DNA of 64,000 bases from an uncultured Gemmatimonadota bacterium (GTDB lineage: Bacteria; Gemmatimonadota; Gemmatimonadetes; Gemmatimonadales; Gemmatimonadaceae). Within the stretch, counting starts at the first letter, position 1. Every line of letters begins with the position of its first letter. The notes under the pieces were generated by a model. The model did no database searches. It had not been told where the DNA came from and saw only the letters and a program-made list of their open reading frames with translations. The position numbers and the translations under genes are program-made. Positions 1 through 64,000 of the stretch are shown here, one piece after another. The stretch lies in contig CAMTWA010000020.1 of the NCBI GenBank assembly GCA_947085385.1, forward strand, positions 29,853 to 93,852. Direction: 5' to 3'.

Positions 1-70
1 GATTGTAGCTTGTGCATAGCCAATGCGAACGTGGCATTGGCCATCGCGGCGGCTCGAGCCGCCTGCGGAC

Positions 71-103
71 AAGAGGACCGGCTTCCGGGAGCCGGTCCTT
101 CTT
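71..103 (+). terminator. GC-rich stem-loop followed by a T-rich run; putative intrinsic terminator of an off-window upstream gene
   Basis: aggaccggct / agccggtcct 10-bp stem with 6-nt loop, followed by cttcttgtgtct. Confidence 0.45.
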
Positions 104-115
104 GTGTCTGGGGCA

Positions 116-253
116 GAGAGACAACAGAGAGACAACTGATAAACAACAGAGAAACAACAGCTGGCGAAACAGCGACCACGGCTCGCACGGCTGGGCCATC
201 CGACCGCTCGCTGCTGTCTGGCTGTTGTCTCTCTGTTGTCTCTCTGTTGTTTT
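116..253. repeat. Inverted pair of 11-nt tandem-repeat arrays (unit GAGAGACAACA) around a ~50-nt spacer
   Basis: Four units at 116-159 (gagagacaaca, gagagacaact, gataaacaaca, gagaaacaaca). About 3.5 reverse-complement units (tgttgtctctc) at 212-253. Confidence 0.85.
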
Positions 254-282
254 TCCGCGCAGTTCTTTATGTTTCAAAGCTG

Positions 283-882
283 ATGCCCCGTCCCACCTCC
301 CGCCCACCGGCCGTGCTGGCTGACCGCGCCGCCGACCAACTCGCATTCATTCGCGACACGATGATGCGCGCCGGGCGCTTCACGGCCGTCTCGGGGGCTG
401 GTACCATCGGTGCCGGCCTGATCGGCAGTCTTGCCGCGGTGGTGGCCCCCCGCGCGTCGTCTCAGGAACAGTGGCTTGCGGTCTGGCTAGTGGCGGCGAT
501 GCTTGCCGTGGCCGTGTCGCTGGGCGCGATGGCGCGCAAGGCGAACCGCTCGGGCCAGTCGCTGCGTGCAGGCCCGGCACGGACGTTCGCCCTCGCGTTC
601 TCACCGCCTCTCGGAGCCGGCGCGCTGCTGACCGCAGCGCTCGTGAGCGCCGGCGCATGGCAGCTTCTGCCTGGCACATGGCTGGTCTGCTATGGCGCCG
701 CCGTCGTATCGGGCGGGGCGTTCTCAGTACGGACCGTACCGGTATTCGGCTCCGTGCTCGTCGTGCTCGGCGCGGCTGCCCTGATGCTGCCGGTGGCGAC
801 GCACGCGTGGTTGCTCGGTGCCGGCTTCGGCGGGGCGCACGTGATCTTCGGCTTTCTGATCGCGAGGTACCACGGTGGCTAA
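283..882 (+). CDS. Integral membrane protein of unknown function
   Basis: ORF 10..882 trimmed to the ATG at 283, because the upstream part runs through the non-coding 11-mer arrays. The product is hydrophobic with several predicted TM segments. It overlaps the downstream regulator gene by 8 nt. Confidence 0.6.
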   Translation: MPRPTSRPPAVLADRAADQLAFIRDTMMRAGRFTAVSGAGTIGAGLIGSLAAVVAPRASSQEQWLAVWLVAAMLAVAVSLGAMARKANRSGQSLRAGPARTFALAFSPPLGAGALLTAALVSAGAWQLLPGTWLVCYGAAVVSGGAFSVRTVPVFGSVLVVLGAAALMLPVATHAWLLGAGFGGAHVIFGFLIARYHGG

Positions 883-1264
883 GGGATCCTCTTCCGCCGC
901 GAAACGCGGCGATCGCAAGCCGGCGTCGGCAGCACCGGCGTTGGCCCCCGTGCTCGGCGGCGAATCCGTGCCGGCCGCGCTCGACAAGCTCATCCACGAC
1001 CGGGTACGGCTGGGGATCATCAGCGCGCTCGCCGTGAACGATCGCCTCAGCTTCACCGACCTGCGCGACCTGCTGGCGCTCACCGACGGCAACCTGAGCG
1101 TGCACGCGCGCAAGCTCGAGGACGGAGGCTACGTCAGCTGCACGAAAGGGTACGACGGCCGAGTGCCCAGGAGCGAGTTCCGCCTGACGGCAGCCGGCAA
1201 GCGCGCCCTGGAGCGCTACCTCGGGCACATGGAGGCGCTCATCGAGGCAACGAGGGGGCGGTGA
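875..1264 (+). CDS. Winged-helix transcriptional regulator (ArsR/MarR-like HTH)
   Basis: Segment LDKLIHDRVRLGIISALAVNDRLSFTDLRDLLALTDGNLSVHARKLEDGGYV is a typical wHTH recognition region. High GC3. Confidence 0.7.
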   Translation: MAKGSSSAAKRGDRKPASAAPALAPVLGGESVPAALDKLIHDRVRLGIISALAVNDRLSFTDLRDLLALTDGNLSVHARKLEDGGYVSCTKGYDGRVPRSEFRLTAAGKRALERYLGHMEALIEATRGR

Positions 1265-1292
1265 GGGAGAGTACGCGGTCGCCTTCTGCCTC

Positions 1293-2579
1293 CTACGACT
1301 GCCGAATCCAGCGCGCCAGCTCCCGCATCGTCGGCCGCTTGCCGTACATGAGCAGGCCCACCCGATAGATGCGCGCCGATAGCCAGACGCAGAGGGCACA
1401 CGTCACGGCAACCCCGGTCAACGAGCCCGCCAGTTCGTACCACGGTATCGAGATAGCGCTCATGCGCATGGGCATCATGATCGGTGCCGAGAAGGGGACC
1501 CAGCTCACGATCTCGGCCAGGCGGCTCGTCGGATTCATCATCACGGGCTGCGCGAAGATGATACTGAAGACGAGAAGCATGATGATCGGCTGCGCCGCCT
1601 GATTGGCGTCCTCCTGGCTCGACACCATCGCGCCGACTGCCGCGAATAGCGCGGCATACAGGCCGTATCCAAAGATGAAGAAGAGCACCAGTGCCACGAT
1701 GAGCGAGGGCGGCACGGCCGGCAGTGGCAGGTTCGGCATCGCCGGCATCCCGAACGTCGCGAAGATCTGTGCCCGGAATTGGTAGAGCGCCGCGGCGCTT
1801 CCCAGCCAGACCGCCTGCTGCAAGAGGCCCACTGCGCCTACGCCGATCACCTTGCCGGCGAGCAGCACGTCCGTGGACACCGACGACACGATGACCTCAG
1901 CCACGCGCGTCGTTTTCTCCTCGAGCACGCCGCGCAGGATGTTCTGGCCGTACAGCACGATCATCATGTACAGCAGGAACGCGATCAGGAACCCGAAGAT
2001 CGCGCTTCCGATGCCCGAGCCGCCCCGCCCCTTGTCGGTGATGCGCTCGGCGCTCATGTCCACCTTCACGCGAGTGAGCGCCTCCACCCGCTTGGGATCA
2101 AGCCCCTCGCGCTCGAGGCGCTGTCCGAGCATGGCCGATCGCAAGGCGCTCCGGATGATCTCGAGTTCGTTGAGTGACGAAGCGTTGCGCCCGGCGTATG
2201 ACGCCTTCTGCTCCTGAATGGTGAGCGAATCCAGCACCAGGTAGCCGCGGCGCGTCTTCGCCATCACGTCCTTGGTGGCGAGCGATTCAGCGGCGGCCAC
2301 TTCGTCCGGCGTGACGACCACAACCTGCGTGGCAGCGGCATCGCCCATCGGGCCGCCGTTCAGGCGGGTCGCCACGCGGTCGCCCAACCCGGTACCAGTG
2401 GCGTCAATGATGCGGATGTCGGCGACCCGCACGTCCTTCATGCCGCGCACCGACAGATAGGCCGGTAGCACCATGATGACGCCGAAGAAGACCGGGCCGA
2501 AGATGGTGACGATGATGAACCACTTGGTGCGCACGCGCTCGAGGAACTCGCGCTTGATGACGGTCCAGAGCTTAGCCAT
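1293..2579 (-). CDS. ABC-2 type transporter permease (NatB-like)
   Basis: 428 aa with an N-terminal TM, a large extracytoplasmic loop and five C-terminal TM segments. Overlaps the upstream ATPase gene. Confidence 0.8.
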   Translation of the reverse strand: MAKLWTVIKREFLERVRTKWFIIVTIFGPVFFGVIMVLPAYLSVRGMKDVRVADIRIIDATGTGLGDRVATRLNGGPMGDAAATQVVVVTPDEVAAAESLATKDVMAKTRRGYLVLDSLTIQEQKASYAGRNASSLNELEIIRSALRSAMLGQRLEREGLDPKRVEALTRVKVDMSAERITDKGRGGSGIGSAIFGFLIAFLLYMMIVLYGQNILRGVLEEKTTRVAEVIVSSVSTDVLLAGKVIGVGAVGLLQQAVWLGSAAALYQFRAQIFATFGMPAMPNLPLPAVPPSLIVALVLFFIFGYGLYAALFAAVGAMVSSQEDANQAAQPIIMLLVFSIIFAQPVMMNPTSRLAEIVSWVPFSAPIMMPMRMSAISIPWYELAGSLTGVAVTCALCVWLSARIYRVGLLMYGKRPTMRELARWIRQS

Positions 2580-3537
2580 GGCCTGACATTCCCTCCTCCA
2601 CGCCGGACGCGCCGACCCGGTCGAGGAAGATCTGATGGAGCGACGGCTGAATCAATTCGAAGCGCTGCACCTGGGCGCCGGCGCCGACGAGGCGCTGCAG
2701 CAGCAGTTGCGGATTCCCGCCCACCGTCATCTCGATCTCGAAGTAGCGGTTGTTGTCGTCCATCTTGAGCACGAGCGTGCGGTCGGCGAGGATGGCCGAG
2801 ACGTCGTCGTTCGGCGCGCCGGCCAGCGAGAGCGCCACGTTGAGCGTGTGGTGCTCCGACTTCACGCCGGCGACCGTGCCGTCCAGCACCTTCTCGCCGC
2901 GGGCGATGATGCACACCGAGTCGCACAGGCGCTCGGCGTTGTCCATCAGGTGGGTGGAGAAGACCACCGTCCTGTCGCGACGCTTGAGGTCCACCACGAC
3001 GTCCTTGAGCGCCTGCGCGTTGATCGGGTCGAGGCCGCTGAACGGCTCGTCGAGGATGACAACCTCGGGGTCGTGCAGCAGCGTACCGATGAACTGGACC
3101 TTCTGCTGCATGCCGCGGGAGAGCTCGTCAACCTTCGCATTCCCCCAGTCCTTCTCTGGGCTCTTCAGGGACAGGCGTTCGAGCCACTCGGTGATGCGGC
3201 GGTCGGCCGTCTTGCCGTCCACGCCCTTGAGTTCGGCGAGGAAGCGCAGGAGGCGGCGCACCTGCATCTTCTTGTACAGCCCACGCTCTTCGGGCAGGTA
3301 GCCGAGGCGGTCGAGCAGGCCGGGTGACGTATTAGGGGCACCGAGTATTGTGATCGATCCCGCGTCGGGAGCGATCACGTTGAGGATCATCCGGATGGTT
3401 GTGGTCTTGCCGGCGCCATTCGGCCCCAGCAGGCCGTACACCGACCCGCGCGGCACGGCGAGCGAAAGCTCGCGTACCGCGACGTGCTCGGCGAACCGCT
3501 TGGTGATCCCCCGGAGTTCGAGGGCGAGTGCAGGCAT
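2572..3537 (-). CDS. ABC transporter ATP-binding protein (NatA-like)
   Basis: Walker A GPNGAGKTT, signature LSRGMQQK, Walker B VVILDEPFSGLD. Confidence 0.9.
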   Translation of the reverse strand: MPALALELRGITKRFAEHVAVRELSLAVPRGSVYGLLGPNGAGKTTTIRMILNVIAPDAGSITILGAPNTSPGLLDRLGYLPEERGLYKKMQVRRLLRFLAELKGVDGKTADRRITEWLERLSLKSPEKDWGNAKVDELSRGMQQKVQFIGTLLHDPEVVILDEPFSGLDPINAQALKDVVVDLKRRDRTVVFSTHLMDNAERLCDSVCIIARGEKVLDGTVAGVKSEHHTLNVALSLAGAPNDDVSAILADRTLVLKMDDNNRYFEIEMTVGGNPQLLLQRLVGAGAQVQRFELIQPSLHQIFLDRVGASGVEEGMSGHG

Positions 3538-3654
3538 AGGTCCTGACGTTTAGGTTCGAACGAATATATGACTTCGACTGCCGGGTGCAGGGTATGGAAA
3601 GGAGAGGGGCAGCCGCGCCTTGAGACCACTACGCAATTAGGTGACACTACGCTC

Positions 3655-4587
3655 ATGCTGCATCTTTTGATTCTCGGCTTTGCGATGGTCGTGGCCGCGT
3701 GCGGACCACGCGCCGACCAGGCGGCCACCGCGAAGGTGCTGGTGGCCTTCAATGCCGGCTCGCTGGCGCGCCCCATGCGAGCGGCGCTCGACTCGTTCGC
3801 CGCCCGGGAGGGTGTGCGGGTGGAGCAGGAGAGCGCCGGGTCGCTTGAAACGGCGCGCAAGCTCACCGAACTCGGCAACGTGCCCGATGTCATAGCGCTG
3901 GCCGACGAGGAAGTGTTCCCGCAGCTGCTCATGCCGGAGCATGTCTCGTGGTACGTGCGTTTTGCCCACAACCGGATGGTGCTTGCCCATACGTCCCGGT
4001 CGCGCGGGGCCGACGGCATCACGGGCGACAACTGGTGGCAGGTGCTGCTGCGCGATGGCGTCGAGACCGGGCGCAGCGACCCCCAGCTCGATCCAAACGG
4101 CTATCGCACGCTGCTCGTGCTGCAGCTTGCGGAGCGGCACTACGCACAGCCCGGGCTCGCCAAGCGGTTGCTGCAGGCCATGCCCGCGCGCAACGTGCGG
4201 CCCAAGGAAGCCGACCTCGTCGGCCTCCTGCAGGCCGGCGAGTTCGACTACATCTGGTCGTACGAGTCCATGGCCATCAACCTGGGGCTGAACTTCGTGC
4301 GGTTCCCCGATGCCATTGACCTGTCATCCCCGGCCGATTCGGCGTTCTACGCAACAGCCAGCGTCCGGGTGCGCGGCAAGGGGACCGACTCGGTGGAGTT
4401 CCGCGGACGCCCGATCGTCTACGCGCTCTCCGTGCCGCATACAGCGCCGCACCGGGACATTGCGGAGCGCTTCGTGCGGTACCTCCTCTCGCCGGATGGC
4501 CGGCGCGTGCTCCGGGGACAGGGACTCGATGCACTCGACAGGCCGGACGTGATAGGGACAGGCGCCCCGGCGGGACTGGTGCCATGA
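3655..4587 (+). CDS. Molybdate/tungstate-type ABC substrate-binding lipoprotein (ModA/WtpA-like)
   Basis: Lipobox LILGFAMVVAAC. PBP2-fold sequence resembling the ModA/WtpA family. Followed by a permease and a TOBE-domain ATPase. Start trimmed from 3568 to the Met before the signal peptide. Confidence 0.7.
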   Translation: MLHLLILGFAMVVAACGPRADQAATAKVLVAFNAGSLARPMRAALDSFAAREGVRVEQESAGSLETARKLTELGNVPDVIALADEEVFPQLLMPEHVSWYVRFAHNRMVLAHTSRSRGADGITGDNWWQVLLRDGVETGRSDPQLDPNGYRTLLVLQLAERHYAQPGLAKRLLQAMPARNVRPKEADLVGLLQAGEFDYIWSYESMAINLGLNFVRFPDAIDLSSPADSAFYATASVRVRGKGTDSVEFRGRPIVYALSVPHTAPHRDIAERFVRYLLSPDGRRVLRGQGLDALDRPDVIGTGAPAGLVP

Positions 4588-5408
4588 CATCATCGGCGGC
4601 AGCGGCTCCGCTCCCCGCACGGGGGATGCAACGGGTCATCGCGGTGCTGGCCGCGCTCGCCAGTTCGCTCCTGCTGCTTTTCCTCGCCGTTCCGATCGGC
4701 CAGTTGATCGGGGCAGGCGGCGCCGATGGCCTCCGGCAGTTGGCGAGCGACGCGGAACTGCGGAACGCGCTCTCGCTGACGGCGATCACCGCCACGGCTG
4801 CGACACTCCTCGGCGTACTCGGCGGCACGCCGCTTGCTTACCTGCTGGCACGACGCGACTTCCGCGGACGGGCCGTGCTGTCTGCGGTTCTCGACCTGCC
4901 GCTGCTGATCCCGCATCCCGTGGCCGGCATCGCCCTGCTGCTGGTGCTGGGGCGCGAGTCGGCGGTGGGCGGGGCCATGCTTGCCGCCGGGCTCCGCGTG
5001 GTCGGCACGCCCGTGGGCATTGTCGCGGCGATGCTCTTCGTGGCGGCACCGCTCTTCATCAGCGGCGCGCGCGAAGCCTTCGCGCGCGTGGATCCCCGCT
5101 TCGAGGCGGTGGCTCGAACACTCGGCGATCCGCCGATGCGTGCCTTCCTGCGCATCACGCTGCCGCTGTCGCAGCGCGGGCTCATTGCCTCGGCGGTGGT
5201 GATGTGGGCGCGCGCGGTCAGCGAATTTGGCGCCATCGTGGTGCTGACGTACAACCCGAAAGTGGCGAGCGTGCTGAGCTACGACCGCTTCACCAGCTTC
5301 GGATTGCGCGAAGCGCTCCCGGTGGCGGCGGTGCTCGCCGTCCTTGCGCTGATTCCGCTCACCGCCCTGCGCACGCTGCGCGGCGCCGACGACGGAGCGA
5401 CGCGATGA
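4584..5408 (+). CDS. ABC transporter permease (ModB/CysTW family)
   Basis: BPD_transp_1-type EAA loop FEAVARTLGDPPMRAFLRITLP. Start and stop overlap the neighbouring genes. Confidence 0.8.
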   Translation: MTSSAAAAPLPARGMQRVIAVLAALASSLLLLFLAVPIGQLIGAGGADGLRQLASDAELRNALSLTAITATAATLLGVLGGTPLAYLLARRDFRGRAVLSAVLDLPLLIPHPVAGIALLLVLGRESAVGGAMLAAGLRVVGTPVGIVAAMLFVAAPLFISGAREAFARVDPRFEAVARTLGDPPMRAFLRITLPLSQRGLIASAVVMWARAVSEFGAIVVLTYNPKVASVLSYDRFTSFGLREALPVAAVLAVLALIPLTALRTLRGADDGATR

Positions 5409-6484
5409 TCGAATGCCGGGCCCTCGGCGCGCGTCACGGGAGCTTTCAGCTCGCCGACGTGTCGTTTGCCGTCCCCACCGGGCAGTACGGGGTCGTGATC
5501 GGCCCTGCCGGATCGGGCAAGACGACGCTGCTCGAAACCATCGCCGGAGTGGTGCCCGCGGCGTCGGGCCAGTTGTGGTTGCACGGGCGCGATTGCACCG
5601 CGCTGGCGCCCGAAGCGCGCGGCCTCTCGCTCGTCTACCAGCATGCGTATCTCTTTCCCCACCTGAGCGTGGCAGCGAATATCGCATACGGCGCCGCGTC
5701 ACCGACGATCGCGGAAGAAGTGTCGCGCCGGTTTGGCGCCGACGCGTTGACCGGGCGTCCGGTGCGCGCGCTCTCTGGCGGCGAACGGCAACTCGTGGCC
5801 TTGGCGCGCGCCTTCGCCCGTCGTCCGGCGGTGGTCCTGCTCGACGAACCGTTCAGCGCACTCGACCCACGGCGCCGCACGATCGTTCGCCGCGAGGTGC
5901 GGGCGTTGCACCGCGAGTGGGGCGTGACGACCCTGCAGGTCACGCACGACTTCACCGAGGCCGGCCTGCTGGGCGACGTAGCGATCCTGCTCGATAGCGG
6001 ACGCGCGCTGCAGTCCGGCGCCCCGGACGAGGTCTTCCGCCGGCCGGCGTCGCCATATATCGCGGAGTTCCTGGGCGCCGAGAATGTGCTGGCTGGGACG
6101 GTGCGTGTACTCGATGAACGGGCGCCCGATTGGTTGGAGGGCGATCCGGCGCCCATCGCGCACGGGTACCGCGCTATAGAGGTGACGGCCGGCCTGCTGA
6201 CCCTCTACACGATAGGGGATTTTCCGGCGGGCGAGGGCTACGCCGTTATCCGCGCCGAGGAAATCGTGCTGTCGCTCGAGCCACCGACCGGCTCCGCGCG
6301 CAACCGATTCCGCGGTACTGTGTCGGAGCTGGCCACGCTTGGCGCGCTGACGCGCGTGACCGTGGACGTGGACGGCCTGCCGCTTGTGGCATCGCTCACG
6401 ACACGATCGGCCAAGGAGCTGGCGCTCACCGTCGGCACGCCAGTAACGGCATCGTTCAAGGCGATGGCCGTCCACCTGTGCTAA
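5405..6484 (+). CDS. ABC transporter ATP-binding protein with C-terminal TOBE domain (ModC-like)
   Basis: Walker A GPAGSGKTT, signature LSGGERQ, Walker B VVLLDEPFSALD, C-terminal TOBE-like RNRFRGTVSE...ASFKA. Start at the ATGA overlap with the permease. Confidence 0.8.
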   Translation: MIECRALGARHGSFQLADVSFAVPTGQYGVVIGPAGSGKTTLLETIAGVVPAASGQLWLHGRDCTALAPEARGLSLVYQHAYLFPHLSVAANIAYGAASPTIAEEVSRRFGADALTGRPVRALSGGERQLVALARAFARRPAVVLLDEPFSALDPRRRTIVRREVRALHREWGVTTLQVTHDFTEAGLLGDVAILLDSGRALQSGAPDEVFRRPASPYIAEFLGAENVLAGTVRVLDERAPDWLEGDPAPIAHGYRAIEVTAGLLTLYTIGDFPAGEGYAVIRAEEIVLSLEPPTGSARNRFRGTVSELATLGALTRVTVDVDGLPLVASLTTRSAKELALTVGTPVTASFKAMAVHLC

Positions 6485-6509
6485 GGTGCGCTCACCGTCG
6501 GCCGTCGTT

Positions 6510-6803
6510 CTACAGCGTATCCAGTCCCTCGCGCCCGATCACGGGATTCCACGGCAACAACTCGTAGTTGGCGAGCCCCTGCTGCCAGAACGGATCGCCG
6601 TCGCGCACGGCGTCGAGCGCTGCCGCTGGGTTATTGTCGGGGACGCGCAGCAGCAGCACGCCCCCGGTGCGCGGGACCACCGGCCCCGACACGAGCAGCG
6701 TGCCAGCGGCCTTGAGCTCACGCAGATAGGCACGGTGCGCCTCGGTCGCTGCCTCGATCGTTTCGATGGGCGCGCGGTAGCGCATTAGTATCAATGCGTA
6801 CAT
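6510..6803 (-). CDS. YciI family protein
   Basis: 97-aa product MYALILMRY...GGVLLLRVPD...DPFW typical of YciI-like proteins. ORF trimmed to the internal Met. Confidence 0.75.
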   Translation of the reverse strand: MYALILMRYRAPIETIEAATEAHRAYLRELKAAGTLLVSGPVVPRTGGVLLLRVPDNNPAAALDAVRDGDPFWQQGLANYELLPWNPVIGREGLDTL

Positions 6804-6810
6804 AAATGCA

Positions 6811-6841
6811 GATGGTAGATGGTAGACGGTAGACAGTAGAG
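6811..6841. repeat. Heptanucleotide tandem repeat (GATGGTA GATGGTA GACGGTA GACAGTA)
   Basis: Read directly in the 47-nt spacer between the ggt stop and the yciI-like start. Confidence 0.8.
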
Positions 6842-6850
6842 CTGTCGCCT

Positions 6851-8758
6851 TCACCACGCGATGCCGTAATCCTCGCCGTGGTTGGACGCCGCCCCCCACA
6901 TGGTCTTGTGCTTGCGGTCGAAGAGAATGGCGGTAATCGGCCCCGACGTGCGTTCCTCGTACTCCATCGTGTAGCCCATCCGCCGCAACTCGTTGCGCAC
7001 GTAGAACGGCAGCGACTCCGCGGCCAGCATGCGTCCCGGCCGGCTCTCGTGCTGGCCGAACGACGACCGCATCTGGAAGCTGTTGATGTTCGGCGCTTCC
7101 ACGGCTTCCTGCGGCGTCATGCCGAACTCGGTGATGTTCAGCAGGAACTGCAGGAGATTCTGGTCCTGCGAGTCGCCGCCCTGCACCGAGAAGGCGATGT
7201 ACGGGGCGCCATCCTTGAGCGCGAGCGACGGCGTCAGGGTCACGCGCGGACGCTTCCCGGGCTCAACGACGTTGAACGGGCCGTCCTCGGGTGCCGTCAC
7301 GAAGCTCTGCGCGCGCTGCGACAGCCCGACCCCCGTATTCCCGGCGATCACGGCCGGAATCCACCCGCCGGACGGCGTCACGGAGATCACCCAGCCTTCT
7401 TCATCGGCGGCTTGAATGGAGGTCGTACCCGCGTAGAACGCCGCCTTGAACGCTTCATCTGCCGTCTGCCCTCTGCCGTCTGCCATCTGCTCCGGCGGCA
7501 CCCGATCCTGCTGTCCGCTCCTCGGCAGGGTGGCCGCGGCCGGCAGTACCGTCCACGCGTCGAGCTGCGCCTTGATTGGGTTGGCGCGTCCCTCGAACGG
7601 ATACGGATCGCCGGGCTTCACGTTGGCGTCGTTCCTGGTCCAGTCGATCTGTGCATACCGCGCCTTGGCGTATTCCTTCGACAGGAGACCATTCATCGGC
7701 TGGTCTTTCGCGAATGCGGGATCTCCGTAGTAGAAGTCACGGTCGGCGAACGCCATGGACATCGCCTGATAGAGGGTGTGCAGGTAACGCGCGCTGTTAT
7801 ACCCCATGCCCTTCAGGTCGGCGTTCTCGACGATGTTCAGCGCCTGTAGCAGCGCCGGTCCCTGCTGCCACTGCTGCAGCTTGTACACCTCGACGCCCTT
7901 GTAGGTGGTCGAGAGCGGCTCCTCGATCTTCACCTTCCAGGTGGCCAGGTCCTGCTCGGTGAACAGGCCGCCCTCCTCGCGCACGCCGCGCACGATCTCC
8001 TTGGCGATGTCGCCCTTGTAGAACCGGTCGTACGCCGCATAGATGGCCTCTTTGCGGTTCTTCCCGGCCTTCAACGCCGCCTGCTCCGTTTCCACGAGCT
8101 TGCGCAGCGTGGCGGCCAGATCCTTCTGCACGAAGACCTCGCCAGCCTCGGGCGCTTCGCGCCGCTCGCCCAGGTGCGGCAGATAGACGGCCTTGGAGTA
8201 CTTCCACTGCTTGATGCGAGCCTTGTTGCTCTCCATCGAGTTGGCCGTCTGCGCCTCGATGGCGTAGCCGTCCGCCATCTGGATCGCCGGCGCCAGCACC
8301 TCCTTGAGCGACAGCCTGCCGTACTCGGCGAGCATCGTCATCAGCCCGCCGGGCGTTCCCGGCGTCACGGCAGCGAGCGGCCCGAACTCCGGCGGATACC
8401 GATACCCCTTGTCCCGGTAGAACTCCGCCGTCGCGCCTGTGGGAGCCACGCCCAGGGCGTTGATACCGATGACCTTCTTGAGCCCCGGATGGTAGATGAG
8501 CGCCTGCGTCTCGCCGCCCCAGCTGAGCACGTCCCACATGGTCGCGACGGAGCCAAGCATGGCGCACGCGGCGTCAATGGCGTTGCCGCCCTTGGTGAAC
8601 ATCATCGCCCCGGCGGTGGCCGCGAGTGGCTTGCCGGTGACCGCCATCCAGTGGCGTCCGTGCAGCGGCGGCTTGGCCGTGCGCTGCGCCAGCAGCGGGC
8701 TGGCGGATGCGATCAGGGCAAGAGTCAGGGCAAAGAGAGTCAGCGAGCGGTTACGCAT
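6851..8758 (-). CDS. ggt: Gamma-glutamyltransferase
   Basis: 635 aa with a signal peptide. GGT-family sequence with the autoprocessing/nucleophile motif AGTTSIQAAD and C-terminal GGDSQDQ. Confidence 0.9.
   Translation of the reverse strand: MRNRSLTLFALTLALIASASPLLAQRTAKPPLHGRHWMAVTGKPLAATAGAMMFTKGGNAIDAACAMLGSVATMWDVLSWGGETQALIYHPGLKKVIGINALGVAPTGATAEFYRDKGYRYPPEFGPLAAVTPGTPGGLMTMLAEYGRLSLKEVLAPAIQMADGYAIEAQTANSMESNKARIKQWKYSKAVYLPHLGERREAPEAGEVFVQKDLAATLRKLVETEQAALKAGKNRKEAIYAAYDRFYKGDIAKEIVRGVREEGGLFTEQDLATWKVKIEEPLSTTYKGVEVYKLQQWQQGPALLQALNIVENADLKGMGYNSARYLHTLYQAMSMAFADRDFYYGDPAFAKDQPMNGLLSKEYAKARYAQIDWTRNDANVKPGDPYPFEGRANPIKAQLDAWTVLPAAATLPRSGQQDRVPPEQMADGRGQTADEAFKAAFYAGTTSIQAADEEGWVISVTPSGGWIPAVIAGNTGVGLSQRAQSFVTAPEDGPFNVVEPGKRPRVTLTPSLALKDGAPYIAFSVQGGDSQDQNLLQFLLNITEFGMTPQEAVEAPNINSFQMRSSFGQHESRPGRMLAAESLPFYVRNELRRMGYTMEYEERTSGPITAILFDRKHKTMWGAASNHGEDYGIAW
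7457..7490 (-). repeat. Heptanucleotide tandem repeat inside the ggt CDS (GATGGCA GACGGCA GAGGGCA GACGGCA on the coding strand)
   Basis: Encodes MADGRGQTAD just upstream of the catalytic Thr. Same unit family as the intergenic heptamers. Confidence 0.8.
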
Positions 8759-8911
8759 CCGGGGAATCCTCGGTCAGGTACACCTCGAGCGGTCACGCGG
8801 CGTCTGCACGGCGCAGGCCGCAATCGTCACCAGCAATACTCTATCGGTGCAGCAATCGTTGGCTAGGGTGGCGGCTCGCGGGTGTTTGCCGACGAAGGTA
8901 GCTTCGTCCGC

Positions 8912-10702
8912 ATGACACGGCTTCTGTGCTTCTTCACTGCCCCCCTTCTCCTCGCCGGTGCCGTCGCACATGCCGCGGCGCAGGCCGACGGCACTCCCGA
9001 CGACGCCATCCGCATCAATCAGGTGGGCTACCTCCCTGACGCGCCCAAGGTAGCGGTGATCTGTGCGCTTGCGCCCCGCACGGTGGCGGTGTTCGAGGTC
9101 GTGGACCAGGCTGGCAAGCGAGTGTTCGGCCCAAAGCCGGCCAAGGCCGCCGGCAAGTTCGGGCCGTGCGTCGAGACCTTCCGCCTCGACTTCACGGCGT
9201 TGCGGTCCACCGGGACGTATCGCGTTCGCGCCGCCGGCCTTGAATCGCGTCCCGTGAAGATCGGCCCGGCTGTCTGGAACGGCCTCGCCGAGATGCCGCT
9301 ACGCTACATGCGCCAGCAACGGTCGGGCTACAACCCCACCCACGACAAGACGGTGCATACAAAGGACGGCATCATCGTGGACCATCCCACGCGCGCCGGC
9401 GAGTACCTGCCGGCGACCGGCGGCTGGGCCGATGCATCCGACTACCTGCAGTACGTCACGACATCGGCGACCGCGACGTACCAGTTATTGCAGGCGTGGC
9501 GCGACAACCCGAAGGCATTCGGCGATGCGCACCAAGCGGACGGCCGCGCAGGGGTCAACGGCGTGCCGGACGTGCTCGACGAGGCGCGACACGGACTGAC
9601 CTGGCTGCTCCTGATGTTTCCCGATGATTCGCTGATGCTCAACCAACTCGGCGATGATCGCGACCACATGTTCTTCGACCTCATCTACAACGACTCCGCC
9701 GACTACGGATGGGGAAAGGGCGGGGCGCGTCCGCTCTATCCCTGCACCGGAATCCCGCAGGGACTGCTGCGCTACCAGAATCGCGCGAACGGATATGCCT
9801 CGACGGCGGGCAAGTTTGCCGCCGCCTTTGCACTCGGCGCGCAGCTCTTGCGCGAGCGCGAGCCGGCGCTTGCCGACACGCTCAAGCGGAAGGCGCTGGC
9901 CGCCTTTGCGCTCGGCGAGAAATACCCCGGGGTGTGCCAAACCGCGCCGGGGCGCGGTCCGTACTACTACGAGGAAGATGACTGGGAAGACGACATGGAA
10001 CTGGGCGCCGCCGCGCTCTTCGCCCTGACGTCAGATGCACGGTACCAGGCCAAGGCGCTGCAGCATGCGGCGAAGGCCAAGGTGAAGCCGTGGATGGGCG
10101 CCGACACAGCCAATCACTACCAGTGGTATCCGTGGCACAACATCGGTCACTACGAGGCAGCGCGGCGCGGTACGCTGAACGAGCGCCTCAAGCTCTCAGG
10201 CTACTACCGCGACGGCCTGAAGGCCGTCGCCGAGCGGGCCGACAACGGCTTCAACGTCGGCATCCCGTTCATCTGGTGTTCCAACGACCTCATGACGTCA
10301 CTGGCGGTGACGGCGCTGCAGTACCGCCGCATGACCGGCGACGAGAAATACCGAGGGCTCGAACAGTCGGCCATCGACTGGCTCTTCGGGACGAACCCGT
10401 GGGGCGTCTCGATGGTGATCGGCGTCCCGGCCGACGGCAACTTCGCGCGCGACCCGCACGCCGTGATTTCGGTGAAGCTGAAGTACCAGCTGGACGGTGC
10501 GCTGCTCGACGGCCCCGTCTACTCGTCCATCTTCAGGAATCTGCTGGGCATCTCCCTCACCAAGCCGGACGCGTACGCCAAGTGGAACACGGGCCACATC
10601 GTCTACCACGACGACTGGGGCGACTATTCAACGAATGAACCCATCATGGATGGGTCGGTGAACGTGCTGTACCTGCTGTCGTGGCTGGACAGCCGGCGAT
10701 AG
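8912..10702 (+). CDS. Glycoside hydrolase family 9 (endoglucanase-like) with N-terminal Ig-like domain
   Basis: Signal peptide MTRLLCFFTAPLLLAGAVAHAAAQ. GH9-like motifs GGWADASDYLQY and YSTNEPIMDGSV. Confidence 0.75.
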   Translation: MTRLLCFFTAPLLLAGAVAHAAAQADGTPDDAIRINQVGYLPDAPKVAVICALAPRTVAVFEVVDQAGKRVFGPKPAKAAGKFGPCVETFRLDFTALRSTGTYRVRAAGLESRPVKIGPAVWNGLAEMPLRYMRQQRSGYNPTHDKTVHTKDGIIVDHPTRAGEYLPATGGWADASDYLQYVTTSATATYQLLQAWRDNPKAFGDAHQADGRAGVNGVPDVLDEARHGLTWLLLMFPDDSLMLNQLGDDRDHMFFDLIYNDSADYGWGKGGARPLYPCTGIPQGLLRYQNRANGYASTAGKFAAAFALGAQLLREREPALADTLKRKALAAFALGEKYPGVCQTAPGRGPYYYEEDDWEDDMELGAAALFALTSDARYQAKALQHAAKAKVKPWMGADTANHYQWYPWHNIGHYEAARRGTLNERLKLSGYYRDGLKAVAERADNGFNVGIPFIWCSNDLMTSLAVTALQYRRMTGDEKYRGLEQSAIDWLFGTNPWGVSMVIGVPADGNFARDPHAVISVKLKYQLDGALLDGPVYSSIFRNLLGISLTKPDAYAKWNTGHIVYHDDWGDYSTNEPIMDGSVNVLYLLSWLDSRR

Positions 10703-10731
10703 CGCGCCACGCAAGCGTTTGCGTGGCGCGC
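10702..10731 (+). terminator. Perfect 13-bp GC-rich hairpin immediately after the GH9 stop codon
   Basis: gcgcgccacgcaa-gcgt-ttgcgtggcgcgc. No clear U-tract. Confidence 0.5.
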
Positions 10732-10865
10732 GGCATGTCAATGACGTGAAGAGCACCACGCCGTCGCGCACGGGGATCTACACCCAGATTGCGACGAGAA
10801 CACCTGTGTTATGGTTCACAGACAGGCATTTCCTGATACTTCGTCGTGAAAACTCTGATCCATAG

Positions 10866-12362
<1,497 letters not shown>

Positions 12363-12376
12363 TTCTGAACGGGCGG

Positions 12377-14125
12377 CTACATGCTGAGGCTGCCCTTCCG
12401 GAACTCGCCCACCCCGATCATCGCATTCACGAGCACCGGCGTGCCGCCGCGCGCGGTGTCGCGTGCCTTGCGCAGGGTTGTCTCGATTGTCGACTGGTCG
12501 TCGAGCAGGAATCCGCGCGCGCCGAGTGACTCCGCGGTCTCGTGAAACGCGGTGCGCCCCAGTTGGGTCCCGACGTCGTCGCCGAGCATCGGTACTTGCC
12601 CGCGCGCGATCTGCGTCCAGGCGCCGTCGTTGCCGACGACGCATATGACGGGCAGACCGTGCCGAACGAAAGTATCGAGTTCGACGATGCCGTAGCCGGC
12701 AGCGCCGTCGCCCCACATCAGCCAGACGTCGTCGTCAGGGCGAACGAGCTTCGAGGCGAGAGCAAAGCCGGCACCGACACCGAGCGTACCGAAGACGCCG
12801 GGGTCGAGCCAGCGCATCGGCGCGCGGGGGCGCACCACATAGGACGCCGTGCCCACGAAATCGCCGCCGTCGGCGACGATGGTTGACTGCTTCGTCAGCA
12901 GGTCATCCACGCCGCGGCAGAGCGCCAGCGGGTTGACCGGCGGCTGTGGCGCGGCCGCATCGGCGGCAATGGAAGCATCGCGGCTGGCGTCACGTTCCGC
13001 GAGCCGTACGGCCCACGGCGCGCAACGCGCCACGGCGCCCGCGCCGGCCAGGGCGCGCACAAACAGGTCCGCGTCGGCACATACGGCCAGTGAACTCCGC
13101 CGGTTCTTGTGCAGTTCGCGCGCGTCGCGATTGGCCGATACGATCGTCGCGCGGCTGCCGATCTGCCGTCCGTAGTCAAGCCGGAAGTCCATGGGCACGC
13201 CGCACAGCAGCACGAGGTCAGCCTCGCGCAGCGCCTCCTTGCGATGGTGCCGCACCTGCTGGGAGGCGCCGATGCTGAGCAGTCCGCGCGCCATGCCCGC
13301 GAGGAAGACGGGGATGCCGATGGCGCGCACGGCGTCGACCAACGCGTCAATCTCCGCGGCGCACTCGCATCCCTGGCTGCCGATCACCATCACCGGGCGT
13401 TCGGCGCGGGCAAGCAGGGCGGCGGCCTGCTTCACTGCGCGTGCACTCGGATGCATGCGCATCACGTGAACCGGGTCCTGCGGGACCGAACCGCCCGGAG
13501 CAAACACCTTGGCGGCGTGACGGTTCAGGTACCAGTACTCGACCTTCTTGCGCAGGGGCGCGTCTGCCGTCGGCGGAGTGGCCAGGCCCATCGTCTCGCG
13601 GACGAGTTCCTCCGAATACAACAGGTCGAGTGGCAGCTCGACGAAGACCGGCCCCGGCACGCCATCGCGCGCCACGCGAAAGGCACGTTCGAGCACGTGC
13701 ACGACGTCGGCCACGCGGGTCGCCCGCTCGCCGTGCTTCACATGGGGGCGGATCACCGTCATCTGGTCGATGTCCTGCAGCGAACCGCGCCCGCGCAGGA
13801 CGGTGGCGGTGGCACCGCCGATGAGCAGCATCGGCGAGCGCGCCATGCGCGCGTTGGTGAGCGCCGTGAGCGTGTTGGTCACCCCTGGGCCGGCTGTCAC
13901 CACGGCAACGCCCACGCCGGTCAGCCGTGCGGTGGCGTCGGCGGCGAAGGCTGCCGTCTGCTCCTGCCGCGTGTCGATGACGCGGATGCCACGCCGCTTG
14001 GCTTCGACGAAGATTGGTGCGATGTGCCCGCCGGCCAGCCCAAAGAGCGAGCGCACGCCGTGCCGCGCCAGCACCTCGGCCACCAGGTGGCCACCGTTTG
14101 GACGCGACGGGTCGGTGGAGGTCAT
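12377..14125 (-). CDS. Thiamine pyrophosphate-dependent enzyme (acetolactate synthase / oxalyl-CoA decarboxylase-like)
   Basis: 582 aa with N-terminal TPP_enzyme_N sequence ([13 protein letters not shown]) and C-terminal TPP-binding GDGAAGY...GNDGAW. Confidence 0.8.
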
Positions 14126-14128
14126 GAG

Positions 14129-15673
14129 CTACCGAGCCGCCGCTCGCCACGTGACGGCGGACGAGGCGTTCCACGCCGCGTCGAGCGCGGCGACCACGAC
14201 CACGTCGGCCTTGTCCGCTGCGCTCGAGTACGGGAGGTTCACCAAGGGACTCGTGCCCAGCACGAGCTTGTAGTTCCACGTGGTGGCGTTGCGCCACTGT
14301 ACCATCCACCACCGCGCCGCCTCGGTGCCGCCCGGCGTGATGGTTACGCGCATCATCGCGTTCTGGTCCGTTATGGCGATGGCCGGCGCTGTGGGCGGTG
14401 TGGCATCGAGCCACGTGTAGGCCGGCACGAGCACGTTGCCGGGATAGCCGGTCGCCGAGAGTGCATCGGAGAGGCCTCCCTTGTTCTGGGTCAGCCACGC
14501 CGCGCGAAACAGGAGCGTTCCACTGCCGCCGCCGGCGTTGGCGCCCGCTCGCGCTCGCGTCGAGCTGATCTCGGTGATGATCTCCGATGCCGCGTAGGTC
14601 TCGGTCTTGCCGTCGGCCACGCGGTACGCTGCGAGTCCGGGCCAGACATGCCGTTTCTGCGTGTTGATCGCGATCCACCAATCGAGGAGCGCGTTGAAAG
14701 GCTGCCCCGTGTCATACGTTGACCAGTAAAGTTGTGGCGCGAAGTAATCCACCCAACCATTCTGGAGCCACAACTTGGAGTCGGCATAGATACTCGCGTA
14801 GGCGTCGAGTCCCGTGACACCCGCGGGATAACCCGGCCGCCAGATACCGAACGGCGAGATCCCGACCTTCACGGACGGCTTGGCGGCGTGCACCTCGGTG
14901 TACAGCCGCTGGACGAAGGTGTCCACGTTCCGGCGACGCCAGTCGGCGCGCGCCATCGCTGCGCCGCCGGCCGCGATGTACTTATTGTACGTGGCGTCAT
15001 CGTTGAATCGCAGCGCAGTGGTATCAGGATAAGGATAGAAGTAATCGTCCAGATGCACCGCGTCGACGTCGTACCGCGTGATCACGTCCTTGATGACGTT
15101 CAGCGTCCACGTGTGCACGTCCGGCTCGCCCGGGTCGAACCAGAGCTGACCCTCCCAGACGCGCGCCAGGTCGGGTCGCGTCTTCCAGAGGTGGTTGGCT
15201 GCCAGCTTGGCCATGTCGCTCACATTGCCGGCGCGGAACGGATTGAACCAGGCGTGCAGTTCCAGTCCGCGCAGATGCGCTTCGTCAACCCATGTGGCGA
15301 GCGGGTCCCAGCCGGGATCCACGCCCTGCGTTCCCGTCAGCGCCTTTGCCCACGGCTCGAGGTTTGAGCGGTATAGCGCGTCGCCCGACGCGCGCACGTG
15401 CAGGATCACGGCGTTCATCCGCAGCGCCACCGCCCTGTCGAGGATGGTGCGCATCTCGGCCATGGCCTCGGTCTGGCTCAGGCCGGTCCGCGTCGGCCAG
15501 TCGAGGTTGCCCACCGTCGCCACCCACAGCCCGCGGAACTCACGCGCAATGGCCGGCGGGTCTGCGCTGGGTGGCGTGACCGGTGGCGTCACCGGCGGTG
15601 CAGGGTTCGTCGGACCGTCGCCTGAGCAGGCGGCGAGAAACGCGAGGACAGCAATAAGTGCGACGCGACGCAT
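14129..15673 (-). CDS. Glycoside-hydrolase-like GH10-type (GHL10/DUF187, YngK-like) lipoprotein
   Basis: Lipobox LAFLAAC. Sequence [13 protein letters not shown]...MNAVILHVR...ELHAWFNPF typical of this family. Confidence 0.7.
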
Positions 15674-15799
15674 ACACTAAAGCTGCCGCGCGTCCAGCAT
15701 GACGGCGAGAGGCGAACACGGACGCCGATGACAGGCGACGAACGGCAGTCCGCGTCAGACGGCAACCTATGCCAGGCGGCGCCCAGTGCCCGCCGCTAC

Positions 15800-16318
15800 C
15801 TACCGGCTACTCCCACCCATCGCGCCTTCCAGTGCCCGCCAGGGCAGCTTGGCGCACTTGTGACGCGCGGGAAACGCCGCGACTCCGGCAAGCGCGCCGA
15901 GTTCGCCCAGCGCGTCGTCGGCTTGGCCGCTCGCCAGCATCTCGTCGAAGCGGCGGGCGAGAACGGCAACCTCCTCGCGCGTTCGGCCTCGCACGACTTC
16001 CATGAGCATCGAGGCCGTTGCCTGCATGATGGAGCATCCCGCGCCCGTAAACCCTGCCTCTGCCACGAGACCGCCGTCCACACACACGGCAACCGTGACG
16101 TCATCGCCGCACAGGGGGTTCTTCTCGACGTGAACGCCGGTGACGCGTTTCAGTGGCCCCTTATGCCGGGGCCGCCGGTAATGCTCGAGAATGCGCTCCT
16201 GATAGAGCGCGGCCAGTCCAGCCGTTCCGGCCACCTGGGCGCCCTCGGTGCCCTCGGTACCCCCGGCTCCCCCCGCCGCCCCGGCCACCCCGGCGCGGTG
16301 CTCAGCCGACGTGGGCAT
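15800..16318 (-). CDS. SufU/IscU-like Fe-S scaffold, second paralogue with Gly-rich N-terminal extension
   Basis: Three scaffold cysteines in NPLCGD, GAGCSIM and RHKCAKLPW. Start chosen at the Met overlapping the sufS stop. Confidence 0.7.
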   Translation of the reverse strand: MPTSAEHRAGVAGAAGGAGGTEGTEGAQVAGTAGLAALYQERILEHYRRPRHKGPLKRVTGVHVEKNPLCGDDVTVAVCVDGGLVAEAGFTGAGCSIMQATASMLMEVVRGRTREEVAVLARRFDEMLASGQADDALGELGALAGVAAFPARHKCAKLPWRALEGAMGGSSR

Positions 16319-17540
16319 GGAACCGCACCTTCGCCCTGCGCAGCGACGCCACCAGCGCGTCCACGTCGGCCGTGGAGTTGTAGACGTAGAAACTGGCACG
16401 CACCGTAGCCGCGACATGGAGTGCGCGCATCAACGGCTGGGCGCAGTGGTGCCCGGCCCGCACGCAGACCCCATCCACGTCGAGCATCGTGCTCAAATCG
16501 TGCGGGTGGATGTCGCCTAGCGTGAAGCTCACCACGCCGCTGCGTGCTTCAGCCGAGGCCGGGCCGTACACGTGCAGGCCTTCGATGGTCGCCAGTTGTT
16601 CCAGCGCGTAGCTCGTCAGCGCCACTTCGTGTGCGCGCACGGCGTCCATGCCAAGAGCATCGAGATATCGTGCGGCGGCGGCCAGCCCGACGGCGCCTTC
16701 GACGTTCGGCGTCCCCGCCTCGAACTTGTGCGGCAGCACGTTCCAGGTGGAGTCGCCGTCGAAGACGAACTCGATCATGTCGCCGCCGAACTGGTACGGG
16801 TGCATCGTCTCGAGCATCTGGCGGCGCACGATCACGCCTCCGATCCCCATGGGCCCGAGCATCTTATGGCCGCTGAAAGCGTAGGCGTCCACGCCGAGCG
16901 CGTCGAAGTCGACCTGCAAGTGCGGCGCCCCCTGCGCGCCGTCGCAGATCGCCACGGCCCCGAGGGCGTGAGCGATCTTCACAATCTCGCGCACGTCGTT
17001 GATGGTGCCGAGGGCGTTCGACACATGGCCGAACGCGACCACCTTGGTGTTGGCGGTCACGAGCGCGCGCAGCTGGTCGAGATCCACGCGCCCGTCGGGC
17101 GTCAGCTCGCAGATGCGGAACTCGGCGCCCACCGCGCGCGCCAACTGCTGCCACGTGACGAAGTTGGCGTGGTGCTCGAGGCGTGTCACCACCACGCGGT
17201 CTCCGCGGTGCACGTGCGGGAGCCCCCATGCCGTCGCTAGCAGGTTCAGCGACTCGGTGGTGCCGCGCGTGAAGATCAGCGTGTCGGCGTCAGCCGCGCC
17301 GAGGAAGCGAGCGATGTCGCGCCGTGCTCCGTGGTATGCGTCGGTGGCGGCGCCGCTCAGCTTGTAGGCGCCGCGGTGTGGGTTGGCGTTGGCGGTCTCG
17401 TAGTAGTCGCGCACGGCGTCGAGGACCACACGCGGCTTCTGCGACGTGGCCGCCGAATCCAGGTAGACCAGTCCCGGACTTGCCGCGAGCAGCGGAAAGT
17501 CGGACCGAACGTCCGTGAACCCTGCACCGGCAATGCTCAC
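16302..17540 (-). CDS. sufS: Cysteine desulfurase SufS
   Basis: VRSDFPLL...YLDSAATSQKP, SGHKMLGP (PLP Lys), RAGHHCAQP (catalytic Cys). GTG start in a GTGA overlap with the upstream sufU stop. Confidence 0.9.
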   Translation of the reverse strand: MSIAGAGFTDVRSDFPLLAASPGLVYLDSAATSQKPRVVLDAVRDYYETANANPHRGAYKLSGAATDAYHGARRDIARFLGAADADTLIFTRGTTESLNLLATAWGLPHVHRGDRVVVTRLEHHANFVTWQQLARAVGAEFRICELTPDGRVDLDQLRALVTANTKVVAFGHVSNALGTINDVREIVKIAHALGAVAICDGAQGAPHLQVDFDALGVDAYAFSGHKMLGPMGIGGVIVRRQMLETMHPYQFGGDMIEFVFDGDSTWNVLPHKFEAGTPNVEGAVGLAAAARYLDALGMDAVRAHEVALTSYALEQLATIEGLHVYGPASAEARSGVVSFTLGDIHPHDLSTMLDVDGVCVRAGHHCAQPLMRALHVAATVRASFYVYNSTADVDALVASLRRAKVRFHAHVG

Positions 17541-18013
17541 TCGGTGCTCACCGGCGCGGCCGCCGCATCCGGCGTGTCCGCAGCGCCGTGCTGGCCAAGC
17601 GCCGCGTGCATGGCATGCCATGCCAGCGAGGCACACTTGACGCGCAGCGGAAAGCGCGACACGCCGCCCAGCGCCTTGAGCGATCCCAGCGACTCGGCGC
17701 CCTCCGGGTGCGCGCCCGTCACGACGCCGTGGAACGTGGTGAATATCTGTTCGGCTTCGCCGCGCGTCTTCCCCTTGATGGCCGCCGTCATCAGCGACGC
17801 GCTCGCCTTGGAGATGGCGCAGCCGCTTCCCTGGAACGACACGTCGCTGATCTGATCGCCCTCGAGCTTCAGCCAGATGGTGAGCTGGTCCCCGCACAGC
17901 GGGTTCTTTCCCTCGGCGTGCGCGCTCGCGTCGTCCATGACGCGATAATTGCGCGGCCGGCGGTTGTGGTCGAGGATGATGCTCTGGTACAGCTCGTCGA
18001 GTTCGGCGGACAT
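17537..18013 (-). CDS. sufU: SufU-type Fe-S cluster assembly scaffold
   Basis: NPLCGD, GSGCAIS and RVKCASLAW, with the SufU-type insertion between the second and third Cys. ORF trimmed to MSAELDELYQ. Confidence 0.85.
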   Translation of the reverse strand: MSAELDELYQSIILDHNRRPRNYRVMDDASAHAEGKNPLCGDQLTIWLKLEGDQISDVSFQGSGCAISKASASLMTAAIKGKTRGEAEQIFTTFHGVVTGAHPEGAESLGSLKALGGVSRFPLRVKCASLAWHAMHAALGQHGAADTPDAAAAPVSTE

Positions 18014-18023
18014 GCGATCGTCC

Positions 18024-19331
18024 TCAGACCTCAGGCGGGATGAAGCGCTCGAACAGCAGCGCCTCGAGCGCCACCTTGAGCGGCTCGAGTTCGATGAGCT
18101 CCAGCACCTCGGCGGCAAACGCATACGTGAGCAGCGCGCGCGCGCGTTCCGCGCCGATGCCGCGGCTCTTCATGTAGAACAACGCTGCCTGGTCCAACCG
18201 CCCAATGGTCGCGCCATGCGTACACTTCACGTCGTCGGCGAAGATCTCGAGCTGCGGCTTCGTGTCCACGCGCGCGCCCTCGCCGATGAGCAGGGCATGG
18301 TTAGTCTGCTTGCCGTCGGTCTTCTGGGCCTGCGGGTCCACGAACACCTTGCCGTTGAACACGCCGTGCGATGTGCCGTCGAGGATGCCTTTGTACAACT
18401 CGCGGCTGGAGCAGGCCGGCGCGATGTGTTCGACAAAGGTCTGGTGGTCGGCATGCTGCGCCTCCTCCAGCGCGTACAGCCCGTTCAGGCGCACCTCGGC
18501 GTTTTGGCCAAGGAGCTTGGAGTAGACATTGGTGCGCGACAGCTGGGCGCCCGTGGCGAAGGAGAACGCGTGATAGACCGAATCGCGCGCCTGCGTGGCC
18601 TGCATCGTGCCCACGTGAAACGCCTCGCCGCCCTCCCGCTGGACCTTGTAGTGATCCACGCGCGCGTGCTCGCCCACCACCACTTCGGCGACATGATTGG
18701 TGAAGTACGCACCGCCGCCGATCGTCGCGAAAGTCTCAACGAGCGTCAACTGGGCGCCGCGCTCCGCGATGACGAGCGTTCGCGGGTGCAGCGAGGCGCC
18801 ATTGGCATGGCTGTCGGTGACATACAGGATGTGCACCGGCGTTTCGAGCGCGACGTCCCTGGGTACGCGGATGACGACACCGTCGGCCATGAACGCCGTG
18901 TTGAGCGCCGTGAACGCGTGCGCCGCCGGGACGAGCGTGCCGAGACGCTCGGCGAGCAGTTCCGGCGCCTCCTTGAGCGCTTCGCCGAACGTCATGACCT
19001 GTGCGTCAACGTCGAGCTGGGCGAACGACGAGAGCGCGGGTTCGTAGCGGCCGTTGACGAAGACGAGCAGGTGCCAGTCGTCCTGGCCGTACGTGAAGCG
19101 GGCGATGTCGTCGGCGGTCAACGTGGTGGCCGAGGACCGCACCGGACGGAAGGTGCGCTCGGCGATGGGCGACACGGAGGTGAAGTGCCAGTCCTCGTCG
19201 CGCGTGGTCGGGAAGCCGACGGCCTCGAACTGCTCGATGGCCGCGATCTTCAGCTTCGGCAGCCAGTCCTTGGCCGTTGTGCCGCGCGCCGCCGCATCGA
19301 ACAGTTCGCGGTAGTTCGAATGCGCGGTCAC
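18024..19331 (-). CDS. sufD: Fe-S cluster assembly protein SufD
   Basis: 435 aa, SufB/SufD beta-helix family, positioned between sufC and sufU. Confidence 0.9.
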   Translation of the reverse strand: MTAHSNYRELFDAAARGTTAKDWLPKLKIAAIEQFEAVGFPTTRDEDWHFTSVSPIAERTFRPVRSSATTLTADDIARFTYGQDDWHLLVFVNGRYEPALSSFAQLDVDAQVMTFGEALKEAPELLAERLGTLVPAAHAFTALNTAFMADGVVIRVPRDVALETPVHILYVTDSHANGASLHPRTLVIAERGAQLTLVETFATIGGGAYFTNHVAEVVVGEHARVDHYKVQREGGEAFHVGTMQATQARDSVYHAFSFATGAQLSRTNVYSKLLGQNAEVRLNGLYALEEAQHADHQTFVEHIAPACSSRELYKGILDGTSHGVFNGKVFVDPQAQKTDGKQTNHALLIGEGARVDTKPQLEIFADDVKCTHGATIGRLDQAALFYMKSRGIGAERARALLTYAFAAEVLELIELEPLKVALEALLFERFIPPEV

Positions 19332-20086
19332 GCCATCGCCTCCGCCGTCTCGAGGAGCCAGTCGTAGCCGCGCTCCTCGAGTTCGAGCGCCAGTTCCTTG
19401 CCGCCCGAGCGCACAATGCGTCCCTGCGCGAGCACGTGCACGTAGTCCGGCACGATGTAGTTGAGCAGGCGCTGGTAGTGGGTCACCACGATGATCGCGT
19501 TGTCGGGGCGCTTCAGCTTGTTAACGCCCTCGGCCACGGTACGCAGCGCATCAATGTCGAGCCCCGAATCGGTTTCGTCGAGAATCGCGAGCTTCGGGTC
19601 GAGTACCGCCATCTGCAGGATCTCGTTGCGCTTTTTCTCGCCGCCCGAGAAGCCGGCGTTCACCGACCGCTGCAGCATGGCCTCGGTCATCTCGACGATC
19701 TTCAGCTTCTGCGTCATGATGTCGAGGAACTCCATCGGGTCCACTTCCTCTTCGCCGCGCGCCTTGCGGAGTTCGTTGTATGCGGCGCGCAGGAAGTAGG
19801 CGTTGGAGACGCCTGGGATTTCCACTGGATACTGGAAGGCGAGGAAGAGGCCGGCCTGGGCGCGGACTTCCGCGTCCATCGCCAGCAGGTCCTGTCCCTC
19901 AAACGTCACCGAGCCGCCGGTGACCTCGTAGCCCGGATGCCCGGCGATGACCTGCGCGAGCGTGGACTTGCCAGAGCCATTCGGGCCCATGATGGCGTGC
20001 ACTTCGCCCGGGTTTACCGAGAGCGAAATGCCGCGGAGGATCTGCTTGTCGCCGACGTTGGCGGTGAGGTTATCAATCTTGAGCAT
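19328..20086 (-). CDS. sufC: Fe-S cluster assembly ATPase SufC
   Basis: MLKIDNL start, Walker A GPNGSGKST, signature FSGGEKKR, Walker B ILDETDSGLD. The 36-codon upstream extension in the ORF track comes from the heptamer repeat. Confidence 0.9.
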   Translation of the reverse strand: MLKIDNLTANVGDKQILRGISLSVNPGEVHAIMGPNGSGKSTLAQVIAGHPGYEVTGGSVTFEGQDLLAMDAEVRAQAGLFLAFQYPVEIPGVSNAYFLRAAYNELRKARGEEEVDPMEFLDIMTQKLKIVEMTEAMLQRSVNAGFSGGEKKRNEILQMAVLDPKLAILDETDSGLDIDALRTVAEGVNKLKRPDNAIIVVTHYQRLLNYIVPDYVHVLAQGRIVRSGGKELALELEERGYDWLLETAEAMA

Positions 20087-20160
20087 GATTATTGATTTAG
20101 AGCTCGGATTTGGATCGCGATTGCGATTGGCAATCGTGATTGGTGATTCCTGCACGGGTC

Positions 20161-20195
20161 TCCCATCTCCCATCTCCCATCTCCCATCTCCCATC
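20161..20195 (-). repeat. Five tandem heptamers, (GATGGGA)5 on the suf-coding strand, in the sufB-sufC spacer
   Basis: Plus strand reads tcccatc x5 directly after the sufB stop codon. Confidence 0.9.
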
Positions 20196-20200
20196 TGCTG

Positions 20201-21630
<1,430 letters not shown>

Positions 21631-21634
<4 letters not shown>

Positions 21635-22335
21635 TGCGGGGTCTCGGGGGTGGTCACGGGCACAGGCACAGTGGCGCTCGCGCGCCGCGGCGCGCGAGCG
21701 ATTGCGTCATACTCACAGGCGCGGCAGCCGTCCTTCAGGTGCATACGGCGCTCAACCGGGGCGTCGAGCACGGTTTCGATGAACTCCGCCTCGGCGGAAC
21801 AGACTTCGGGAAAGCGCAGCGCGATTTCCCGCACGGCACAGTTGTGGTGCCGGATGGTCGTGGCCTCACCCAGCCCGGCGATGGCCTCGCTCATATAGCC
21901 CTCCGCCGACAGCAACTCGGCGAGGAGCTGGGCGCGCTCGTGGAGCGGCAGTTCAGCAAGCCGCGGCCTGGCCTCCTCTGCCAGCACGTCCCAGCGGCGG
22001 CGGAACAACTGGACGACGGCTTCGGTTCCCTCGCGCTCGCGCAGCGACTCGAGCGCATCCATGAGCGGATCCACGTAAGCGCGCGGGAAGAGCGCCTCGC
22101 CGGCGTCGCTCAGGGAGTAGGCGAAGATCGGGGCGCCCTGCCCGTGAATCTCACGGCGATAGACGACGAGCCCGGCATCCACCAACTCGGTGAGATGGCG
22201 GCGCAGCGCGTTGTCCGTCAGGCCGAAGTGCTTAGCCAGCGCCTTGATGGTGAGCGGCTGCTCCTTGCGCAAGGCGACGAGAATGTCGCCGCGCATGCCC
22301 TTGAATCCGGCGAGGGTGAGAGAGGTGGCCGCCAT
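21631..22335 (-). CDS. SufR-like transcriptional regulator (wHTH plus C-terminal Cys cluster)
   Basis: N-terminal wHTH ([30 protein letters not shown]). C-terminal C-x12-C-x24-C-x2-C. First gene of the suf operon, with a 4-nt overlap onto sufB. Confidence 0.7.
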
Positions 22336-23060
22336 TCGAAGAAAGCTAGTCAGCCAGGGATGATTTGCAAACGAAAGTGTGTGAGAAACACTAAAACGCG
22401 CGTGCTGGTGCCAACCGACCTACGTGCTGAAACCAGCGCATCACATATCTAGCAACAAACAAAAGAGTTGGTAATCGTCTTAAGATGTTTATTGACAATA
22501 TTTTACACGGCACGTTTCTAGGCAGATTTCAACGGTATCCCTCTAGGCACGCCGAAACCGTGCAAAGTGCATCCGGCTTCCATATGTTGGTACCCATGCG
22601 GAAACACGCGCTTGCCTTGCTCACCGTTCCGCTCACTGTGGCGATCGCCTGTGCTGATGCCGCCGACGCTCCCACCGGGTGCGCCATTTAGCAGACGCCG
22701 AGCGCGAGCGCAGTTTGCGCGATGTTCACGCCGATGTACCGCGCGATGACGGACGCCTCCAGCCTGCCGCCGCGAGGGTCAACATCAGCGCGCTCGTGAA
22801 CTGCACCGACTTTCCGCAGCACCTTGGGCTTGCGCTTCCCACCGATGCGACGGCAGCCGTGCGCTACGACTTCTCGCGCCTCTACGCATGGGACAAGTTG
22901 CTCGCCAGTTCTCTCGGCAAGGCCGGCGGCGTGCGTACCCGAAGATGCGATTGAAGTCACGCTGATGACCCGCTGACTACGCCCCGTCCTAACATTTCGA
23001 GCATGTCGGTGTCCTACTTAGCAACGGGGCATTCAAGTCCCGACGTTCATGGAGACGCAC

Positions 23061-23573
23061 ATGCGCACCATCACGTTCCTTGGTTTCGCCGTGGCGCTCA
23101 CGGCAGCGGCAGTACCAGTGCGCGCGCAGGGAAGCCTGCAAGCCGGGGCCTTCCCGGGCATTGACCGGATGGCACGGATCGAGGCCAACCGGATCGCACA
23201 CGCGCAGCAACTGCGCCACCTTGGTGGCCAGCGGTTCGGCCGCATGCACGTCAAGGGCCGCTTGGACCAAGCGCCGGGCGTTCGCGGAGGCCGCATGGGA
23301 GCGCGCGGCTTTGTCGGCGGTAAGCACATGGGCATGCGTGCTCAGGCCGCCGCTCCCCGTGTCGCCGCCCATGCCGGCGCGAGGGCAGGCTTCCGAGCGG
23401 GTGTGCGGGCCGAGCGCCTCGCCAACACCACGCCGGAGCAGAAGGCCTTCGTCGAGCAATTCCGCACGCAGCGACAGAGCATTCGCGCTCAGGTGGTCGA
23501 AGGCAAGCTGACGCGCGAGCAGGCCCGCGCCCAGATGAAGCAGTGGGTCACGGAACATCGACCCAAGAAATAG
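23061..23573 (+). CDS. Secreted periplasmic protein, possibly Spy/CpxP-like
   Basis: Signal peptide MRTITFLGFAVALTAAAVPVRAQ. Basic, helix-prone, with LTxxQ-like motifs (TPEQKAF, LTREQAR). High GC3. Confidence 0.5.
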   Translation: MRTITFLGFAVALTAAAVPVRAQGSLQAGAFPGIDRMARIEANRIAHAQQLRHLGGQRFGRMHVKGRLDQAPGVRGGRMGARGFVGGKHMGMRAQAAAPRVAAHAGARAGFRAGVRAERLANTTPEQKAFVEQFRTQRQSIRAQVVEGKLTREQARAQMKQWVTEHRPKK

Positions 23574-23611
23574 GTACTACACGCAGCCTCCAGGGGTGGG
23601 GGTACGTGAGG

Positions 23612-23641
23612 ACGCCGCAGCGGCTCGATGCGCTGCGGCGT
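23612..23641. terminator. 11-bp hairpin between convergent genes
   Basis: acgccgcagcg-8 nt loop-cgctgcggcgt followed by tcttgcgttc. Confidence 0.5.
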
Positions 23642-23682
23642 TCTTGCGTTCTATCCCCGCGTCGACCTCAGGACTGCCTGGC

Positions 23683-24759
23683 TCACGGTGGCATGCTACC
23701 GTGTGCCGCCCGCCAATGACGCCACGCCAACGCAGTCAGGGTGATGGCGGTGAGCGGTAGCACGAAATAGGTCATGACCATCGAAAGACCAGCGAGTCCG
23801 TCATGCCCCGCTGACGCGAGCACGAGGAAGGCAGTGTAGGCGATGTAGTACACCAGAAACAGCGCCCCATTCCAGCGTGTGATCAGGTGCCCGGTGAAGA
23901 AGATCGGCAAGCAAGCCACGGCCACCGCGACCATCACGGGAATGTCGAACGCCAGCAGGGATGCCGCCACGCGCAGATCGGACGGAGCAACAGCGGCGGA
24001 AACACCCAACACCGCCAGGATGTTGAAGATGTTGCTCCCCACCACGTTGCCCACGGCGATGTCGCGCTGGCCGCGCGCGGCGGCAAGGATCGAGGTTGCG
24101 ACTTCGGGAAGCGACGTGCCGAACGCGACAATCGTCAACCCCACCACCATCTCGCTGACGCCGAGCAGGCGCGCCAAGGTTACCGCGGCCTCCACCAGCC
24201 AGTTGGCGCCCAGCACCAGCAGCGCCAACCCGCCCAGTATCAACAGCACCTGCACCCCCCAGTGACTCTCCCAGGATCGCTGATCCACGGACGGAGCCTT
24301 GGCTTCGCGAGTCGCGGCAGTATCACGACGGCTCTGGCGGAGGTGCAACGTGATGTACGCCGCCAGCAGACCGATGAAGATCAGCCCTTCCCAACGGTTG
24401 ATGCCACCGTTGGCAGCGAACGCCCACAGTAGGAGTGAGACGCCGATCATGACGGGCACTTCCTGCCGGACCAGCTGCCGATTGACCACCAGCGGCACGA
24501 TCAGCGCGGAAAGCCCTAGGATAAACAGCACGTTGATGATGTTGCTGCCAACCACGTTGCCAAGGGCGATGTCCACCCGCCCCGACCAGGCGGCTTGCAC
24601 CGAGACGGCCAACTCGGGTGAGCTGGTTCCGAAGGCCACCACGGTCAGCCCCACCACCAGCGGCGAAATGCCAAGCGCCAGGGCGAGCCGAGATGCGCCG
24701 CGCACCAGCAACTCGGCGCCCAGAACGAGGGCTATCAGCCCAGGGATGAACCAGATCAT
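23683..24759 (-). CDS. Calcium/cation antiporter (CaCA family, YrbG-like)
   Basis: Two alpha-repeat motifs, [10 protein letters not shown]...[12 protein letters not shown] and [10 protein letters not shown]...[12 protein letters not shown]. Confidence 0.85.
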
Positions 24760-24775
24760 CGGGTATTCCGCAGTC

Positions 24776-24793
24776 GAACGCGCATGCGCGTTC
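24776..24793. promoter_or_regulatory. Perfect 18-bp palindrome in a divergent promoter region
   Basis: gaacgcgcatgcgcgttc equals its own reverse complement. Lies between the antiporter start (24759) and the abgT start (24937). Confidence 0.5.
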
Positions 24794-24936
24794 GGTGTTC
24801 AGTCCGTTTGGCACGGTGCGTCATCGCCAAGAAGTATATACGCGCGTGGCGTCCGCGCGTTGCGCCGGCGCGTGGCGCCCGGCTTTCCGTGGCGCCATAC
24901 TCCGTCTCATCCATTCACAAACAGGCTTCCCGAAAC

Positions 24937-26505
24937 ATGACCACCGCCGCTCCGTCCGTCCGCCGCTCGGCAATGGACCGCTTTCTTACCGCTGTCGAGC
25001 GCGGCGGCAATGCGCTTCCGCATCCAGCCACGCTCTTCGCCCTGTTGGCGATGTCCGTGATCGTGATGTCGTGGATCGCCACGCAGATGCAACTGAGCGT
25101 TGTCCACCCTTCGACCGGCGCAATTGTGACTCCGGTCAATCTGCTCAGCCTCGACGGCCTGCACCGAATCCTGACCGGACTGGTGACCAACTTCACCGGG
25201 TTCGCGCCACTGGGCACGGTGCTCGTGGCGCTGATAGGCATCGGCGTGGCCGAGCACAGCGGCTTGATTGGCGCAGCGCTGCGCCTGCTGGTGCTGGGTT
25301 CGCCGCGCTTCCTGCTGACGCCGGTGCTGGTCTTCGCCGGCGTGATGTCCAACATGGCCAGCGAGATCGGCTATGTGCTGCTGGTGCCGTTGGCCGCCCT
25401 GATCTTCCAGTCGGCCGGACGCCATCCGATCCTTGGTATGGCCGCCGCCTTCGCCGGCGTCTCCGGTGGCTATTCGGCCAACCTGTTGATCGGCACCATT
25501 GATCCACTGCTCGCGGGCCTGTCGCAGGAGGCCGCTCGGATTGTGGATGCCAGCTATACGGTCAGCCCACTGGCCAACTGGTATTTCATGATTGCGTCAA
25601 CGCCGCTGCTCACCGCGCTCGGATGGTTCGTCACCGAGCGAATCATCGCGCCGCGATTCCCCGATCCGCCCAGCGCCGTGGGCAATCAGGATGATCCGCA
25701 GTCGCAGCGCCTGAGCCTGGCCGAACGACGCGGCATGTGGTACGCGCTCCTGGCTGTCCTCGCGCTCAGCCTGGTGCTGGTGTGGGCCACGTTGCCGCTC
25801 GGCAGCGTCCCCGGCGCCGGCTTCCTGCGCGGTGCTGGAGGCGATCTCCTGAAATCGCCGTTCCTCAGCGGCGTGGTCGCCATCATCTTCGGATATGGCG
25901 TGATTGCCGGCATCAGCTTCGGCGTTGGCGCAGGCACCATCAAGTCCGACGTTGATGTGATCAAGGGGATGAGCGCCAGCATGGGCACCCTGAGCGGCTA
26001 TCTGGTGCTGGTCTTCTTCGCCTCCCAATTCGTCGCCTTCTTCAACTGGACCCAGCTCGGGCTGGTCTTCGCGGTGGAGGGCGCCGAAGGGCTCAAGTCC
26101 CTGGGCCTGCCCACCATCCCGATGTTCATCTGCTTCATCCTGCTCACCGCATCGGTCAACCTTCTCATGGGTTCGGCCTCGGCCAAATGGGCACTGATGG
26201 CACCGGTCTTCGTGCCGATGTTCATGCTGCTTGGCTACTCGCCGGAGCTGACCCAGGCTGCGTATCGTGTCGGCGACAGCGTGACGAATATCATCTCGCC
26301 GATGATGAGCTACTTCGCCCTGATCATCGCCTTCTTCCAGCGCTACGAGCCCAAGGCGGGCATCGGCACGCTGGCGGCGACCATGCTCCCCTACTCGATC
26401 GTCTTCCTGATCGGCTGGAGCCTCCTGTTCGGCTTCTGGATCTGGGTTGGGTGGCCGATCGGTCCGGGTTCACCGCTGAGCTACGTTCCGGCGGCGTCTC
26501 CATGA
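24937..26505 (+). CDS. AbgT family transporter (aminobenzoyl-glutamate transporter-like)
   Basis: About 520 aa polytopic membrane protein with an AbgT-like N-terminus ([22 protein letters not shown]). ORF trimmed to MTTAAPS. Confidence 0.8.
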
Positions 26506-27851
26506 GGCTGGGGTCGGCGCGCACGCCGGCGAAGGCGAGGGTCGCGGTGCATCGGCCAGGGGCGTGGACCGCAGGATATCGGCCAGGTCGGGCGGTCTTC
26601 GCCCTCTCACTTCTTCTCGCGTGGCCGTGGTCGCCAGTGGCCGCCCACGACGCCCGCGCACAGTCGAACGCACCAGTGGTTGCCGGCGCCGATCGCCTGC
26701 TGGGAGAATACGCGCACCTCATCAAGGGCAAGCGCCTGGCGCTCGTGACGAACCACAGCGGCCGCCTGGCCGATGGCACGCATCTGGCGGACGCGCTCTT
26801 CCGTCTGCCGGGCGCGCCGCTTCGCGTGCTATTTGGAATGGATCATGACATCCGTTCCAACGACTATGCGGCGCCGCGTGACGGTGCGCGAGCCGTGGAC
26901 GCACCCACGGGCCTCGTGAAGTACAACCTGTACGGCGAACACCATCGTCCGACGCGAGAGATGTTTGCCGACGCGCAAGTGGTGGTCTTTGACATCCAGG
27001 ACGTCGGGGCGCGCTTCTACGAGCACATCAACATTCTTGGGTTCGTGATGGATGCGGCCGCCGAGTATGGGCTCGAGGTCGTGGTGCTCGACCGGCCCAA
27101 CCCCATCACCGGGCTCCACGCCGACGGCTTCGTGACGGACGCCACGCATCGCTTTCGGTTTGGCTCGTATGCCGCCGTGCCGGTGCAGCACGGCATGACC
27201 ATGGCGGAACTGGCGCAGTTCTACAACGGCGAGCGGCTGCTGCAGGGCGGGGCCCCGGTGACACTGCACGTCGTGCCGATGACCGGGTGGAAGCGGGCGA
27301 TGTGGCTGGACGAGACGGGATTGCCGTGGCGCAAGCCGTCGCCCAACCTGCTGACGCTCAGTTCGCTGCTGGCCTACATCGGCACCTGCCTCTTTGAGGC
27401 GGTCAACGTGTCGGAAGGGCGGGGGAGCCCAGCGCCGTTCGAGATGATCGGCGCGCCGTGGCTGGATCATGTGCAGGCGGTCGGCATGCTCAAAGCGCTG
27501 GGTCTCGTCGGCGTGCGGTTCGACACGGTCACGTTCACGCCGGTGCAGCAACCGTTCCATTCGCGGCCGCCGGAGCTGGCCGCCGAACGGCTCAGGGGAA
27601 TCGCGATCCATGTCACCGATCGCAACGCGTTCCGGCCGTACCGCGCTGGCGTGGCGCTACTCTGGGCGGTGCATCGCCTGCACCCCGGTCAGCTCGTCTG
27701 GAATGACGCAGTGCTCGAACGGCTGACCGCCACGCCGCGCCTGAAGGCGATGCTGCTGGCCGGGCGCACGCCGTCTGAGATCTTCGCCTCGTGGGCCGAT
27801 GAGGTGGCGGCGTTTGAGGTGAGGCGCCGGGAGTACCTGTTGTACGACTGA
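26502..27851 (+). CDS. DUF1343 / exo-beta-N-acetylmuramidase NamZ-like protein
   Basis: ATGA overlap with abgT. Signal-like N-terminus. Sequence [12 protein letters not shown]...[15 protein letters not shown] typical of DUF1343. Confidence 0.75.
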
Positions 27852-27861
27852 TTGAGGACGT

Positions 27862-27986
27862 GGAATCCGGAACGGGATTCGAGATTTCGATCGAGGACCA
27901 CGACCTGCGAAAAGGGGCCGGCAGATGCCAGCCCCTTTCGTAAGTCGCCATCAGCGATCGTCGTCCTGAATCCCGTTTCGGATTCC
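27862..27986. repeat. 19-bp inverted repeats (1 mismatch) flanking a central terminator hairpin between convergent genes
   Basis: ggaatccggaacgggattc (27862-27880) versus gaatcccgtttcggattcc (27968-27986). Confidence 0.7.
27909..27940. terminator. Bidirectional terminator-like hairpin with flanking A-run and T-run
   Basis: gaaaaggggccggca-ga-tgccagcccctttcg, with one mismatch in a 10-bp GC stem. Confidence 0.6.
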
Positions 27987-27993
27987 CAATCCT

Positions 27994-29010
27994 CTATCGT
28001 CTATGATAGTTGACGATCGGCAGGAACTTCACATTTGCATTCCGCGCGATGTTGACGATGCCGATCTGCATGCCATCGAGTTCGCGCGCGTAGTTGACGA
28101 TGCCGATGGCAAGTCCGGTCTGCTGGCCGCGCATTGCGTTCACGCCGGCCACCGAGACGCCGCGCATGCTTCCGCCCTTCCGCAGGCGCACCATCCCCGG
28201 CGCAATCATCAGCCCCTCGATGCGATTGGCGCCGATGAACGGAGCCATCGCGAACCTGCGAATCGTGGGCGCGCCAATGCCGAGCCCGGCGATGGCGATG
28301 CCATCAATGCGGCTGCCGGCGCCAATGCCGATGCCGCCAAGCGCGATGCCGCGCAGCGTACCGCCCACGCCGAGCCCGACGCCCCCGAACCCGACGCCCT
28401 GAAAGTCGCCGCCTGCGCCGGCACCGACACCGCCCACGAGGACGCCGTGCGCATTGCCACCCGCGCCAACGCCAATCAACCCGCCAGCCACGCCGCGCAG
28501 GTTGCCACCCACGCCGGCGCCGACGCCGCCGAGCAGGATGCCGCGGGCATTGCCGCCAACTCCGGCACCGATGCCGCCGAGGGCAACGCCCTCAAGGTCA
28601 CCGCCGGCGCCAACACCGACGCCGCCTGCCGCGATGCCCTTGAGTCGTCCGCCGGCGCCGACGCCGACGGGCGCGATGCCGATACCTGTGAGGCTCTGCG
28701 AAGCACCGGCCCCGAACAGGCCAGTGGCGACGCCCTTCACTGATCCCGCGCCCGTCAGGGGCAGGCCGATGGCGAAGCCATGCACCGTGCCACCCGGGTC
28801 ACCATCGTACGGCGTCCAGATGGTGATGTTCGCGCCGCGCACTTCGCCAAGGGTGCGGTCGCGGAAGTTGATGCGTAGGCCCGAAACGTTCGGATGGTCG
28901 CCAATGGAGAGGACGTGGCGAACGGGTTTTGAACTAGTCGGCTCCTGGCCGAGGGCGGTACTCGCAGCCGCCGCGGTGAACGCGAGGGCAACGACAGCAC
29001 GGAAGCGCAT
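27994..29010 (-). CDS. Secreted glycine-rich repeat protein (16-residue G-x-x-x-G-G-[IV]-G-x-G-x-G-G-x-x-x repeats)
   Basis: Signal peptide MRFRAVVALAFTAAAASTALGQ. About 8 consecutive 16-aa repeats. C-terminal GLAIGIVNYA...GMQIGIVNIA motif resembling surface repeat proteins of Leptospira/Bacteroidota. Confidence 0.65.
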   Translation of the reverse strand: MRFRAVVALAFTAAAASTALGQEPTSSKPVRHVLSIGDHPNVSGLRINFRDRTLGEVRGANITIWTPYDGDPGGTVHGFAIGLPLTGAGSVKGVATGLFGAGASQSLTGIGIAPVGVGAGGRLKGIAAGGVGVGAGGDLEGVALGGIGAGVGGNARGILLGGVGAGVGGNLRGVAGGLIGVGAGGNAHGVLVGGVGAGAGGDFQGVGFGGVGLGVGGTLRGIALGGIGIGAGSRIDGIAIAGLGIGAPTIRRFAMAPFIGANRIEGLMIAPGMVRLRKGGSMRGVSVAGVNAMRGQQTGLAIGIVNYARELDGMQIGIVNIARNANVKFLPIVNYHRR

Positions 29011-29211
29011 AAGACAACTCCTAGCCTGGGGTGGAGATGAGGTCTGGCACGGGCACTACCGCCGGCATGAGCACACAGTTTCGCGCAGCTGCGCGCACAA
29101 CCGCAGTCCCTCCACTTTGACACAGCGTGGAGTCAATAGGTTTGAACTGGACGCGGACGCAGGCGTCGCGCGTGGAGATGCAGGTCGTGCAGCAGTAGCG
29201 GTCGCCTTGGG

Positions 29212-30735
29212 CTACCGCGGCTCCCATCGAATCGAGAACGTCATGACACTCCGCTTGCCTGTCGGCAACAGCGGCAGCGTCGCGTTCCTCGGCGACGTGA
29301 CCGTGCCGTCCACGACCAGGTGGATGAAGTCGCCGTTGCCAAGCTTCCACCCGGCGTCCACCGCTCCGCGGGTCGTCGAGGAGGGCGTGCCTTCCATCGC
29401 GAACGCGTCATAAAGCCAACGCCGAAAGACGGGGCCGAGCGTGCTGGGGGCAGGAAGCACTGACGTGGGCGTCAGCATGCCGAACGCGCCGAGCACGGCG
29501 AGCGAATGGCCAGCGCGTGACTGCCAGTCGGCGCGGGCGCTGCCCAGCCAGCCATTGGCCTTTCGCGACCAGTGCGTACGCCTCAGGTAATCGTCGTGCG
29601 TGGCGTTTTCCATTCGGGTGTCGAGGCCGAACGTCCATCGCGTGCCCGCGATCCACGGCACCGGCGTCTCGGCGCGCAAGCCGAACGTCGCTTCGCTGCG
29701 TGTTGCGCGATGCACGACTGCCGACAGATCGTGACGGCGTGTTTCATCGTCAACACTCTTCGCCGAGAGGCGCGCCGACACGCGACGCATCGTGTCGCGC
29801 AGGGCGAGATGCGCGGTGACGGTGCCGCCCCATCCGGTTGACGACCACCGGTCGAGCGGTGCGTTGGCCAGGCGCTGCGTGTGCTGGTTGTCGTGCTGTT
29901 GCAGTTGCTGCACCACGAGTCCGGCGCCGCGTCGCACGCTTCCTGTGGTGGCAATGAGCGACGCGTTCAACGCGCCATTGGCCGAGCGGCGATAGATGAT
30001 GTTCTGGTCGTACGAAAGGGGGAGCGGATCCTCGAATCCCACGAAGTAGTACGCGATGCCGCCAAAGGGATTGGGCCTCAGGCGCACGGTCTCGTTGGCA
30101 TCGCGCCAGCGCGCCGACGCGGCCACGCGACTGCTGCCGCCGACCTGGCGGCCGGCGCCCGCCACGAACTCCAGCGCCGACGCCTGCTCCGTCCGCATGC
30201 GCGAGCTGTGCTCCGAAACCGCCTCCACGCCCGCATACCGCGCGGTGAGTCCGGCGTCCCACCGGCCGACGGTCCGCGCCATCGTCCCTTCGAGGCGCAG
30301 CGCCGTGCCGGTGAGCTGCGGCGCAAAGGTATCGAGCACGGCGAATGGCGCGGTGGTAAACGAGTTCAGCAGGGCGCCGGTGGACGGCGCGTTCGTGGTG
30401 CGCTCGAGTTCCACGCCACCCAGGAGCGCCGCACGCGTGCCGAGCTTCAGTCCGCCAAATGCACCGGCTCCCTGCATGCTACCCTGTGCCACATCCACCT
30501 TGCGACGCCATGTGCCGCTTTCGGTGCGTGACCAGACGCCGTATCGCAGCGGAGGGAGCAGCTCGAGCCGTGCGAGCGCGGCGGGGTCAACACCGGTCGC
30601 GCTCGGCGCGAGTTCCACGGTCGCGAGCGGCGGCGCCGTCCGAAACCCGGACGTCTGTGGAAGCTGGGCCTGCACGCCGAACGCGATGGCGATGCATGCC
30701 GTCGCACCGATGATTGTGCACGCGGTGTGCCTCAT
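29212..30735 (-). CDS. Putative outer-membrane beta-barrel protein, partner of the upstream TonB-dependent receptor
   Basis: ATGA overlap with the receptor gene. Signal peptide MRHTACTIIGATACIAIAFGVQAQ. Alternating-hydrophobicity sequence ending FSIRWEPR. No family recognised. Confidence 0.55.
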   Translation of the reverse strand: MRHTACTIIGATACIAIAFGVQAQLPQTSGFRTAPPLATVELAPSATGVDPAALARLELLPPLRYGVWSRTESGTWRRKVDVAQGSMQGAGAFGGLKLGTRAALLGGVELERTTNAPSTGALLNSFTTAPFAVLDTFAPQLTGTALRLEGTMARTVGRWDAGLTARYAGVEAVSEHSSRMRTEQASALEFVAGAGRQVGGSSRVAASARWRDANETVRLRPNPFGGIAYYFVGFEDPLPLSYDQNIIYRRSANGALNASLIATTGSVRRGAGLVVQQLQQHDNQHTQRLANAPLDRWSSTGWGGTVTAHLALRDTMRRVSARLSAKSVDDETRRHDLSAVVHRATRSEATFGLRAETPVPWIAGTRWTFGLDTRMENATHDDYLRRTHWSRKANGWLGSARADWQSRAGHSLAVLGAFGMLTPTSVLPAPSTLGPVFRRWLYDAFAMEGTPSSTTRGAVDAGWKLGNGDFIHLVVDGTVTSPRNATLPLLPTGKRSVMTFSIRWEPR

Positions 30736-33506
30736 CGGATGCCCCCGCGCCAGCCGACCGGCAGCACCAGCTCCGCGCCAAACTGCACCGTCGGGAACAG
30801 GCGTGACGCTCGCGTAGCGGTGGCGAACTTCCCTTCGCGGTTGAACGCGTTGAAGGCATACACCGTCAGGCGGCCGTTCGTGGCGATGGTCTTTGCCAAT
30901 TGCAGAGAGGCGATCCAGTCGTTGGCCCGGGTATCCGAGACCGTCGAGACGCCGCGCCGCGGCTGGCGCAGGTCGGCGTACGCGGGGTCGGTGCGACTGG
31001 CGGCAGGGACGGCCGTGTACTGACCGGTGCGCGTGAGGTAGCCGCTCCACGACAATGTGTCGGTGCGCGCCACGTCCTGGGTGCGCTCGCCGACATACCA
31101 TTGAATGACGGCCGACACGAGCAACCCGGCCGCCGGCTGATGATGCGCCAGGCGCGCGCCGAGGATGCCGCGTCGCGCGTCGCGCGCGTAGCCGTCCCAC
31201 ACCGGAATGCGCCGCAGCCGCGCGTCGGTCTGGAACTGGTTGAACGACGAGCGTCCCACGCCGAACTCGAGCCCGCGCTGGCTGAAGCGCGTGTGCGTCC
31301 ATGCCCCCTGCAACTGCACGTCGAGCCGCAAGGCGTCAATGCGCCGCAGGCTCACCGTCGCTTCCACACCGCTGGACTTGGCGTCGAGCACGTGTCCGGG
31401 ACGGTCAATCGTGATGGGCACCGTGTCGATGGCGTACGGCGGTTCAATGAGCACCGGCGGCGAGCCGCTGCCGGGAATCGTGTTGCTCAGTGTGTACCGG
31501 TTGACGAACACGGCATCCGTGTAGCGGTCCTGTCCAACGCCCCCGTGCGTGCGCTCGTCGAACACCACGATCTCCACGGAGCCAATACGCCCCGCTGTCA
31601 GCTCCACACCGGCCTCGCGCTTCTGCATGGTGGTGAAACCAAGGCGGAGATTCGTGGGATCGCGCGTCTCCGTGGTCAGCACGGCGAGGCGCTCCGAAGG
31701 GGTGTTGGCGTACCAATTGACGTTGACGAGGTCGAACCACTGCGTGGCGGGCCAGAGCGATCCCATGGTCGGGGCCTTGGCGGTGCGCCCGGCGGCCGCA
31801 CGCAGGCGGATCCAGCCGGCAGGCACGAGCTGGGCGTTGACGCGTGGCGACAGTAGCCACTGCCGCACGGCCGTCGGCGAGTGCGCATCCGGCACCAGCG
31901 CGTCAGCGCGAGCGCCGAACTCGAATTCACCCTGGCCAAGCGCGCCGAGTTGACGTTGCAGCGACTGCTCGGCGTACAGCGCCGCAATCACCAGCGGTGG
32001 CACGCTGTCGAAGCGCCGCGGCCGGTCGAAGCCGCGAATGCCGTTGAACAGCACCTGCGGCGGGCGGTCCATCGCAAACGTATACCCTGCGCCTCCGTTG
32101 TACTCGGCGCGCAACTCGGCGCCGACGCGGCGGCGGGCCGACGGTTGCAGCCACTCGAGGCGGCCGTAGCCGAGCACGGGTGCGCCTTCGAGAGAGACTT
32201 CGGCCAGATAGGAGCCGCCGATGTAGCGACCCGTTGAACGCCCGGGAGTGAGCCGGTCGGTGAACGGCGTGGCGCCCGACGTCTTGAAGACGCTGGAGGA
32301 GGAGCGCTGGCGCTGCATCGTGGCGCTGTACGTCGCGTGCAGATGTGTCTGGTCGGCGGCGGCGGAGCGCCACCGGCCGAGCAGGCGCACGGTGAGGTTG
32401 CGTGACGACACGGCACGCCCCGGCAGCACGTCGGGCTGTTCGGGGGAGTCCTGCGTGACGAGCGCCGTCTGCAGGCGCAGGTCGCTGCTGCCGCCGCGGC
32501 GCGTGGTGCTGCGCATGGCGACGTCGAAGGCGACGCGTCGCGCCACATCGTCGTTAAGTCCTGGGGAAATGCGCGTGCTCGTGACATCGCCGAAGGCAGC
32601 GCCCACGCGATCGGGATTGAGCTGACGTCCGCCGCGCAGAGTGGCGGCCATCGAGCGCAAGTCGCCGCGGGCGAGCAGTTCGAGTGGCGACGGTGCGGTG
32701 CGCGTATCAACGATGACCGCGCCCTGGGTGAGGTCACCGTAGCGGGCCGGGGGGACGCCGCGAATGACTTCCACGCGTTCGAGCATCGATGCGGGGATGG
32801 CGCGCAGGTCCACGCCGGCGCCGGCATTGGTGGCCAATGACAGCTCACCGCGTCCGCCGAGGGACTGCAGGTTGGCATTGTTGGAGAGCGGTACGCCGTC
32901 GAGGATGATGGACGTGCCCAGCGCGGTGACGTCCTGCGCCCCGGGACCGCTGATGAAGTTGGCGGGTGCGGTGCGCAGGCTTACCTGTTGTGCGCCGGCG
33001 AGTCCCGGCGGCGCGATGGGCACGCCCGGCACGAGTTCGAGCACACCGGCGAGGCTGGCCGCCACCTGGTTCTCGATGGCGGCACGTCCGATGACGGTAG
33101 CGGAGGCGATGGTGCCGTCGGCGCGGGAGCGTGCGTCGGCGGTGACGCGCACGCGGTCGAGGCGCAGGGGGACGGTGGCGAGGGTGACGTCGACGCGCAG
33201 CGTGTCGTCGGCGCGGAGGTCGAGGTCGAGCCGTGCTTCGGCGAATCCGAAGCGGCGCACGCGAACGACGACCGGGCCGGCGGGCACGAGCGCGAGGCGC
33301 CAGACGCCGGTGGCGTCGGAGCGGGCGGTGAGGGGGGAGTTCTCGAGGAGAACGAGCGCGCCGTCGACGGGTCGCAGGTCGCCATGAGTGGTGACACGAC
33401 CGATTAGGGTGCCGGTGGCTTGGGCCTGTACCGCCGTGCTGGCGACGAACAGGCAAAGCGCGACGCCGGTTAGCAGATTGCGCGGGAGGTCTTCTGTCCC
33501 TCTCAT
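30732..33506 (-). CDS. TonB-dependent receptor with N-terminal carboxypeptidase-regulatory-like domain
   Basis: Signal peptide, CarboxypepD_reg-like TGTLIGRVT...GVWRLALVPAGPVVVRVRRFGF, plug motifs (IERVEVIRGVPPARYGDLTQGAVIV) and a long beta-barrel ending in an aromatic-rich tail. Confidence 0.85.
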   Translation of the reverse strand: MRGTEDLPRNLLTGVALCLFVASTAVQAQATGTLIGRVTTHGDLRPVDGALVLLENSPLTARSDATGVWRLALVPAGPVVVRVRRFGFAEARLDLDLRADDTLRVDVTLATVPLRLDRVRVTADARSRADGTIASATVIGRAAIENQVAASLAGVLELVPGVPIAPPGLAGAQQVSLRTAPANFISGPGAQDVTALGTSIILDGVPLSNNANLQSLGGRGELSLATNAGAGVDLRAIPASMLERVEVIRGVPPARYGDLTQGAVIVDTRTAPSPLELLARGDLRSMAATLRGGRQLNPDRVGAAFGDVTSTRISPGLNDDVARRVAFDVAMRSTTRRGGSSDLRLQTALVTQDSPEQPDVLPGRAVSSRNLTVRLLGRWRSAAADQTHLHATYSATMQRQRSSSSVFKTSGATPFTDRLTPGRSTGRYIGGSYLAEVSLEGAPVLGYGRLEWLQPSARRRVGAELRAEYNGGAGYTFAMDRPPQVLFNGIRGFDRPRRFDSVPPLVIAALYAEQSLQRQLGALGQGEFEFGARADALVPDAHSPTAVRQWLLSPRVNAQLVPAGWIRLRAAAGRTAKAPTMGSLWPATQWFDLVNVNWYANTPSERLAVLTTETRDPTNLRLGFTTMQKREAGVELTAGRIGSVEIVVFDERTHGGVGQDRYTDAVFVNRYTLSNTIPGSGSPPVLIEPPYAIDTVPITIDRPGHVLDAKSSGVEATVSLRRIDALRLDVQLQGAWTHTRFSQRGLEFGVGRSSFNQFQTDARLRRIPVWDGYARDARRGILGARLAHHQPAAGLLVSAVIQWYVGERTQDVARTDTLSWSGYLTRTGQYTAVPAASRTDPAYADLRQPRRGVSTVSDTRANDWIASLQLAKTIATNGRLTVYAFNAFNREGKFATATRASRLFPTVQFGAELVLPVGWRGGIR

Positions 33507-33577
33507 CCGAAGCCTCGAATGGAACAAGAACCATTGAATAACGCGCCCGTGAAGGCCGCATCGATTCGTCGCGTTCT

Positions 33578-33609
33578 CTATTGACACTCCGGCCCTGGGA
33601 AGTCAATAG
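33578..33609. promoter_or_regulatory. Palindromic divergent control element CTATTGAC-N16-GTCAATAG
   Basis: Perfect 8-bp arms. Each arm contains TTGAC(A/T), a -35-like hexamer for the gene on its own strand, with the other arm 17 nt downstream. Confidence 0.5.
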
Positions 33610-34268
33610 TGCAGCGCCCCTCGCAGCCTTCCCGACACCGATGGCCTTCCATGTCGTGGCGCTCAATATGGGTGGAGCGGATTCTGCTTGTCGGCCTGGC
33701 GGTACTCGCCTTCGTGCTCACACAGAATGTGCGTGCTGGACGCGCGCGCGAGCTGACGCTCAATCGCAAGCTGCGCGAGCCGTGGCAGGGGAATGCCATT
33801 GCCACCTTCAGCACCCGTTCCGTACAAGGCGATACAGTCACCGTCGCCCAGACGCCAGTAGGGATGAAGCAACTCGTGTACGTTTTCACCACCCGCTGTG
33901 CGTTCTGCCGGCGATCAAACTCGCACGTAGTCGCGCTGCAACAATCGCTCGACAGCGCGGCCGCTGCCGGAGAGGTGCGAGTGCAGATGGTTGGCGTCTC
34001 ACTCGATTCCCTTGCCGAGACCGAGCGCTACGTCAAGGAGCAGGCACTGACGTTTCCGGTTGTTCGGTTCCCGGAGCGCAAGCTGCAGCTGATCTACAAG
34101 ACCCAGGTGGTACCGTCGCTGATGCTGCTGACGGACGAAGGGCGCGTGATCCTAGCGCGGATTGGAGTATTTGAAACCGCGGCCGCTTACGACTCGATGC
34201 TGCGGGCGGCGCTCATTCCGCCGCCGAAGAGGGACTCATTGCCTTCTGCGTTATCAACAAGACCATAG
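33609..34268 (+). CDS. Membrane-anchored thioredoxin-fold thiol:disulfide oxidoreductase (TlpA/ResA-like), copy 1
   Basis: N-terminal TM (ILLVGLAVLAFVL). LVYVFTTRCAFCRRS gives a CxxC after a beta-strand. cis-Pro loop VVPSLMLL. An alternative start at the conserved Met 33651 is plausible if the upstream promoter-like element is real. Confidence 0.75.
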   Translation: MQRPSQPSRHRWPSMSWRSIWVERILLVGLAVLAFVLTQNVRAGRARELTLNRKLREPWQGNAIATFSTRSVQGDTVTVAQTPVGMKQLVYVFTTRCAFCRRSNSHVVALQQSLDSAAAAGEVRVQMVGVSLDSLAETERYVKEQALTFPVVRFPERKLQLIYKTQVVPSLMLLTDEGRVILARIGVFETAAAYDSMLRAALIPPPKRDSLPSALSTRP

Positions 34269-34315
34269 GTCAGCGTCAGTAGGGCGTTGTCATCCTGTAT
34301 ACTGGGAGGTGCCGG

Positions 34316-34561
34316 ATGAGCAGGAAACTCGCAGGGACTGTGCGACTGGCGATTCTCGCGCTGGCTGGCGTCGCTTTGGCGGCTGGTGCGGTTGAGGCGC
34401 GCACAGCGAGTCGGCTGGATGCTTGCTACTATTACCCTCCGTTCTATCTGGGGGCGTGCGCAAACACTCCGCAATGCAAAGACATGTGCTCGGCGTACTG
34501 GCCACCTAATCCGGACATCGGCGAGTGTTTGAATGAGCCGCTGTGCTGCGTTTGCGAATAG
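34316..34561 (+). CDS. Secreted 8-cysteine peptide precursor, defensin-like (CS-alpha-beta / gamma-core signature), copy 1
   Basis: GGGAGG lies 6 nt upstream of the ATG. Sec-type leader MSRKLAGTVRLAILALAGVALAAGAVEA. Core is C-x10-C-x5-C-x3-C-x12-C-x5-CC-x-C. All Cys are conserved in the paralogue at 37585. Confidence 0.7.
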   Translation: MSRKLAGTVRLAILALAGVALAAGAVEARTASRLDACYYYPPFYLGACANTPQCKDMCSAYWPPNPDIGECLNEPLCCVCE

Positions 34562-34562
34562 C

Positions 34563-34603
34563 CGTATTTGAGAACGACCTCAAGACCCATCGCTCGAAAT
34601 ACG
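34563..34603. terminator. Weak hairpin between convergent peptide and lipoprotein genes
   Basis: cgtatttgag ... ctcgaaatacg (7+3 bp with a bulge and a large loop). Confidence 0.25.
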
Positions 34604-34617
34604 CCCGGCACGCTTCG

Positions 34618-35889
34618 CTACGGAGTCACAAACGGCGAGGCCGGCAGGAGCTGAAAGTCACGCGCGCTCGATCGGCTTCGTCTGAGCCAGCTGGTGCTCG
34701 GCTGGCGTGTCCGCTGGAATGATTTGCCGGGGAACGTCCAGGCATTGAGCACGAGCGGAGTCGCATCGATGTTCCCGCCGACAGCAGGTGCGCAGAGCGG
34801 CGGGAACCGCGGGTCGGCCACGTCCCACGAAAACACGTCCAGCAGCGTGGCGCGCGGCAAGAAGATGCGATCGACTCCGTCGGCGGCATTCGGCTTGCGC
34901 CGCGCGGTGGCGACGTCCTGTGCCATCGCCACCACAAACGCGTTTTCTAAGGCCAGCCATTCGGGGCCGTGAGTGTTATACGAACCATACTTCAGTCTCG
35001 TGCCGACCGGGATCAAGTTCGGCACGGAAGGGTTGTCAACGTCACCGGGGCCGATGTACGTCTCAAAGTCCGCATTTCTCAGGTCGAACATGTCGTGCAC
35101 GCCAAATGGCCGGTGATCGATCGCATCGGTGGCCACCACGACCATTTCACCAGGCCTCAGGCGCTTGCCGAGTGGAGGGAACTGGTAGATGATGTCCGCC
35201 CAGACCCCTGTCGAGTCGTCATAGAGCTCGCGAGTAATGGTGCACCTTGTGCCTCCATAGTCTCTAGACGGACCCGTCGTACTCGCGATCAGCATACCGT
35301 CCAACGTGATCGTTGTGTCGCTGTTATTGTACAGTTCGACGTACCCGCCGGCGTTGTATTTCGTCCCGTTTGGCTGGAACGTGACGAAACCACCGTCGAG
35401 CAGTTCTGCAATGACGAGCGATCCACGGCGCACAACGCCCGCACTGAGATCGATCGCGAGCGTGCCGCCCGCGCTGCCCACCAAGAGGCCGCGGGCACCG
35501 CCCCACGCTGAAAAGTCCCGGTCGTCCGCCGTGAGCCTCGCCAGATCCGCAGGCGCGAATGCGCGCGTGACCGTCAGTTGGTAGTTTCCTTCCAACAGGT
35601 CATTGAACGTCGCCACGCCCGTGGCATTCGTGAGCACGCTGATCTCTGTGCCGCCCTCCCGACGCAGCACAACCGTCGCCCCGGGAATCACGTCGGGCCA
35701 GCCGAGCGTTCGAGCGAGCAACAGGTCGGGACTCTCGGGCCGCACAGTCACGCTGAGCGTGGTGCGCAGCACACCACTGCTTGGCGGCGAGGTCGTCCCC
35801 GGGTTCTCAGGAGCGCTCACTCTTGACTCGCCGCCGCCACAAGCGGCGAGCAGTACGCATAGCACCAGTGACCGGCAAGAGGGCGTCAT
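34618..35889 (-). CDS. Lipoprotein with carboxypeptidase-regulatory-like and lamin-tail-domain (LTD)-like regions, paralogue 1
   Basis: Lipobox LLAAC. ATVVLRREGGTEISVLTNATGVATFNDLLEGNYQLTV (CarboxypepD_reg-like). SLVIAELLDG...GGYVELYNNSDTTITLDG (LTD-like). 423 aa after trimming to MTPSCRSL. Confidence 0.7.
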   Translation of the reverse strand: MTPSCRSLVLCVLLAACGGGESRVSAPENPGTTSPPSSGVLRTTLSVTVRPESPDLLLARTLGWPDVIPGATVVLRREGGTEISVLTNATGVATFNDLLEGNYQLTVTRAFAPADLARLTADDRDFSAWGGARGLLVGSAGGTLAIDLSAGVVRRGSLVIAELLDGGFVTFQPNGTKYNAGGYVELYNNSDTTITLDGMLIASTTGPSRDYGGTRCTITRELYDDSTGVWADIIYQFPPLGKRLRPGEMVVVATDAIDHRPFGVHDMFDLRNADFETYIGPGDVDNPSVPNLIPVGTRLKYGSYNTHGPEWLALENAFVVAMAQDVATARRKPNAADGVDRIFLPRATLLDVFSWDVADPRFPPLCAPAVGGNIDATPLVLNAWTFPGKSFQRTRQPSTSWLRRSRSSARDFQLLPASPFVTP

Positions 35890-36032
35890 GACGGAGCGAA
35901 ATGAGGTCAGGCTGGCCGGAGCGTAGCGCCGACACGAACTGCTGTCACCTATGCAATTACCCGCGAGGAAAGTCAAGGGAGAGAGCGAGACGCTACGACA
36001 CCTGCTCAAACGGCACGTTCATCACCGGATAT

Positions 36033-36737
36033 TCACGCCATCCTTAGGTAGTCGAAATGCCACCACTCCGTGGGATTGACGGCGAATCCCTCCGTCTCCA
36101 TCACCAGCCGGAGCAAATCGCGCCTACCGCGCTCGTCGGCGGTACCGCCAGCGTAGTCGGGATACGCACGGTCGGTAAACTCGTCATACCCGCTCGGCAT
36201 GCGTGCGACGCGTCCGGTCGCGCGGTCGTACAGCGTCAGGTCCACGGCCGCGCCGCGATTGTGCCGCGAGCCCGTCGCAGGGTTGGCCACGAAGGTCCGC
36301 TGTGAGTCAGGCGTCGCCTCCCAGAACATCCACGTCACGTGCCACGGGCGGTACGCGTCATGGATCAGCAATCCGTAGCCGTCCCGCTCGAGCGCTTGAT
36401 GGGCGCGCACCAGCGCCTCGGCGGCCGGGCGCTGCAGGAACGCACGCACATGGGAGTACATGGCCGCCCCCATGGAGTTGTTTGTGGAGGCGTAGCGAAC
36501 GTCGAGCCGGATGGATGGGTCGAGTGCCACGAGTTCAACCAGACGCGCTGCACGCGTTCCTGCGAGCCCAGCGGACGGCGTCAGCGCCAACGCCTTGGCG
36601 CGCAACACCTCGACCGGACGGCGAGGGGGAATGCGAAAGGTCGCATGGACGGAGGTGTCCGTCTGCGCGCCGAGAGGAAGCACGGCGAAGACGGCGAGCA
36701 GAGCGAGGCGTGTGCAGTTCATGGAGAAGAGTCGCAT
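36033..36737 (-). CDS. D-alanyl-D-alanine dipeptidase (VanX/DdpX, peptidase M15D) with signal peptide
   Basis: DVRYASTNN, SRHNRGAAVD (SxHxxGxAxD) and PTEWWHFDY motifs. N-terminus MRLFSMNCTRLALLAVFAVLPLGAQ looks like a Sec signal. Confidence 0.8.
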   Translation of the reverse strand: MRLFSMNCTRLALLAVFAVLPLGAQTDTSVHATFRIPPRRPVEVLRAKALALTPSAGLAGTRAARLVELVALDPSIRLDVRYASTNNSMGAAMYSHVRAFLQRPAAEALVRAHQALERDGYGLLIHDAYRPWHVTWMFWEATPDSQRTFVANPATGSRHNRGAAVDLTLYDRATGRVARMPSGYDEFTDRAYPDYAGGTADERGRRDLLRLVMETEGFAVNPTEWWHFDYLRMA

Positions 36738-36842
36738 GACGCCGCAATAAGAGGCCGAGCGTCCAATGCATTCACGACTCCGAAGCGCACTCAAGAGCAT
36801 GCGCACTGTGCGGGATGGACGAACGACTGAACGGCGGCTCTT

Positions 36843-36874
36843 CTATTGACAGTCCGCCCCGGGAGGATTATGTC
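36843..36874 (+). promoter_or_regulatory. Promoter-like element CTATTGACA-N17-TATGTC upstream of TlpA-like copy 2
   Basis: TTGACA at 36846-36851, 17-nt spacer, TATGTC at 36869-36874. Homologous to the element at 33578. Confidence 0.45.
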
Positions 36875-36877
36875 GTG

Positions 36878-37537
36878 ATGCAACGCTCCGCGCGGCTTTC
36901 CCGATACCGGGGGTCGTCTATGTGGTGGCGCTCGATTTGGCTGGAACGCGCGTTACTTGGTGCCCTGACGATCCTGGCGTTCGTGCTCATTCGAGACGTA
37001 CGCGAGAGCCGCGTTCGCGAATTGCAGCTCAATCGGAGGCTGCGCGAGCCATGGCGGGGGAACGCCATGGCCACCTTCAGCGCGCGCTCAATCCAAGGCG
37101 ACACGGTCACGGTTGCGCGGGTGCCGGTGGGGTCGAATCAGCTGGTGTACGTCTTCTCAACCCGTTGCGCATTCTGTCGGCGATCGAATCCCCACATCAT
37201 CGCCCTGCAGCGAGCGCTCGACAGCGCGGCGATGACCGGCGGGGTACGCGTGCAGGTGGTCGGCATCTCGCTCGACTCGCTGCCCGAGAGCGAACAGTAT
37301 GTCGAGGAACAGGGGCTGACCTTTCCGGTCGTGCGGTTTCCGGAGCGCAAGCTGCGGCTGATCTACAAGACGCTGGTGGTGCCCTCGTTGATGCTCCTGA
37401 CAGACGAAGGACGCGTGATCTTGGCCCGGCTTGGGGTGTTCGAGACCAAGGCGGCCTTCGACTCGCTACTGAAGGCGGCGTTGACGCCGCCACCCAACAT
37501 GAAATCGCTCGCCGTCAGCGGCCCAACCGAGCCGTAG
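36878..37537 (+). CDS. Membrane-anchored thioredoxin-fold thiol:disulfide oxidoreductase (TlpA/ResA-like), copy 2
   Basis: Same length as copy 1 (219 codons) and roughly 70 percent identical by hand alignment. Same CAFC motif. Alternative start at Met 36920. Confidence 0.75.
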   Translation: MQRSARLSRYRGSSMWWRSIWLERALLGALTILAFVLIRDVRESRVRELQLNRRLREPWRGNAMATFSARSIQGDTVTVARVPVGSNQLVYVFSTRCAFCRRSNPHIIALQRALDSAAMTGGVRVQVVGISLDSLPESEQYVEEQGLTFPVVRFPERKLRLIYKTLVVPSLMLLTDEGRVILARLGVFETKAAFDSLLKAALTPPPNMKSLAVSGPTEP

Positions 37538-37584
37538 CGCCCGGCGGCGGGCGGACGGTTTTCACTCAACGCGGGAGGTTCCTG

Positions 37585-37830
37585 ATGAAGGAACGAGCTA
37601 CTGCAATAGCACGAATGGCGATACTGGCGCTGGCCGTCGGCGCACTCGTGACCGGGGCTGCCGAAGCGCGGTCGGCCCGGAAGGCGGACGAGTGCCTCTA
37701 TCTGCCGCCGTTCTACCTTGGCGCGTGCACCAGCGACGAGGCCTGCCGGGCCATGTGCGCGCCCTATTATCCCGAGAATCCCGACGTCGGTGCATGTTTG
37801 CCAGCCTGGATCTGCTGCATCTGCGAATAG
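37585..37830 (+). CDS. Secreted 8-cysteine peptide precursor, defensin-like, copy 2
   Basis: GGGAGG lies 6 nt upstream of the ATG. Leader MKERATAIARMAILALAVGALVTGAAEA. Cysteine spacing identical to copy 1. The ORF track shows it only inside a longer out-of-context ORF (36922..37830). Confidence 0.7.
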   Translation: MKERATAIARMAILALAVGALVTGAAEARSARKADECLYLPPFYLGACTSDEACRAMCAPYYPENPDVGACLPAWICCICE

Positions 37831-37857
37831 GACTCCGGATTTCGATCACCGCCCCTG

Positions 37858-39129
37858 ATGCGCCACATAGCCCCGTCCCTCTCCCTCTGTTTGCTGCTGG
37901 CCGCCTGCGGGGGCGGTGAGTCGCGCGTCAGCGGTCCCGCCGCGCCGGGGCCGACCACGCCGTCTCCGGGCGGTGAGATCCTTCGCACCACGCTCGTGGT
38001 GACCGTGCGCCCCGAGGCCCCAGACCTGCTGCTCGTGCGCACGCTGGGCTGGCCCGACGCGATTCCCGGCGCCACGGTGGTGTTGCGTCGGGAGGGGGGC
38101 GCGGAGGTGACGGCGCCGAGTAACGCGCAGGGCGTCGCCACCTTTGCCGATCTGGTGGAGGGGAGCTACCAGCTCACGGTGTCGCGCCCCTTCACGCCGA
38201 CGGAGTTGAGTACGCTCTCGCCGGCCGACCGCGACCAGTCGGCGTGGGGGGGCGCGGGGAGCGTGCGCCTCGGCAACGCCGGCGGCGTCTTGCCCGTGGA
38301 AGTGATGGTCGCGGCAGTCCGGCGTGGCTCCCTCGTCTTCTCCGAGATACTGGGCGGGTTCATCACGTTTCAGCCCGATGGCTCGATGTACGACTACAGT
38401 AGTTACCTGGAACTCTTCAACAACAGCGATACCACGATCACGCTCGATGGCCTCCTCTTGGCCTCTACGTTTGGCGCACGCGACAACTATGGTCCGGAGT
38501 ACTGCGCGATCAATCGGGCCTTGTACGCCGATACCGCGGGCGTTTGGGCCGACATCATCTACCAACTACCGGCCCTCGGACGCCGGCTCAAGCCGGGCGA
38601 GATCGTGGTGGTCGCCACCGACGGGATCGACCATCGCCCCTTCGGCACGCGCGATGTCTATGATCTGCGAGGCGCCGACTATGAGGTCTACCTGGGGCCG
38701 GGTGATGTGGACAATCCTGCCGTCCCCAATCTGATCTCCGTGGGCACGACGCAACAGCATTCCGTACACAGCACGCATGGCACTAACTGGGTTGGACTAC
38801 ACAGCGCCATCGTGATTGCTGCGCCGCAGAATGTAGCGGCGCTAGCGCGACGACCGCTGACGACCCAGGTGCGCGACTACTTGTTGCTCCCCCGGGCGAC
38901 GCTGCTCGATGTCTTCACCCACTTTCGAGACGACCCGCGCTTTCCCCCGCTCTGCGCCCCGACCGTCGGCGCGAACCTCGATGCGAGTCCGCTCATCGTG
39001 CCGCCAGGACCGCTGATCGGCACATCGTTTCAGCGGTCGCGTCACCCGGGTACGTCGTATCTAAAGCGCAGCCGCTCGAGTGCGCGCGATTTCTCCATCC
39101 TCAGTGCGACGCCATTTTCCATTCCGTAG
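37858..39129 (+). CDS. LTD-like lipoprotein, paralogue 2
   Basis: Lipobox LLLAAC, 423 aa, same architecture as 34618..35889. Starts 27 nt after the peptide gene. Confidence 0.75.
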   Translation: MRHIAPSLSLCLLLAACGGGESRVSGPAAPGPTTPSPGGEILRTTLVVTVRPEAPDLLLVRTLGWPDAIPGATVVLRREGGAEVTAPSNAQGVATFADLVEGSYQLTVSRPFTPTELSTLSPADRDQSAWGGAGSVRLGNAGGVLPVEVMVAAVRRGSLVFSEILGGFITFQPDGSMYDYSSYLELFNNSDTTITLDGLLLASTFGARDNYGPEYCAINRALYADTAGVWADIIYQLPALGRRLKPGEIVVVATDGIDHRPFGTRDVYDLRGADYEVYLGPGDVDNPAVPNLISVGTTQQHSVHSTHGTNWVGLHSAIVIAAPQNVAALARRPLTTQVRDYLLLPRATLLDVFTHFRDDPRFPPLCAPTVGANLDASPLIVPPGPLIGTSFQRSRHPGTSYLKRSRSSARDFSILSATPFSIP

Positions 39130-39147
39130 CAAGGAGTGCCTCACGGC

Positions 39148-40422
39148 ATGCGCCATATTGTCCCGGGCCTCGCCCTCTGTTTCCTGCTGGCCGCCTGCGG
39201 GAGCGGTGAGTCGCGCGTCAGCGGCCCGGCCGCGCCGGGGCCGACCACGCCGTCTCCGGGCGGTGAGATCCTTCGCACCACGCTCGTCGTGACCGTGCGC
39301 CCCGAGGCCCCAGACCTGCTGCTCGTGCGCACGCTGGGCTGGCCCGACGCGATTCCCGGCGCCACCGTGGTGCTGCGCCGCGAGGGGGGCGCGGAAACGA
39401 CTGCGCAGAGTAACGCGCAGGGCGTTGCGGCCTTCGCCGATCTGATTGAGGGGAGTTACCAGCTTACGGTCGCGCGCGCCTTCACGACCACGGAACTGGG
39501 TACGCTGGATGTTGCAGACCGCGACCTCTCCGCTTGGGGCGGCATACGCAGCGCGAACATAAGCAACGCCGGCGGCGTCTTGCCCGTGGACGTGACAGTC
39601 ACGGCAGCCCGGCGCGGTTCGATGGTCTTCTCCGAGATCCTGAGCGGTGGCTTCATCACGTTCCAGCCAGATGGCACGATGTACAACTACAGCAGCTACC
39701 TGGAGCTGTTCAACAATAGCGATACCACGATCACACTCGACGGCATGCTGCTGGCAGTCACATACGGCGCAACGCGCAACTATGGTCCGGAGTACTGCGC
39801 GATCAATCGGGCCTTGTACGCCGACACCGCGGGAGTGTGGGCCGGCATCATCTACCAGATACCGGCCCTCGGCCGCCGGCTGAAACCTGGCGAGTTCGCC
39901 GTGGTCGCCACGGACGCCATCGACCATCAGCCCTTCGGCACGCGCGACGTCTATGATCTGCGGGGCGCCGACTACGAGGTCTACCTCGGGCCTGGCGATG
40001 TGGACAACCCTTCCGTGCCCAATCTGATCTCCGTGGGTACGACTCAACAGCATTCGGCGTACTCCACGCATGGCACGTACTGGCTTGAAGGGAACGGCGC
40101 CGTGGTGATTGCCATGCCGCAGAATGTGGCGGCGTTGGCACGACGAGCGCTTACGACGCAGGTTCGCGACTACGTGCTGCTCCCTCGGGAGACGCTACTC
40201 GATGTCATTACCGTCTTTGTAGACGACCCGCGCTTTCCCCCGTTCTGCGCCCCGACGGTCGGCGCGAATATAGACGCCGCCCCGTTTGTCATGAACTCCT
40301 TTGTAATGACCAATTCGTCGTTTCAGAGGCAGCGTCACCCGGGCACTTCGTACTTGAAGCGAAGCCGCTCGAGTGCGCGCGATTTCTCCATCCTTCGCGC
40401 TACACCATTCTCCATCCCGTAG
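39148..40422 (+). CDS. LTD-like lipoprotein, paralogue 3
   Basis: Lipobox FLLAAC. Very similar to paralogue 2, in tandem 18 nt downstream. Confidence 0.75.
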   Translation: MRHIVPGLALCFLLAACGSGESRVSGPAAPGPTTPSPGGEILRTTLVVTVRPEAPDLLLVRTLGWPDAIPGATVVLRREGGAETTAQSNAQGVAAFADLIEGSYQLTVARAFTTTELGTLDVADRDLSAWGGIRSANISNAGGVLPVDVTVTAARRGSMVFSEILSGGFITFQPDGTMYNYSSYLELFNNSDTTITLDGMLLAVTYGATRNYGPEYCAINRALYADTAGVWAGIIYQIPALGRRLKPGEFAVVATDAIDHQPFGTRDVYDLRGADYEVYLGPGDVDNPSVPNLISVGTTQQHSAYSTHGTYWLEGNGAVVIAMPQNVAALARRALTTQVRDYVLLPRETLLDVITVFVDDPRFPPFCAPTVGANIDAAPFVMNSFVMTNSSFQRQRHPGTSYLKRSRSSARDFSILRATPFSIP

Positions 40423-40574
40423 TTGGGCGTGCCTCACTTCATGCGGCAGACATTCCCCTTCCGCGGTGGCACGCTTGGTTCACTCAAGCGCCGCGGTTGC
40501 GAGCCGCACTTGGCGGCGCTCTCCCGTTTCGAAATGACCTTTCAAGAACGGAAAGTCAATAGCAATCGCGCCGA

Positions 40575-41168
40575 CTACCTGGACGGCCAAGCGTAGCGTG
40601 TGAGGTCGTCGCTCGTATCAATGTCGCGCCGCACGCCGGTATCGCTCACCGGCACCTCAACCACCCGCGCACCGTACGCGTGCACCACCGCACGCGCACC
40701 GCCGTCGGCCACCGTCATCAGTTCACGCCACGTCTCGCGCGCGAACCAGACGGGATGTCCCCGCTTGCCCTCGTGCACGGGCACGACAATCGGCGCCCCC
40801 GTGCGTTGCGCGGCATCCACGACGGCCAGCGCGCTCGTCGCCTGCGCGAATGGATGGTCCACCGGCCAGACGAGCACACCGCCGACCGACGTGTTGGCGA
40901 GCTGGGCGAGGCCAAGCCGCAGGCTAATGACCTGTTCAGCCGTGGCGCGCGGGTTCACGACGACGCGCGCGCCGTCGGGAACCATGACGCCGGGCGGCGC
41001 TACCACCAGCACCGGGTCGGCGCCGCTGGTGACGCAGTGCTCCACCACTACGTCGAGGAACCGCCGGCCATCGGGCAACAGCGCGTTCACCTTTGGCTCG
41101 CCGAACCGCACGCCGGCGCCGGCCGCCAGGACAATAGCCGCGAACGGATGCTCCTTCTCGGCGCTCAT
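40575..41168 (-). CDS. Nucleotidyltransferase of the MobA/MocA family (molybdenum cofactor cytidylyl/guanylyl-transferase-like)
   Basis: AAIVLAAGAGVRFG..K N-terminal motif. Start overlaps the stop of the FAD-subunit gene. Confidence 0.7.
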   Translation of the reverse strand: MSAEKEHPFAAIVLAAGAGVRFGEPKVNALLPDGRRFLDVVVEHCVTSGADPVLVVAPPGVMVPDGARVVVNPRATAEQVISLRLGLAQLANTSVGGVLVWPVDHPFAQATSALAVVDAAQRTGAPIVVPVHEGKRGHPVWFARETWRELMTVADGGARAVVHAYGARVVEVPVSDTGVRRDIDTSDDLTRYAWPSR

Positions 41169-42136
41169 CGCGGGTCCAGCCGTCGCATCGCGCGTCGCAA
41201 CAACGCCTGCGCCTGCCACACCTTGTAGCCGTTGTGTTCGAGCGGCTTGGCGTCGTGCATGGCGCGTTCGGCCAGCGCGTCAATGCTGTCGTCGTCGAGC
41301 CCGCCGGTGGCTACGTCCTCCTCCACCGACGGGTTCACGCGATACGGCTCCAACGACACGCCGCCAAGCGCCATGCACACCGCGCCGTCGGTGCGGCGGT
41401 GCGCTGCGAGCGATACCGTGGCGAAGTCCCAGGCGCCGCGCTGCATCAGCTTCTCATAGAACTGCTCGCCGCCCGCCGCCGATTCCGGCAAAAGCACCGC
41501 ACTGATGAACTCGCCGGTGGCGAGGGTCACCTCGCTCTCCGCGCGGCGCGCCGCGCCGTCGAACAGCGCTCGCAGCGTGAGCGTGCGCACGCCTGCAGCT
41601 CCGGTGATTTCCACCATGGCCTCGAGGGCCGTGAGCGCGACAAGGGGATCGCTGGGGTGCACCGCGTGGCATGGCCCGGGCGTGAAGAGCGCGTGGTAGT
41701 GATTCTCGCCCTGCTCGGCGAGGCAATCGGTGGCGCCGTTCTTGAAGCAGGGCAGGCCGCCGCGGAAGTACCAGCAGCGTGGGCGCTGGGCCAGGTTGCC
41801 GCCGATGGTGCCCATCGTGCGGAGCTGCGGTGTTCCCACCGCGGCGGCGGCCTGCGCCAGCGCGGCGTAACGCTCGCCTATGCCGGCGTGCAACGCGAGG
41901 TCGGCCAGCCGTACAGCGCACCCGATGCGCGCCGATCCGTCGTCATGCAGCGCGATGTCGCGCGCGCCGGGAAGGCGGCGCAGGTCCACCAGCGTAGCGG
42001 GGCGCAGGATGCCTTCCTTCATCGCGACCAGCAGGTCGGTGCCGCCGCCAAGCGGCGCGGCCGCCGGCGCCGCCAAGGCCCGTACGGCGTCCGCGGCGCT
42101 GTCGGCCGGATGATAGGCGAAGGGCTGCATAGTCAC
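41165..42136 (-). CDS. Xanthine dehydrogenase family FAD-binding subunit (CoxM/XdhB-like)
   Basis: FAYHPADSAADAVRAL...PLGGGTDLLVAMKEG (FAD_binding_5) plus a C-terminal CO_deh_flav_C-like region. Confidence 0.8.
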   Translation of the reverse strand: MTMQPFAYHPADSAADAVRALAAPAAAPLGGGTDLLVAMKEGILRPATLVDLRRLPGARDIALHDDGSARIGCAVRLADLALHAGIGERYAALAQAAAAVGTPQLRTMGTIGGNLAQRPRCWYFRGGLPCFKNGATDCLAEQGENHYHALFTPGPCHAVHPSDPLVALTALEAMVEITGAAGVRTLTLRALFDGAARRAESEVTLATGEFISAVLLPESAAGGEQFYEKLMQRGAWDFATVSLAAHRRTDGAVCMALGGVSLEPYRVNPSVEEDVATGGLDDDSIDALAERAMHDAKPLEHNGYKVWQAQALLRRAMRRLDPR

Positions 42137-42177
42137 AGGCTGTCGAGCGGAAGTGCGCCGAAGGTAGATTCCCCACC

Positions 42178-43335
42178 ATGACCCGGCAATTCCTCAACAA
42201 GCTGTCGGATTGCACGCGCGCTCGCCACTGCGTCGCGCGTTGCATTGCGTGCGTGCTCGTTGTCGCCGCCTGCGGTGGGACCCCGAAGGCGGGATCGTCA
42301 GGGACGGCCTCGGGCGCGACGGGGGCAGAAGGCGCCGAAACATCCACCCTCGACAGCGCGGCCCGGCAGTCGGCCGATTCGGCGGCCGCCATGGCGGCGG
42401 TGCGCGATACCTCGTCGGCGCATCGCCTCTCGCCCTCGGCCGACTCCATTGCGCCGTATCTCGTCTTCACGCCCTTTGGCGATCGCCTGTTCGTGGCGGC
42501 GGTGCGGAACAAGCAATGGATGCTCGACGTCGGCCGCATGGACCTCGACGTGCGCAAGGACAGCGTCAGGATGCGGGCCTTCCGCGAGGCGGCGGCTGTG
42601 CTGAGCCCGCTGGCTCCGCGGTCGGTCTTCCGCCTGTGGTGGGCCAACGGGGCCGAAGACGCCGTGGTTGACTCGTTCGCCGTGTACAATGGACGCATCG
42701 TCATGCGGGTCCTCGGGTCGGCGGCACTCGACAGCGCGGCACACGAACGAGGGACGTTTACCGCGCTCGCCGTGCGTGCGGACAGCGCCGCGGCGCCCGT
42801 GAGCACGGCGTGTGAGTTGCGAGCGGAGCCTGATAGCGCCGCGCAAGCGGCACTGGCGGCGCTGACGCCCGTGGAGCGCCGGGCGCAGGCGGCGGCGCGC
42901 AAGTCTGCCGACAGTGCGTACAATGCGCGCGTGGTTGTGGTGCGCGACTCACTCGAGGCGGCGCTGCGTCTCGAACGCCCGCCCTATGAGCGGCTCCAGC
43001 GGCGCATCAAGGTGGCGTGGAGCCAGGCGCACGGGTGCTTCGGCGTGGCGCGCCGCGCCCTCGTAGTCAGCCTTCGGGCGGGTGATGCGGAGTGGGTGCG
43101 CGAACGGCTGGTGCTCATCGCGCCTGACGGCGCGGTCAGTGCGCTGCGCGTGGACGACCTGCGCTTTCGCGCGCACGACCTGTTATCGGCGTTCGACGTG
43201 GACGGCGACGGGGTGGACGACCTCGCCGCCAAGGGAGCAACCCACCGCGCCGGCGGCACGGTCGTGCTGCGCGTGGACCTGGCGAAGAAGCGTGCCGAAC
43301 GGCTTGCCGCCGGTTTCGTCTGGGAAGTGTTCTAA
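42178..43335 (+). CDS. Hypothetical lipoprotein (one FG-GAP/VCBS-like DVDGDGVDDL motif)
   Basis: Lipobox LVVAAC, high GC3, no recognised catalytic motif. Confidence 0.55.
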   Translation: MTRQFLNKLSDCTRARHCVARCIACVLVVAACGGTPKAGSSGTASGATGAEGAETSTLDSAARQSADSAAAMAAVRDTSSAHRLSPSADSIAPYLVFTPFGDRLFVAAVRNKQWMLDVGRMDLDVRKDSVRMRAFREAAAVLSPLAPRSVFRLWWANGAEDAVVDSFAVYNGRIVMRVLGSAALDSAAHERGTFTALAVRADSAAAPVSTACELRAEPDSAAQAALAALTPVERRAQAAARKSADSAYNARVVVVRDSLEAALRLERPPYERLQRRIKVAWSQAHGCFGVARRALVVSLRAGDAEWVRERLVLIAPDGAVSALRVDDLRFRAHDLLSAFDVDGDGVDDLAAKGATHRAGGTVVLRVDLAKKRAERLAAGFVWEVF

Positions 43336-45413
43336 CGCTCGAGCACCAGCGCCTGGATGAAGAACTCCATCATCCGTTGCGGATTGAGCGCGCTGTGGCC
43401 GATGTCCGGCCCCACCTGCACCTCAAAGCTCTTGCCGGCGCGCTGCAGCGCGCGGATGAGCTGCATGGCGTTGTTGGGGTGCACGTTGTCGTCGGCCGTG
43501 CCGTAGTAGATCATGAGCCGGCCCTTGAGGTTCGCGGCGTACTCCATCGCGCTCCCCTTCTTGTAGCCGGCGTCATTCTCCTGCGGCGTGTACATGTACC
43601 GCTCGGTGTAGATCGTGTCGTAGTGGTGCCAACTCGTCACCGCCGACTGCGCCGACGCGGCAGCAAAGAGGTCGGGGTACCGCAGCAGCGCCAGTGCCGC
43701 GGCGTAGCCGCCGTACGACGTGCCGAAGATGCCGATGCGCTTGGCGTCCACATACGAAAGCGTGCCGAGGTGCCGGGCCGCCGCCGCGAGGTCATCAATC
43801 TCCACCTCGCCGAGCTTCAGGTAGATCGCGTCGAGCGCCTTCTTGCCGAGCCCCGCCGCGCTGCGGGTGTCAAGCGTGACGACGATGAACCCGTACTCCG
43901 TCATCGGAGACGGCGCGGCGAAACGCTCGGTGGCGCCGTTCGTGGCGGGGCCGTTGTACGCCGAAAACAGCACCGGATATTTTTTGGACGGGTCGAAGTT
44001 CGACGGCTTGCTGATCATGCCGACGTGCTTCGTCGCACCGTCACCGGCCACGTACGTGAACTGCTCCACTGGCCTGAGGTCCGCGGCCGTGAATCCCGTG
44101 AGGTCGCTCTCGGCGACCGTCGCCACCACCTTGCCGCTTGCGTCCATGAGACGGGTGACCGGCGCCGTGGCGTGCGTCTGCGCGATGTCGGTGAAGTACT
44201 TGCCGTCGGGTGAGACGCTGACCGTGTGCAGGAAGGCCCGGTCGGTGAGGCGCACGTCCTTCTTGCCGTCGAGCCCCGCGCGGTGCAGCTGCAGCTTCAG
44301 GTAGTTGTCGCCGCTGCGCGCGTAGTACCAGAGCACCTTGGCCTGTTCGTCCACCTTCACGATGCCAGCCACCTCGAAGGCGTGCTGCGTCAGCGGCGCA
44401 ATCAGCTTTCCGGTGAGGTCGTAGAGATAGTAGTTCTTGAACCCGTTGCGCTCCGACTCCCAGATGAAGCGCTTGCCGTCGTCGAGCCAGCGCATCGTGG
44501 GCGAGTTCTCCGTCCAGCTTGGCAGCCACTCCTCGCGCACCACCACGCGGCAGACGCCGCTCACTGGCGCGCACGCGGCCAGCTCCATGATGTTCTGCCG
44601 GCGGTTGGTGCGGCGCATCAGCAGTTCGCTGCCGTCCTTGGTCCACGAGATGCCGTAGACATAGTGCCCCACGGCGGCGTCGGTGAACGGCACGCCGTCG
44701 CGCACCTCCAGCCGCCGCGTCTGCTCGGTGCGGTCGTTGTAGACGTAGACGTCCACGATCGGGTTCGGCGTGCCGGCCTTCGGGTACCCCTCGGTCATCA
44801 ACGAGCCCTGCACCGTGGTCTGGTCGGTCTGCAGGTAGTAGTCCTTCACCGGTTTCTCGTCGAAGCGGTAGTAGGCGAGCTTGCTGCCGTCGGGCGACCA
44901 CCACATGGCAGTGGTCTGGTCGAGTTCCTCGCCGTACACCCAGCTTGCCGTTCCGTACTTGATGCGCTCCTTCTCGCTGCCGTCGGTCGTCAGCTGCTTC
45001 TCGCCCGAGCCATCACGGTTCGCGAGGTAGAGATTGCGGTCCCGGTAGAAGGCCTTCCGCGAAGAGTCCGTTGTCCATGCTTCCGTGGACTGCCGGCCGC
45101 GCGCCGGGCCCATCGGACGCCGCATACCGACCGCGCCGGCCGCGCCGGCCGCGCTGTCCGCAGCATCGCCCACCTGCTTCGTCGCCAGGTTGAAGCGCAG
45201 GCGCTTGCCGTCCCGCACGAAATCGAACGATTTGCCGTCGTCCGCCCACTGCGCGGTGACCGCCCCCGACTTGATGGCTCCCTGGATCTTGGGGAGCATC
45301 TGCATGTAGCGGTCGTAGCCCGGCATCGACTTGAGCCGGTCCTGTGCATAAACCGGAAACGAGGCGAAGACGAGAAGGGCGGAGGCGGCGACGCCGATTC
45401 TGGTGAGGCGCAT
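43332..45413 (-). CDS. Dipeptidyl-peptidase IV family serine peptidase (S9B)
   Basis: Signal peptide, DPP-IV N-terminal beta-propeller region, C-terminal GTSYGGY nucleophile elbow and conserved D/H region. Confidence 0.85.
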   Translation of the reverse strand: MRLTRIGVAASALLVFASFPVYAQDRLKSMPGYDRYMQMLPKIQGAIKSGAVTAQWADDGKSFDFVRDGKRLRFNLATKQVGDAADSAAGAAGAVGMRRPMGPARGRQSTEAWTTDSSRKAFYRDRNLYLANRDGSGEKQLTTDGSEKERIKYGTASWVYGEELDQTTAMWWSPDGSKLAYYRFDEKPVKDYYLQTDQTTVQGSLMTEGYPKAGTPNPIVDVYVYNDRTEQTRRLEVRDGVPFTDAAVGHYVYGISWTKDGSELLMRRTNRRQNIMELAACAPVSGVCRVVVREEWLPSWTENSPTMRWLDDGKRFIWESERNGFKNYYLYDLTGKLIAPLTQHAFEVAGIVKVDEQAKVLWYYARSGDNYLKLQLHRAGLDGKKDVRLTDRAFLHTVSVSPDGKYFTDIAQTHATAPVTRLMDASGKVVATVAESDLTGFTAADLRPVEQFTYVAGDGATKHVGMISKPSNFDPSKKYPVLFSAYNGPATNGATERFAAPSPMTEYGFIVVTLDTRSAAGLGKKALDAIYLKLGEVEIDDLAAAARHLGTLSYVDAKRIGIFGTSYGGYAAALALLRYPDLFAAASAQSAVTSWHHYDTIYTERYMYTPQENDAGYKKGSAMEYAANLKGRLMIYYGTADDNVHPNNAMQLIRALQRAGKSFEVQVGPDIGHSALNPQRMMEFFIQALVLER

Positions 45414-45475
45414 CGAAATGATAGGGCGAATGGTGAATGCAGCGACGGCGCGCCGGAGGGTGCGCGGCGCGCGGC

Positions 45476-46528
45476 TTAGCGCATGGAAACGGGCGGCTTG
45501 AGTGCGGCCGGCGGTACCACTGGCGCTACTGGGAGGGCCGGGGTCGCTGGGGTCGCTGGCGGAACCGTTGCCGGCGCGGATGCCTTGGGCGGTGCAGGCG
45601 GCTTCAGCGTGAAGACGATGAAGTCACCCTGCTTCCGGATCTTCTTGCCATCGGCCGTGTCGAGGTTCTCGACCGGGACGAAGCTCAGCACCGATGTGCG
45701 CGGGCGCGAGAGACGCCGCTCGGCGCGCTCCACGGTGCCCATGCCGAAATCCGAATGGAACGCACCGTCCACATGCACAATCACCGCGTCCGGGAACTTG
45801 GCTCGCGCGGCGGCGATTGCCTCGCCCATCGTCTCGTCCTTCACGCACTGGGCGTCATAGAAGCGGCTGACCATCGCGGCCGCCTCCTCGGCGGAGATTT
45901 TCTGGCCGTGACCGCTCATGTCGCCCATGGACTCCTTGAAGCGCTGGAAGTACTTGTCGCGCGGGCAGTCGAGCTGTGTGGCGACGTAGCTCCGGTCGGT
46001 GGCCGAGAGCGAGTCTACGCCGATCAAGCCCTTTCGGCCGATGAGCGAAGCGATCCGGCGCGGCACGTTACTGGCGATGACCGGCCATCCCTTGGCCTTG
46101 GCGAGCTCGACCAGCGGGCGGTAATCGGTGGCGTACTTCGGCCACGGCCGCGCGGCCTTCAGGAAGTCGGCCTCGTCCACCTTGCCGGCGAGATAGTCGT
46201 CGAGTATCGGCTGCACATCGCGTTCGAACATCTCGAGCGAGAGCACGACCTGCGCGCGGCGTCGCCCGATGCCCTCGAGGGCGGCGCGCTCGAGGCGGTG
46301 CGTTCCCGGGTCGTCGTGCTGCTCGCCCAGGAAGACCAGGTCGCGTTGCGCGATCTCGGCGAGCATGGACTCGAAGTCGGCAAAGCGCTTCTTGCCGGAC
46401 TTGTAGACACGGTGGGGGGTGTACGATGAGACCGAGGCAACATGGCGGGCGAGCGCGGTGTCCGGCGTCGGGGCAGCCTGTGCGACAGGTACTTGTAGTG
46501 AGAAAAGTAAGAAAGATGTTAAAAACAT
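45476..46528 (-). CDS. ChaN family lipoprotein-like (haem-binding uptake / Tiki superfamily) with Pro/Ala-rich C-terminal tail
   Basis: DLVFLGEQHDDPGTHRLE motif. Signal peptide encoded by unusually AT-rich codons. Confidence 0.7.
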   Translation of the reverse strand: MFLTSFLLFSLQVPVAQAAPTPDTALARHVASVSSYTPHRVYKSGKKRFADFESMLAEIAQRDLVFLGEQHDDPGTHRLERAALEGIGRRRAQVVLSLEMFERDVQPILDDYLAGKVDEADFLKAARPWPKYATDYRPLVELAKAKGWPVIASNVPRRIASLIGRKGLIGVDSLSATDRSYVATQLDCPRDKYFQRFKESMGDMSGHGQKISAEEAAAMVSRFYDAQCVKDETMGEAIAAARAKFPDAVIVHVDGAFHSDFGMGTVERAERRLSRPRTSVLSFVPVENLDTADGKKIRKQGDFIVFTLKPPAPPKASAPATVPPATPATPALPVAPVVPPAALKPPVSMR

Positions 46529-46618
46529 TAATAGCGCCAGTTAGTGGTTCACTTCTGCTGTGGCTTGTCTTCTAGTAAAATAAGAATAAGCTATGAAAGG
46601 CAAATAAGCGGAGAGTCC

Positions 46619-47503
46619 TTGGAACTGGACATTGGAGTACTACGGGCAACCGAAGACGTCGTTGACGCGCTTGCTCGTCTCGACGAGCAGGTAGCGGGGG
46701 CAACGCCCGGACTCGTGACGCTCCTCAAGCTACGCAGCGCTCAAGCTATCGTGGCCGCCAACGATCGGCCACTCGACACGACACTCGATGGCGATGCGGC
46801 ATTCGCCGCCCTGCTCGGCTGGTGGTACGCGCCCGAGGCCCGTGAGTTCATTGCCGACGACCCTCACCTGCGCAGTACCGCCGTCGCGCTGGATGCCGCG
46901 GCTGCGATGGTCCGGGCCGGCCGCACGATGACGATGGGGCTGCTCGAGGAGGCCATGCGCGCCGGCAACGCCCCCCTGTCAGAGATGCCGGCGGATTTTG
47001 ACACGACCCTGCGTGAAGCCGAAGGCGCGGCATGGTCGGCATTGCTGGCTGCCGCAGCACTCTCATCGGGCGCCTGCGGCCGGACGCGCAGCGTTGCCGC
47101 CTCGATCGCCCGGGCGACCGCGCCACTGGCGGGAGGATTCACGACTGACGTGTTCGTTGTTGCCGGGTACGCCGAGGACGTGGCGGGCGCTTTGCACACC
47201 GCAGCGCGCGAGGCGCGCACCATGCAGCGGCGCGTAGCCGGGTATCGTGACGCGTACACGCAGGCGGTGACGCGATGCCAGGCGTTCGGCCGCGGGGCGC
47301 CATCGGCAAGCGCGCTGGTGGACCTGCTGGCGGGCCGTCCCGCGATCACCGTGGCGGCGGCGGCGTTGGCGCTCGACCTCTCGGCGCCCACCGCTGGTGC
47401 CGCGGTAGAGCGCCTGATGCAAGCGGAGTTGCTGCGCGAGATCACCGGTCGCGGACGCGACCGGGTCTTCGTCTACACGCCGGCGGTAGCGCTGGCCGGC
47501 TGA
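46619..47503 (+). CDS. Hypothetical protein with C-terminal winged-helix-like segment
   Basis: GC3-rich from about 46619 (TTG preceded by ggagag). The first ~25 codons of ORF 46544.. are AT-rich and probably non-coding. C-terminus LLREITGRGRDRVFVY resembles wHTH tails. Confidence 0.5.
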   Translation: MELDIGVLRATEDVVDALARLDEQVAGATPGLVTLLKLRSAQAIVAANDRPLDTTLDGDAAFAALLGWWYAPEAREFIADDPHLRSTAVALDAAAAMVRAGRTMTMGLLEEAMRAGNAPLSEMPADFDTTLREAEGAAWSALLAAAALSSGACGRTRSVAASIARATAPLAGGFTTDVFVVAGYAEDVAGALHTAAREARTMQRRVAGYRDAYTQAVTRCQAFGRGAPSASALVDLLAGRPAITVAAAALALDLSAPTAGAAVERLMQAELLREITGRGRDRVFVYTPAVALAG

Positions 47504-48039
47504 GCGAGCGCGGCGCGTTCGAGCAGCGCGACGACCTCCTCGAGGATCGTGCGGCCCTTGTCCATCGCGTACCAGCGGCGGATTCCCTTGTTGCGCTCGG
47601 GCTTCTCGAGTTGTTTCCACTCGGTGGCCACACGGTCCTGAAGCGCCTTGGGACGCGGCCCCCACCAGCCACGCTCCTCGAAATCGGCGTCGAGCACGAT
47701 GACGACCGGGATGGAGCGGGCGGTGCCGTTGGTCAGGTGCGTGTCCATCAGATCGGGGTGCGCGTCGCGGCTGACGATACGAAGCTCGATGTTCGACGCG
47801 GCGTCGGCGAGTGCGCTCACAACAGGCACGGCGCTCTGGGAGTCGATGCACCAGTCTTCGGAGATGACGAGCAGGCGCCACGAGCTGCCCAGCGCCTCGG
47901 TGCGCGCCAGGAGGTCGGCGGGGACGACGGCGCGCTCGCGCTGCGCCTGGAACAGTGAGCCGTACTCGGAAGAGGCGGCCGTCATGTCCGCGAAGGACGC
48001 GGCGCCCGTGAAGTGATCGCGTGAGGTTGTCATATGCAA
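47473..48039 (-). CDS. Thioredoxin-like family protein (no classical CxxC)
   Basis: Sequence WRLLVISEDWCIDS...IPVVIVLD fits a thioredoxin-like fold family. High GC3. Confidence 0.6.
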   Translation of the reverse strand: MHMTTSRDHFTGAASFADMTAASSEYGSLFQAQRERAVVPADLLARTEALGSSWRLLVISEDWCIDSQSAVPVVSALADAASNIELRIVSRDAHPDLMDTHLTNGTARSIPVVIVLDADFEERGWWGPRPKALQDRVATEWKQLEKPERNKGIRRWYAMDKGRTILEEVVALLERAALAQPASATAGV

Positions 48040-48149
48040 CTAATACTATATCGGCATATAGTTGAATACAAGGGGTGGCCAGGAAGACCCGAGGGGGGGG
48101 TGCTCCGCGCCTCGTGACGCCCGCCGCCGACATTCGTTAGTCAATTGGC

Positions 48150-48809
48150 ATGCGTCCGTCGCTCCTCCTTTCCTCGCTGGCCTTCCTGACCGCCGCGTGC
48201 GTCCCGGCCATTCGGCCGCTCGGGCCCATCGCGCCGGTGCATGCCCCCGCGCTCGAGTTGCCCGAACCGCCGTCGGAGTCACCACCGCCTGAAGCGCCGA
48301 TAGCGGTCACGGACGAGGAGTACCTGCACGCGCGCTCGCTCATGGTGCCCGTGGAGGGGATCGGGCCGGAAAAGGTCCCCGACACGTACTGGCAGGACCG
48401 GGATGGCGGCGCACGTTCGCACCAGGCGGTGGACATCCTCGCCAAGCGCGGCGCGCCGGTCCTCTCGGTGGACAGTGGCACGGTGCTCCGCCTCGCCAAG
48501 AGCACGCTCGGTGGAATCACGATCTACGCCACCGATCCAGGGCGGCGGTTCGTGTTCTACTATGCGCACCTTGACCGCTATGCCGAAGGGCTCTATGAGG
48601 GGAAGCCTGTCGCGCAGGGCGAAGTGATCGGCTACGTTGGCACCACGGGGAACGCGCCGAAGAACACGCCGCACCTGCACTTTCAGGTGATGCGGTTCGT
48701 TGACGCCCGGCAATGGTGGAATGGTCCGCCGGTGGACCCGCGCCCCTTTCTGGCGCGGCTGGGTGCGCGTGCGGGGGCGGCGCGCGCCGCCGCGCCGCCG
48801 AACAAGTAG
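48150..48809 (+). CDS. M23 family metallopeptidase lipoprotein
   Basis: Lipobox LAFLTAAC. HQAVDI ... GTTGNAPKNTPHLHFQV (HxxxD and HxH motifs). Confidence 0.85.
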   Translation: MRPSLLLSSLAFLTAACVPAIRPLGPIAPVHAPALELPEPPSESPPPEAPIAVTDEEYLHARSLMVPVEGIGPEKVPDTYWQDRDGGARSHQAVDILAKRGAPVLSVDSGTVLRLAKSTLGGITIYATDPGRRFVFYYAHLDRYAEGLYEGKPVAQGEVIGYVGTTGNAPKNTPHLHFQVMRFVDARQWWNGPPVDPRPFLARLGARAGAARAAAPPNK

Positions 48810-48822
48810 TCGAGGAGCAGCC

Positions 48823-49134
48823 ATGACGATACCAGGGAAGATACGCACCGCCCTGCGCGCCGAATGCAATCAGCTGCCGGCCACCGTGCACGTCGGCAAG
48901 GAAGGCCTCACACCGTCGCTCATGCAGTCGCTGGATGACGCACTTCGCACGCACGAACTGGTGAAAGTGGCGCTCAATCGAACCGTGGGCGTGAACGCCA
49001 AGACCGCGGCCGCGGAGCTTGCCGAGGCCGTCGGAGCCGAGGTCATCCAGACGATCGGAAAGACCGCCTCGCTCTACCGGCAGAATCCGGAAATCGAAGG
49101 CAAGAAGGGCGATCCGCCGCCATGGCGACGGTAG
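48823..49134 (+). CDS. yhbY: YhbY-like CRM-domain RNA-binding protein
   Basis: LRAECNQLPATVHVGKEGLTPSLMQSLDDALRTHELVKV matches the YhbY/CRM family. ORF trimmed to MTIPGK. Confidence 0.8.
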   Translation: MTIPGKIRTALRAECNQLPATVHVGKEGLTPSLMQSLDDALRTHELVKVALNRTVGVNAKTAAAELAEAVGAEVIQTIGKTASLYRQNPEIEGKKGDPPPWRR

Positions 49135-49140
49135 GAAGCA

Positions 49141-49261
49141 GAGAAACAACAGAAAGACAACAGAGAGACAACAGAGAAGAAACAGAACGGGCCTCGCGAT
49201 GCCAGCGAGACCCTGCCTGTTGTCTATCTGTTGTTTCTCTGTTGTTTCTCTGTTGTCTCTC
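49141..49261. repeat. Inverted pair of 11-nt arrays (4 + 4 units) around a terminator-like hairpin between convergent genes
   Basis: Left units at 49141-49184 (gagaaacaaca gaaagacaaca gagagacaaca gagaagaaaca). Hairpin 49189-49213. Right units at 49218-49261 (tgttgtctatc tgttgtttctc x2 tgttgtctctc). Confidence 0.85.
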
Positions 49262-50861
49262 TCTGAAACACCAGATCCCACACCCGCCCCGACCCAAGAT
49301 GCATGGCGATGGCCTTGCCCTTCTTATCGCGGGAGAACCAGACGGTGCCGTAGCTGCCCGCCTCGAACGCGTCGGTGTACGCCGGTACCAGCGTGAACTG
49401 CGTGCCCGGGCGAAGCTGCATGACAAGCGCGCCCTTCTCGACCCGGGCCGTCCAGGTGGCACCGATCTCCGGCTGATACCACGTGCCGGACAGCGCCTGC
49501 AGTTGCGCCTCGGTCGGCTGCCAACGCGCGGGGCCCTCGAACATCCACGTAAGCGTGTCGCCGTCCGGTGAGAAGATACGAGCGCCCGTTGGAACGCCAG
49601 TTGCCGCGATGGCGATGCGGAGCCGCGAGGCGGCGCCCATCAGAAAGTCACCGTCACGCAGCGCGCGCAGTGGCGCCCCGCCGCGCACGCGCAATTGGCC
49701 GCGCTCGATGAAGAACTCCGACACGTCGCGCGTGCGATCGTCGCGATAGATGCCTGCGTAGCGTGCTATGCGGCTGGAGTCGGCGGTTGTCGTGTCGAAG
49801 GCCGGCAGCGGCGCGAGGTTCGGGATGAGAGCGTCGGCAATCTGGCGGACATACGCCGTAGCGCCGGCGCCGGCGACGTTGCACATGACGGCGACTGACA
49901 GGCCGGCGTCTGGATACCTGGCCAGGAAGGTGCTGTAACCGGCGGTGCTGCCACTGTGCTGCCATTCGCGTGTTCCGCGATAGATCCCGTTGATGAGCCC
50001 CATCGCGTATGGGATCTTGCGGCCACTGGTGAGCGTGGCCTGGCTGAGCAGCGAGTCGCTGACGGCGCCGAAAGTGCGCTTGCTGAGGGCGTCGTTCCAC
50101 GTAAGCCAGTCGCCCACCGTGGTGAGCAAGCCGCCGGGGCCGTGCACATTCTCAAACGGCATGTTGATCCGCCAGCCGGCTGTGGCGCGCGAATACGCCT
50201 GCGCGCGCCTCGACACGATCTCCGTGAAGTCGTCGCGCCAGCGCGTGTGGGCCATGCCCGCCGGGCGGAAGATGCGCTCGTTGCTGAACTGCGCGAACGG
50301 CATGCCGCTCACGCGCTCGACGATCGTCGGCAGCAGCGCGAAGCCCGAGTTGGTATAGGAGTAGAAATCACCCACCGGGTAGTTGAGCGATTTTTGCCGG
50401 ACGATGATGTCCAACAGATCTGCCTGCGTCGTCACCCGCGTGCCGCGCGGGTAGCCCTGATCGGCTACGAGGTTGCTCCACTCGCGCAGTCCGCTCGTGT
50501 GCGACAGGAGGTGGCGGATGGTGATGGTGCGCCCGTACTGCGGCAGTTCGGGGACGTACTTTCGCACGTCGTCATCAAGCCGGAGTTTGCCCTCGCCGAC
50601 CAGCAGCAGGATAGCGGCCGCGGTGAATTGCTTGGCCACCGACCCGCTCTCGAGAATGGTTTGCGGGGTGATGGGCGTCCCGTTCTCGAGGTCGGCCATG
50701 CCGTAGCCGCGCGTGAAGATGGGCACGCCGTTGCGTGACACGCCGACCGCGCATCCCGGGGTGTGCGTGCTGTTCCACTGGGCGAAGACCTTGTCGGCCA
50801 CCGCGCTGACGTCCTGCGCGCCGAGGGCGGCGGGAAGAGCAAGCAGAAGAAGTCGCTTCAT
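49224..50861 (-). CDS. Serine hydrolase of the beta-lactamase/transpeptidase-like family
   Basis: Signal peptide MKRLLLLALPAALGAQ. SxxK motif SGSVAKQF. The last 12 codons and the stop lie inside the 11-mer array. Confidence 0.8.
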   Translation of the reverse strand: MKRLLLLALPAALGAQDVSAVADKVFAQWNSTHTPGCAVGVSRNGVPIFTRGYGMADLENGTPITPQTILESGSVAKQFTAAAILLLVGEGKLRLDDDVRKYVPELPQYGRTITIRHLLSHTSGLREWSNLVADQGYPRGTRVTTQADLLDIIVRQKSLNYPVGDFYSYTNSGFALLPTIVERVSGMPFAQFSNERIFRPAGMAHTRWRDDFTEIVSRRAQAYSRATAGWRINMPFENVHGPGGLLTTVGDWLTWNDALSKRTFGAVSDSLLSQATLTSGRKIPYAMGLINGIYRGTREWQHSGSTAGYSTFLARYPDAGLSVAVMCNVAGAGATAYVRQIADALIPNLAPLPAFDTTTADSSRIARYAGIYRDDRTRDVSEFFIERGQLRVRGGAPLRALRDGDFLMGAASRLRIAIAATGVPTGARIFSPDGDTLTWMFEGPARWQPTEAQLQALSGTWYQPEIGATWTARVEKGALVMQLRPGTQFTLVPAYTDAFEAGSYGTVWFSRDKKGKAIAMHLGSGRVWDLVFQRETTEKQQRNNR

Positions 50862-50948
50862 GGCTGGGAGTGCTGGAGTGAGAGGCTGAGTGCCGGACGA
50901 TACGCGGAGGCGCTGCTGCGCCGAGAAGCATGGCACGCGAAGCGCTGT

Positions 50949-51314
50949 CTACAGACGTGCTGGATCGACTACGGTGCGCTCGCCGCCCGCGTTGCCGGTA
51001 TTGACGGTGCCGGCGGGCTCGAAGAGGAGGACCGACACTTCCTCCGCCGCGACAGGACGGTGCTCCACGCCGCGCGGCACGATGAGGAACTCCCCCTCGT
51101 GGAGTTGAACGGGGCCGTCGCGGAACTGCATCTCGAACGAACCGTTCACGACGAGGAACAGCTCGTCTTCAAGCTCGTGATGGTGCCAGATGAACTCGCC
51201 CTGGAACTTGGCAAGCTTCACCTGTTGGCCGTTGAGCTCACCGACGATGCGCGGGCTCCAGTGCTCGTTCAGCAGCGCGAGCTTCTCGGCGAGGACGACC
51301 TTCGTCGGGATCAT
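50949..51314 (-). CDS. Cupin domain protein
   Basis: GEFIWHHHELEDELFLVVNG...LIVPRGVEHRP cupin motifs. Confidence 0.75.
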   Translation of the reverse strand: MIPTKVVLAEKLALLNEHWSPRIVGELNGQQVKLAKFQGEFIWHHHELEDELFLVVNGSFEMQFRDGPVQLHEGEFLIVPRGVEHRPVAAEEVSVLLFEPAGTVNTGNAGGERTVVDPARL

Positions 51315-51356
51315 GGACGCGGAGGCAACGGTGCGGCGCGACGCCGCGCCTGGTGG

Positions 51357-53636
51357 TCAGCCAGCAAGGGCGCCAAGCACGCGCCACGGGGTGAGCGGCA
51401 GCGTGCAAACCTCGACGCCCAGCGCGTCGGCCACGGCAGCGGCAATGGCCGGCGCCGTGGGAATGATGGGCGGCTCGGCGATGCCGCGCGCGCCGATGTG
51501 ATTCGCGGCCGGATCGGCGCCGTCGAGGAACGACGCGTCAATGGCGGGGACGTCGGCCATCGTCGGGATCTTGTAGTCGTGCAGGTTGGCGTTGAGCGTC
51601 ACGCCCCGGGCGCGATCCATGTGCCGCTCCTCAAACAGCGCGTATCCGATGCCCTGGATGATGCCGCCGTGCAGCTGGCTCTCGGCGAGCGCGGGGTTGA
51701 TAATGCGCCCCGCGTCGTGCACGGCAACGATGCGCAGCACGCGCACCACGCCCGTTTCAGCATCCACTTCAACCTCGGCGAACTGCGCGCCGACGGTGAC
51801 CACAGCGAGTTCCGGGTTGGGCCCTCTGGAGCCGCGGCCGAAAATCTGGATGTTGCCGAGCGTGCGGCAGAGATCGGTGAATGTGATGGCGGCGCCGTCG
51901 GTCGAGGAGACGACGTGCGAATCGCGCGTGGCGAGCGACTCTACCGGAACGTCGAGCATCTGGGCGGCGGCCTCGAGCAGCTGCGCCTTGGCATCTTCCG
52001 CCGCCATGCGCACGGCGGGGCCCACGCTGGGCGTGGTCATCGAGCCCCACGAATTGCCGGTGTAGGGCAGGCGTTCGGTGTCGCCGATGACGGCGCGCAC
52101 GGTCTCAAGGCGCGCGCCAAGCGCCTCGGCGGCGATCTGCGCGAAGATGGTGCGCGCGCCGGTGCCGAGGTCCTGCGTACCCGTGAGCACGTCCACCGAG
52201 CCGTCGCTGTTGATGCGGACATCGGCATAGGACGGCGGTCCGCCGCCGGTGGGCCAGGTCTGCGCCGCGACACCAATGCCGCGTTTCGCGCGGCTGACGG
52301 CGGACGGCGGACGGCGGACGGCAGATGACCAGCCGAAGCGCTTCATTCCTTCGGCGTAGCACTCGTTGAGACGGTTGCCGCTGAACTCGCGGTTGGCGCG
52401 TTCGTCGCGCGTGGCGAGATTCTTGAGGCGCAGCGCCACGGGGTCCATTTGCAGGGCGCGGGCGAGCGCGTTCATCGCGCTCTCGAGCGCAAAGGCCCCT
52501 TCCACGTAGCCGGGGCCGCGGAAGGCCTGCATGCCGCTGGCATTGATGTACACGCACGTTTCGGTGGTGCGCACGTTGGGGCACGCGTACATCTCGTGAA
52601 AGATCTGCGCCGGGCCGCCCTCCCAGCCGCTGATGCCGAGCGGAATCAGGGCGTCGAGCACGAGCGCGGTGAGGGTGCCGTCGCGCCGCGCGGCGATGGT
52701 CACCTTCTGCACGGTGGCCGGACGGTTGCCACTGTCGGTTTGTTCGGCGCGGCGGTCATTGACGCAGCGCACCGGTGCGCCAAGGGCGCGGGCGAACAGC
52801 GCGGCGGTATACGTGTGCGCGCCGGCGCTGTTCTTGGCGCCGAAGCCGCCGCCCATGTAGTCCTTGATCACCCGCACCTTTGCCTGCGGCATGCCGAGCG
52901 CCTTAGCGACATCGCTGCGAACGCGGAAGATCCCCTGCGTTGATTCCCAGACGGTGAGGTGGTCGCCGTTCCATTCACAGACGGCGCCGTGCGGTTCGAG
53001 CGCGGAGTGCAGGGCCACCTGGGTGCGATACTCGCGCGTGATCGTCACCTCAGCCTCTGCAAGGCCGCGCGCGACATCGCCGCGCTCCACGACTTCTGGT
53101 GCGGTGGTGTTGCCGGCGCTCCGCACGCGCGGCGCGTCTGGCGCGATGGCATCATCCACGGTGACCGCGTGTGGCGCGCCATCGATGACGAGGGAGGAGG
53201 CGATCGCGCGCGCGGCGCGCGTGGCGGCGTCCAGTGATTCTGCGCACACCGCGGCGAGCGGCTGGCCCGCGTACGACACCTCGCGGCGGAAGAGCCGCGT
53301 GGCGGCCGGTGCGTCGCCAGGGCCCATCACGGCGCGCACGCCGGGCATGGCGCGCGCCGAATCGAGATCAATGGCGGTGAGCGTGCCCTTCGCGAGCGGC
53401 GCGCGCACGACGATGGCATGGAGCATGCCGGGGCGGACAATGTCGGCGGTGTATCGCGCGCGTCCGGTGACCTTTTCGAACGCGTCCACGCGCGGTGGGC
53501 TGGTGCCGACGATCGAGAGCGACGTGTCAGCGGTCCAGGGCGCCGGTTCGAAGGCCGGCACCTCGACGACGCGGGTCTCCGTGCGCCCCTCGACTTCGAC
53601 CGTTGTCTGGACGAACCGCGTCTGCTTGCGACTCAC
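51357..53636 (-). CDS. Xanthine dehydrogenase family molybdopterin-binding large subunit (aldehyde oxidase/CoxL-like)
   Basis: 759 aa. Ald_Xan_dh N-terminal motif KVTGRARYTADI and molybdopterin-binding domains. ATGA overlap with the small-subunit gene. Confidence 0.85.
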   Translation of the reverse strand: MSRKQTRFVQTTVEVEGRTETRVVEVPAFEPAPWTADTSLSIVGTSPPRVDAFEKVTGRARYTADIVRPGMLHAIVVRAPLAKGTLTAIDLDSARAMPGVRAVMGPGDAPAATRLFRREVSYAGQPLAAVCAESLDAATRAARAIASSLVIDGAPHAVTVDDAIAPDAPRVRSAGNTTAPEVVERGDVARGLAEAEVTITREYRTQVALHSALEPHGAVCEWNGDHLTVWESTQGIFRVRSDVAKALGMPQAKVRVIKDYMGGGFGAKNSAGAHTYTAALFARALGAPVRCVNDRRAEQTDSGNRPATVQKVTIAARRDGTLTALVLDALIPLGISGWEGGPAQIFHEMYACPNVRTTETCVYINASGMQAFRGPGYVEGAFALESAMNALARALQMDPVALRLKNLATRDERANREFSGNRLNECYAEGMKRFGWSSAVRRPPSAVSRAKRGIGVAAQTWPTGGGPPSYADVRINSDGSVDVLTGTQDLGTGARTIFAQIAAEALGARLETVRAVIGDTERLPYTGNSWGSMTTPSVGPAVRMAAEDAKAQLLEAAAQMLDVPVESLATRDSHVVSSTDGAAITFTDLCRTLGNIQIFGRGSRGPNPELAVVTVGAQFAEVEVDAETGVVRVLRIVAVHDAGRIINPALAESQLHGGIIQGIGYALFEERHMDRARGVTLNANLHDYKIPTMADVPAIDASFLDGADPAANHIGARGIAEPPIIPTAPAIAAAVADALGVEVCTLPLTPWRVLGALAG
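52297..52331 (+). repeat. Heptanucleotide tandem repeat inside the large-subunit CDS (GACGGCG x3, GACGGCA, GATGACC on the plus strand)
   Basis: Encodes SSAVRRPPSAVS on the minus strand. Same unit as the arrays at 54569. Confidence 0.8.
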
Positions 53637-54097
53637 GGCGCGTGCTCCCCGGCGTCGGCAACGGCGCGAATGGCGGTGATGATCTTGGGGTACGTGCCGC
53701 AGCGGCAGAGGTTACCGCTCATGGCAGCGCGAATCTCATCGTCCGTCGGCTGCGGATTCTGCTCGAGCAGGGCAGCGGCGGCGAGCAGCTGGCCCGGCGT
53801 ACAGAAGCCGCATTGCGCGGCGTCATGGGTGATGAACGCCTGCTGCAGCGGGTGCAGGACGTTCCCGTCAGCGAGTTCCTCGACCGTCCGGACCTGTACG
53901 TCCTCACAGGCGGCGGTGAGCGTGAGGCAGGCGTAGACGAGGTCGCCGTCCAACCGAACGGTGCACGCGCCGCACTCCCCGTGGTCGCAGCCGGCCTTTG
54001 AACCGGTGAGTTCCAGCTGGTCGCGGAGCGCCGCGAGCAGGGTGGGAGAGCGCGCAGGATCGACGTCGCGAGGGGTACCGTTGATGGTCAGGCGCAT
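53633..54097 (-). CDS. (2Fe-2S)-binding small subunit of the xanthine dehydrogenase family enzyme
   Basis: CDHGECGACTV and CGFCTPG...CRCGTY cysteine motifs. Confidence 0.9.
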   Translation of the reverse strand: MRLTINGTPRDVDPARSPTLLAALRDQLELTGSKAGCDHGECGACTVRLDGDLVYACLTLTAACEDVQVRTVEELADGNVLHPLQQAFITHDAAQCGFCTPGQLLAAAALLEQNPQPTDDEIRAAMSGNLCRCGTYPKIITAIRAVADAGEHAP

Positions 54098-54100
54098 GAG

Positions 54101-54170
54101 TAAAAGAGTACGACAGAGGACGACGGAGTGCGACAGAGGACGACAGAGTGCGACAGGGCGCGGACAGCGT
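54101..54170. repeat. About 20-nt direct repeat (gtgcgacagaggacgacaga, ~2.5 copies) directly upstream of the small-subunit start codon
   Basis: gtacgacagaggacgacgga gtgcgacagaggacgacaga gtgcgacagggcgcggacagcg. Confidence 0.65.
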
Positions 54171-54298
54171 CCGGCCGTACGCCGCTGTACCCAACCGCTG
54201 GGCCCACTGGGCGCCTTGAGGGACGTGCCGGTTGAGCGGCCTCCGTGAGACGTTTATCTTCAGGCTATTGCAAGTCGTTTCCGCCCTCAGGAGCATTC

Positions 54299-54562
54299 AT
54301 GCCGTATATCATCACCGAAGCCTGCATCGGGACCAAGGACAAGGCGTGCGTCGACGTCTGTCCCGTGGACTGCATCTACGAGGGCGAGGACCAGCTGTAC
54401 ATCCATCCCGACGAGTGCATTGATTGCGGGGCGTGCGAGCCGGAGTGTCCGGTGACGGCGATCTTCCCTGAAGAAGACGTGCCGGCGAACATGAAAGCGT
54501 CCATCGCGAAGAACAAGGATGTCTTCTTGGGGCCGAATCCGCCGGGGAAGCCAAGCCGCTAA
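54299..54562 (+). CDS. Ferredoxin (7Fe/FdxA-like, 3Fe-4S plus 4Fe-4S)
   Basis: [27 protein letters not shown]...[12 protein letters not shown]. Confidence 0.9.
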
Positions 54563-54568
54563 CGCGGA

Positions 54569-54716
54569 GACGGCGGAGGGCAGACGGCGGACGGCGGACG
54601 GCAGAGGGCAGAGGGCAGAGGGCAGAACAAGCGCCCGGCGGAATCAAACGCCGGGCGCTCTCTTGTTGTCACGCTGCCGTCCGCCGTCCGCCGTCTGCCC
54701 TCTGCCGTCGCTGCCT
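54569..54716. repeat. Inverted heptamer arrays (8 units GA[CG]GGC[GA] left, 5 units right) flanking a terminator hairpin
   Basis: Left array 54569-54624, right array 54675-54709 (reverse complement units). Lies between the convergent ferredoxin and methyltransferase genes. Confidence 0.85.
54626..54667. terminator. Bidirectional terminator-like hairpin
   Basis: cgcccggcg-gaatcaaa-cgccgggcg 9-bp stem, extended by aacaag/cttgtt. Confidence 0.6.
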
Positions 54717-55328
54717 CTAGAACACCCCATTCGGAAAATACCGATCCTTCGCCACAAACACGGCGAGCAAGGCGGCATACTGCATGAACGTGCTGATCTC
54801 GCTCTTCCACGCCTCGGCCCAGAAGAACTCACCGCCGACGCTGCCTGAGGCGGCCGTGGGAATCCAGCGGGGCGTCCGGCGCTTGAACGCCAGGTACTCC
54901 TCGCCGAAGATGGACTCGAGCACGCCCTCTTCGTAGCGCACGATGTAGTAGTACTCGACGGCGAAAAGCGCGGTCGCCACGGGGAAGAACCACCACACCC
55001 CGCTGAGCGCGACGAACCCCATCCAGAGCAGGTAGTTGCCGTTGTAGAGCGGGTTGCGGCTTAGCGCGAACGGTCCGTGCGTCACGAGCTTCTGCACGTT
55101 GCGCGATCGCCGGCGGGTCACCGTGCCGGCGGTGGCGACGCCCCAAAGCCGCCACGCCTCCCCGACGACGACACAGATGGCGCCGACGATGATGCCGAGG
55201 CGCGTGATGCCGCCCGGCGCGAGCAGCGGGACCGCGAGGAACGGCACGGGAAGCCAGCCCCGATTGCGAAACAGCACGGCGCCGATGCGGGCGGGGCGGG
55301 AGGATTCGGAGGCGGAGATCGCGGTCAA
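54717..55328 (-). CDS. Isoprenylcysteine carboxyl / phospholipid methyltransferase family membrane protein
   Basis: LVTHGPFALSRNPLYNGNYL...EEGVLESIFGEEYLAFKRRTPRWIP typical of the ICMT/PEMT family. Confidence 0.75.
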   Translation of the reverse strand: MTAISASESSRPARIGAVLFRNRGWLPVPFLAVPLLAPGGITRLGIIVGAICVVVGEAWRLWGVATAGTVTRRRSRNVQKLVTHGPFALSRNPLYNGNYLLWMGFVALSGVWWFFPVATALFAVEYYYIVRYEEGVLESIFGEEYLAFKRRTPRWIPTAASGSVGGEFFWAEAWKSEISTFMQYAALLAVFVAKDRYFPNGVF

Positions 55329-55382
55329 GGCACGAGACAGGTGACGGGTGACAAGTAGCGAGAGTAAAGCTAACCGTCCGCC

Positions 55383-56177
55383 CTACTGCGCCGTCAGCGA
55401 CACCAGAAACTCGCTGAGCACGTGATTGAAGGTCGCCGGGCGCTCGATGTTGCTCACGTGCCCGGCGCCGGCGATTACCTCGAGGCGGCTGCCGGCGATG
55501 GCCAAATGCATGGCGCGCGCATCCTTGACCGGCGTGAGCACGTCCTCGTCACCCACGATGATCAGCGTTGGCACGTTGATGGTGGTGAGCGTGGGTGTGG
55601 AGTCTGGGCGCGTCCGTAGCGCATCGAGCGCGTCCACGATCCCCATCACGGGGGCCAGCGACATCATGCGATGCAGTTCGTCCACAAGCTCGGGGTTCTT
55701 CTCGCGCGTGGTGCGGCCCACCATGCCGGCGATCATCTGGTTGGCGACTGCCATGCTGCCGCGCTCCTGTACGAGTGCCTGCATCTCGACGCGGGCACTC
55801 TGCGCTGCTTCGGTGTCGGCCGTGGCGCGGGTGTCGCAGAGCACGAGGGCGCGCACCCGCGCACGATGCCTGCGCCAGAAGGCCAAGGCGGCATAGCCGC
55901 CCATGGAGAGCCCCACGATGACGGCGCGCTCGATCTCCAGAACATCGAGCAGGGTGGCGGCATCATCAGCGTAGCCGTCCATGCCACCCGGCGCGTCGCG
56001 GGCACTCTCCCCGAAGCCGCGTAGGTCCATGCCGATCGTGCGCGCTTTCACAGCCAGTGCGCCGAGCTGCGGCGACCAGAGCGATCGGTTATGCGGAAAC
56101 CCGTGCAGGAACAGCACGGGCACACCCGACCCGACGTCGTCGTAGCCGATGGCGTGCCCGTTGACGAAAGTGATCAT
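55383..56177 (-). CDS. Alpha/beta hydrolase
   Basis: HGFPHN oxyanion region, GLSMGG nucleophile elbow, C-terminal GAGHVSNIE. Confidence 0.8.
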   Translation of the reverse strand: MITFVNGHAIGYDDVGSGVPVLFLHGFPHNRSLWSPQLGALAVKARTIGMDLRGFGESARDAPGGMDGYADDAATLLDVLEIERAVIVGLSMGGYAALAFWRRHRARVRALVLCDTRATADTEAAQSARVEMQALVQERGSMAVANQMIAGMVGRTTREKNPELVDELHRMMSLAPVMGIVDALDALRTRPDSTPTLTTINVPTLIIVGDEDVLTPVKDARAMHLAIAGSRLEVIAGAGHVSNIERPATFNHVLSEFLVSLTAQ

Positions 56178-56353
56178 GGCACAGCTCCCGTGACGGCGGG
56201 AGCCGCGCCAAGCCCGAAGAGCACTCTCAGGAAGGCGGAGAGTCTAGCGGATGCTCGGCGAGTGGAGACAGTTGGCATGGATGGTCAGCGGGTGTTTCGT
56301 GAGGGACCTCGCTACATTTGTACCACACGCAACACCGGAGAGGAAGGAAGCGA

Positions 56354-57553
56354 GTGAGCCCCAAGAGCGCAGCGCCGACCGTGCGGTACCTCGATTCGAA
56401 CGACGCCGTCGGGACGTTCCTCAAGGGAATTCGTGGCACGCCGCTGCTGGCGCTCGACACCGAAGGGGCGAGTTTCCACCGGTTCATTGACCGCATCTAC
56501 CTGCTGCAGCTCTCGACGCGCGACGCCCACGCCATCATCGATCCGCTCCCGATTGCCCCCCCGGCTGCGCTTGGCGCGCTGCTCGAGAATCCAGGCGTCG
56601 AGGTGGTCTTCCACGACGCGGACTACGACATCCGCTTGCTGCATCAGGACTACGGCTGGCACGTGCGGCGTATCTTCGATACCCGCATCGCGGCACAGCT
56701 GCTCGGCGTCAAGACATTCGGTCTCGCCGCGCTGCTGGAGCAGCACTTTGGCGTCAAGCTGGACAAGAAGCACCAGCGCGCCGACTGGTCCATGCGCCCG
56801 CTCACGCAGGGCATGCTCGACTATGCGGCGCAGGACACGCTGCACTTGCTCCAACTGCGCGACATGCTGAAGGATCAGCTCGAGCGGAAGGAACGGTGGG
56901 CGTGGGCGGCCGAGGAGTTCGAGCGGCTCGAGGGAACGCGATGGGCGCCGGAGGATGCGTCGCCGGCATTCCTGCGCATCAAGGGCGCGCGCGACCTGAC
57001 TCGCCGCGAACTGGCGGTGATGCGCGAGGTGACGCAGTGGCGCGATGCGGCGGCGCTGGCAGTGGATCGGGCGACGTTTCGCGTGGTGGCCAACGACGTG
57101 CTGCTGGAGATCGCGCGGCAACAGCCCACGACGGCCGACGCGCTCGGTACGATCAAGGGAATGCCGCGCAGCATGCTGGATCGCGCCGGCTCCGATGTGC
57201 TGGCGGCGGTGCGGCGCGGCCTCGCGCTGCCCGAGGCGCAACTGCCGCGCTTCCCCCGGTCAACGCGGTGGGAGAAAGACCCCGAGTTCGATGACAAGGT
57301 TGGGCGCCTGAAGAACGTACGCGACGAAGCGGCGCGGCGGCTGGACCTCGATCCCGGCGTGCTGGGCTCGCGTGAGCGCCTCGAGGCGGTGGCGCGGCTC
57401 GTCCCGCGGTCGGTGGACGACCTCGCCGCGGTTCCCGATCTGCGCCGATGGCAGGTGGCCGAGATGGGTGAGGCGTTCGTGAAGGCGCTCGGCGGGTTCA
57501 AGCCCAAGTCGAAGAAGGCGCCGGCCGCAGAATCGCCGTATCTCGAAACCTAG
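56354..57553 (+). CDS. rnd: Ribonuclease D
   Basis: DEDD 3'-5' exonuclease motifs (LALDTEG, FHDADYD, YAAQD) plus an HRDC region. GTG at 56354 is preceded by ggagaggaaggaag. The ORF opens at 56318. Confidence 0.8.
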   Translation: MSPKSAAPTVRYLDSNDAVGTFLKGIRGTPLLALDTEGASFHRFIDRIYLLQLSTRDAHAIIDPLPIAPPAALGALLENPGVEVVFHDADYDIRLLHQDYGWHVRRIFDTRIAAQLLGVKTFGLAALLEQHFGVKLDKKHQRADWSMRPLTQGMLDYAAQDTLHLLQLRDMLKDQLERKERWAWAAEEFERLEGTRWAPEDASPAFLRIKGARDLTRRELAVMREVTQWRDAAALAVDRATFRVVANDVLLEIARQQPTTADALGTIKGMPRSMLDRAGSDVLAAVRRGLALPEAQLPRFPRSTRWEKDPEFDDKVGRLKNVRDEAARRLDLDPGVLGSRERLEAVARLVPRSVDDLAAVPDLRRWQVAEMGEAFVKALGGFKPKSKKAPAAESPYLET

Positions 57554-57591
57554 CGAGACGCCGCCGGGGGCTCATCGTCGCGGTCAGCCGT

Positions 57592-57957
57592 TCAGAACCC
57601 CAAATACGTCCGTACCCGCGGCTCAATGCGATCGGGGGTCCACGGCGGCGACCAGACGATGTTCACTTCAGCCTTGGTGACGCCGGGAATTGCCTGCACC
57701 TGCGTGGTGGCGTCGTGGAGCAGTTCCGGCCCGGACGGACAAGCCGGCGATGTAAGTGACATCTCCACCGTGACGCTCGTTCCCTCGACGCGGATGCCGT
57801 AGACGAGACCCAGGTCGACGATGTTGAGGTTGAGGTCCGGGTCCTTCACGCGGCGCAGCGCGAGCTTGACGAGATCCTCGGTGACGTCGGCAGTGGCAGT
57901 CGGGACGGCGCTCGCGTCAGGGGGTGCTGCAGTGGGCGGCGTGTGCTCGTCGGTCAT
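57592..57957 (-). CDS. DUF59/MIP18-family metal-sulfur cluster assembly factor (SufT/PaaD-like)
   Basis: NIVDLGLVY...LTSPACP motif. Confidence 0.75.
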   Translation of the reverse strand: MTDEHTPPTAAPPDASAVPTATADVTEDLVKLALRRVKDPDLNLNIVDLGLVYGIRVEGTSVTVEMSLTSPACPSGPELLHDATTQVQAIPGVTKAEVNIVWSPPWTPDRIEPRVRTYLGF

Positions 57958-58019
57958 GGGGAGCTCCTGGGGTCATCGCAGTATCGCTGCACGCCGCGCA
58001 GGAATTCAAGCTGTGGCGA

Positions 58020-59393
58020 TTAGCGCGGACGCTGAACAGGCGGCTTCTTCCCTTTCGGCGCCGTCGGTTGTGCCTTGCCGGCGGACGCCTTCGCGGCCGG
58101 CTTCTTGATGCTGGCCTTCGCGGCTACGGCTGCCGGACGTGACGTGGCCTTCTTGCCGCGCGACCGGCGGACGCGCAGCGGCTTGTTCCAGTTGACCGCG
58201 CGATCGGCGCGGAAGGCCGCGGGCATGATGCTGATATGCAACTCGTCGTCCGTGACGGCGAGCGCGGCCGCGTCAGCGAGGTCGGCGCGCACATCAGCGA
58301 TGACCGTGGACGGCCGCCGCACGCGCGCCGCGTGGACGCGATTGGTGAGCAGGATGACGAACATGTCGCGCTGTGGATCTATCCACATTGACGTGCCGGT
58401 ATAGCCGACGTGTCCGTAGGCCGTCGGGCTCAAGTAGTCGCCCGCACCGTGCCGGCCTTCCGCCATCTCCCACCCAAGCGCGCGCGAGCCCGACGCGCGC
58501 TGCGTGAACAGTCGCACGGTGGGCTCACTCACGATGCGCCTGTCCCGGTAGATGCCGCCATCGAGCAGCATCTGGGCGAAGACGGCGAGATCGTCCGCGG
58601 TGCCGAACAGGCCGGCATGCCCGGCGACACCGCCCAGCACGTACGCATTCTCGTCGTGTACCTGGCCCTGCAGGGGATAGCCTCGTGGCGGCGCCATCTC
58701 GGTAGGCGCCACACGGCCGCGCACGGAACCGGAGGGCAAGAAGAACGTGTCGTTCATCCCCAACGGGCCGAACACGCGTTCCTGCACGAACACGTCCAGC
58801 GGAACGCCGGCGATCGACTCCACCACCCAGCCCAGCACGTCTGCGCCAAGATCGGAGTAGATGAAGGAACGGCCGGGGCGATAGCGGAGCTTCGTCTCAA
58901 TGACCGCGCGCCTGGCTTCGTCCGGGGTGCGATCAACTCGCCAGAGTTCACGCCCGGCCGGCAGGCCGCTGCGATGAGTGAGCAGGTGGCGAATGGTGAC
59001 TTCGTTCTTCCACGTGCCGACAAAGCCCGGAAGATAATCGGCCACCTTGCCGTCGAGCGGCAGGCGGCCCTCGTCATACAGGACCATGGCCGCCGTCGTC
59101 GTGGCGACGACCTTGGTGAGCGACGCGAGGTCGTAGATCGTCCCGTCCGCCGAGACAGCGGCACTCCCGATGCCCCACCCCATCGTGCCGAATCCCTTGC
59201 GCCATACGGCCGCGCCACCACGGCCGACGATGACCGCCGCACCGGGGAATCCGCCGGCCCGAATGCCCTCCTGCACCACCCGATCAATGATCTCCAGCCG
59301 TTCGGACGACATACCCATGCTTTCCGGCAAACGAATCGGCAGGCGATCCGTCGGTCCGCCAAGCGCAAGCGCGGTAAGGAGATGGAGAACCAT
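58020..59393 (-). CDS. Serine hydrolase (beta-lactamase family) with Lys/Ala/Pro-rich basic C-terminal tail
   Basis: SxxK motif ASLTKVV. Tail RSRGKKATSRPAAVAAKASIKKPAAKASAGKAQPTAPKGKKPPVQRPR. Start trimmed to MVLHLLTAL. Confidence 0.75.
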   Translation of the reverse strand: MVLHLLTALALGGPTDRLPIRLPESMGMSSERLEIIDRVVQEGIRAGGFPGAAVIVGRGGAAVWRKGFGTMGWGIGSAAVSADGTIYDLASLTKVVATTTAAMVLYDEGRLPLDGKVADYLPGFVGTWKNEVTIRHLLTHRSGLPAGRELWRVDRTPDEARRAVIETKLRYRPGRSFIYSDLGADVLGWVVESIAGVPLDVFVQERVFGPLGMNDTFFLPSGSVRGRVAPTEMAPPRGYPLQGQVHDENAYVLGGVAGHAGLFGTADDLAVFAQMLLDGGIYRDRRIVSEPTVRLFTQRASGSRALGWEMAEGRHGAGDYLSPTAYGHVGYTGTSMWIDPQRDMFVILLTNRVHAARVRRPSTVIADVRADLADAAALAVTDDELHISIMPAAFRADRAVNWNKPLRVRRSRGKKATSRPAAVAAKASIKKPAAKASAGKAQPTAPKGKKPPVQRPR

Positions 59394-59579
59394 TGGTACC
59401 AGCGGAAGGGGGGAGCGACGGCAACGACACTGAATCAACGCGGTCGCTGAACCGGTACGGCATCGAATGGGAGGCTAAGGACTAGCGTCCACGCCCTGTA
59501 CACGCAAGACGAGTACTTTCACCGACAGTCACCTTGGCAACCAATTCAGCGGGCCAGGTGACTCACCTAGCGAACGTTC

Positions 59580-60149
59580 ATGGCTGATCAACTGACAATC
59601 CGACGCGCCATCCACGGCGACGAAGCGGCGTTGCGCACCCTTTGGGTGCAATACGCGCCGCGCATCGACGCCGTGGTCAGGCGACTGGTGGGCGATCCGG
59701 ACGAAGCGGCCGACGTGGCGCAGGAGGTCTGGATACAGATCTTCCGGGCGCTTCCCACCTACCGCGGCGACTCGCAGTTCGGCACGTGGGCGCACCGCAT
59801 CGCCGTGAACCGCACGTTGAACGCACTGCGGGCGCTTCGCCGGATTGGCAAGCGGGAGACGGAGATCGAGGAGGAGACCGCGTCGGTTGAGCACGACGGC
59901 GATCGCTCGCTGCTGGCGCAGACGATTGACGAGGCGGTACAGAAATTGTCGCCCGGAGCACGAACTATCTTCGTGCTCCACGATGTCGAGGGGTACACGC
60001 ACGAAGAGATCGCGGCCGAGCTGGGCATCACGGCCGGCGGGTCGAAATCGCAGCTGTTCAAGGCGCGCGCGAAGCTGCGCACGCTGCTCAGGCACCTGGT
60101 AGATGATCCCATTTCGCGGGAACCGTCACATGCTGCACATCTCTCCTGA
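59580..60149 (+). CDS. ECF-type RNA polymerase sigma factor
   Basis: Region 2 (DVAQEVWIQIFRALPTYRGDSQFGTWAHRIAVN) and region 4 (VLHDVEGYTHEEIAAELGITAGGSKSQLFKAR). Confidence 0.9.
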   Translation: MADQLTIRRAIHGDEAALRTLWVQYAPRIDAVVRRLVGDPDEAADVAQEVWIQIFRALPTYRGDSQFGTWAHRIAVNRTLNALRALRRIGKRETEIEEETASVEHDGDRSLLAQTIDEAVQKLSPGARTIFVLHDVEGYTHEEIAAELGITAGGSKSQLFKARAKLRTLLRHLVDDPISREPSHAAHLS

Positions 60150-60825
60150 ACGACTGGCCGCGCTGGTGGACGAGACGGCGACGCCCGATGAGGCCTCGCA
60201 CCTCGCTGTCTGTGCGCTATGCACGGGCGAACTCACGGCGCACCGTCGGCTCGTCCGCATGGCGCTCACCGAGATGCCGCGGGAAGGACCGCCGCTCAAC
60301 GACTGGGCCTCGCTGGGGGCGATGCTGAAGGCCGAGGGGATCATCTCGGCCGCCCCAGCACCTCCGGCGCATCGGTCGCGTACGGTGTGGGCGATGCGCA
60401 TCGCGGCGGGGCTCGTGCTGGTAGCGGGGAGCGTGCTTGCGGGGCGGTGGAGCGCCGGCCTCGACATCACGACCGCGCCACAACAGGCGGCCGTAACAGC
60501 GCCCGCCCCGGCCGCGCCGGTCTTTGCGTCGCCGCAGGCCGCCATGCAGGTGCTGACCTCGGCGCAACAGCAGTACTCTGACGCCGCGACGTATCTCGCC
60601 GCGCAGGACACGTCGTCGCACTTCATCGGGTTGAACGTCAATACGTATCGCGCCCGGCTCACGGCCCTGGACAACATTGTGGCATCTACGCGCGCGGCAC
60701 TGTATCAGGCGCCGCAGGATCCGGTGCTCAACCAGTACTATCTCTCCGCGATGGCGGCGCGCGAAGCGACGCTCAAGCAGTACCAGGCGGCGTTGCCGGC
60801 GAAGCAGGCGCTCGAGCGGTACTAG
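60130..60825 (+). CDS. Anti-sigma factor (zf-HC2 type) with one TM segment
   Basis: H-x3-C-x2-C motif HLAVCALC. TM segment MRIAAGLVLVAGSVLAG. Overlaps the sigma gene end. Confidence 0.75.
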   Translation: MLHISPERLAALVDETATPDEASHLAVCALCTGELTAHRRLVRMALTEMPREGPPLNDWASLGAMLKAEGIISAAPAPPAHRSRTVWAMRIAAGLVLVAGSVLAGRWSAGLDITTAPQQAAVTAPAPAAPVFASPQAAMQVLTSAQQQYSDAATYLAAQDTSSHFIGLNVNTYRARLTALDNIVASTRAALYQAPQDPVLNQYYLSAMAAREATLKQYQAALPAKQALERY

Positions 60826-60837
60826 CGCTGGCGCGCA

Positions 60838-60958
60838 GAGAGACAACAGAGAGACAACAGAGAGACAACAGAGAGACAACAGAGAGACAACAGAGAGACA
60901 ACAGAGAGACAACAGAGAGACAACAGAGAAACAACAGAAAGACAACAGAGAAACAACA
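60838..60958 (+). repeat. Unidirectional tandem array of 11 copies of an 11-nt unit (8 x GAGAGACAACA then 3 variants)
   Basis: Counted by hand. The plus strand contains no T over 121 nt. Lies in the 159-nt spacer between the anti-sigma stop and the PDZ gene start. Confidence 0.9.
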
Positions 60959-60984
60959 GAAGTACACTTCAAGGACTTGATGCA

Positions 60985-62214
60985 ATGACGGCATTCCTTC
61001 CCTCTATGCGACGAATCGTGCCGGCCGCGTTGATGGCCAGCGCGTTGATGGCCAGCGCATTGATGGGCGCGGTGATCGGCGTCGCGGACGCACAGCAGCC
61101 GGCGCCTGCCCCGCGTCCGGAGCGGCACGTCACGGTGCGCGTGGACACCAACGAGCGCATGAAGGTCACCCTCGTTCTCGAGGGACTCGACAGCCTGATG
61201 CGGTCGCTGGTGCAATCGCGGGCGCTTGAGGAGCGCATCGGTATGGCGCTGCGTGAATACGGCGCGACACTCGCTGACGCGTCGCGGAGGCGCGCCCTCG
61301 AGGAGCAGTTGCAGCAGTTGGCCGAGAAGAACGTGCAGTTGATGTCGAAGATCCAGATGGCGTGCACGAACCGGAAGACGTCGGAGTACGCGCCTGAGGG
61401 CTATCTGGGCGTGACGTTCAACATCATGGGAACGGTGAAGCGGGAGGCGAACGGCCCCGACGTCTATCGCTTTGATGAACCGCCCGAGATCATCTCCGTG
61501 GAGACCGGATCGCCGGCAGACCGCGCGGGGATGCGCCGCGGCGACCGCATTATCACCCTGGATGGACGGGACGTGGTCGGGCGCGACGTGATCCTCTCGC
61601 AACTGCTGGTGCCCGGACGCAAGCTGCCGGCGCGCATCGCGCGCGACGGACGCGAGCAGGCCGTCTCGGTGCTGGTGCAGAAGCGTCCAGACGGGTTCGG
61701 CGACCAATGTGTGGATCTGGACTTGGCGTGGGGCCCGATGCGTTCGCCCGGGCTGAAACCGCCGTCGCCGGGGAGTCGCACCTTCACATTCGAACGTTCG
61801 CCGTCAGCGCCGTCAGCGCCGTCAGCGCCGTCAGCGCCGTCAGCGCCGTCGTCGCCGCGCGTCACGACTCCGCCGGCCCCTCCCGCGCCGAACGTTTGGG
61901 TGTTCGACGCGCCGCCGCCGGTGGCGATCGCCGGCTTCTCGAGCATCGTGGCAGGCGCACAGCTCACGTCGCTGACCGAGGACTTCAAGGACGTACTCGG
62001 CGCCGATGCCGGCGTGCTGGTGCAGCGCGTCGCCTCCGAGTCGCCGGCCGCTCAGGCGGGGCTGAGGGGCGGCGACGTGATCGTCGAGGCGGGCGACCGC
62101 CCCGTGACCAGCGCGCGGCTGCTGCAGCGCCTGATTGGCGACTCCGATGAGCGCTCGCTGAAACTCAAGGTGTTGCGCAAAGGGAAGACGCGGACGGTGT
62201 GGTTGAAGTGGTAG
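60985..62214 (+). CDS. Secreted protein with two PDZ domains (no protease domain recognised)
   Basis: Signal peptide. PDZ-like segments GYLGVTF...GSPADRAGMRRGDRIITLDG and GVLVQRVASESPAAQAGLRGGDVIVEAG. Confidence 0.75.
   Translation: MTAFLPSMRRIVPAALMASALMASALMGAVIGVADAQQPAPAPRPERHVTVRVDTNERMKVTLVLEGLDSLMRSLVQSRALEERIGMALREYGATLADASRRRALEEQLQQLAEKNVQLMSKIQMACTNRKTSEYAPEGYLGVTFNIMGTVKREANGPDVYRFDEPPEIISVETGSPADRAGMRRGDRIITLDGRDVVGRDVILSQLLVPGRKLPARIARDGREQAVSVLVQKRPDGFGDQCVDLDLAWGPMRSPGLKPPSPGSRTFTFERSPSAPSAPSAPSAPSAPSSPRVTTPPAPPAPNVWVFDAPPPVAIAGFSSIVAGAQLTSLTEDFKDVLGADAGVLVQRVASESPAAQAGLRGGDVIVEAGDRPVTSARLLQRLIGDSDERSLKLKVLRKGKTRTVWLKW
61028..61072 (+). repeat. 15-nt tandem duplication inside the PDZ gene signal peptide
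   Basis: gcgttgatggccagc x2 then gcattgatgggcgcg, encoding ALMASALMASALMGA. Confidence 0.75.
61801..61854 (+). repeat. 9-nt tandem repeat (ccgtcagcg x5 plus a variant) inside the PDZ gene
   Basis: Encodes the (SAP)n linker PSAPSAPSAPSAPSAPSSP between the two PDZ domains. Confidence 0.85.
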
Positions 62215-62215
62215 G

Positions 62216-63031
62216 CTAGCCCGCGCTGGCTTGCATGCGTGGGGTGGCAAGCAGCCAGCGCCCGAAGGTGCGAACGTCTCCCCACCTCCGCCCCTCGTCG
62301 CACATCAGCCTGGCGTCGCTCAGTGAAATCCCGGCGAGTGACGCCCACCTGGCGGCGTCGCGCGGCTGCTGCTCAACGATCGTCAGATCGTGGGTTTGGT
62401 TGAAGCGGGTGCATAGGGTGTCCGTGGCACCGGGTGCGGCGAAATCATGCAGTTCGACGCACAGCGCTGACCTGGCCAGCCAGGGAACACGCGCGGGGTC
62501 AAGGAGGTCGCGTTCGCCGCCCTCGCAGTCGCAGATCACGAGGACGCCTTCCGAAGGCGGCACGGCGAGCGCCGCCAGTGCGTCAATATCCGCTGCACCG
62601 AGCGCATGCACCCGCTCGCCCACGCGGTTGTAAGCGGCGCTTTGGATGGTTTTCTCACGCCAGGCGGCATCCATTTCGTACGCGTAGACCGTTGCGTTCC
62701 CAAGGCGCATGGCCATGCCAGTCGAGTAGTAGCCGCCGGCGCTGCCAATGTTGACCGCGATTGGCCAGCCGCGCGCGAACTCGCGTTCCAGCCACGCGTG
62801 GTTTTCGCATTCGAAGGACCCCATCAGCATCGCGGCTTCACAGTCACCGGGGGTGTCGGCGTGCAACCGAAGCCCCACGAACGGGCCAGCTGCGACGCAA
62901 CCTCCCGTATGATTCCAGACGCGCGCACGCGCGCGACGGCTGGCCGACCATCGCGTGAGCCGCAGCCGCCGGCGCACATTCAGTGGGATCAGCGAGTGGT
63001 ACACCTGCCGCAGGATGGAAACGAGTTTCAC
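62216..63031 (-). CDS. Putative SAM-dependent methyltransferase (FkbM-like)
   Basis: Only the C-terminal ~270 codons of ORF 62216..63814 look coding. Contains VNIGSAGGYYS (glycine-rich SAM loop-like). The GTG start at 63031 is tentative. Confidence 0.5.
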   Translation of the reverse strand: MKLVSILRQVYHSLIPLNVRRRLRLTRWSASRRARARVWNHTGGCVAAGPFVGLRLHADTPGDCEAAMLMGSFECENHAWLEREFARGWPIAVNIGSAGGYYSTGMAMRLGNATVYAYEMDAAWREKTIQSAAYNRVGERVHALGAADIDALAALAVPPSEGVLVICDCEGGERDLLDPARVPWLARSALCVELHDFAAPGATDTLCTRFNQTHDLTIVEQQPRDAARWASLAGISLSDARLMCDEGRRWGDVRTFGRWLLATPRMQASAG

Positions 63032-63113
63032 TGTTCGATTGCTGACATGCTCGACAATGTAGTGGTGATGGACCGGGCGCGCCCACACGCGGGCGCGACA
63101 CGCCAGTGTGCGG

Positions 63114-63911
63114 CTAGGGCGTGGATACCGGTCCGGGCGGCAGGCTGTACACCAGCCGCACCGTGTGCTCATCCGTGAGGCTGAGGTCCCGCACCCGGAC
63201 CCGCGCCGCCATGATGCTGCGCTCGTCTTGGGTGTGGTCGAGCCCCAGCACGTGGCCGACTTCGTGCAGCGCGATCGCGGAGATGGCCTCGGGCTCGAGC
63301 GGCGCGCCACTGTGGTGGTGCAGGGCCAGTTCAATGGATGACCCGACGATCCACCAATGCTGGTCGTGTGTCCAGCGCGTGCGGCCCGAGATGGGCATCT
63401 CGAACTTGTCCACCCAAACCACCGGGATGTCGCATCGCGCGGAGTCGACCACGAATGTGAACGCCACGGGGACGCCGGCGTGCGTCCAGCGCTCAAAGGC
63501 CTGCCGCACACGTTCCGGATAGTCGCGCCGAAAGCCCGGGAGGTCGGACTGCGGCTGCACCCACACCCGCAGCGGCTCGAGTTGGCGGTCAGGCCAGCGG
63601 GCATTGTTGTCACTGCGCTGCAGGAAGATCTCGCGGATGTACGTACCCGCCTCGCCGTCGGCGAGACGGCGCTGGATTTCGGCGAGATCGCGCTGCGGCG
63701 GCGGCAGCGTGGACGTGCGCACGCTGACGAGGCCGGCTTCGCCGGCGGACTTCTGCGCCGCGTGGTCAGTGGCCATCGGCAACGGTAGCGCCGTGTCCGC
63801 GGCGGCCACGGCAACTGGCGTTGTGCGCGGCGGAACGCGGCGTGCCTGCACGACGATGAACGCGGCCATGCCCACCAGGAGCAGCGCGAGCGCCGTGACC
63901 GTGCGGTTCAT
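63114..63911 (-). CDS. Matrixin-family zinc metalloprotease (M10)
   Basis: HEVGHVLGLDH (HExxHxxGxxH) followed by SIM (Met-turn). N-terminal TM/signal segment. Confidence 0.85.
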   Translation of the reverse strand: MNRTVTALALLLVGMAAFIVVQARRVPPRTTPVAVAAADTALPLPMATDHAAQKSAGEAGLVSVRTSTLPPPQRDLAEIQRRLADGEAGTYIREIFLQRSDNNARWPDRQLEPLRVWVQPQSDLPGFRRDYPERVRQAFERWTHAGVPVAFTFVVDSARCDIPVVWVDKFEMPISGRTRWTHDQHWWIVGSSIELALHHHSGAPLEPEAISAIALHEVGHVLGLDHTQDERSIMAARVRVRDLSLTDEHTVRLVYSLPPGPVSTP

Positions 63912-64000
63912 GCGAGGAACTCCTCGACGATGCTAAAGAACTGTTCGGGCTGTTCCCAGAACGGCATGTGTCCGGCCTCGGCGATCAGCCGCAACCGCGC
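63908..64000 (-). CDS. C-terminal end of an alpha/beta hydrolase (partial, runs off the window)
   Basis: Translates to ...ARLRLIAEAGHMPFWEQPEQFFSIVEEFLA stop. ATGA overlap with the matrixin gene start. Confidence 0.6.
   Translation of the reverse strand, partial: ARLRLIAEAGHMPFWEQPEQFFSIVEEFLA

What the first reader, a model, noticed from the sequence alone, without database searches (positions are those of the whole stretch)
60838..60958. Eleven tandem copies of an 11-nt unit (GAGAGACAACA) between the anti-sigma gene and the PDZ gene
There are eight perfect units followed by three single or double variants. An 11-nt period cannot encode a protein repeat in one frame, and the ORF-track peptides RDNRETTERQQ... 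are artefacts. The plus strand has no T over 121 nt and is 9/11 purine per unit. The period is close to one helical turn of DNA. The array lies within a probable sigma / anti-sigma / PDZ operon, so it is probably transcribed as an unstructured A/G-rich RNA spacer. Possibilities include phased DNA curvature or one-face protein binding, polypurine/polypyrimidine triplex formation, an RNA-binding-protein landing pad (ARN-like triplets), or a slippage-prone copy-number switch tuning downstream expression.
Basis: partly seen in the sequence, partly recalled or inferred. Interest (0 to 1): 0.6.

Follow-up and report, generated by a model that had tools for sequence, protein, structure and literature searches.

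The report
Gene-end purine repeat inside sigma operon
The eleven 11-base repeats are real, but they are one copy of a genome-wide family of purine-rich repeat runs that sit just after gene ends in this Gemmatimonadota genus; this copy lies inside an operon, has kept its place across the genus while its unit changed, and its function is still unproven.

Summary
In detail: window 60838-60958 holds 11 units of GAGAGACAACA, eight of them perfect, with no T and no predicted structure on either strand.

It is not a locus-specific device. The genome (2.84 Mb) holds 65 arrays of this unit. The exact 11-mer occurs 148 times against fewer than 1 expected. The family follows clear rules:
- The purine strand starts 0-20 nt after a stop codon or tRNA end (42 arrays against 5 in the opposite orientation).
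- All 15 inverted pairs run purine array, then GC hairpin, then pyrimidine array.
- Copy number peaks sharply at four units.

The focal array is an unusual member: solo, without a hairpin, inside the ECF sigma / anti-sigma / PDZ operon.

The same spacer holds an array in 17 of 19 species of the genus. The unit follows each species' own genome-wide "dialect" (11, 10, 9 or 7 nt), with 2-6 copies in relatives. The 11-nt period is therefore not what is conserved. The 11 copies look like a recent slippage expansion.

Helical phasing, triplex formation and Hfq binding are not supported.

The closest published analogue is the gene-end heptamer arrays of Xanthomonas and Nostoc, whose function is unknown. 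This unit cannot form G-quadruplexes yet shows the same four-unit preference.

The parts
59580..60149 (+). ECF sigma factor gene, first gene of the operon
   Evidence: Pfam Sigma70_r2, Sigma70_r4_2 and Sigma70_ECF. It overlaps the next ORF.
60103..60825 (+). Probable zinc-binding anti-sigma factor gene; the start may instead be the ATG at 60130; stop TAG at 60823-60825
   Evidence: No Pfam hit. It has the HLAVCALC (H-x3-C-x2-C) motif and a hydrophobic segment, and it overlaps the sigma gene. Its C-terminus ...AKQALERY* is conserved directly upstream of the spacer in all 19 genus genomes examined.
60826..60837 (+). 12-nt linker CGCTGGCGCGCA between the stop codon and the array, ending in the family's usual 'GCA' lead-in
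   Evidence: Most family members start 0-20 nt after a stop (mode 5 nt) with ...gGCA|GAGAG.
60838..60925 (+). Eight perfect GAGAGACAACA units; inferred recent slippage expansion
   Evidence: Relatives have 2-6 units here. In this genome, arrays with 8 or more units are purer than short ones (adjacent-unit identity 0.98 against 0.91).
60926..60958 (+). Three variant units (GAGAAACAACA, GAAAGACAACA, GAGAAACAACA); the older, orthologous 3' part of the array
   Evidence: The last unit plus its junction (GAGAAACAACA-GAAG) recurs in G014, G016 and G007.
60959..60984 (+). Conserved linker with the Shine-Dalgarno-like AAGGA (60972-60976) and a 2-codon mini-ORF, ATG CAA TGA (60980-60988), whose stop overlaps the PDZ start
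   Evidence: The pattern ttcAAGGAnnTTGATGnnATGA is present in most of the orthologous spacers read.
60985..62214 (+). Secreted protein with two PDZ domains; the downstream cistron
   Evidence: Pfam PDZ_2, PDZ_6 and PDZ. An orthologue is present in 19 of 19 genus genomes.
114..250 (.). Another family member in the window: purine array 114-160, a spacer, then the inverted pyrimidine array 207-250
49135..49262 (.). Another family member: stop TAG, purine array, GC hairpin, inverted pyrimidine array
54568..54709 (.). Heptamer (AGACGGC) counterpart of the same architecture after the ferredoxin-like gene: purine array, GC hairpin, inverted array

Best explanation
The array is a solo, hairpin-less, operon-internal member of a lineage-wide family of purine-strand short tandem repeats that mark gene ends in this Gemmatimonadaceae genus.

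Shown:
- 65 arrays of this unit occur in the genome.
- Their purine strand begins right after a stop codon or a tRNA end.
- They usually run into a GC hairpin, followed by the inverted array or a T-rich remnant of it.
- Copy number peaks at four units.
- The anti-sigma/PDZ spacer holds such an array in 17 of 19 species. Its unit matches each species' genome-wide dialect (11, 10, 9 or 7 nt).
- A second operon spacer, tdh-kbl, behaves the same way.

Inferred:
- The array is co-transcribed with sigma, anti-sigma and PDZ as a U-free RNA tract that cannot fold on itself.
- An ancestral array of about four units grew to eleven here by replication slippage of one unit type.
- Arrays at unlinked loci change unit together. 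The family is therefore kept, or written, by something acting genome-wide: a factor that reads single-stranded CAGA-core repeats, or a repeat-homogenising process. A local DNA-geometry effect does not explain this.
- At this locus the likeliest local role is a structure-free spacer or standby platform just 5' of the moderately structured PDZ ribosome-binding site. It would uncouple PDZ translation from anti-sigma. This last step is the weakest.
For: - Census and over-representation: (148 observed against fewer than 1 expected).
- Stop-codon rule: 42 of 65 arrays in the purine orientation against 5 of 65 in the pyrimidine orientation (p = 2e-8). Arrays also follow tRNA 3' ends.
- Pair polarity: 15 of 15 pairs run purine array to pyrimidine array (p = 6e-5).
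- A strong hairpin follows directly in 21 of 65 arrays, against 14 of 3000 random windows.
- Copy-number mode is 4 (34 of 65). Only one isolated unit exists.
- The family is present in 10 of 19 genus genomes and in 0 of 22 outside the genus. The 10-mer dialect is genome-wide in other species of the genus, and the reversed-pattern control gave 0 hits.
- Orthologous spacers.
- tdh-kbl spacer. In 11 of 12 species with clear arrays at both loci, the two loci use the same unit family.
- Operon context: no promoter-like or terminator-like site, and a TAGccATG junction in G011.
- Lack of structure: MFE 0.0 on both strands, array unpaired 0.87, ribosome-binding region 0.40.
- Long arrays are purer than short ones.
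- A published analogue has the same position rule, the same four-unit mode and conservation of position between species (PMC4692102).
Against: - There is no RNA data, so co-transcription is inferred.
- Thermodynamic modelling shows no gain in accessibility of the PDZ ribosome-binding site: native 0.41, array deleted 0.50, random genomic filler 0.47 +/- 0.05. The tdh-kbl locus gave the same negative result.
- Most family members sit beside hairpins or after tRNAs, where a translation role makes no sense. Any translational role here would be secondary.
- Two species do without the array at this spacer (G011 has none; G005 has a decayed remnant), so it is dispensable.
- No candidate trans-acting factor was identified.
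- Copy number could not be checked in reads.
Confidence: 0.5

Rival explanations
1. The array is a functionless by-product. It would be a slippage-prone minisatellite family that is tolerated only where it does no harm (just outside ORFs), with orientation filtered by selection. Examples of such selection are pressure against pyrimidine-rich, Rho-attracting tracts in sense RNA, or pressure to keep terminators working. On this view the focal array is neutral filler that happened to expand.
For: - Copy number varies 2-11 between species.
- Long arrays are the purest, as expected for recent expansions.
- The array has been lost or has decayed in G011 and G005 without loss of the operon.
- Modelling shows no effect on ribosome-site accessibility.
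- The function of the published analogues is unknown, and those repeats serve as variable-number markers (PMC8002079, listed).
Against: - The sharp mode at four units and the near absence of 1- and 2-unit arrays do not fit a simple slippage equilibrium.
- The array persists at the same two operon spacers in most species, although the proteins are only 61-77% identical.
- Unit dialects change together at unlinked loci.
- Local neutral slippage alone does not explain these three points.
Confidence: 0.25
2. The working strand is the antisense strand. Transcribed from the minus strand, the array gives (UGUUGUCUCUC)11. This is an unstructured tract with more C than G and many pyrimidine-C pairs, and it could load Rho. 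Rho would then stop antisense or convergent read-through RNA polymerase before it crosses the anti-sigma and sigma genes. In paired modules the pyrimidine arm would back up a hairpin that lacks a proper U-tract.
For: - The antisense RNA has 30 pyrimidine-C dinucleotides against 0 in the sense RNA. It is C 25%, G 18%, U 57%, with MFE 0.0.
- A Rho gene is present.
- In this genome the PDZ gene and the convergent ORF end 1 nt apart with no terminator, so antisense read-through into the operon is plausible.
- The pair polarity places the pyrimidine arm 3' of the hairpin in both directions.
Against: - C content is modest for a Rho loading site.
- Several family members place the pyrimidine array in the sense 5' leader, 10-18 nt before a start codon (C1 84932, C2 201088, C7 127224). 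There, Rho loading would be harmful.
- There is no transcript data.
Confidence: 0.12
3. The array is a copy-number (phase-variable) switch that tunes PDZ expression by changing the distance or the content of the spacer.
For: The array is highly pure and long, so it is slippage-prone. Its length differs between species.
Against: - The array lies outside any ORF.
- It does not lie between promoter elements. No promoter-like site was found, and a T-free strand cannot carry a -10 box.
- The Shine-Dalgarno sequence and start lie in a conserved linker downstream, which copy number does not change.
- The same repeats sit next to housekeeping genes such as tdh-kbl and tRNAs.
- Within-population variation could not be tested.
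Confidence: 0.05
4. The array acts at the DNA level through phased curvature, one-face protein binding, or H-DNA (triplex) formed by the mirror-symmetric purine/pyrimidine tract.
For: The unit is a mirror repeat: its reverse is a rotation of itself. That is why the 'backwards' control also matched. The period of 11 is close to one helical turn.
Against: - The orthologous arrays have periods of 11, 10, 9 and 7 nt.
- The heptamer family in the same genome follows the same placement rules.
- The purine strand is interrupted by 2 C per unit, and other dialects contain T.
- The strand polarity relative to ORF borders points to an asymmetric, strand-specific process.
Confidence: 0.04
5. The array is a landing pad for Hfq, as (ARN)n or AG repeats.
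For: The sequence is A/G-rich, single-stranded and repetitive.
Against: No Hfq homologue was detected in the genome by a six-frame Pfam search that found Hfq in 5 control genomes. The 11-nt period also breaks any triplet register.
Confidence: 0.02

Closest known systems
Gene-end heptamer repeat arrays of Xanthomonas (GGGAATC) and Nostoc/Anabaena (GGGGA(C/T)T, the cyanobacterial STRR type); Rehm et al. 2015, PLoS One, PMC4692102
   Same: - Dispersed tandem arrays enriched in non-coding DNA.
[quoted passage not shown] - Inverted pairs occur.
- The same intergenic places are occupied in related species, with length and sequence variation.
- Neighbouring genes are of all functional classes.
- Function is unknown (compared).
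   Different: - The unit here is 11 nt, or 10, 9 or 7 nt in sister species.
- It has no G-run, so the G-quadruplex rationale for the four-unit mode cannot apply.
- It is free of T.
- The unit shifts in concert across the genus.
- The host phylum is Gemmatimonadota, for which I found no published report.
REP / BIME / REPIN elements with their RAYT (Y1) transposases
   Same: Both are short, lineage-specific, extragenic repeats. Both sit after stop codons, inside operons and between convergent genes, often as inverted pairs that form hairpins. In both, each lineage has its own sequence.
   Different: - The unit here is not a palindrome. It is a tandemly repeated 11-mer.
- The central hairpins are locus-specific and are not part of a copied element.
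- The 34 four-unit arrays have 32 different orders of unit variants, so they are not copies of one element.
- No Y1/RAYT gene is present in this genome or in 16 of the 19 genus genomes.
Bidirectional intrinsic terminators (A-tract, GC hairpin, U-tract)
   Same: For the family as a whole, an A-rich array lies 5' and a U-rich array 3' of a GC hairpin in both reading directions. The unit ends (ACAGAG / CUCUGU) extend the stem.
   Different: The focal array has no hairpin and no pyrimidine partner, and it sits inside an operon. Some full modules lie between co-directional genes and abut the next start codon, so they cannot all be efficient terminators. Tandem multiplication of the flanks is not a terminator feature.
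Unstructured ribosome standby sites / CA-rich translation enhancers (established concept from E. coli work; cited from my own knowledge)
   Same: A long single-stranded tract that cannot fold on itself lies directly 5' of a moderately structured ribosome-binding site.
   Different: This is untested here, and modelling shows no accessibility gain. The same repeats occur where no translation start follows.

Membership tests
Gene-end short tandem repeat arrays (Xanthomonas/Nostoc heptamer type, PMC4692102) | Dispersed genome-wide tandem arrays of one short unit, over-represented and mostly non-coding | tested here: met
   65 arrays; 148 exact units against fewer than 1 expected. By TRF, 61 of 83 period-11 arrays are intergenic.
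Gene-end short tandem repeat arrays (Xanthomonas/Nostoc heptamer type, PMC4692102) | [quoted passage not shown] | tested here: met
   42 of 65 arrays against 5 of 65 in the opposite orientation; distances 0-20 nt, mode 5. About 10 arrays abut a start codon on the other strand. The focal array starts 12 nt after TAG.
Gene-end short tandem repeat arrays (Xanthomonas/Nostoc heptamer type, PMC4692102) | Preference for four units | tested here: met
   34 of 65 arrays have 4 units. The focal array itself is an outlier with 11. Its orthologues have 2-6 units.
Gene-end short tandem repeat arrays (Xanthomonas/Nostoc heptamer type, PMC4692102) | Heptameric G-tract unit able to form G-quadruplexes | tested here: not met
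   The unit is 11 nt and its longest G run is 1. Four G-tracts are therefore impossible.
Gene-end short tandem repeat arrays (Xanthomonas/Nostoc heptamer type, PMC4692102) | The same intergenic place is occupied in related species, with length and sequence variation | tested here: met
   Focal spacer: 17 of 19 species. tdh-kbl spacer: 12 of 17 species with clear arrays.
Gene-end short tandem repeat arrays (Xanthomonas/Nostoc heptamer type, PMC4692102) | Repeats are transcribed | not testable with these tools
   No RNA run holds this organism.
REP/REPIN-RAYT system | Imperfect palindromic unit of about 20-40 nt that folds by itself | tested here: not met
   The array has MFE 0.0 on both strands, and the unit has no self-complementarity.
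REP/REPIN-RAYT system | A cognate Y1 (RAYT) transposase gene in the genome | tested here: not met
   PF01797 is absent from G000 and found in only 3 of 19 genus genomes.
Intrinsic terminator | GC-rich stem-loop followed by a U-rich tract | tested here: not met
   There is none at or after the focal array. Many other family members do meet this feature.
Phase-variation (contingency) repeat | Repeat lies inside an ORF or between promoter elements, so that unit number switches expression | tested here: not met
   The array lies between a stop codon and a conserved SD/start linker. No promoter-like site was found.
Phase-variation (contingency) repeat | Unit number is polymorphic within populations | not testable with these tools
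   Only k=31 unitigs were available, and they break inside the array.
H-DNA / triplex-forming mirror repeat | Uninterrupted homopurine/homopyrimidine mirror repeat | tested here: not met
   Mirror symmetry is present (control hits). However, each unit has 2 C on the purine strand, and the longest purine run is 7 nt.
Hfq (ARN)n site | Hfq present; A-R-N triplet register | tested here: not met
   No Hfq match was found. The 11-nt period shifts the triplet register at every unit.
Rho utilisation (rut) site, on the antisense RNA | At least about 60-80 nt of unstructured RNA with C>G and pyrimidine-C dimers; Rho present | tested here: inconclusive
   The composition criteria are met weakly: C 25%, G 18%, 30 pyrimidine-C dimers, MFE 0. 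Rho is present. Activity and antisense transcription are untested.

The most novel reading that the evidence does not exclude
A still unknown genome-wide agent reads or writes these repeats in units of about four. It could be a multivalent single-strand RNA- or DNA-binding protein that recognises the shared CAGA core, or a templated repeat-adding or repeat-homogenising activity. It would co-evolve with the unit, which would explain three things: the 7-, 9-, 10- and 11-nt 'dialects' that change together at unlinked orthologous loci; the four-unit mode in a repeat that cannot form G-quadruplexes; and the absence of single-unit seeds. The arrays would then be a real 'punctuation' signal at the ends of transcription and translation units. 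The focal copy would be an intra-operon mark that sets PDZ output relative to sigma and anti-sigma.
Probability: 0.15. Interest if true: 0.8.

Novelty: new variant of a known kind. Interest (0 to 1): 0.5.

Why it matters
Gene-end short tandem repeats have been described in Xanthomonas and cyanobacteria for decades without a function. The one concrete idea is G-quadruplex formation, offered to explain the preference for four units.

This Gemmatimonadota family follows the same placement rule and has the same four-unit mode. Its unit, however, cannot form a quadruplex, a hairpin or a clean triplex. That removes the structural explanation and points to something that counts units.

The genus also offers a natural experiment. 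Orthologous operon spacers keep an array while the unit changes length and sequence in step with the rest of the genome. A trans-acting partner could therefore be sought by phylogenetic profiling and pull-downs.

For annotation, these arrays are useful markers of gene ends and operon junctions in the phylum. They should not be read as locus-specific regulators.

Tried and rejected
- Read-level copy number. Five metagenome runs hold the locus, but only as k=31 unitigs that stop at 60862/60864 and resume at 60931. Neither the count of 11 nor heterogeneity could be checked.
- RNA evidence. No RNA run holds the organism.
- Same-species or strain comparison. An exact-protein look-up found nothing. 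The closest PDZ homologues in 5.8 billion proteins are 73% identical or less, so there are no close strains.
- Rfam. No family matched in 59400-62400 at E<=1.
- Ribosome-site insulation model. Deleting the array, or replacing it with random genomic filler, did not lower predicted accessibility of the PDZ or kbl start regions. This gives no support for the model but is not a refutation.
- First hairpin detector. It was too permissive (63% of random windows). I replaced it with a strict Watson-Crick test (21 of 65 arrays against 14 of 3000 random windows).
- The idea that four-unit arrays are copies of one 44-nt mobile element. Rejected, because 34 arrays show 32 different variant orders.
- The idea that arrays grow from many single-unit terminator-flank seeds. 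Weakened, because only one isolated unit exists.
- RAYT/REPIN and Hfq. Both were tested and not met.
- The 'backwards' control of the pattern search is invalid for this unit, because its reverse is a rotation of itself. The 10-mer search had a clean control.
- Literature searches for such repeats in Gemmatimonadetes or Gemmatimonas found nothing relevant.
- PDZ homologues outside the genus are only 30-38% identical, so orthology of the spacer could not be followed further.

Full report
**1. Observation**

TRF reports one array at 60836-60960: period 11, 11.4 copies, 95% matches. The sequence shows eight perfect GAGAGACAACA units followed by three single-base variants. Composition is A69 G30 C22 T0.

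The array lies between two + strand ORFs: 60103-60825 and 60985-62214. Pfam confirms an ECF sigma factor at 59580-60149 and two PDZ domains in the downstream protein. The middle ORF has no Pfam hit. It overlaps the sigma gene and carries the H-x3-C-x2-C zinc anti-sigma motif.

**2. It is one member of a genome-wide family**

The window is C20:29853-93852 of a 2.84-Mb, 24-contig genome with 67% G+C. The exact 11-mer occurs 148 times on both strands, against 0.5-0.7 expected. A scan allowing up to 2 mismatches per unit finds 65 arrays.

The unit varies only at positions 3 and 5. The variants are GAGAG, GAGAA, GAAAG, GACAA and GACAG. The core ACAACAGA is constant.

Copy numbers are 2:1, 3:11, 4:34, 5:5, 6:4, 7:2 and 8-13:8, which is a sharp mode at four. 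Only one isolated unit exists outside arrays, against 2.3 expected by chance. The 34 four-unit arrays show 32 different orders of unit variants, so they are not copies of one 44-nt element. Arrays with 8 or more units are purer than short ones: adjacent-unit identity is 0.98 against 0.91.

A second large family of heptamers, AGA(C/T)GG(N), has more than 65 strongly purine-skewed intergenic arrays in the same genome. It shares a CAGA core with the 11-mer.

**3. Placement rules**

Read on its purine strand, an array typically starts 0-20 nt (mode 5) after the stop codon of a long, high-GC3 ORF, as '...TAG gGGCA GAGAGACAACA'.
- This holds for 42 of 65 arrays, against 5 of 65 when read on the pyrimidine strand (p = 2e-8).
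- Three arrays follow tRNA 3' ends.
- About ten arrays abut a start codon on the other strand.
- Fifteen inverted pairs exist, and all run purine array, then 25-87 nt, then pyrimidine array (p = 6e-5).
- The array usually runs straight into a locus-specific GC-rich stem-loop whose base is formed by the unit ends (ACAGAG...CTCTGT). The inverted array or a degenerate T-rich remnant follows.
- A strict hairpin of 10 bp or more follows 21 of 65 arrays, against 14 of 3000 random windows.

The central hairpins differ from locus to locus.

The window itself contains two more 11-mer modules (114-250 and 49135-49262) and a heptamer module (54568-54709).

**4. The focal copy is atypical**

It has no partner arm and no hairpin. 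Twenty-six nucleotides after the array comes the PDZ start. No sigma-70-like promoter and no terminator-like site lies anywhere in 59300-62400, and Rfam finds nothing.

The array has MFE 0.0 on both strands. In the modelled mRNA it is 0.87 unpaired, against 0.35 for the flanking coding sequence and 0.40 for the ribosome-binding region.

A few other hairpin-less, intercistronic members exist:
- tdh-kbl (C2:137643, 5 units), C21:25115 and C5:77045, with the purine strand in the sense RNA.
- C1:84932, C2:201088 and C7:127224, with the pyrimidine strand in the sense 5' leader, abutting the next start codon.

**5. Comparative evidence**

The 11-mer family is present in 10 of 19 genomes of the genus and in none of 22 genomes from other genera of the family and order. 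The tool's 'backwards' control is invalid here, because the unit's reverse is a rotation of itself.

A 10-mer dialect, AGAG(A/T)ACGAC, is genome-wide in other species of the genus and in two species that carry both dialects. Its control gave zero hits.

The PDZ orthologue is present in all 19 genomes at 61-77% identity. The anti-sigma/PDZ spacer holds an array in 17 of them:

| Unit at the focal spacer | Genome: copies |
|---|---|
| 11-mer | G000: 11; G014: 4; G016: 5; G007: 4; G009: 4; G001: 6; G017: 5; G002: 3; G006: 4; G010: 3 |
| AGAGAACAAC (10 nt) | G015: 4-5 |
| AGAG(A/T)ACGAC (10 nt) | G018: 4; G013: 5-6; G012: 5; G004: 2-3 |
| AGAAACGAC (9 nt) | G003: 5 |
| GACGATA (7 nt) | G008: 4-5 |
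| Decayed remnant | G005 |
| No spacer (TAGccATG) | G011 |

The unit follows relatedness: the 11-mer occurs in the nearer species and the ACGAC forms in the more distant ones. It also matches each species' genome-wide family.

The linker after the array (ttcAAGGAnnTTGATGnnATGA) is conserved. The last unit and its junction are shared by G000, G014, G016 and G007. The eight perfect units in G000 therefore look like a recent expansion of an ancestral array of about four units.

The same pattern holds at an unlinked operon spacer, tdh-kbl. Clear arrays are present in 12 of 17 species, and in 11 of those 12 the unit family is the same as at the focal locus of that species. This includes the heptamer of G008.

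G005 and G011 lack the long-unit family at both loci. They still carry heptamer arrays elsewhere, at 2.5 and 5.6 skewed arrays per 100 kb against 6.9 in G000.

Other genera of the family show 7-8-nt arrays, including inverted pairs.

**6.

- Helical phasing or curvature. The period at the orthologous site is 11, 10, 9 or 7 nt, so the period is not the conserved property.
- Triplex. Mirror symmetry is present, but the purine strand is interrupted twice per unit and other dialects contain T.
- ARN/Hfq. No Hfq homologue was found in a search that recovers Hfq in control genomes.
- Copy-number switch. The array is outside ORFs and promoter elements, the SD/start linker is unaffected by unit number, and the same repeats flank housekeeping genes and tRNAs. 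Population-level variation could not be tested.
- Unstructured transcribed spacer. This is supported by modelling and context but not by RNA data.

**7. Comparison with what is known**

The closest published system is the GGGAATC / GGGGA(C/T)T heptamer arrays of Xanthomonas and Nostoc (PMC4692102). These arrays share five features with the family here:
- They prefer four units.
- They occupy the same intergenic places in related species, with length and sequence variation.
- Their neighbouring genes belong to all functional classes.
- Their function is unknown.

The authors tie the four-unit mode to G-quadruplex formation. Here the unit has no G-run, so that explanation cannot hold, yet the mode is the same.

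REP/REPIN elements resemble the family in placement and lineage specificity. However, the unit here is not palindromic, the centres are not conserved, and a Y1/RAYT gene is absent from this genome and from 16 of 19 genus genomes.

Many family members look like bidirectional terminators with multiplied A-rich and U-rich flanks. The focal one does not. Full modules that abut the next start codon between co-directional genes cannot all be efficient terminators.

Earlier notes of this scan describe the same style of repeat in other Gemmatimonadota genomes, and they led me to the Xanthomonas paper. I re-tested the placement and pairing rules on this genome rather than relying on those notes.

**8. 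Best reading and rivals**

I am confident (about 0.8) of three points:
- This is an operon-internal member of a gene-end repeat family.
- Its place predates the genus.
- Its 11 copies are a lineage-specific slippage expansion.

Concerted change of the unit at unlinked loci, the four-unit mode and the lack of single-unit seeds argue for a genome-wide agent that reads or maintains the repeats. The nature of that agent is unknown.

For the local effect I favour a structure-free spacer or standby platform 5' of the PDZ ribosome-binding site. This is the weakest step, because modelling gave no accessibility gain and the family's main habitats are not translation starts.

The rivals are:
- Neutral slippage-prone filler filtered by selection (0.25).
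- An antisense Rho-loading tract (0.12). Rho is present and the antisense RNA is rich in pyrimidine-C pairs, but pyrimidine arrays also sit in sense leaders.
- A phase-variable switch (0.05).
- DNA geometry or triplex (0.04).
- An Hfq pad (0.02).

**9. Limits**

- There are no raw reads, no RNA data and no close strains.
- Gene calls for the census are my own GC3-based ORF calls, which cover 79% of the genome.
- The genome is a short-read metagenome assembly. One contig ends in Illumina adapter sequence.
- Orthologous spacers were read by eye from fetched loci.

**10. Verdict**

The feature is real and the locus is correctly described, but the array is not a one-off regulatory element. It is a new variant, in a new phylum, of a known but unexplained kind of bacterial repeat: a long, quadruplex-incapable unit with genus-wide dialects. 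Interest is moderate and comes mainly from what the family says about the four-unit rule and concerted evolution.

Noticed in passing
window 60980-60988: A two-codon mini-ORF, ATG CAA TGA, has a stop that overlaps the PDZ start codon (ATGA). The pattern TTGATGnnATGA, 4-5 nt after an AAGGA Shine-Dalgarno-like motif, recurs in most of the orthologous spacers read. It could be a start-stop or re-initiation device for the PDZ gene.
   Followed up: partly
window 61026-61066 and 61799-61857: There are in-frame tandem repeats inside the PDZ gene. One is a 15-nt unit x2.7 in the signal-peptide region (ALMAS repeats). The other is a 9-nt unit x5.8 encoding (SAP)n in the inter-domain linker.
   Followed up: no
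window 62212-62218: The PDZ gene and the convergent ORF end 1 nt apart (TAGgCTA) with no terminator module. In relative G009 the same junction holds an inverted pair of 10-mer arrays (L013).
   Followed up: partly
window 54105-54156: An array of the 10-mer AGAGTACGAC type lies in a divergent promoter region in this genome. This unit is the dominant dialect of the more distant species of the genus. Its placement breaks the usual after-stop rule.
   Followed up: no
G000 C2:137643-137697 (outside the window): The tdh-kbl operon spacer carries five units. In G002 the orthologous array runs directly into the kbl ATG with no Shine-Dalgarno sequence. Several species have only an A/C-rich leader there.
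   Followed up: yes
G000 contig C15, last 29 bases (outside the window): The contig ends in Illumina adapter sequence (AGATCGGAAGAGCACACGTCTGAACTCCA). This is untrimmed contamination in the assembly.
   Followed up: no
genome-wide, e.g. window 6810-6840, 7456-7490, 20159-20196, 54568-54709: The heptamer family AGA(C/T)GG(N) has more than 65 purine-skewed intergenic arrays. It follows the same after-stop rule (37 against 13) and shares a CAGA core with the 9-, 10- and 11-nt units.
   Followed up: partly
G000 inverted pairs, e.g. C2:72270/72344 and C14:32125/32202: The two arms of a pair do not share the order of unit variants, so the arms are not kept strictly complementary. Each arm seems to evolve as its own array.
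   Followed up: partly
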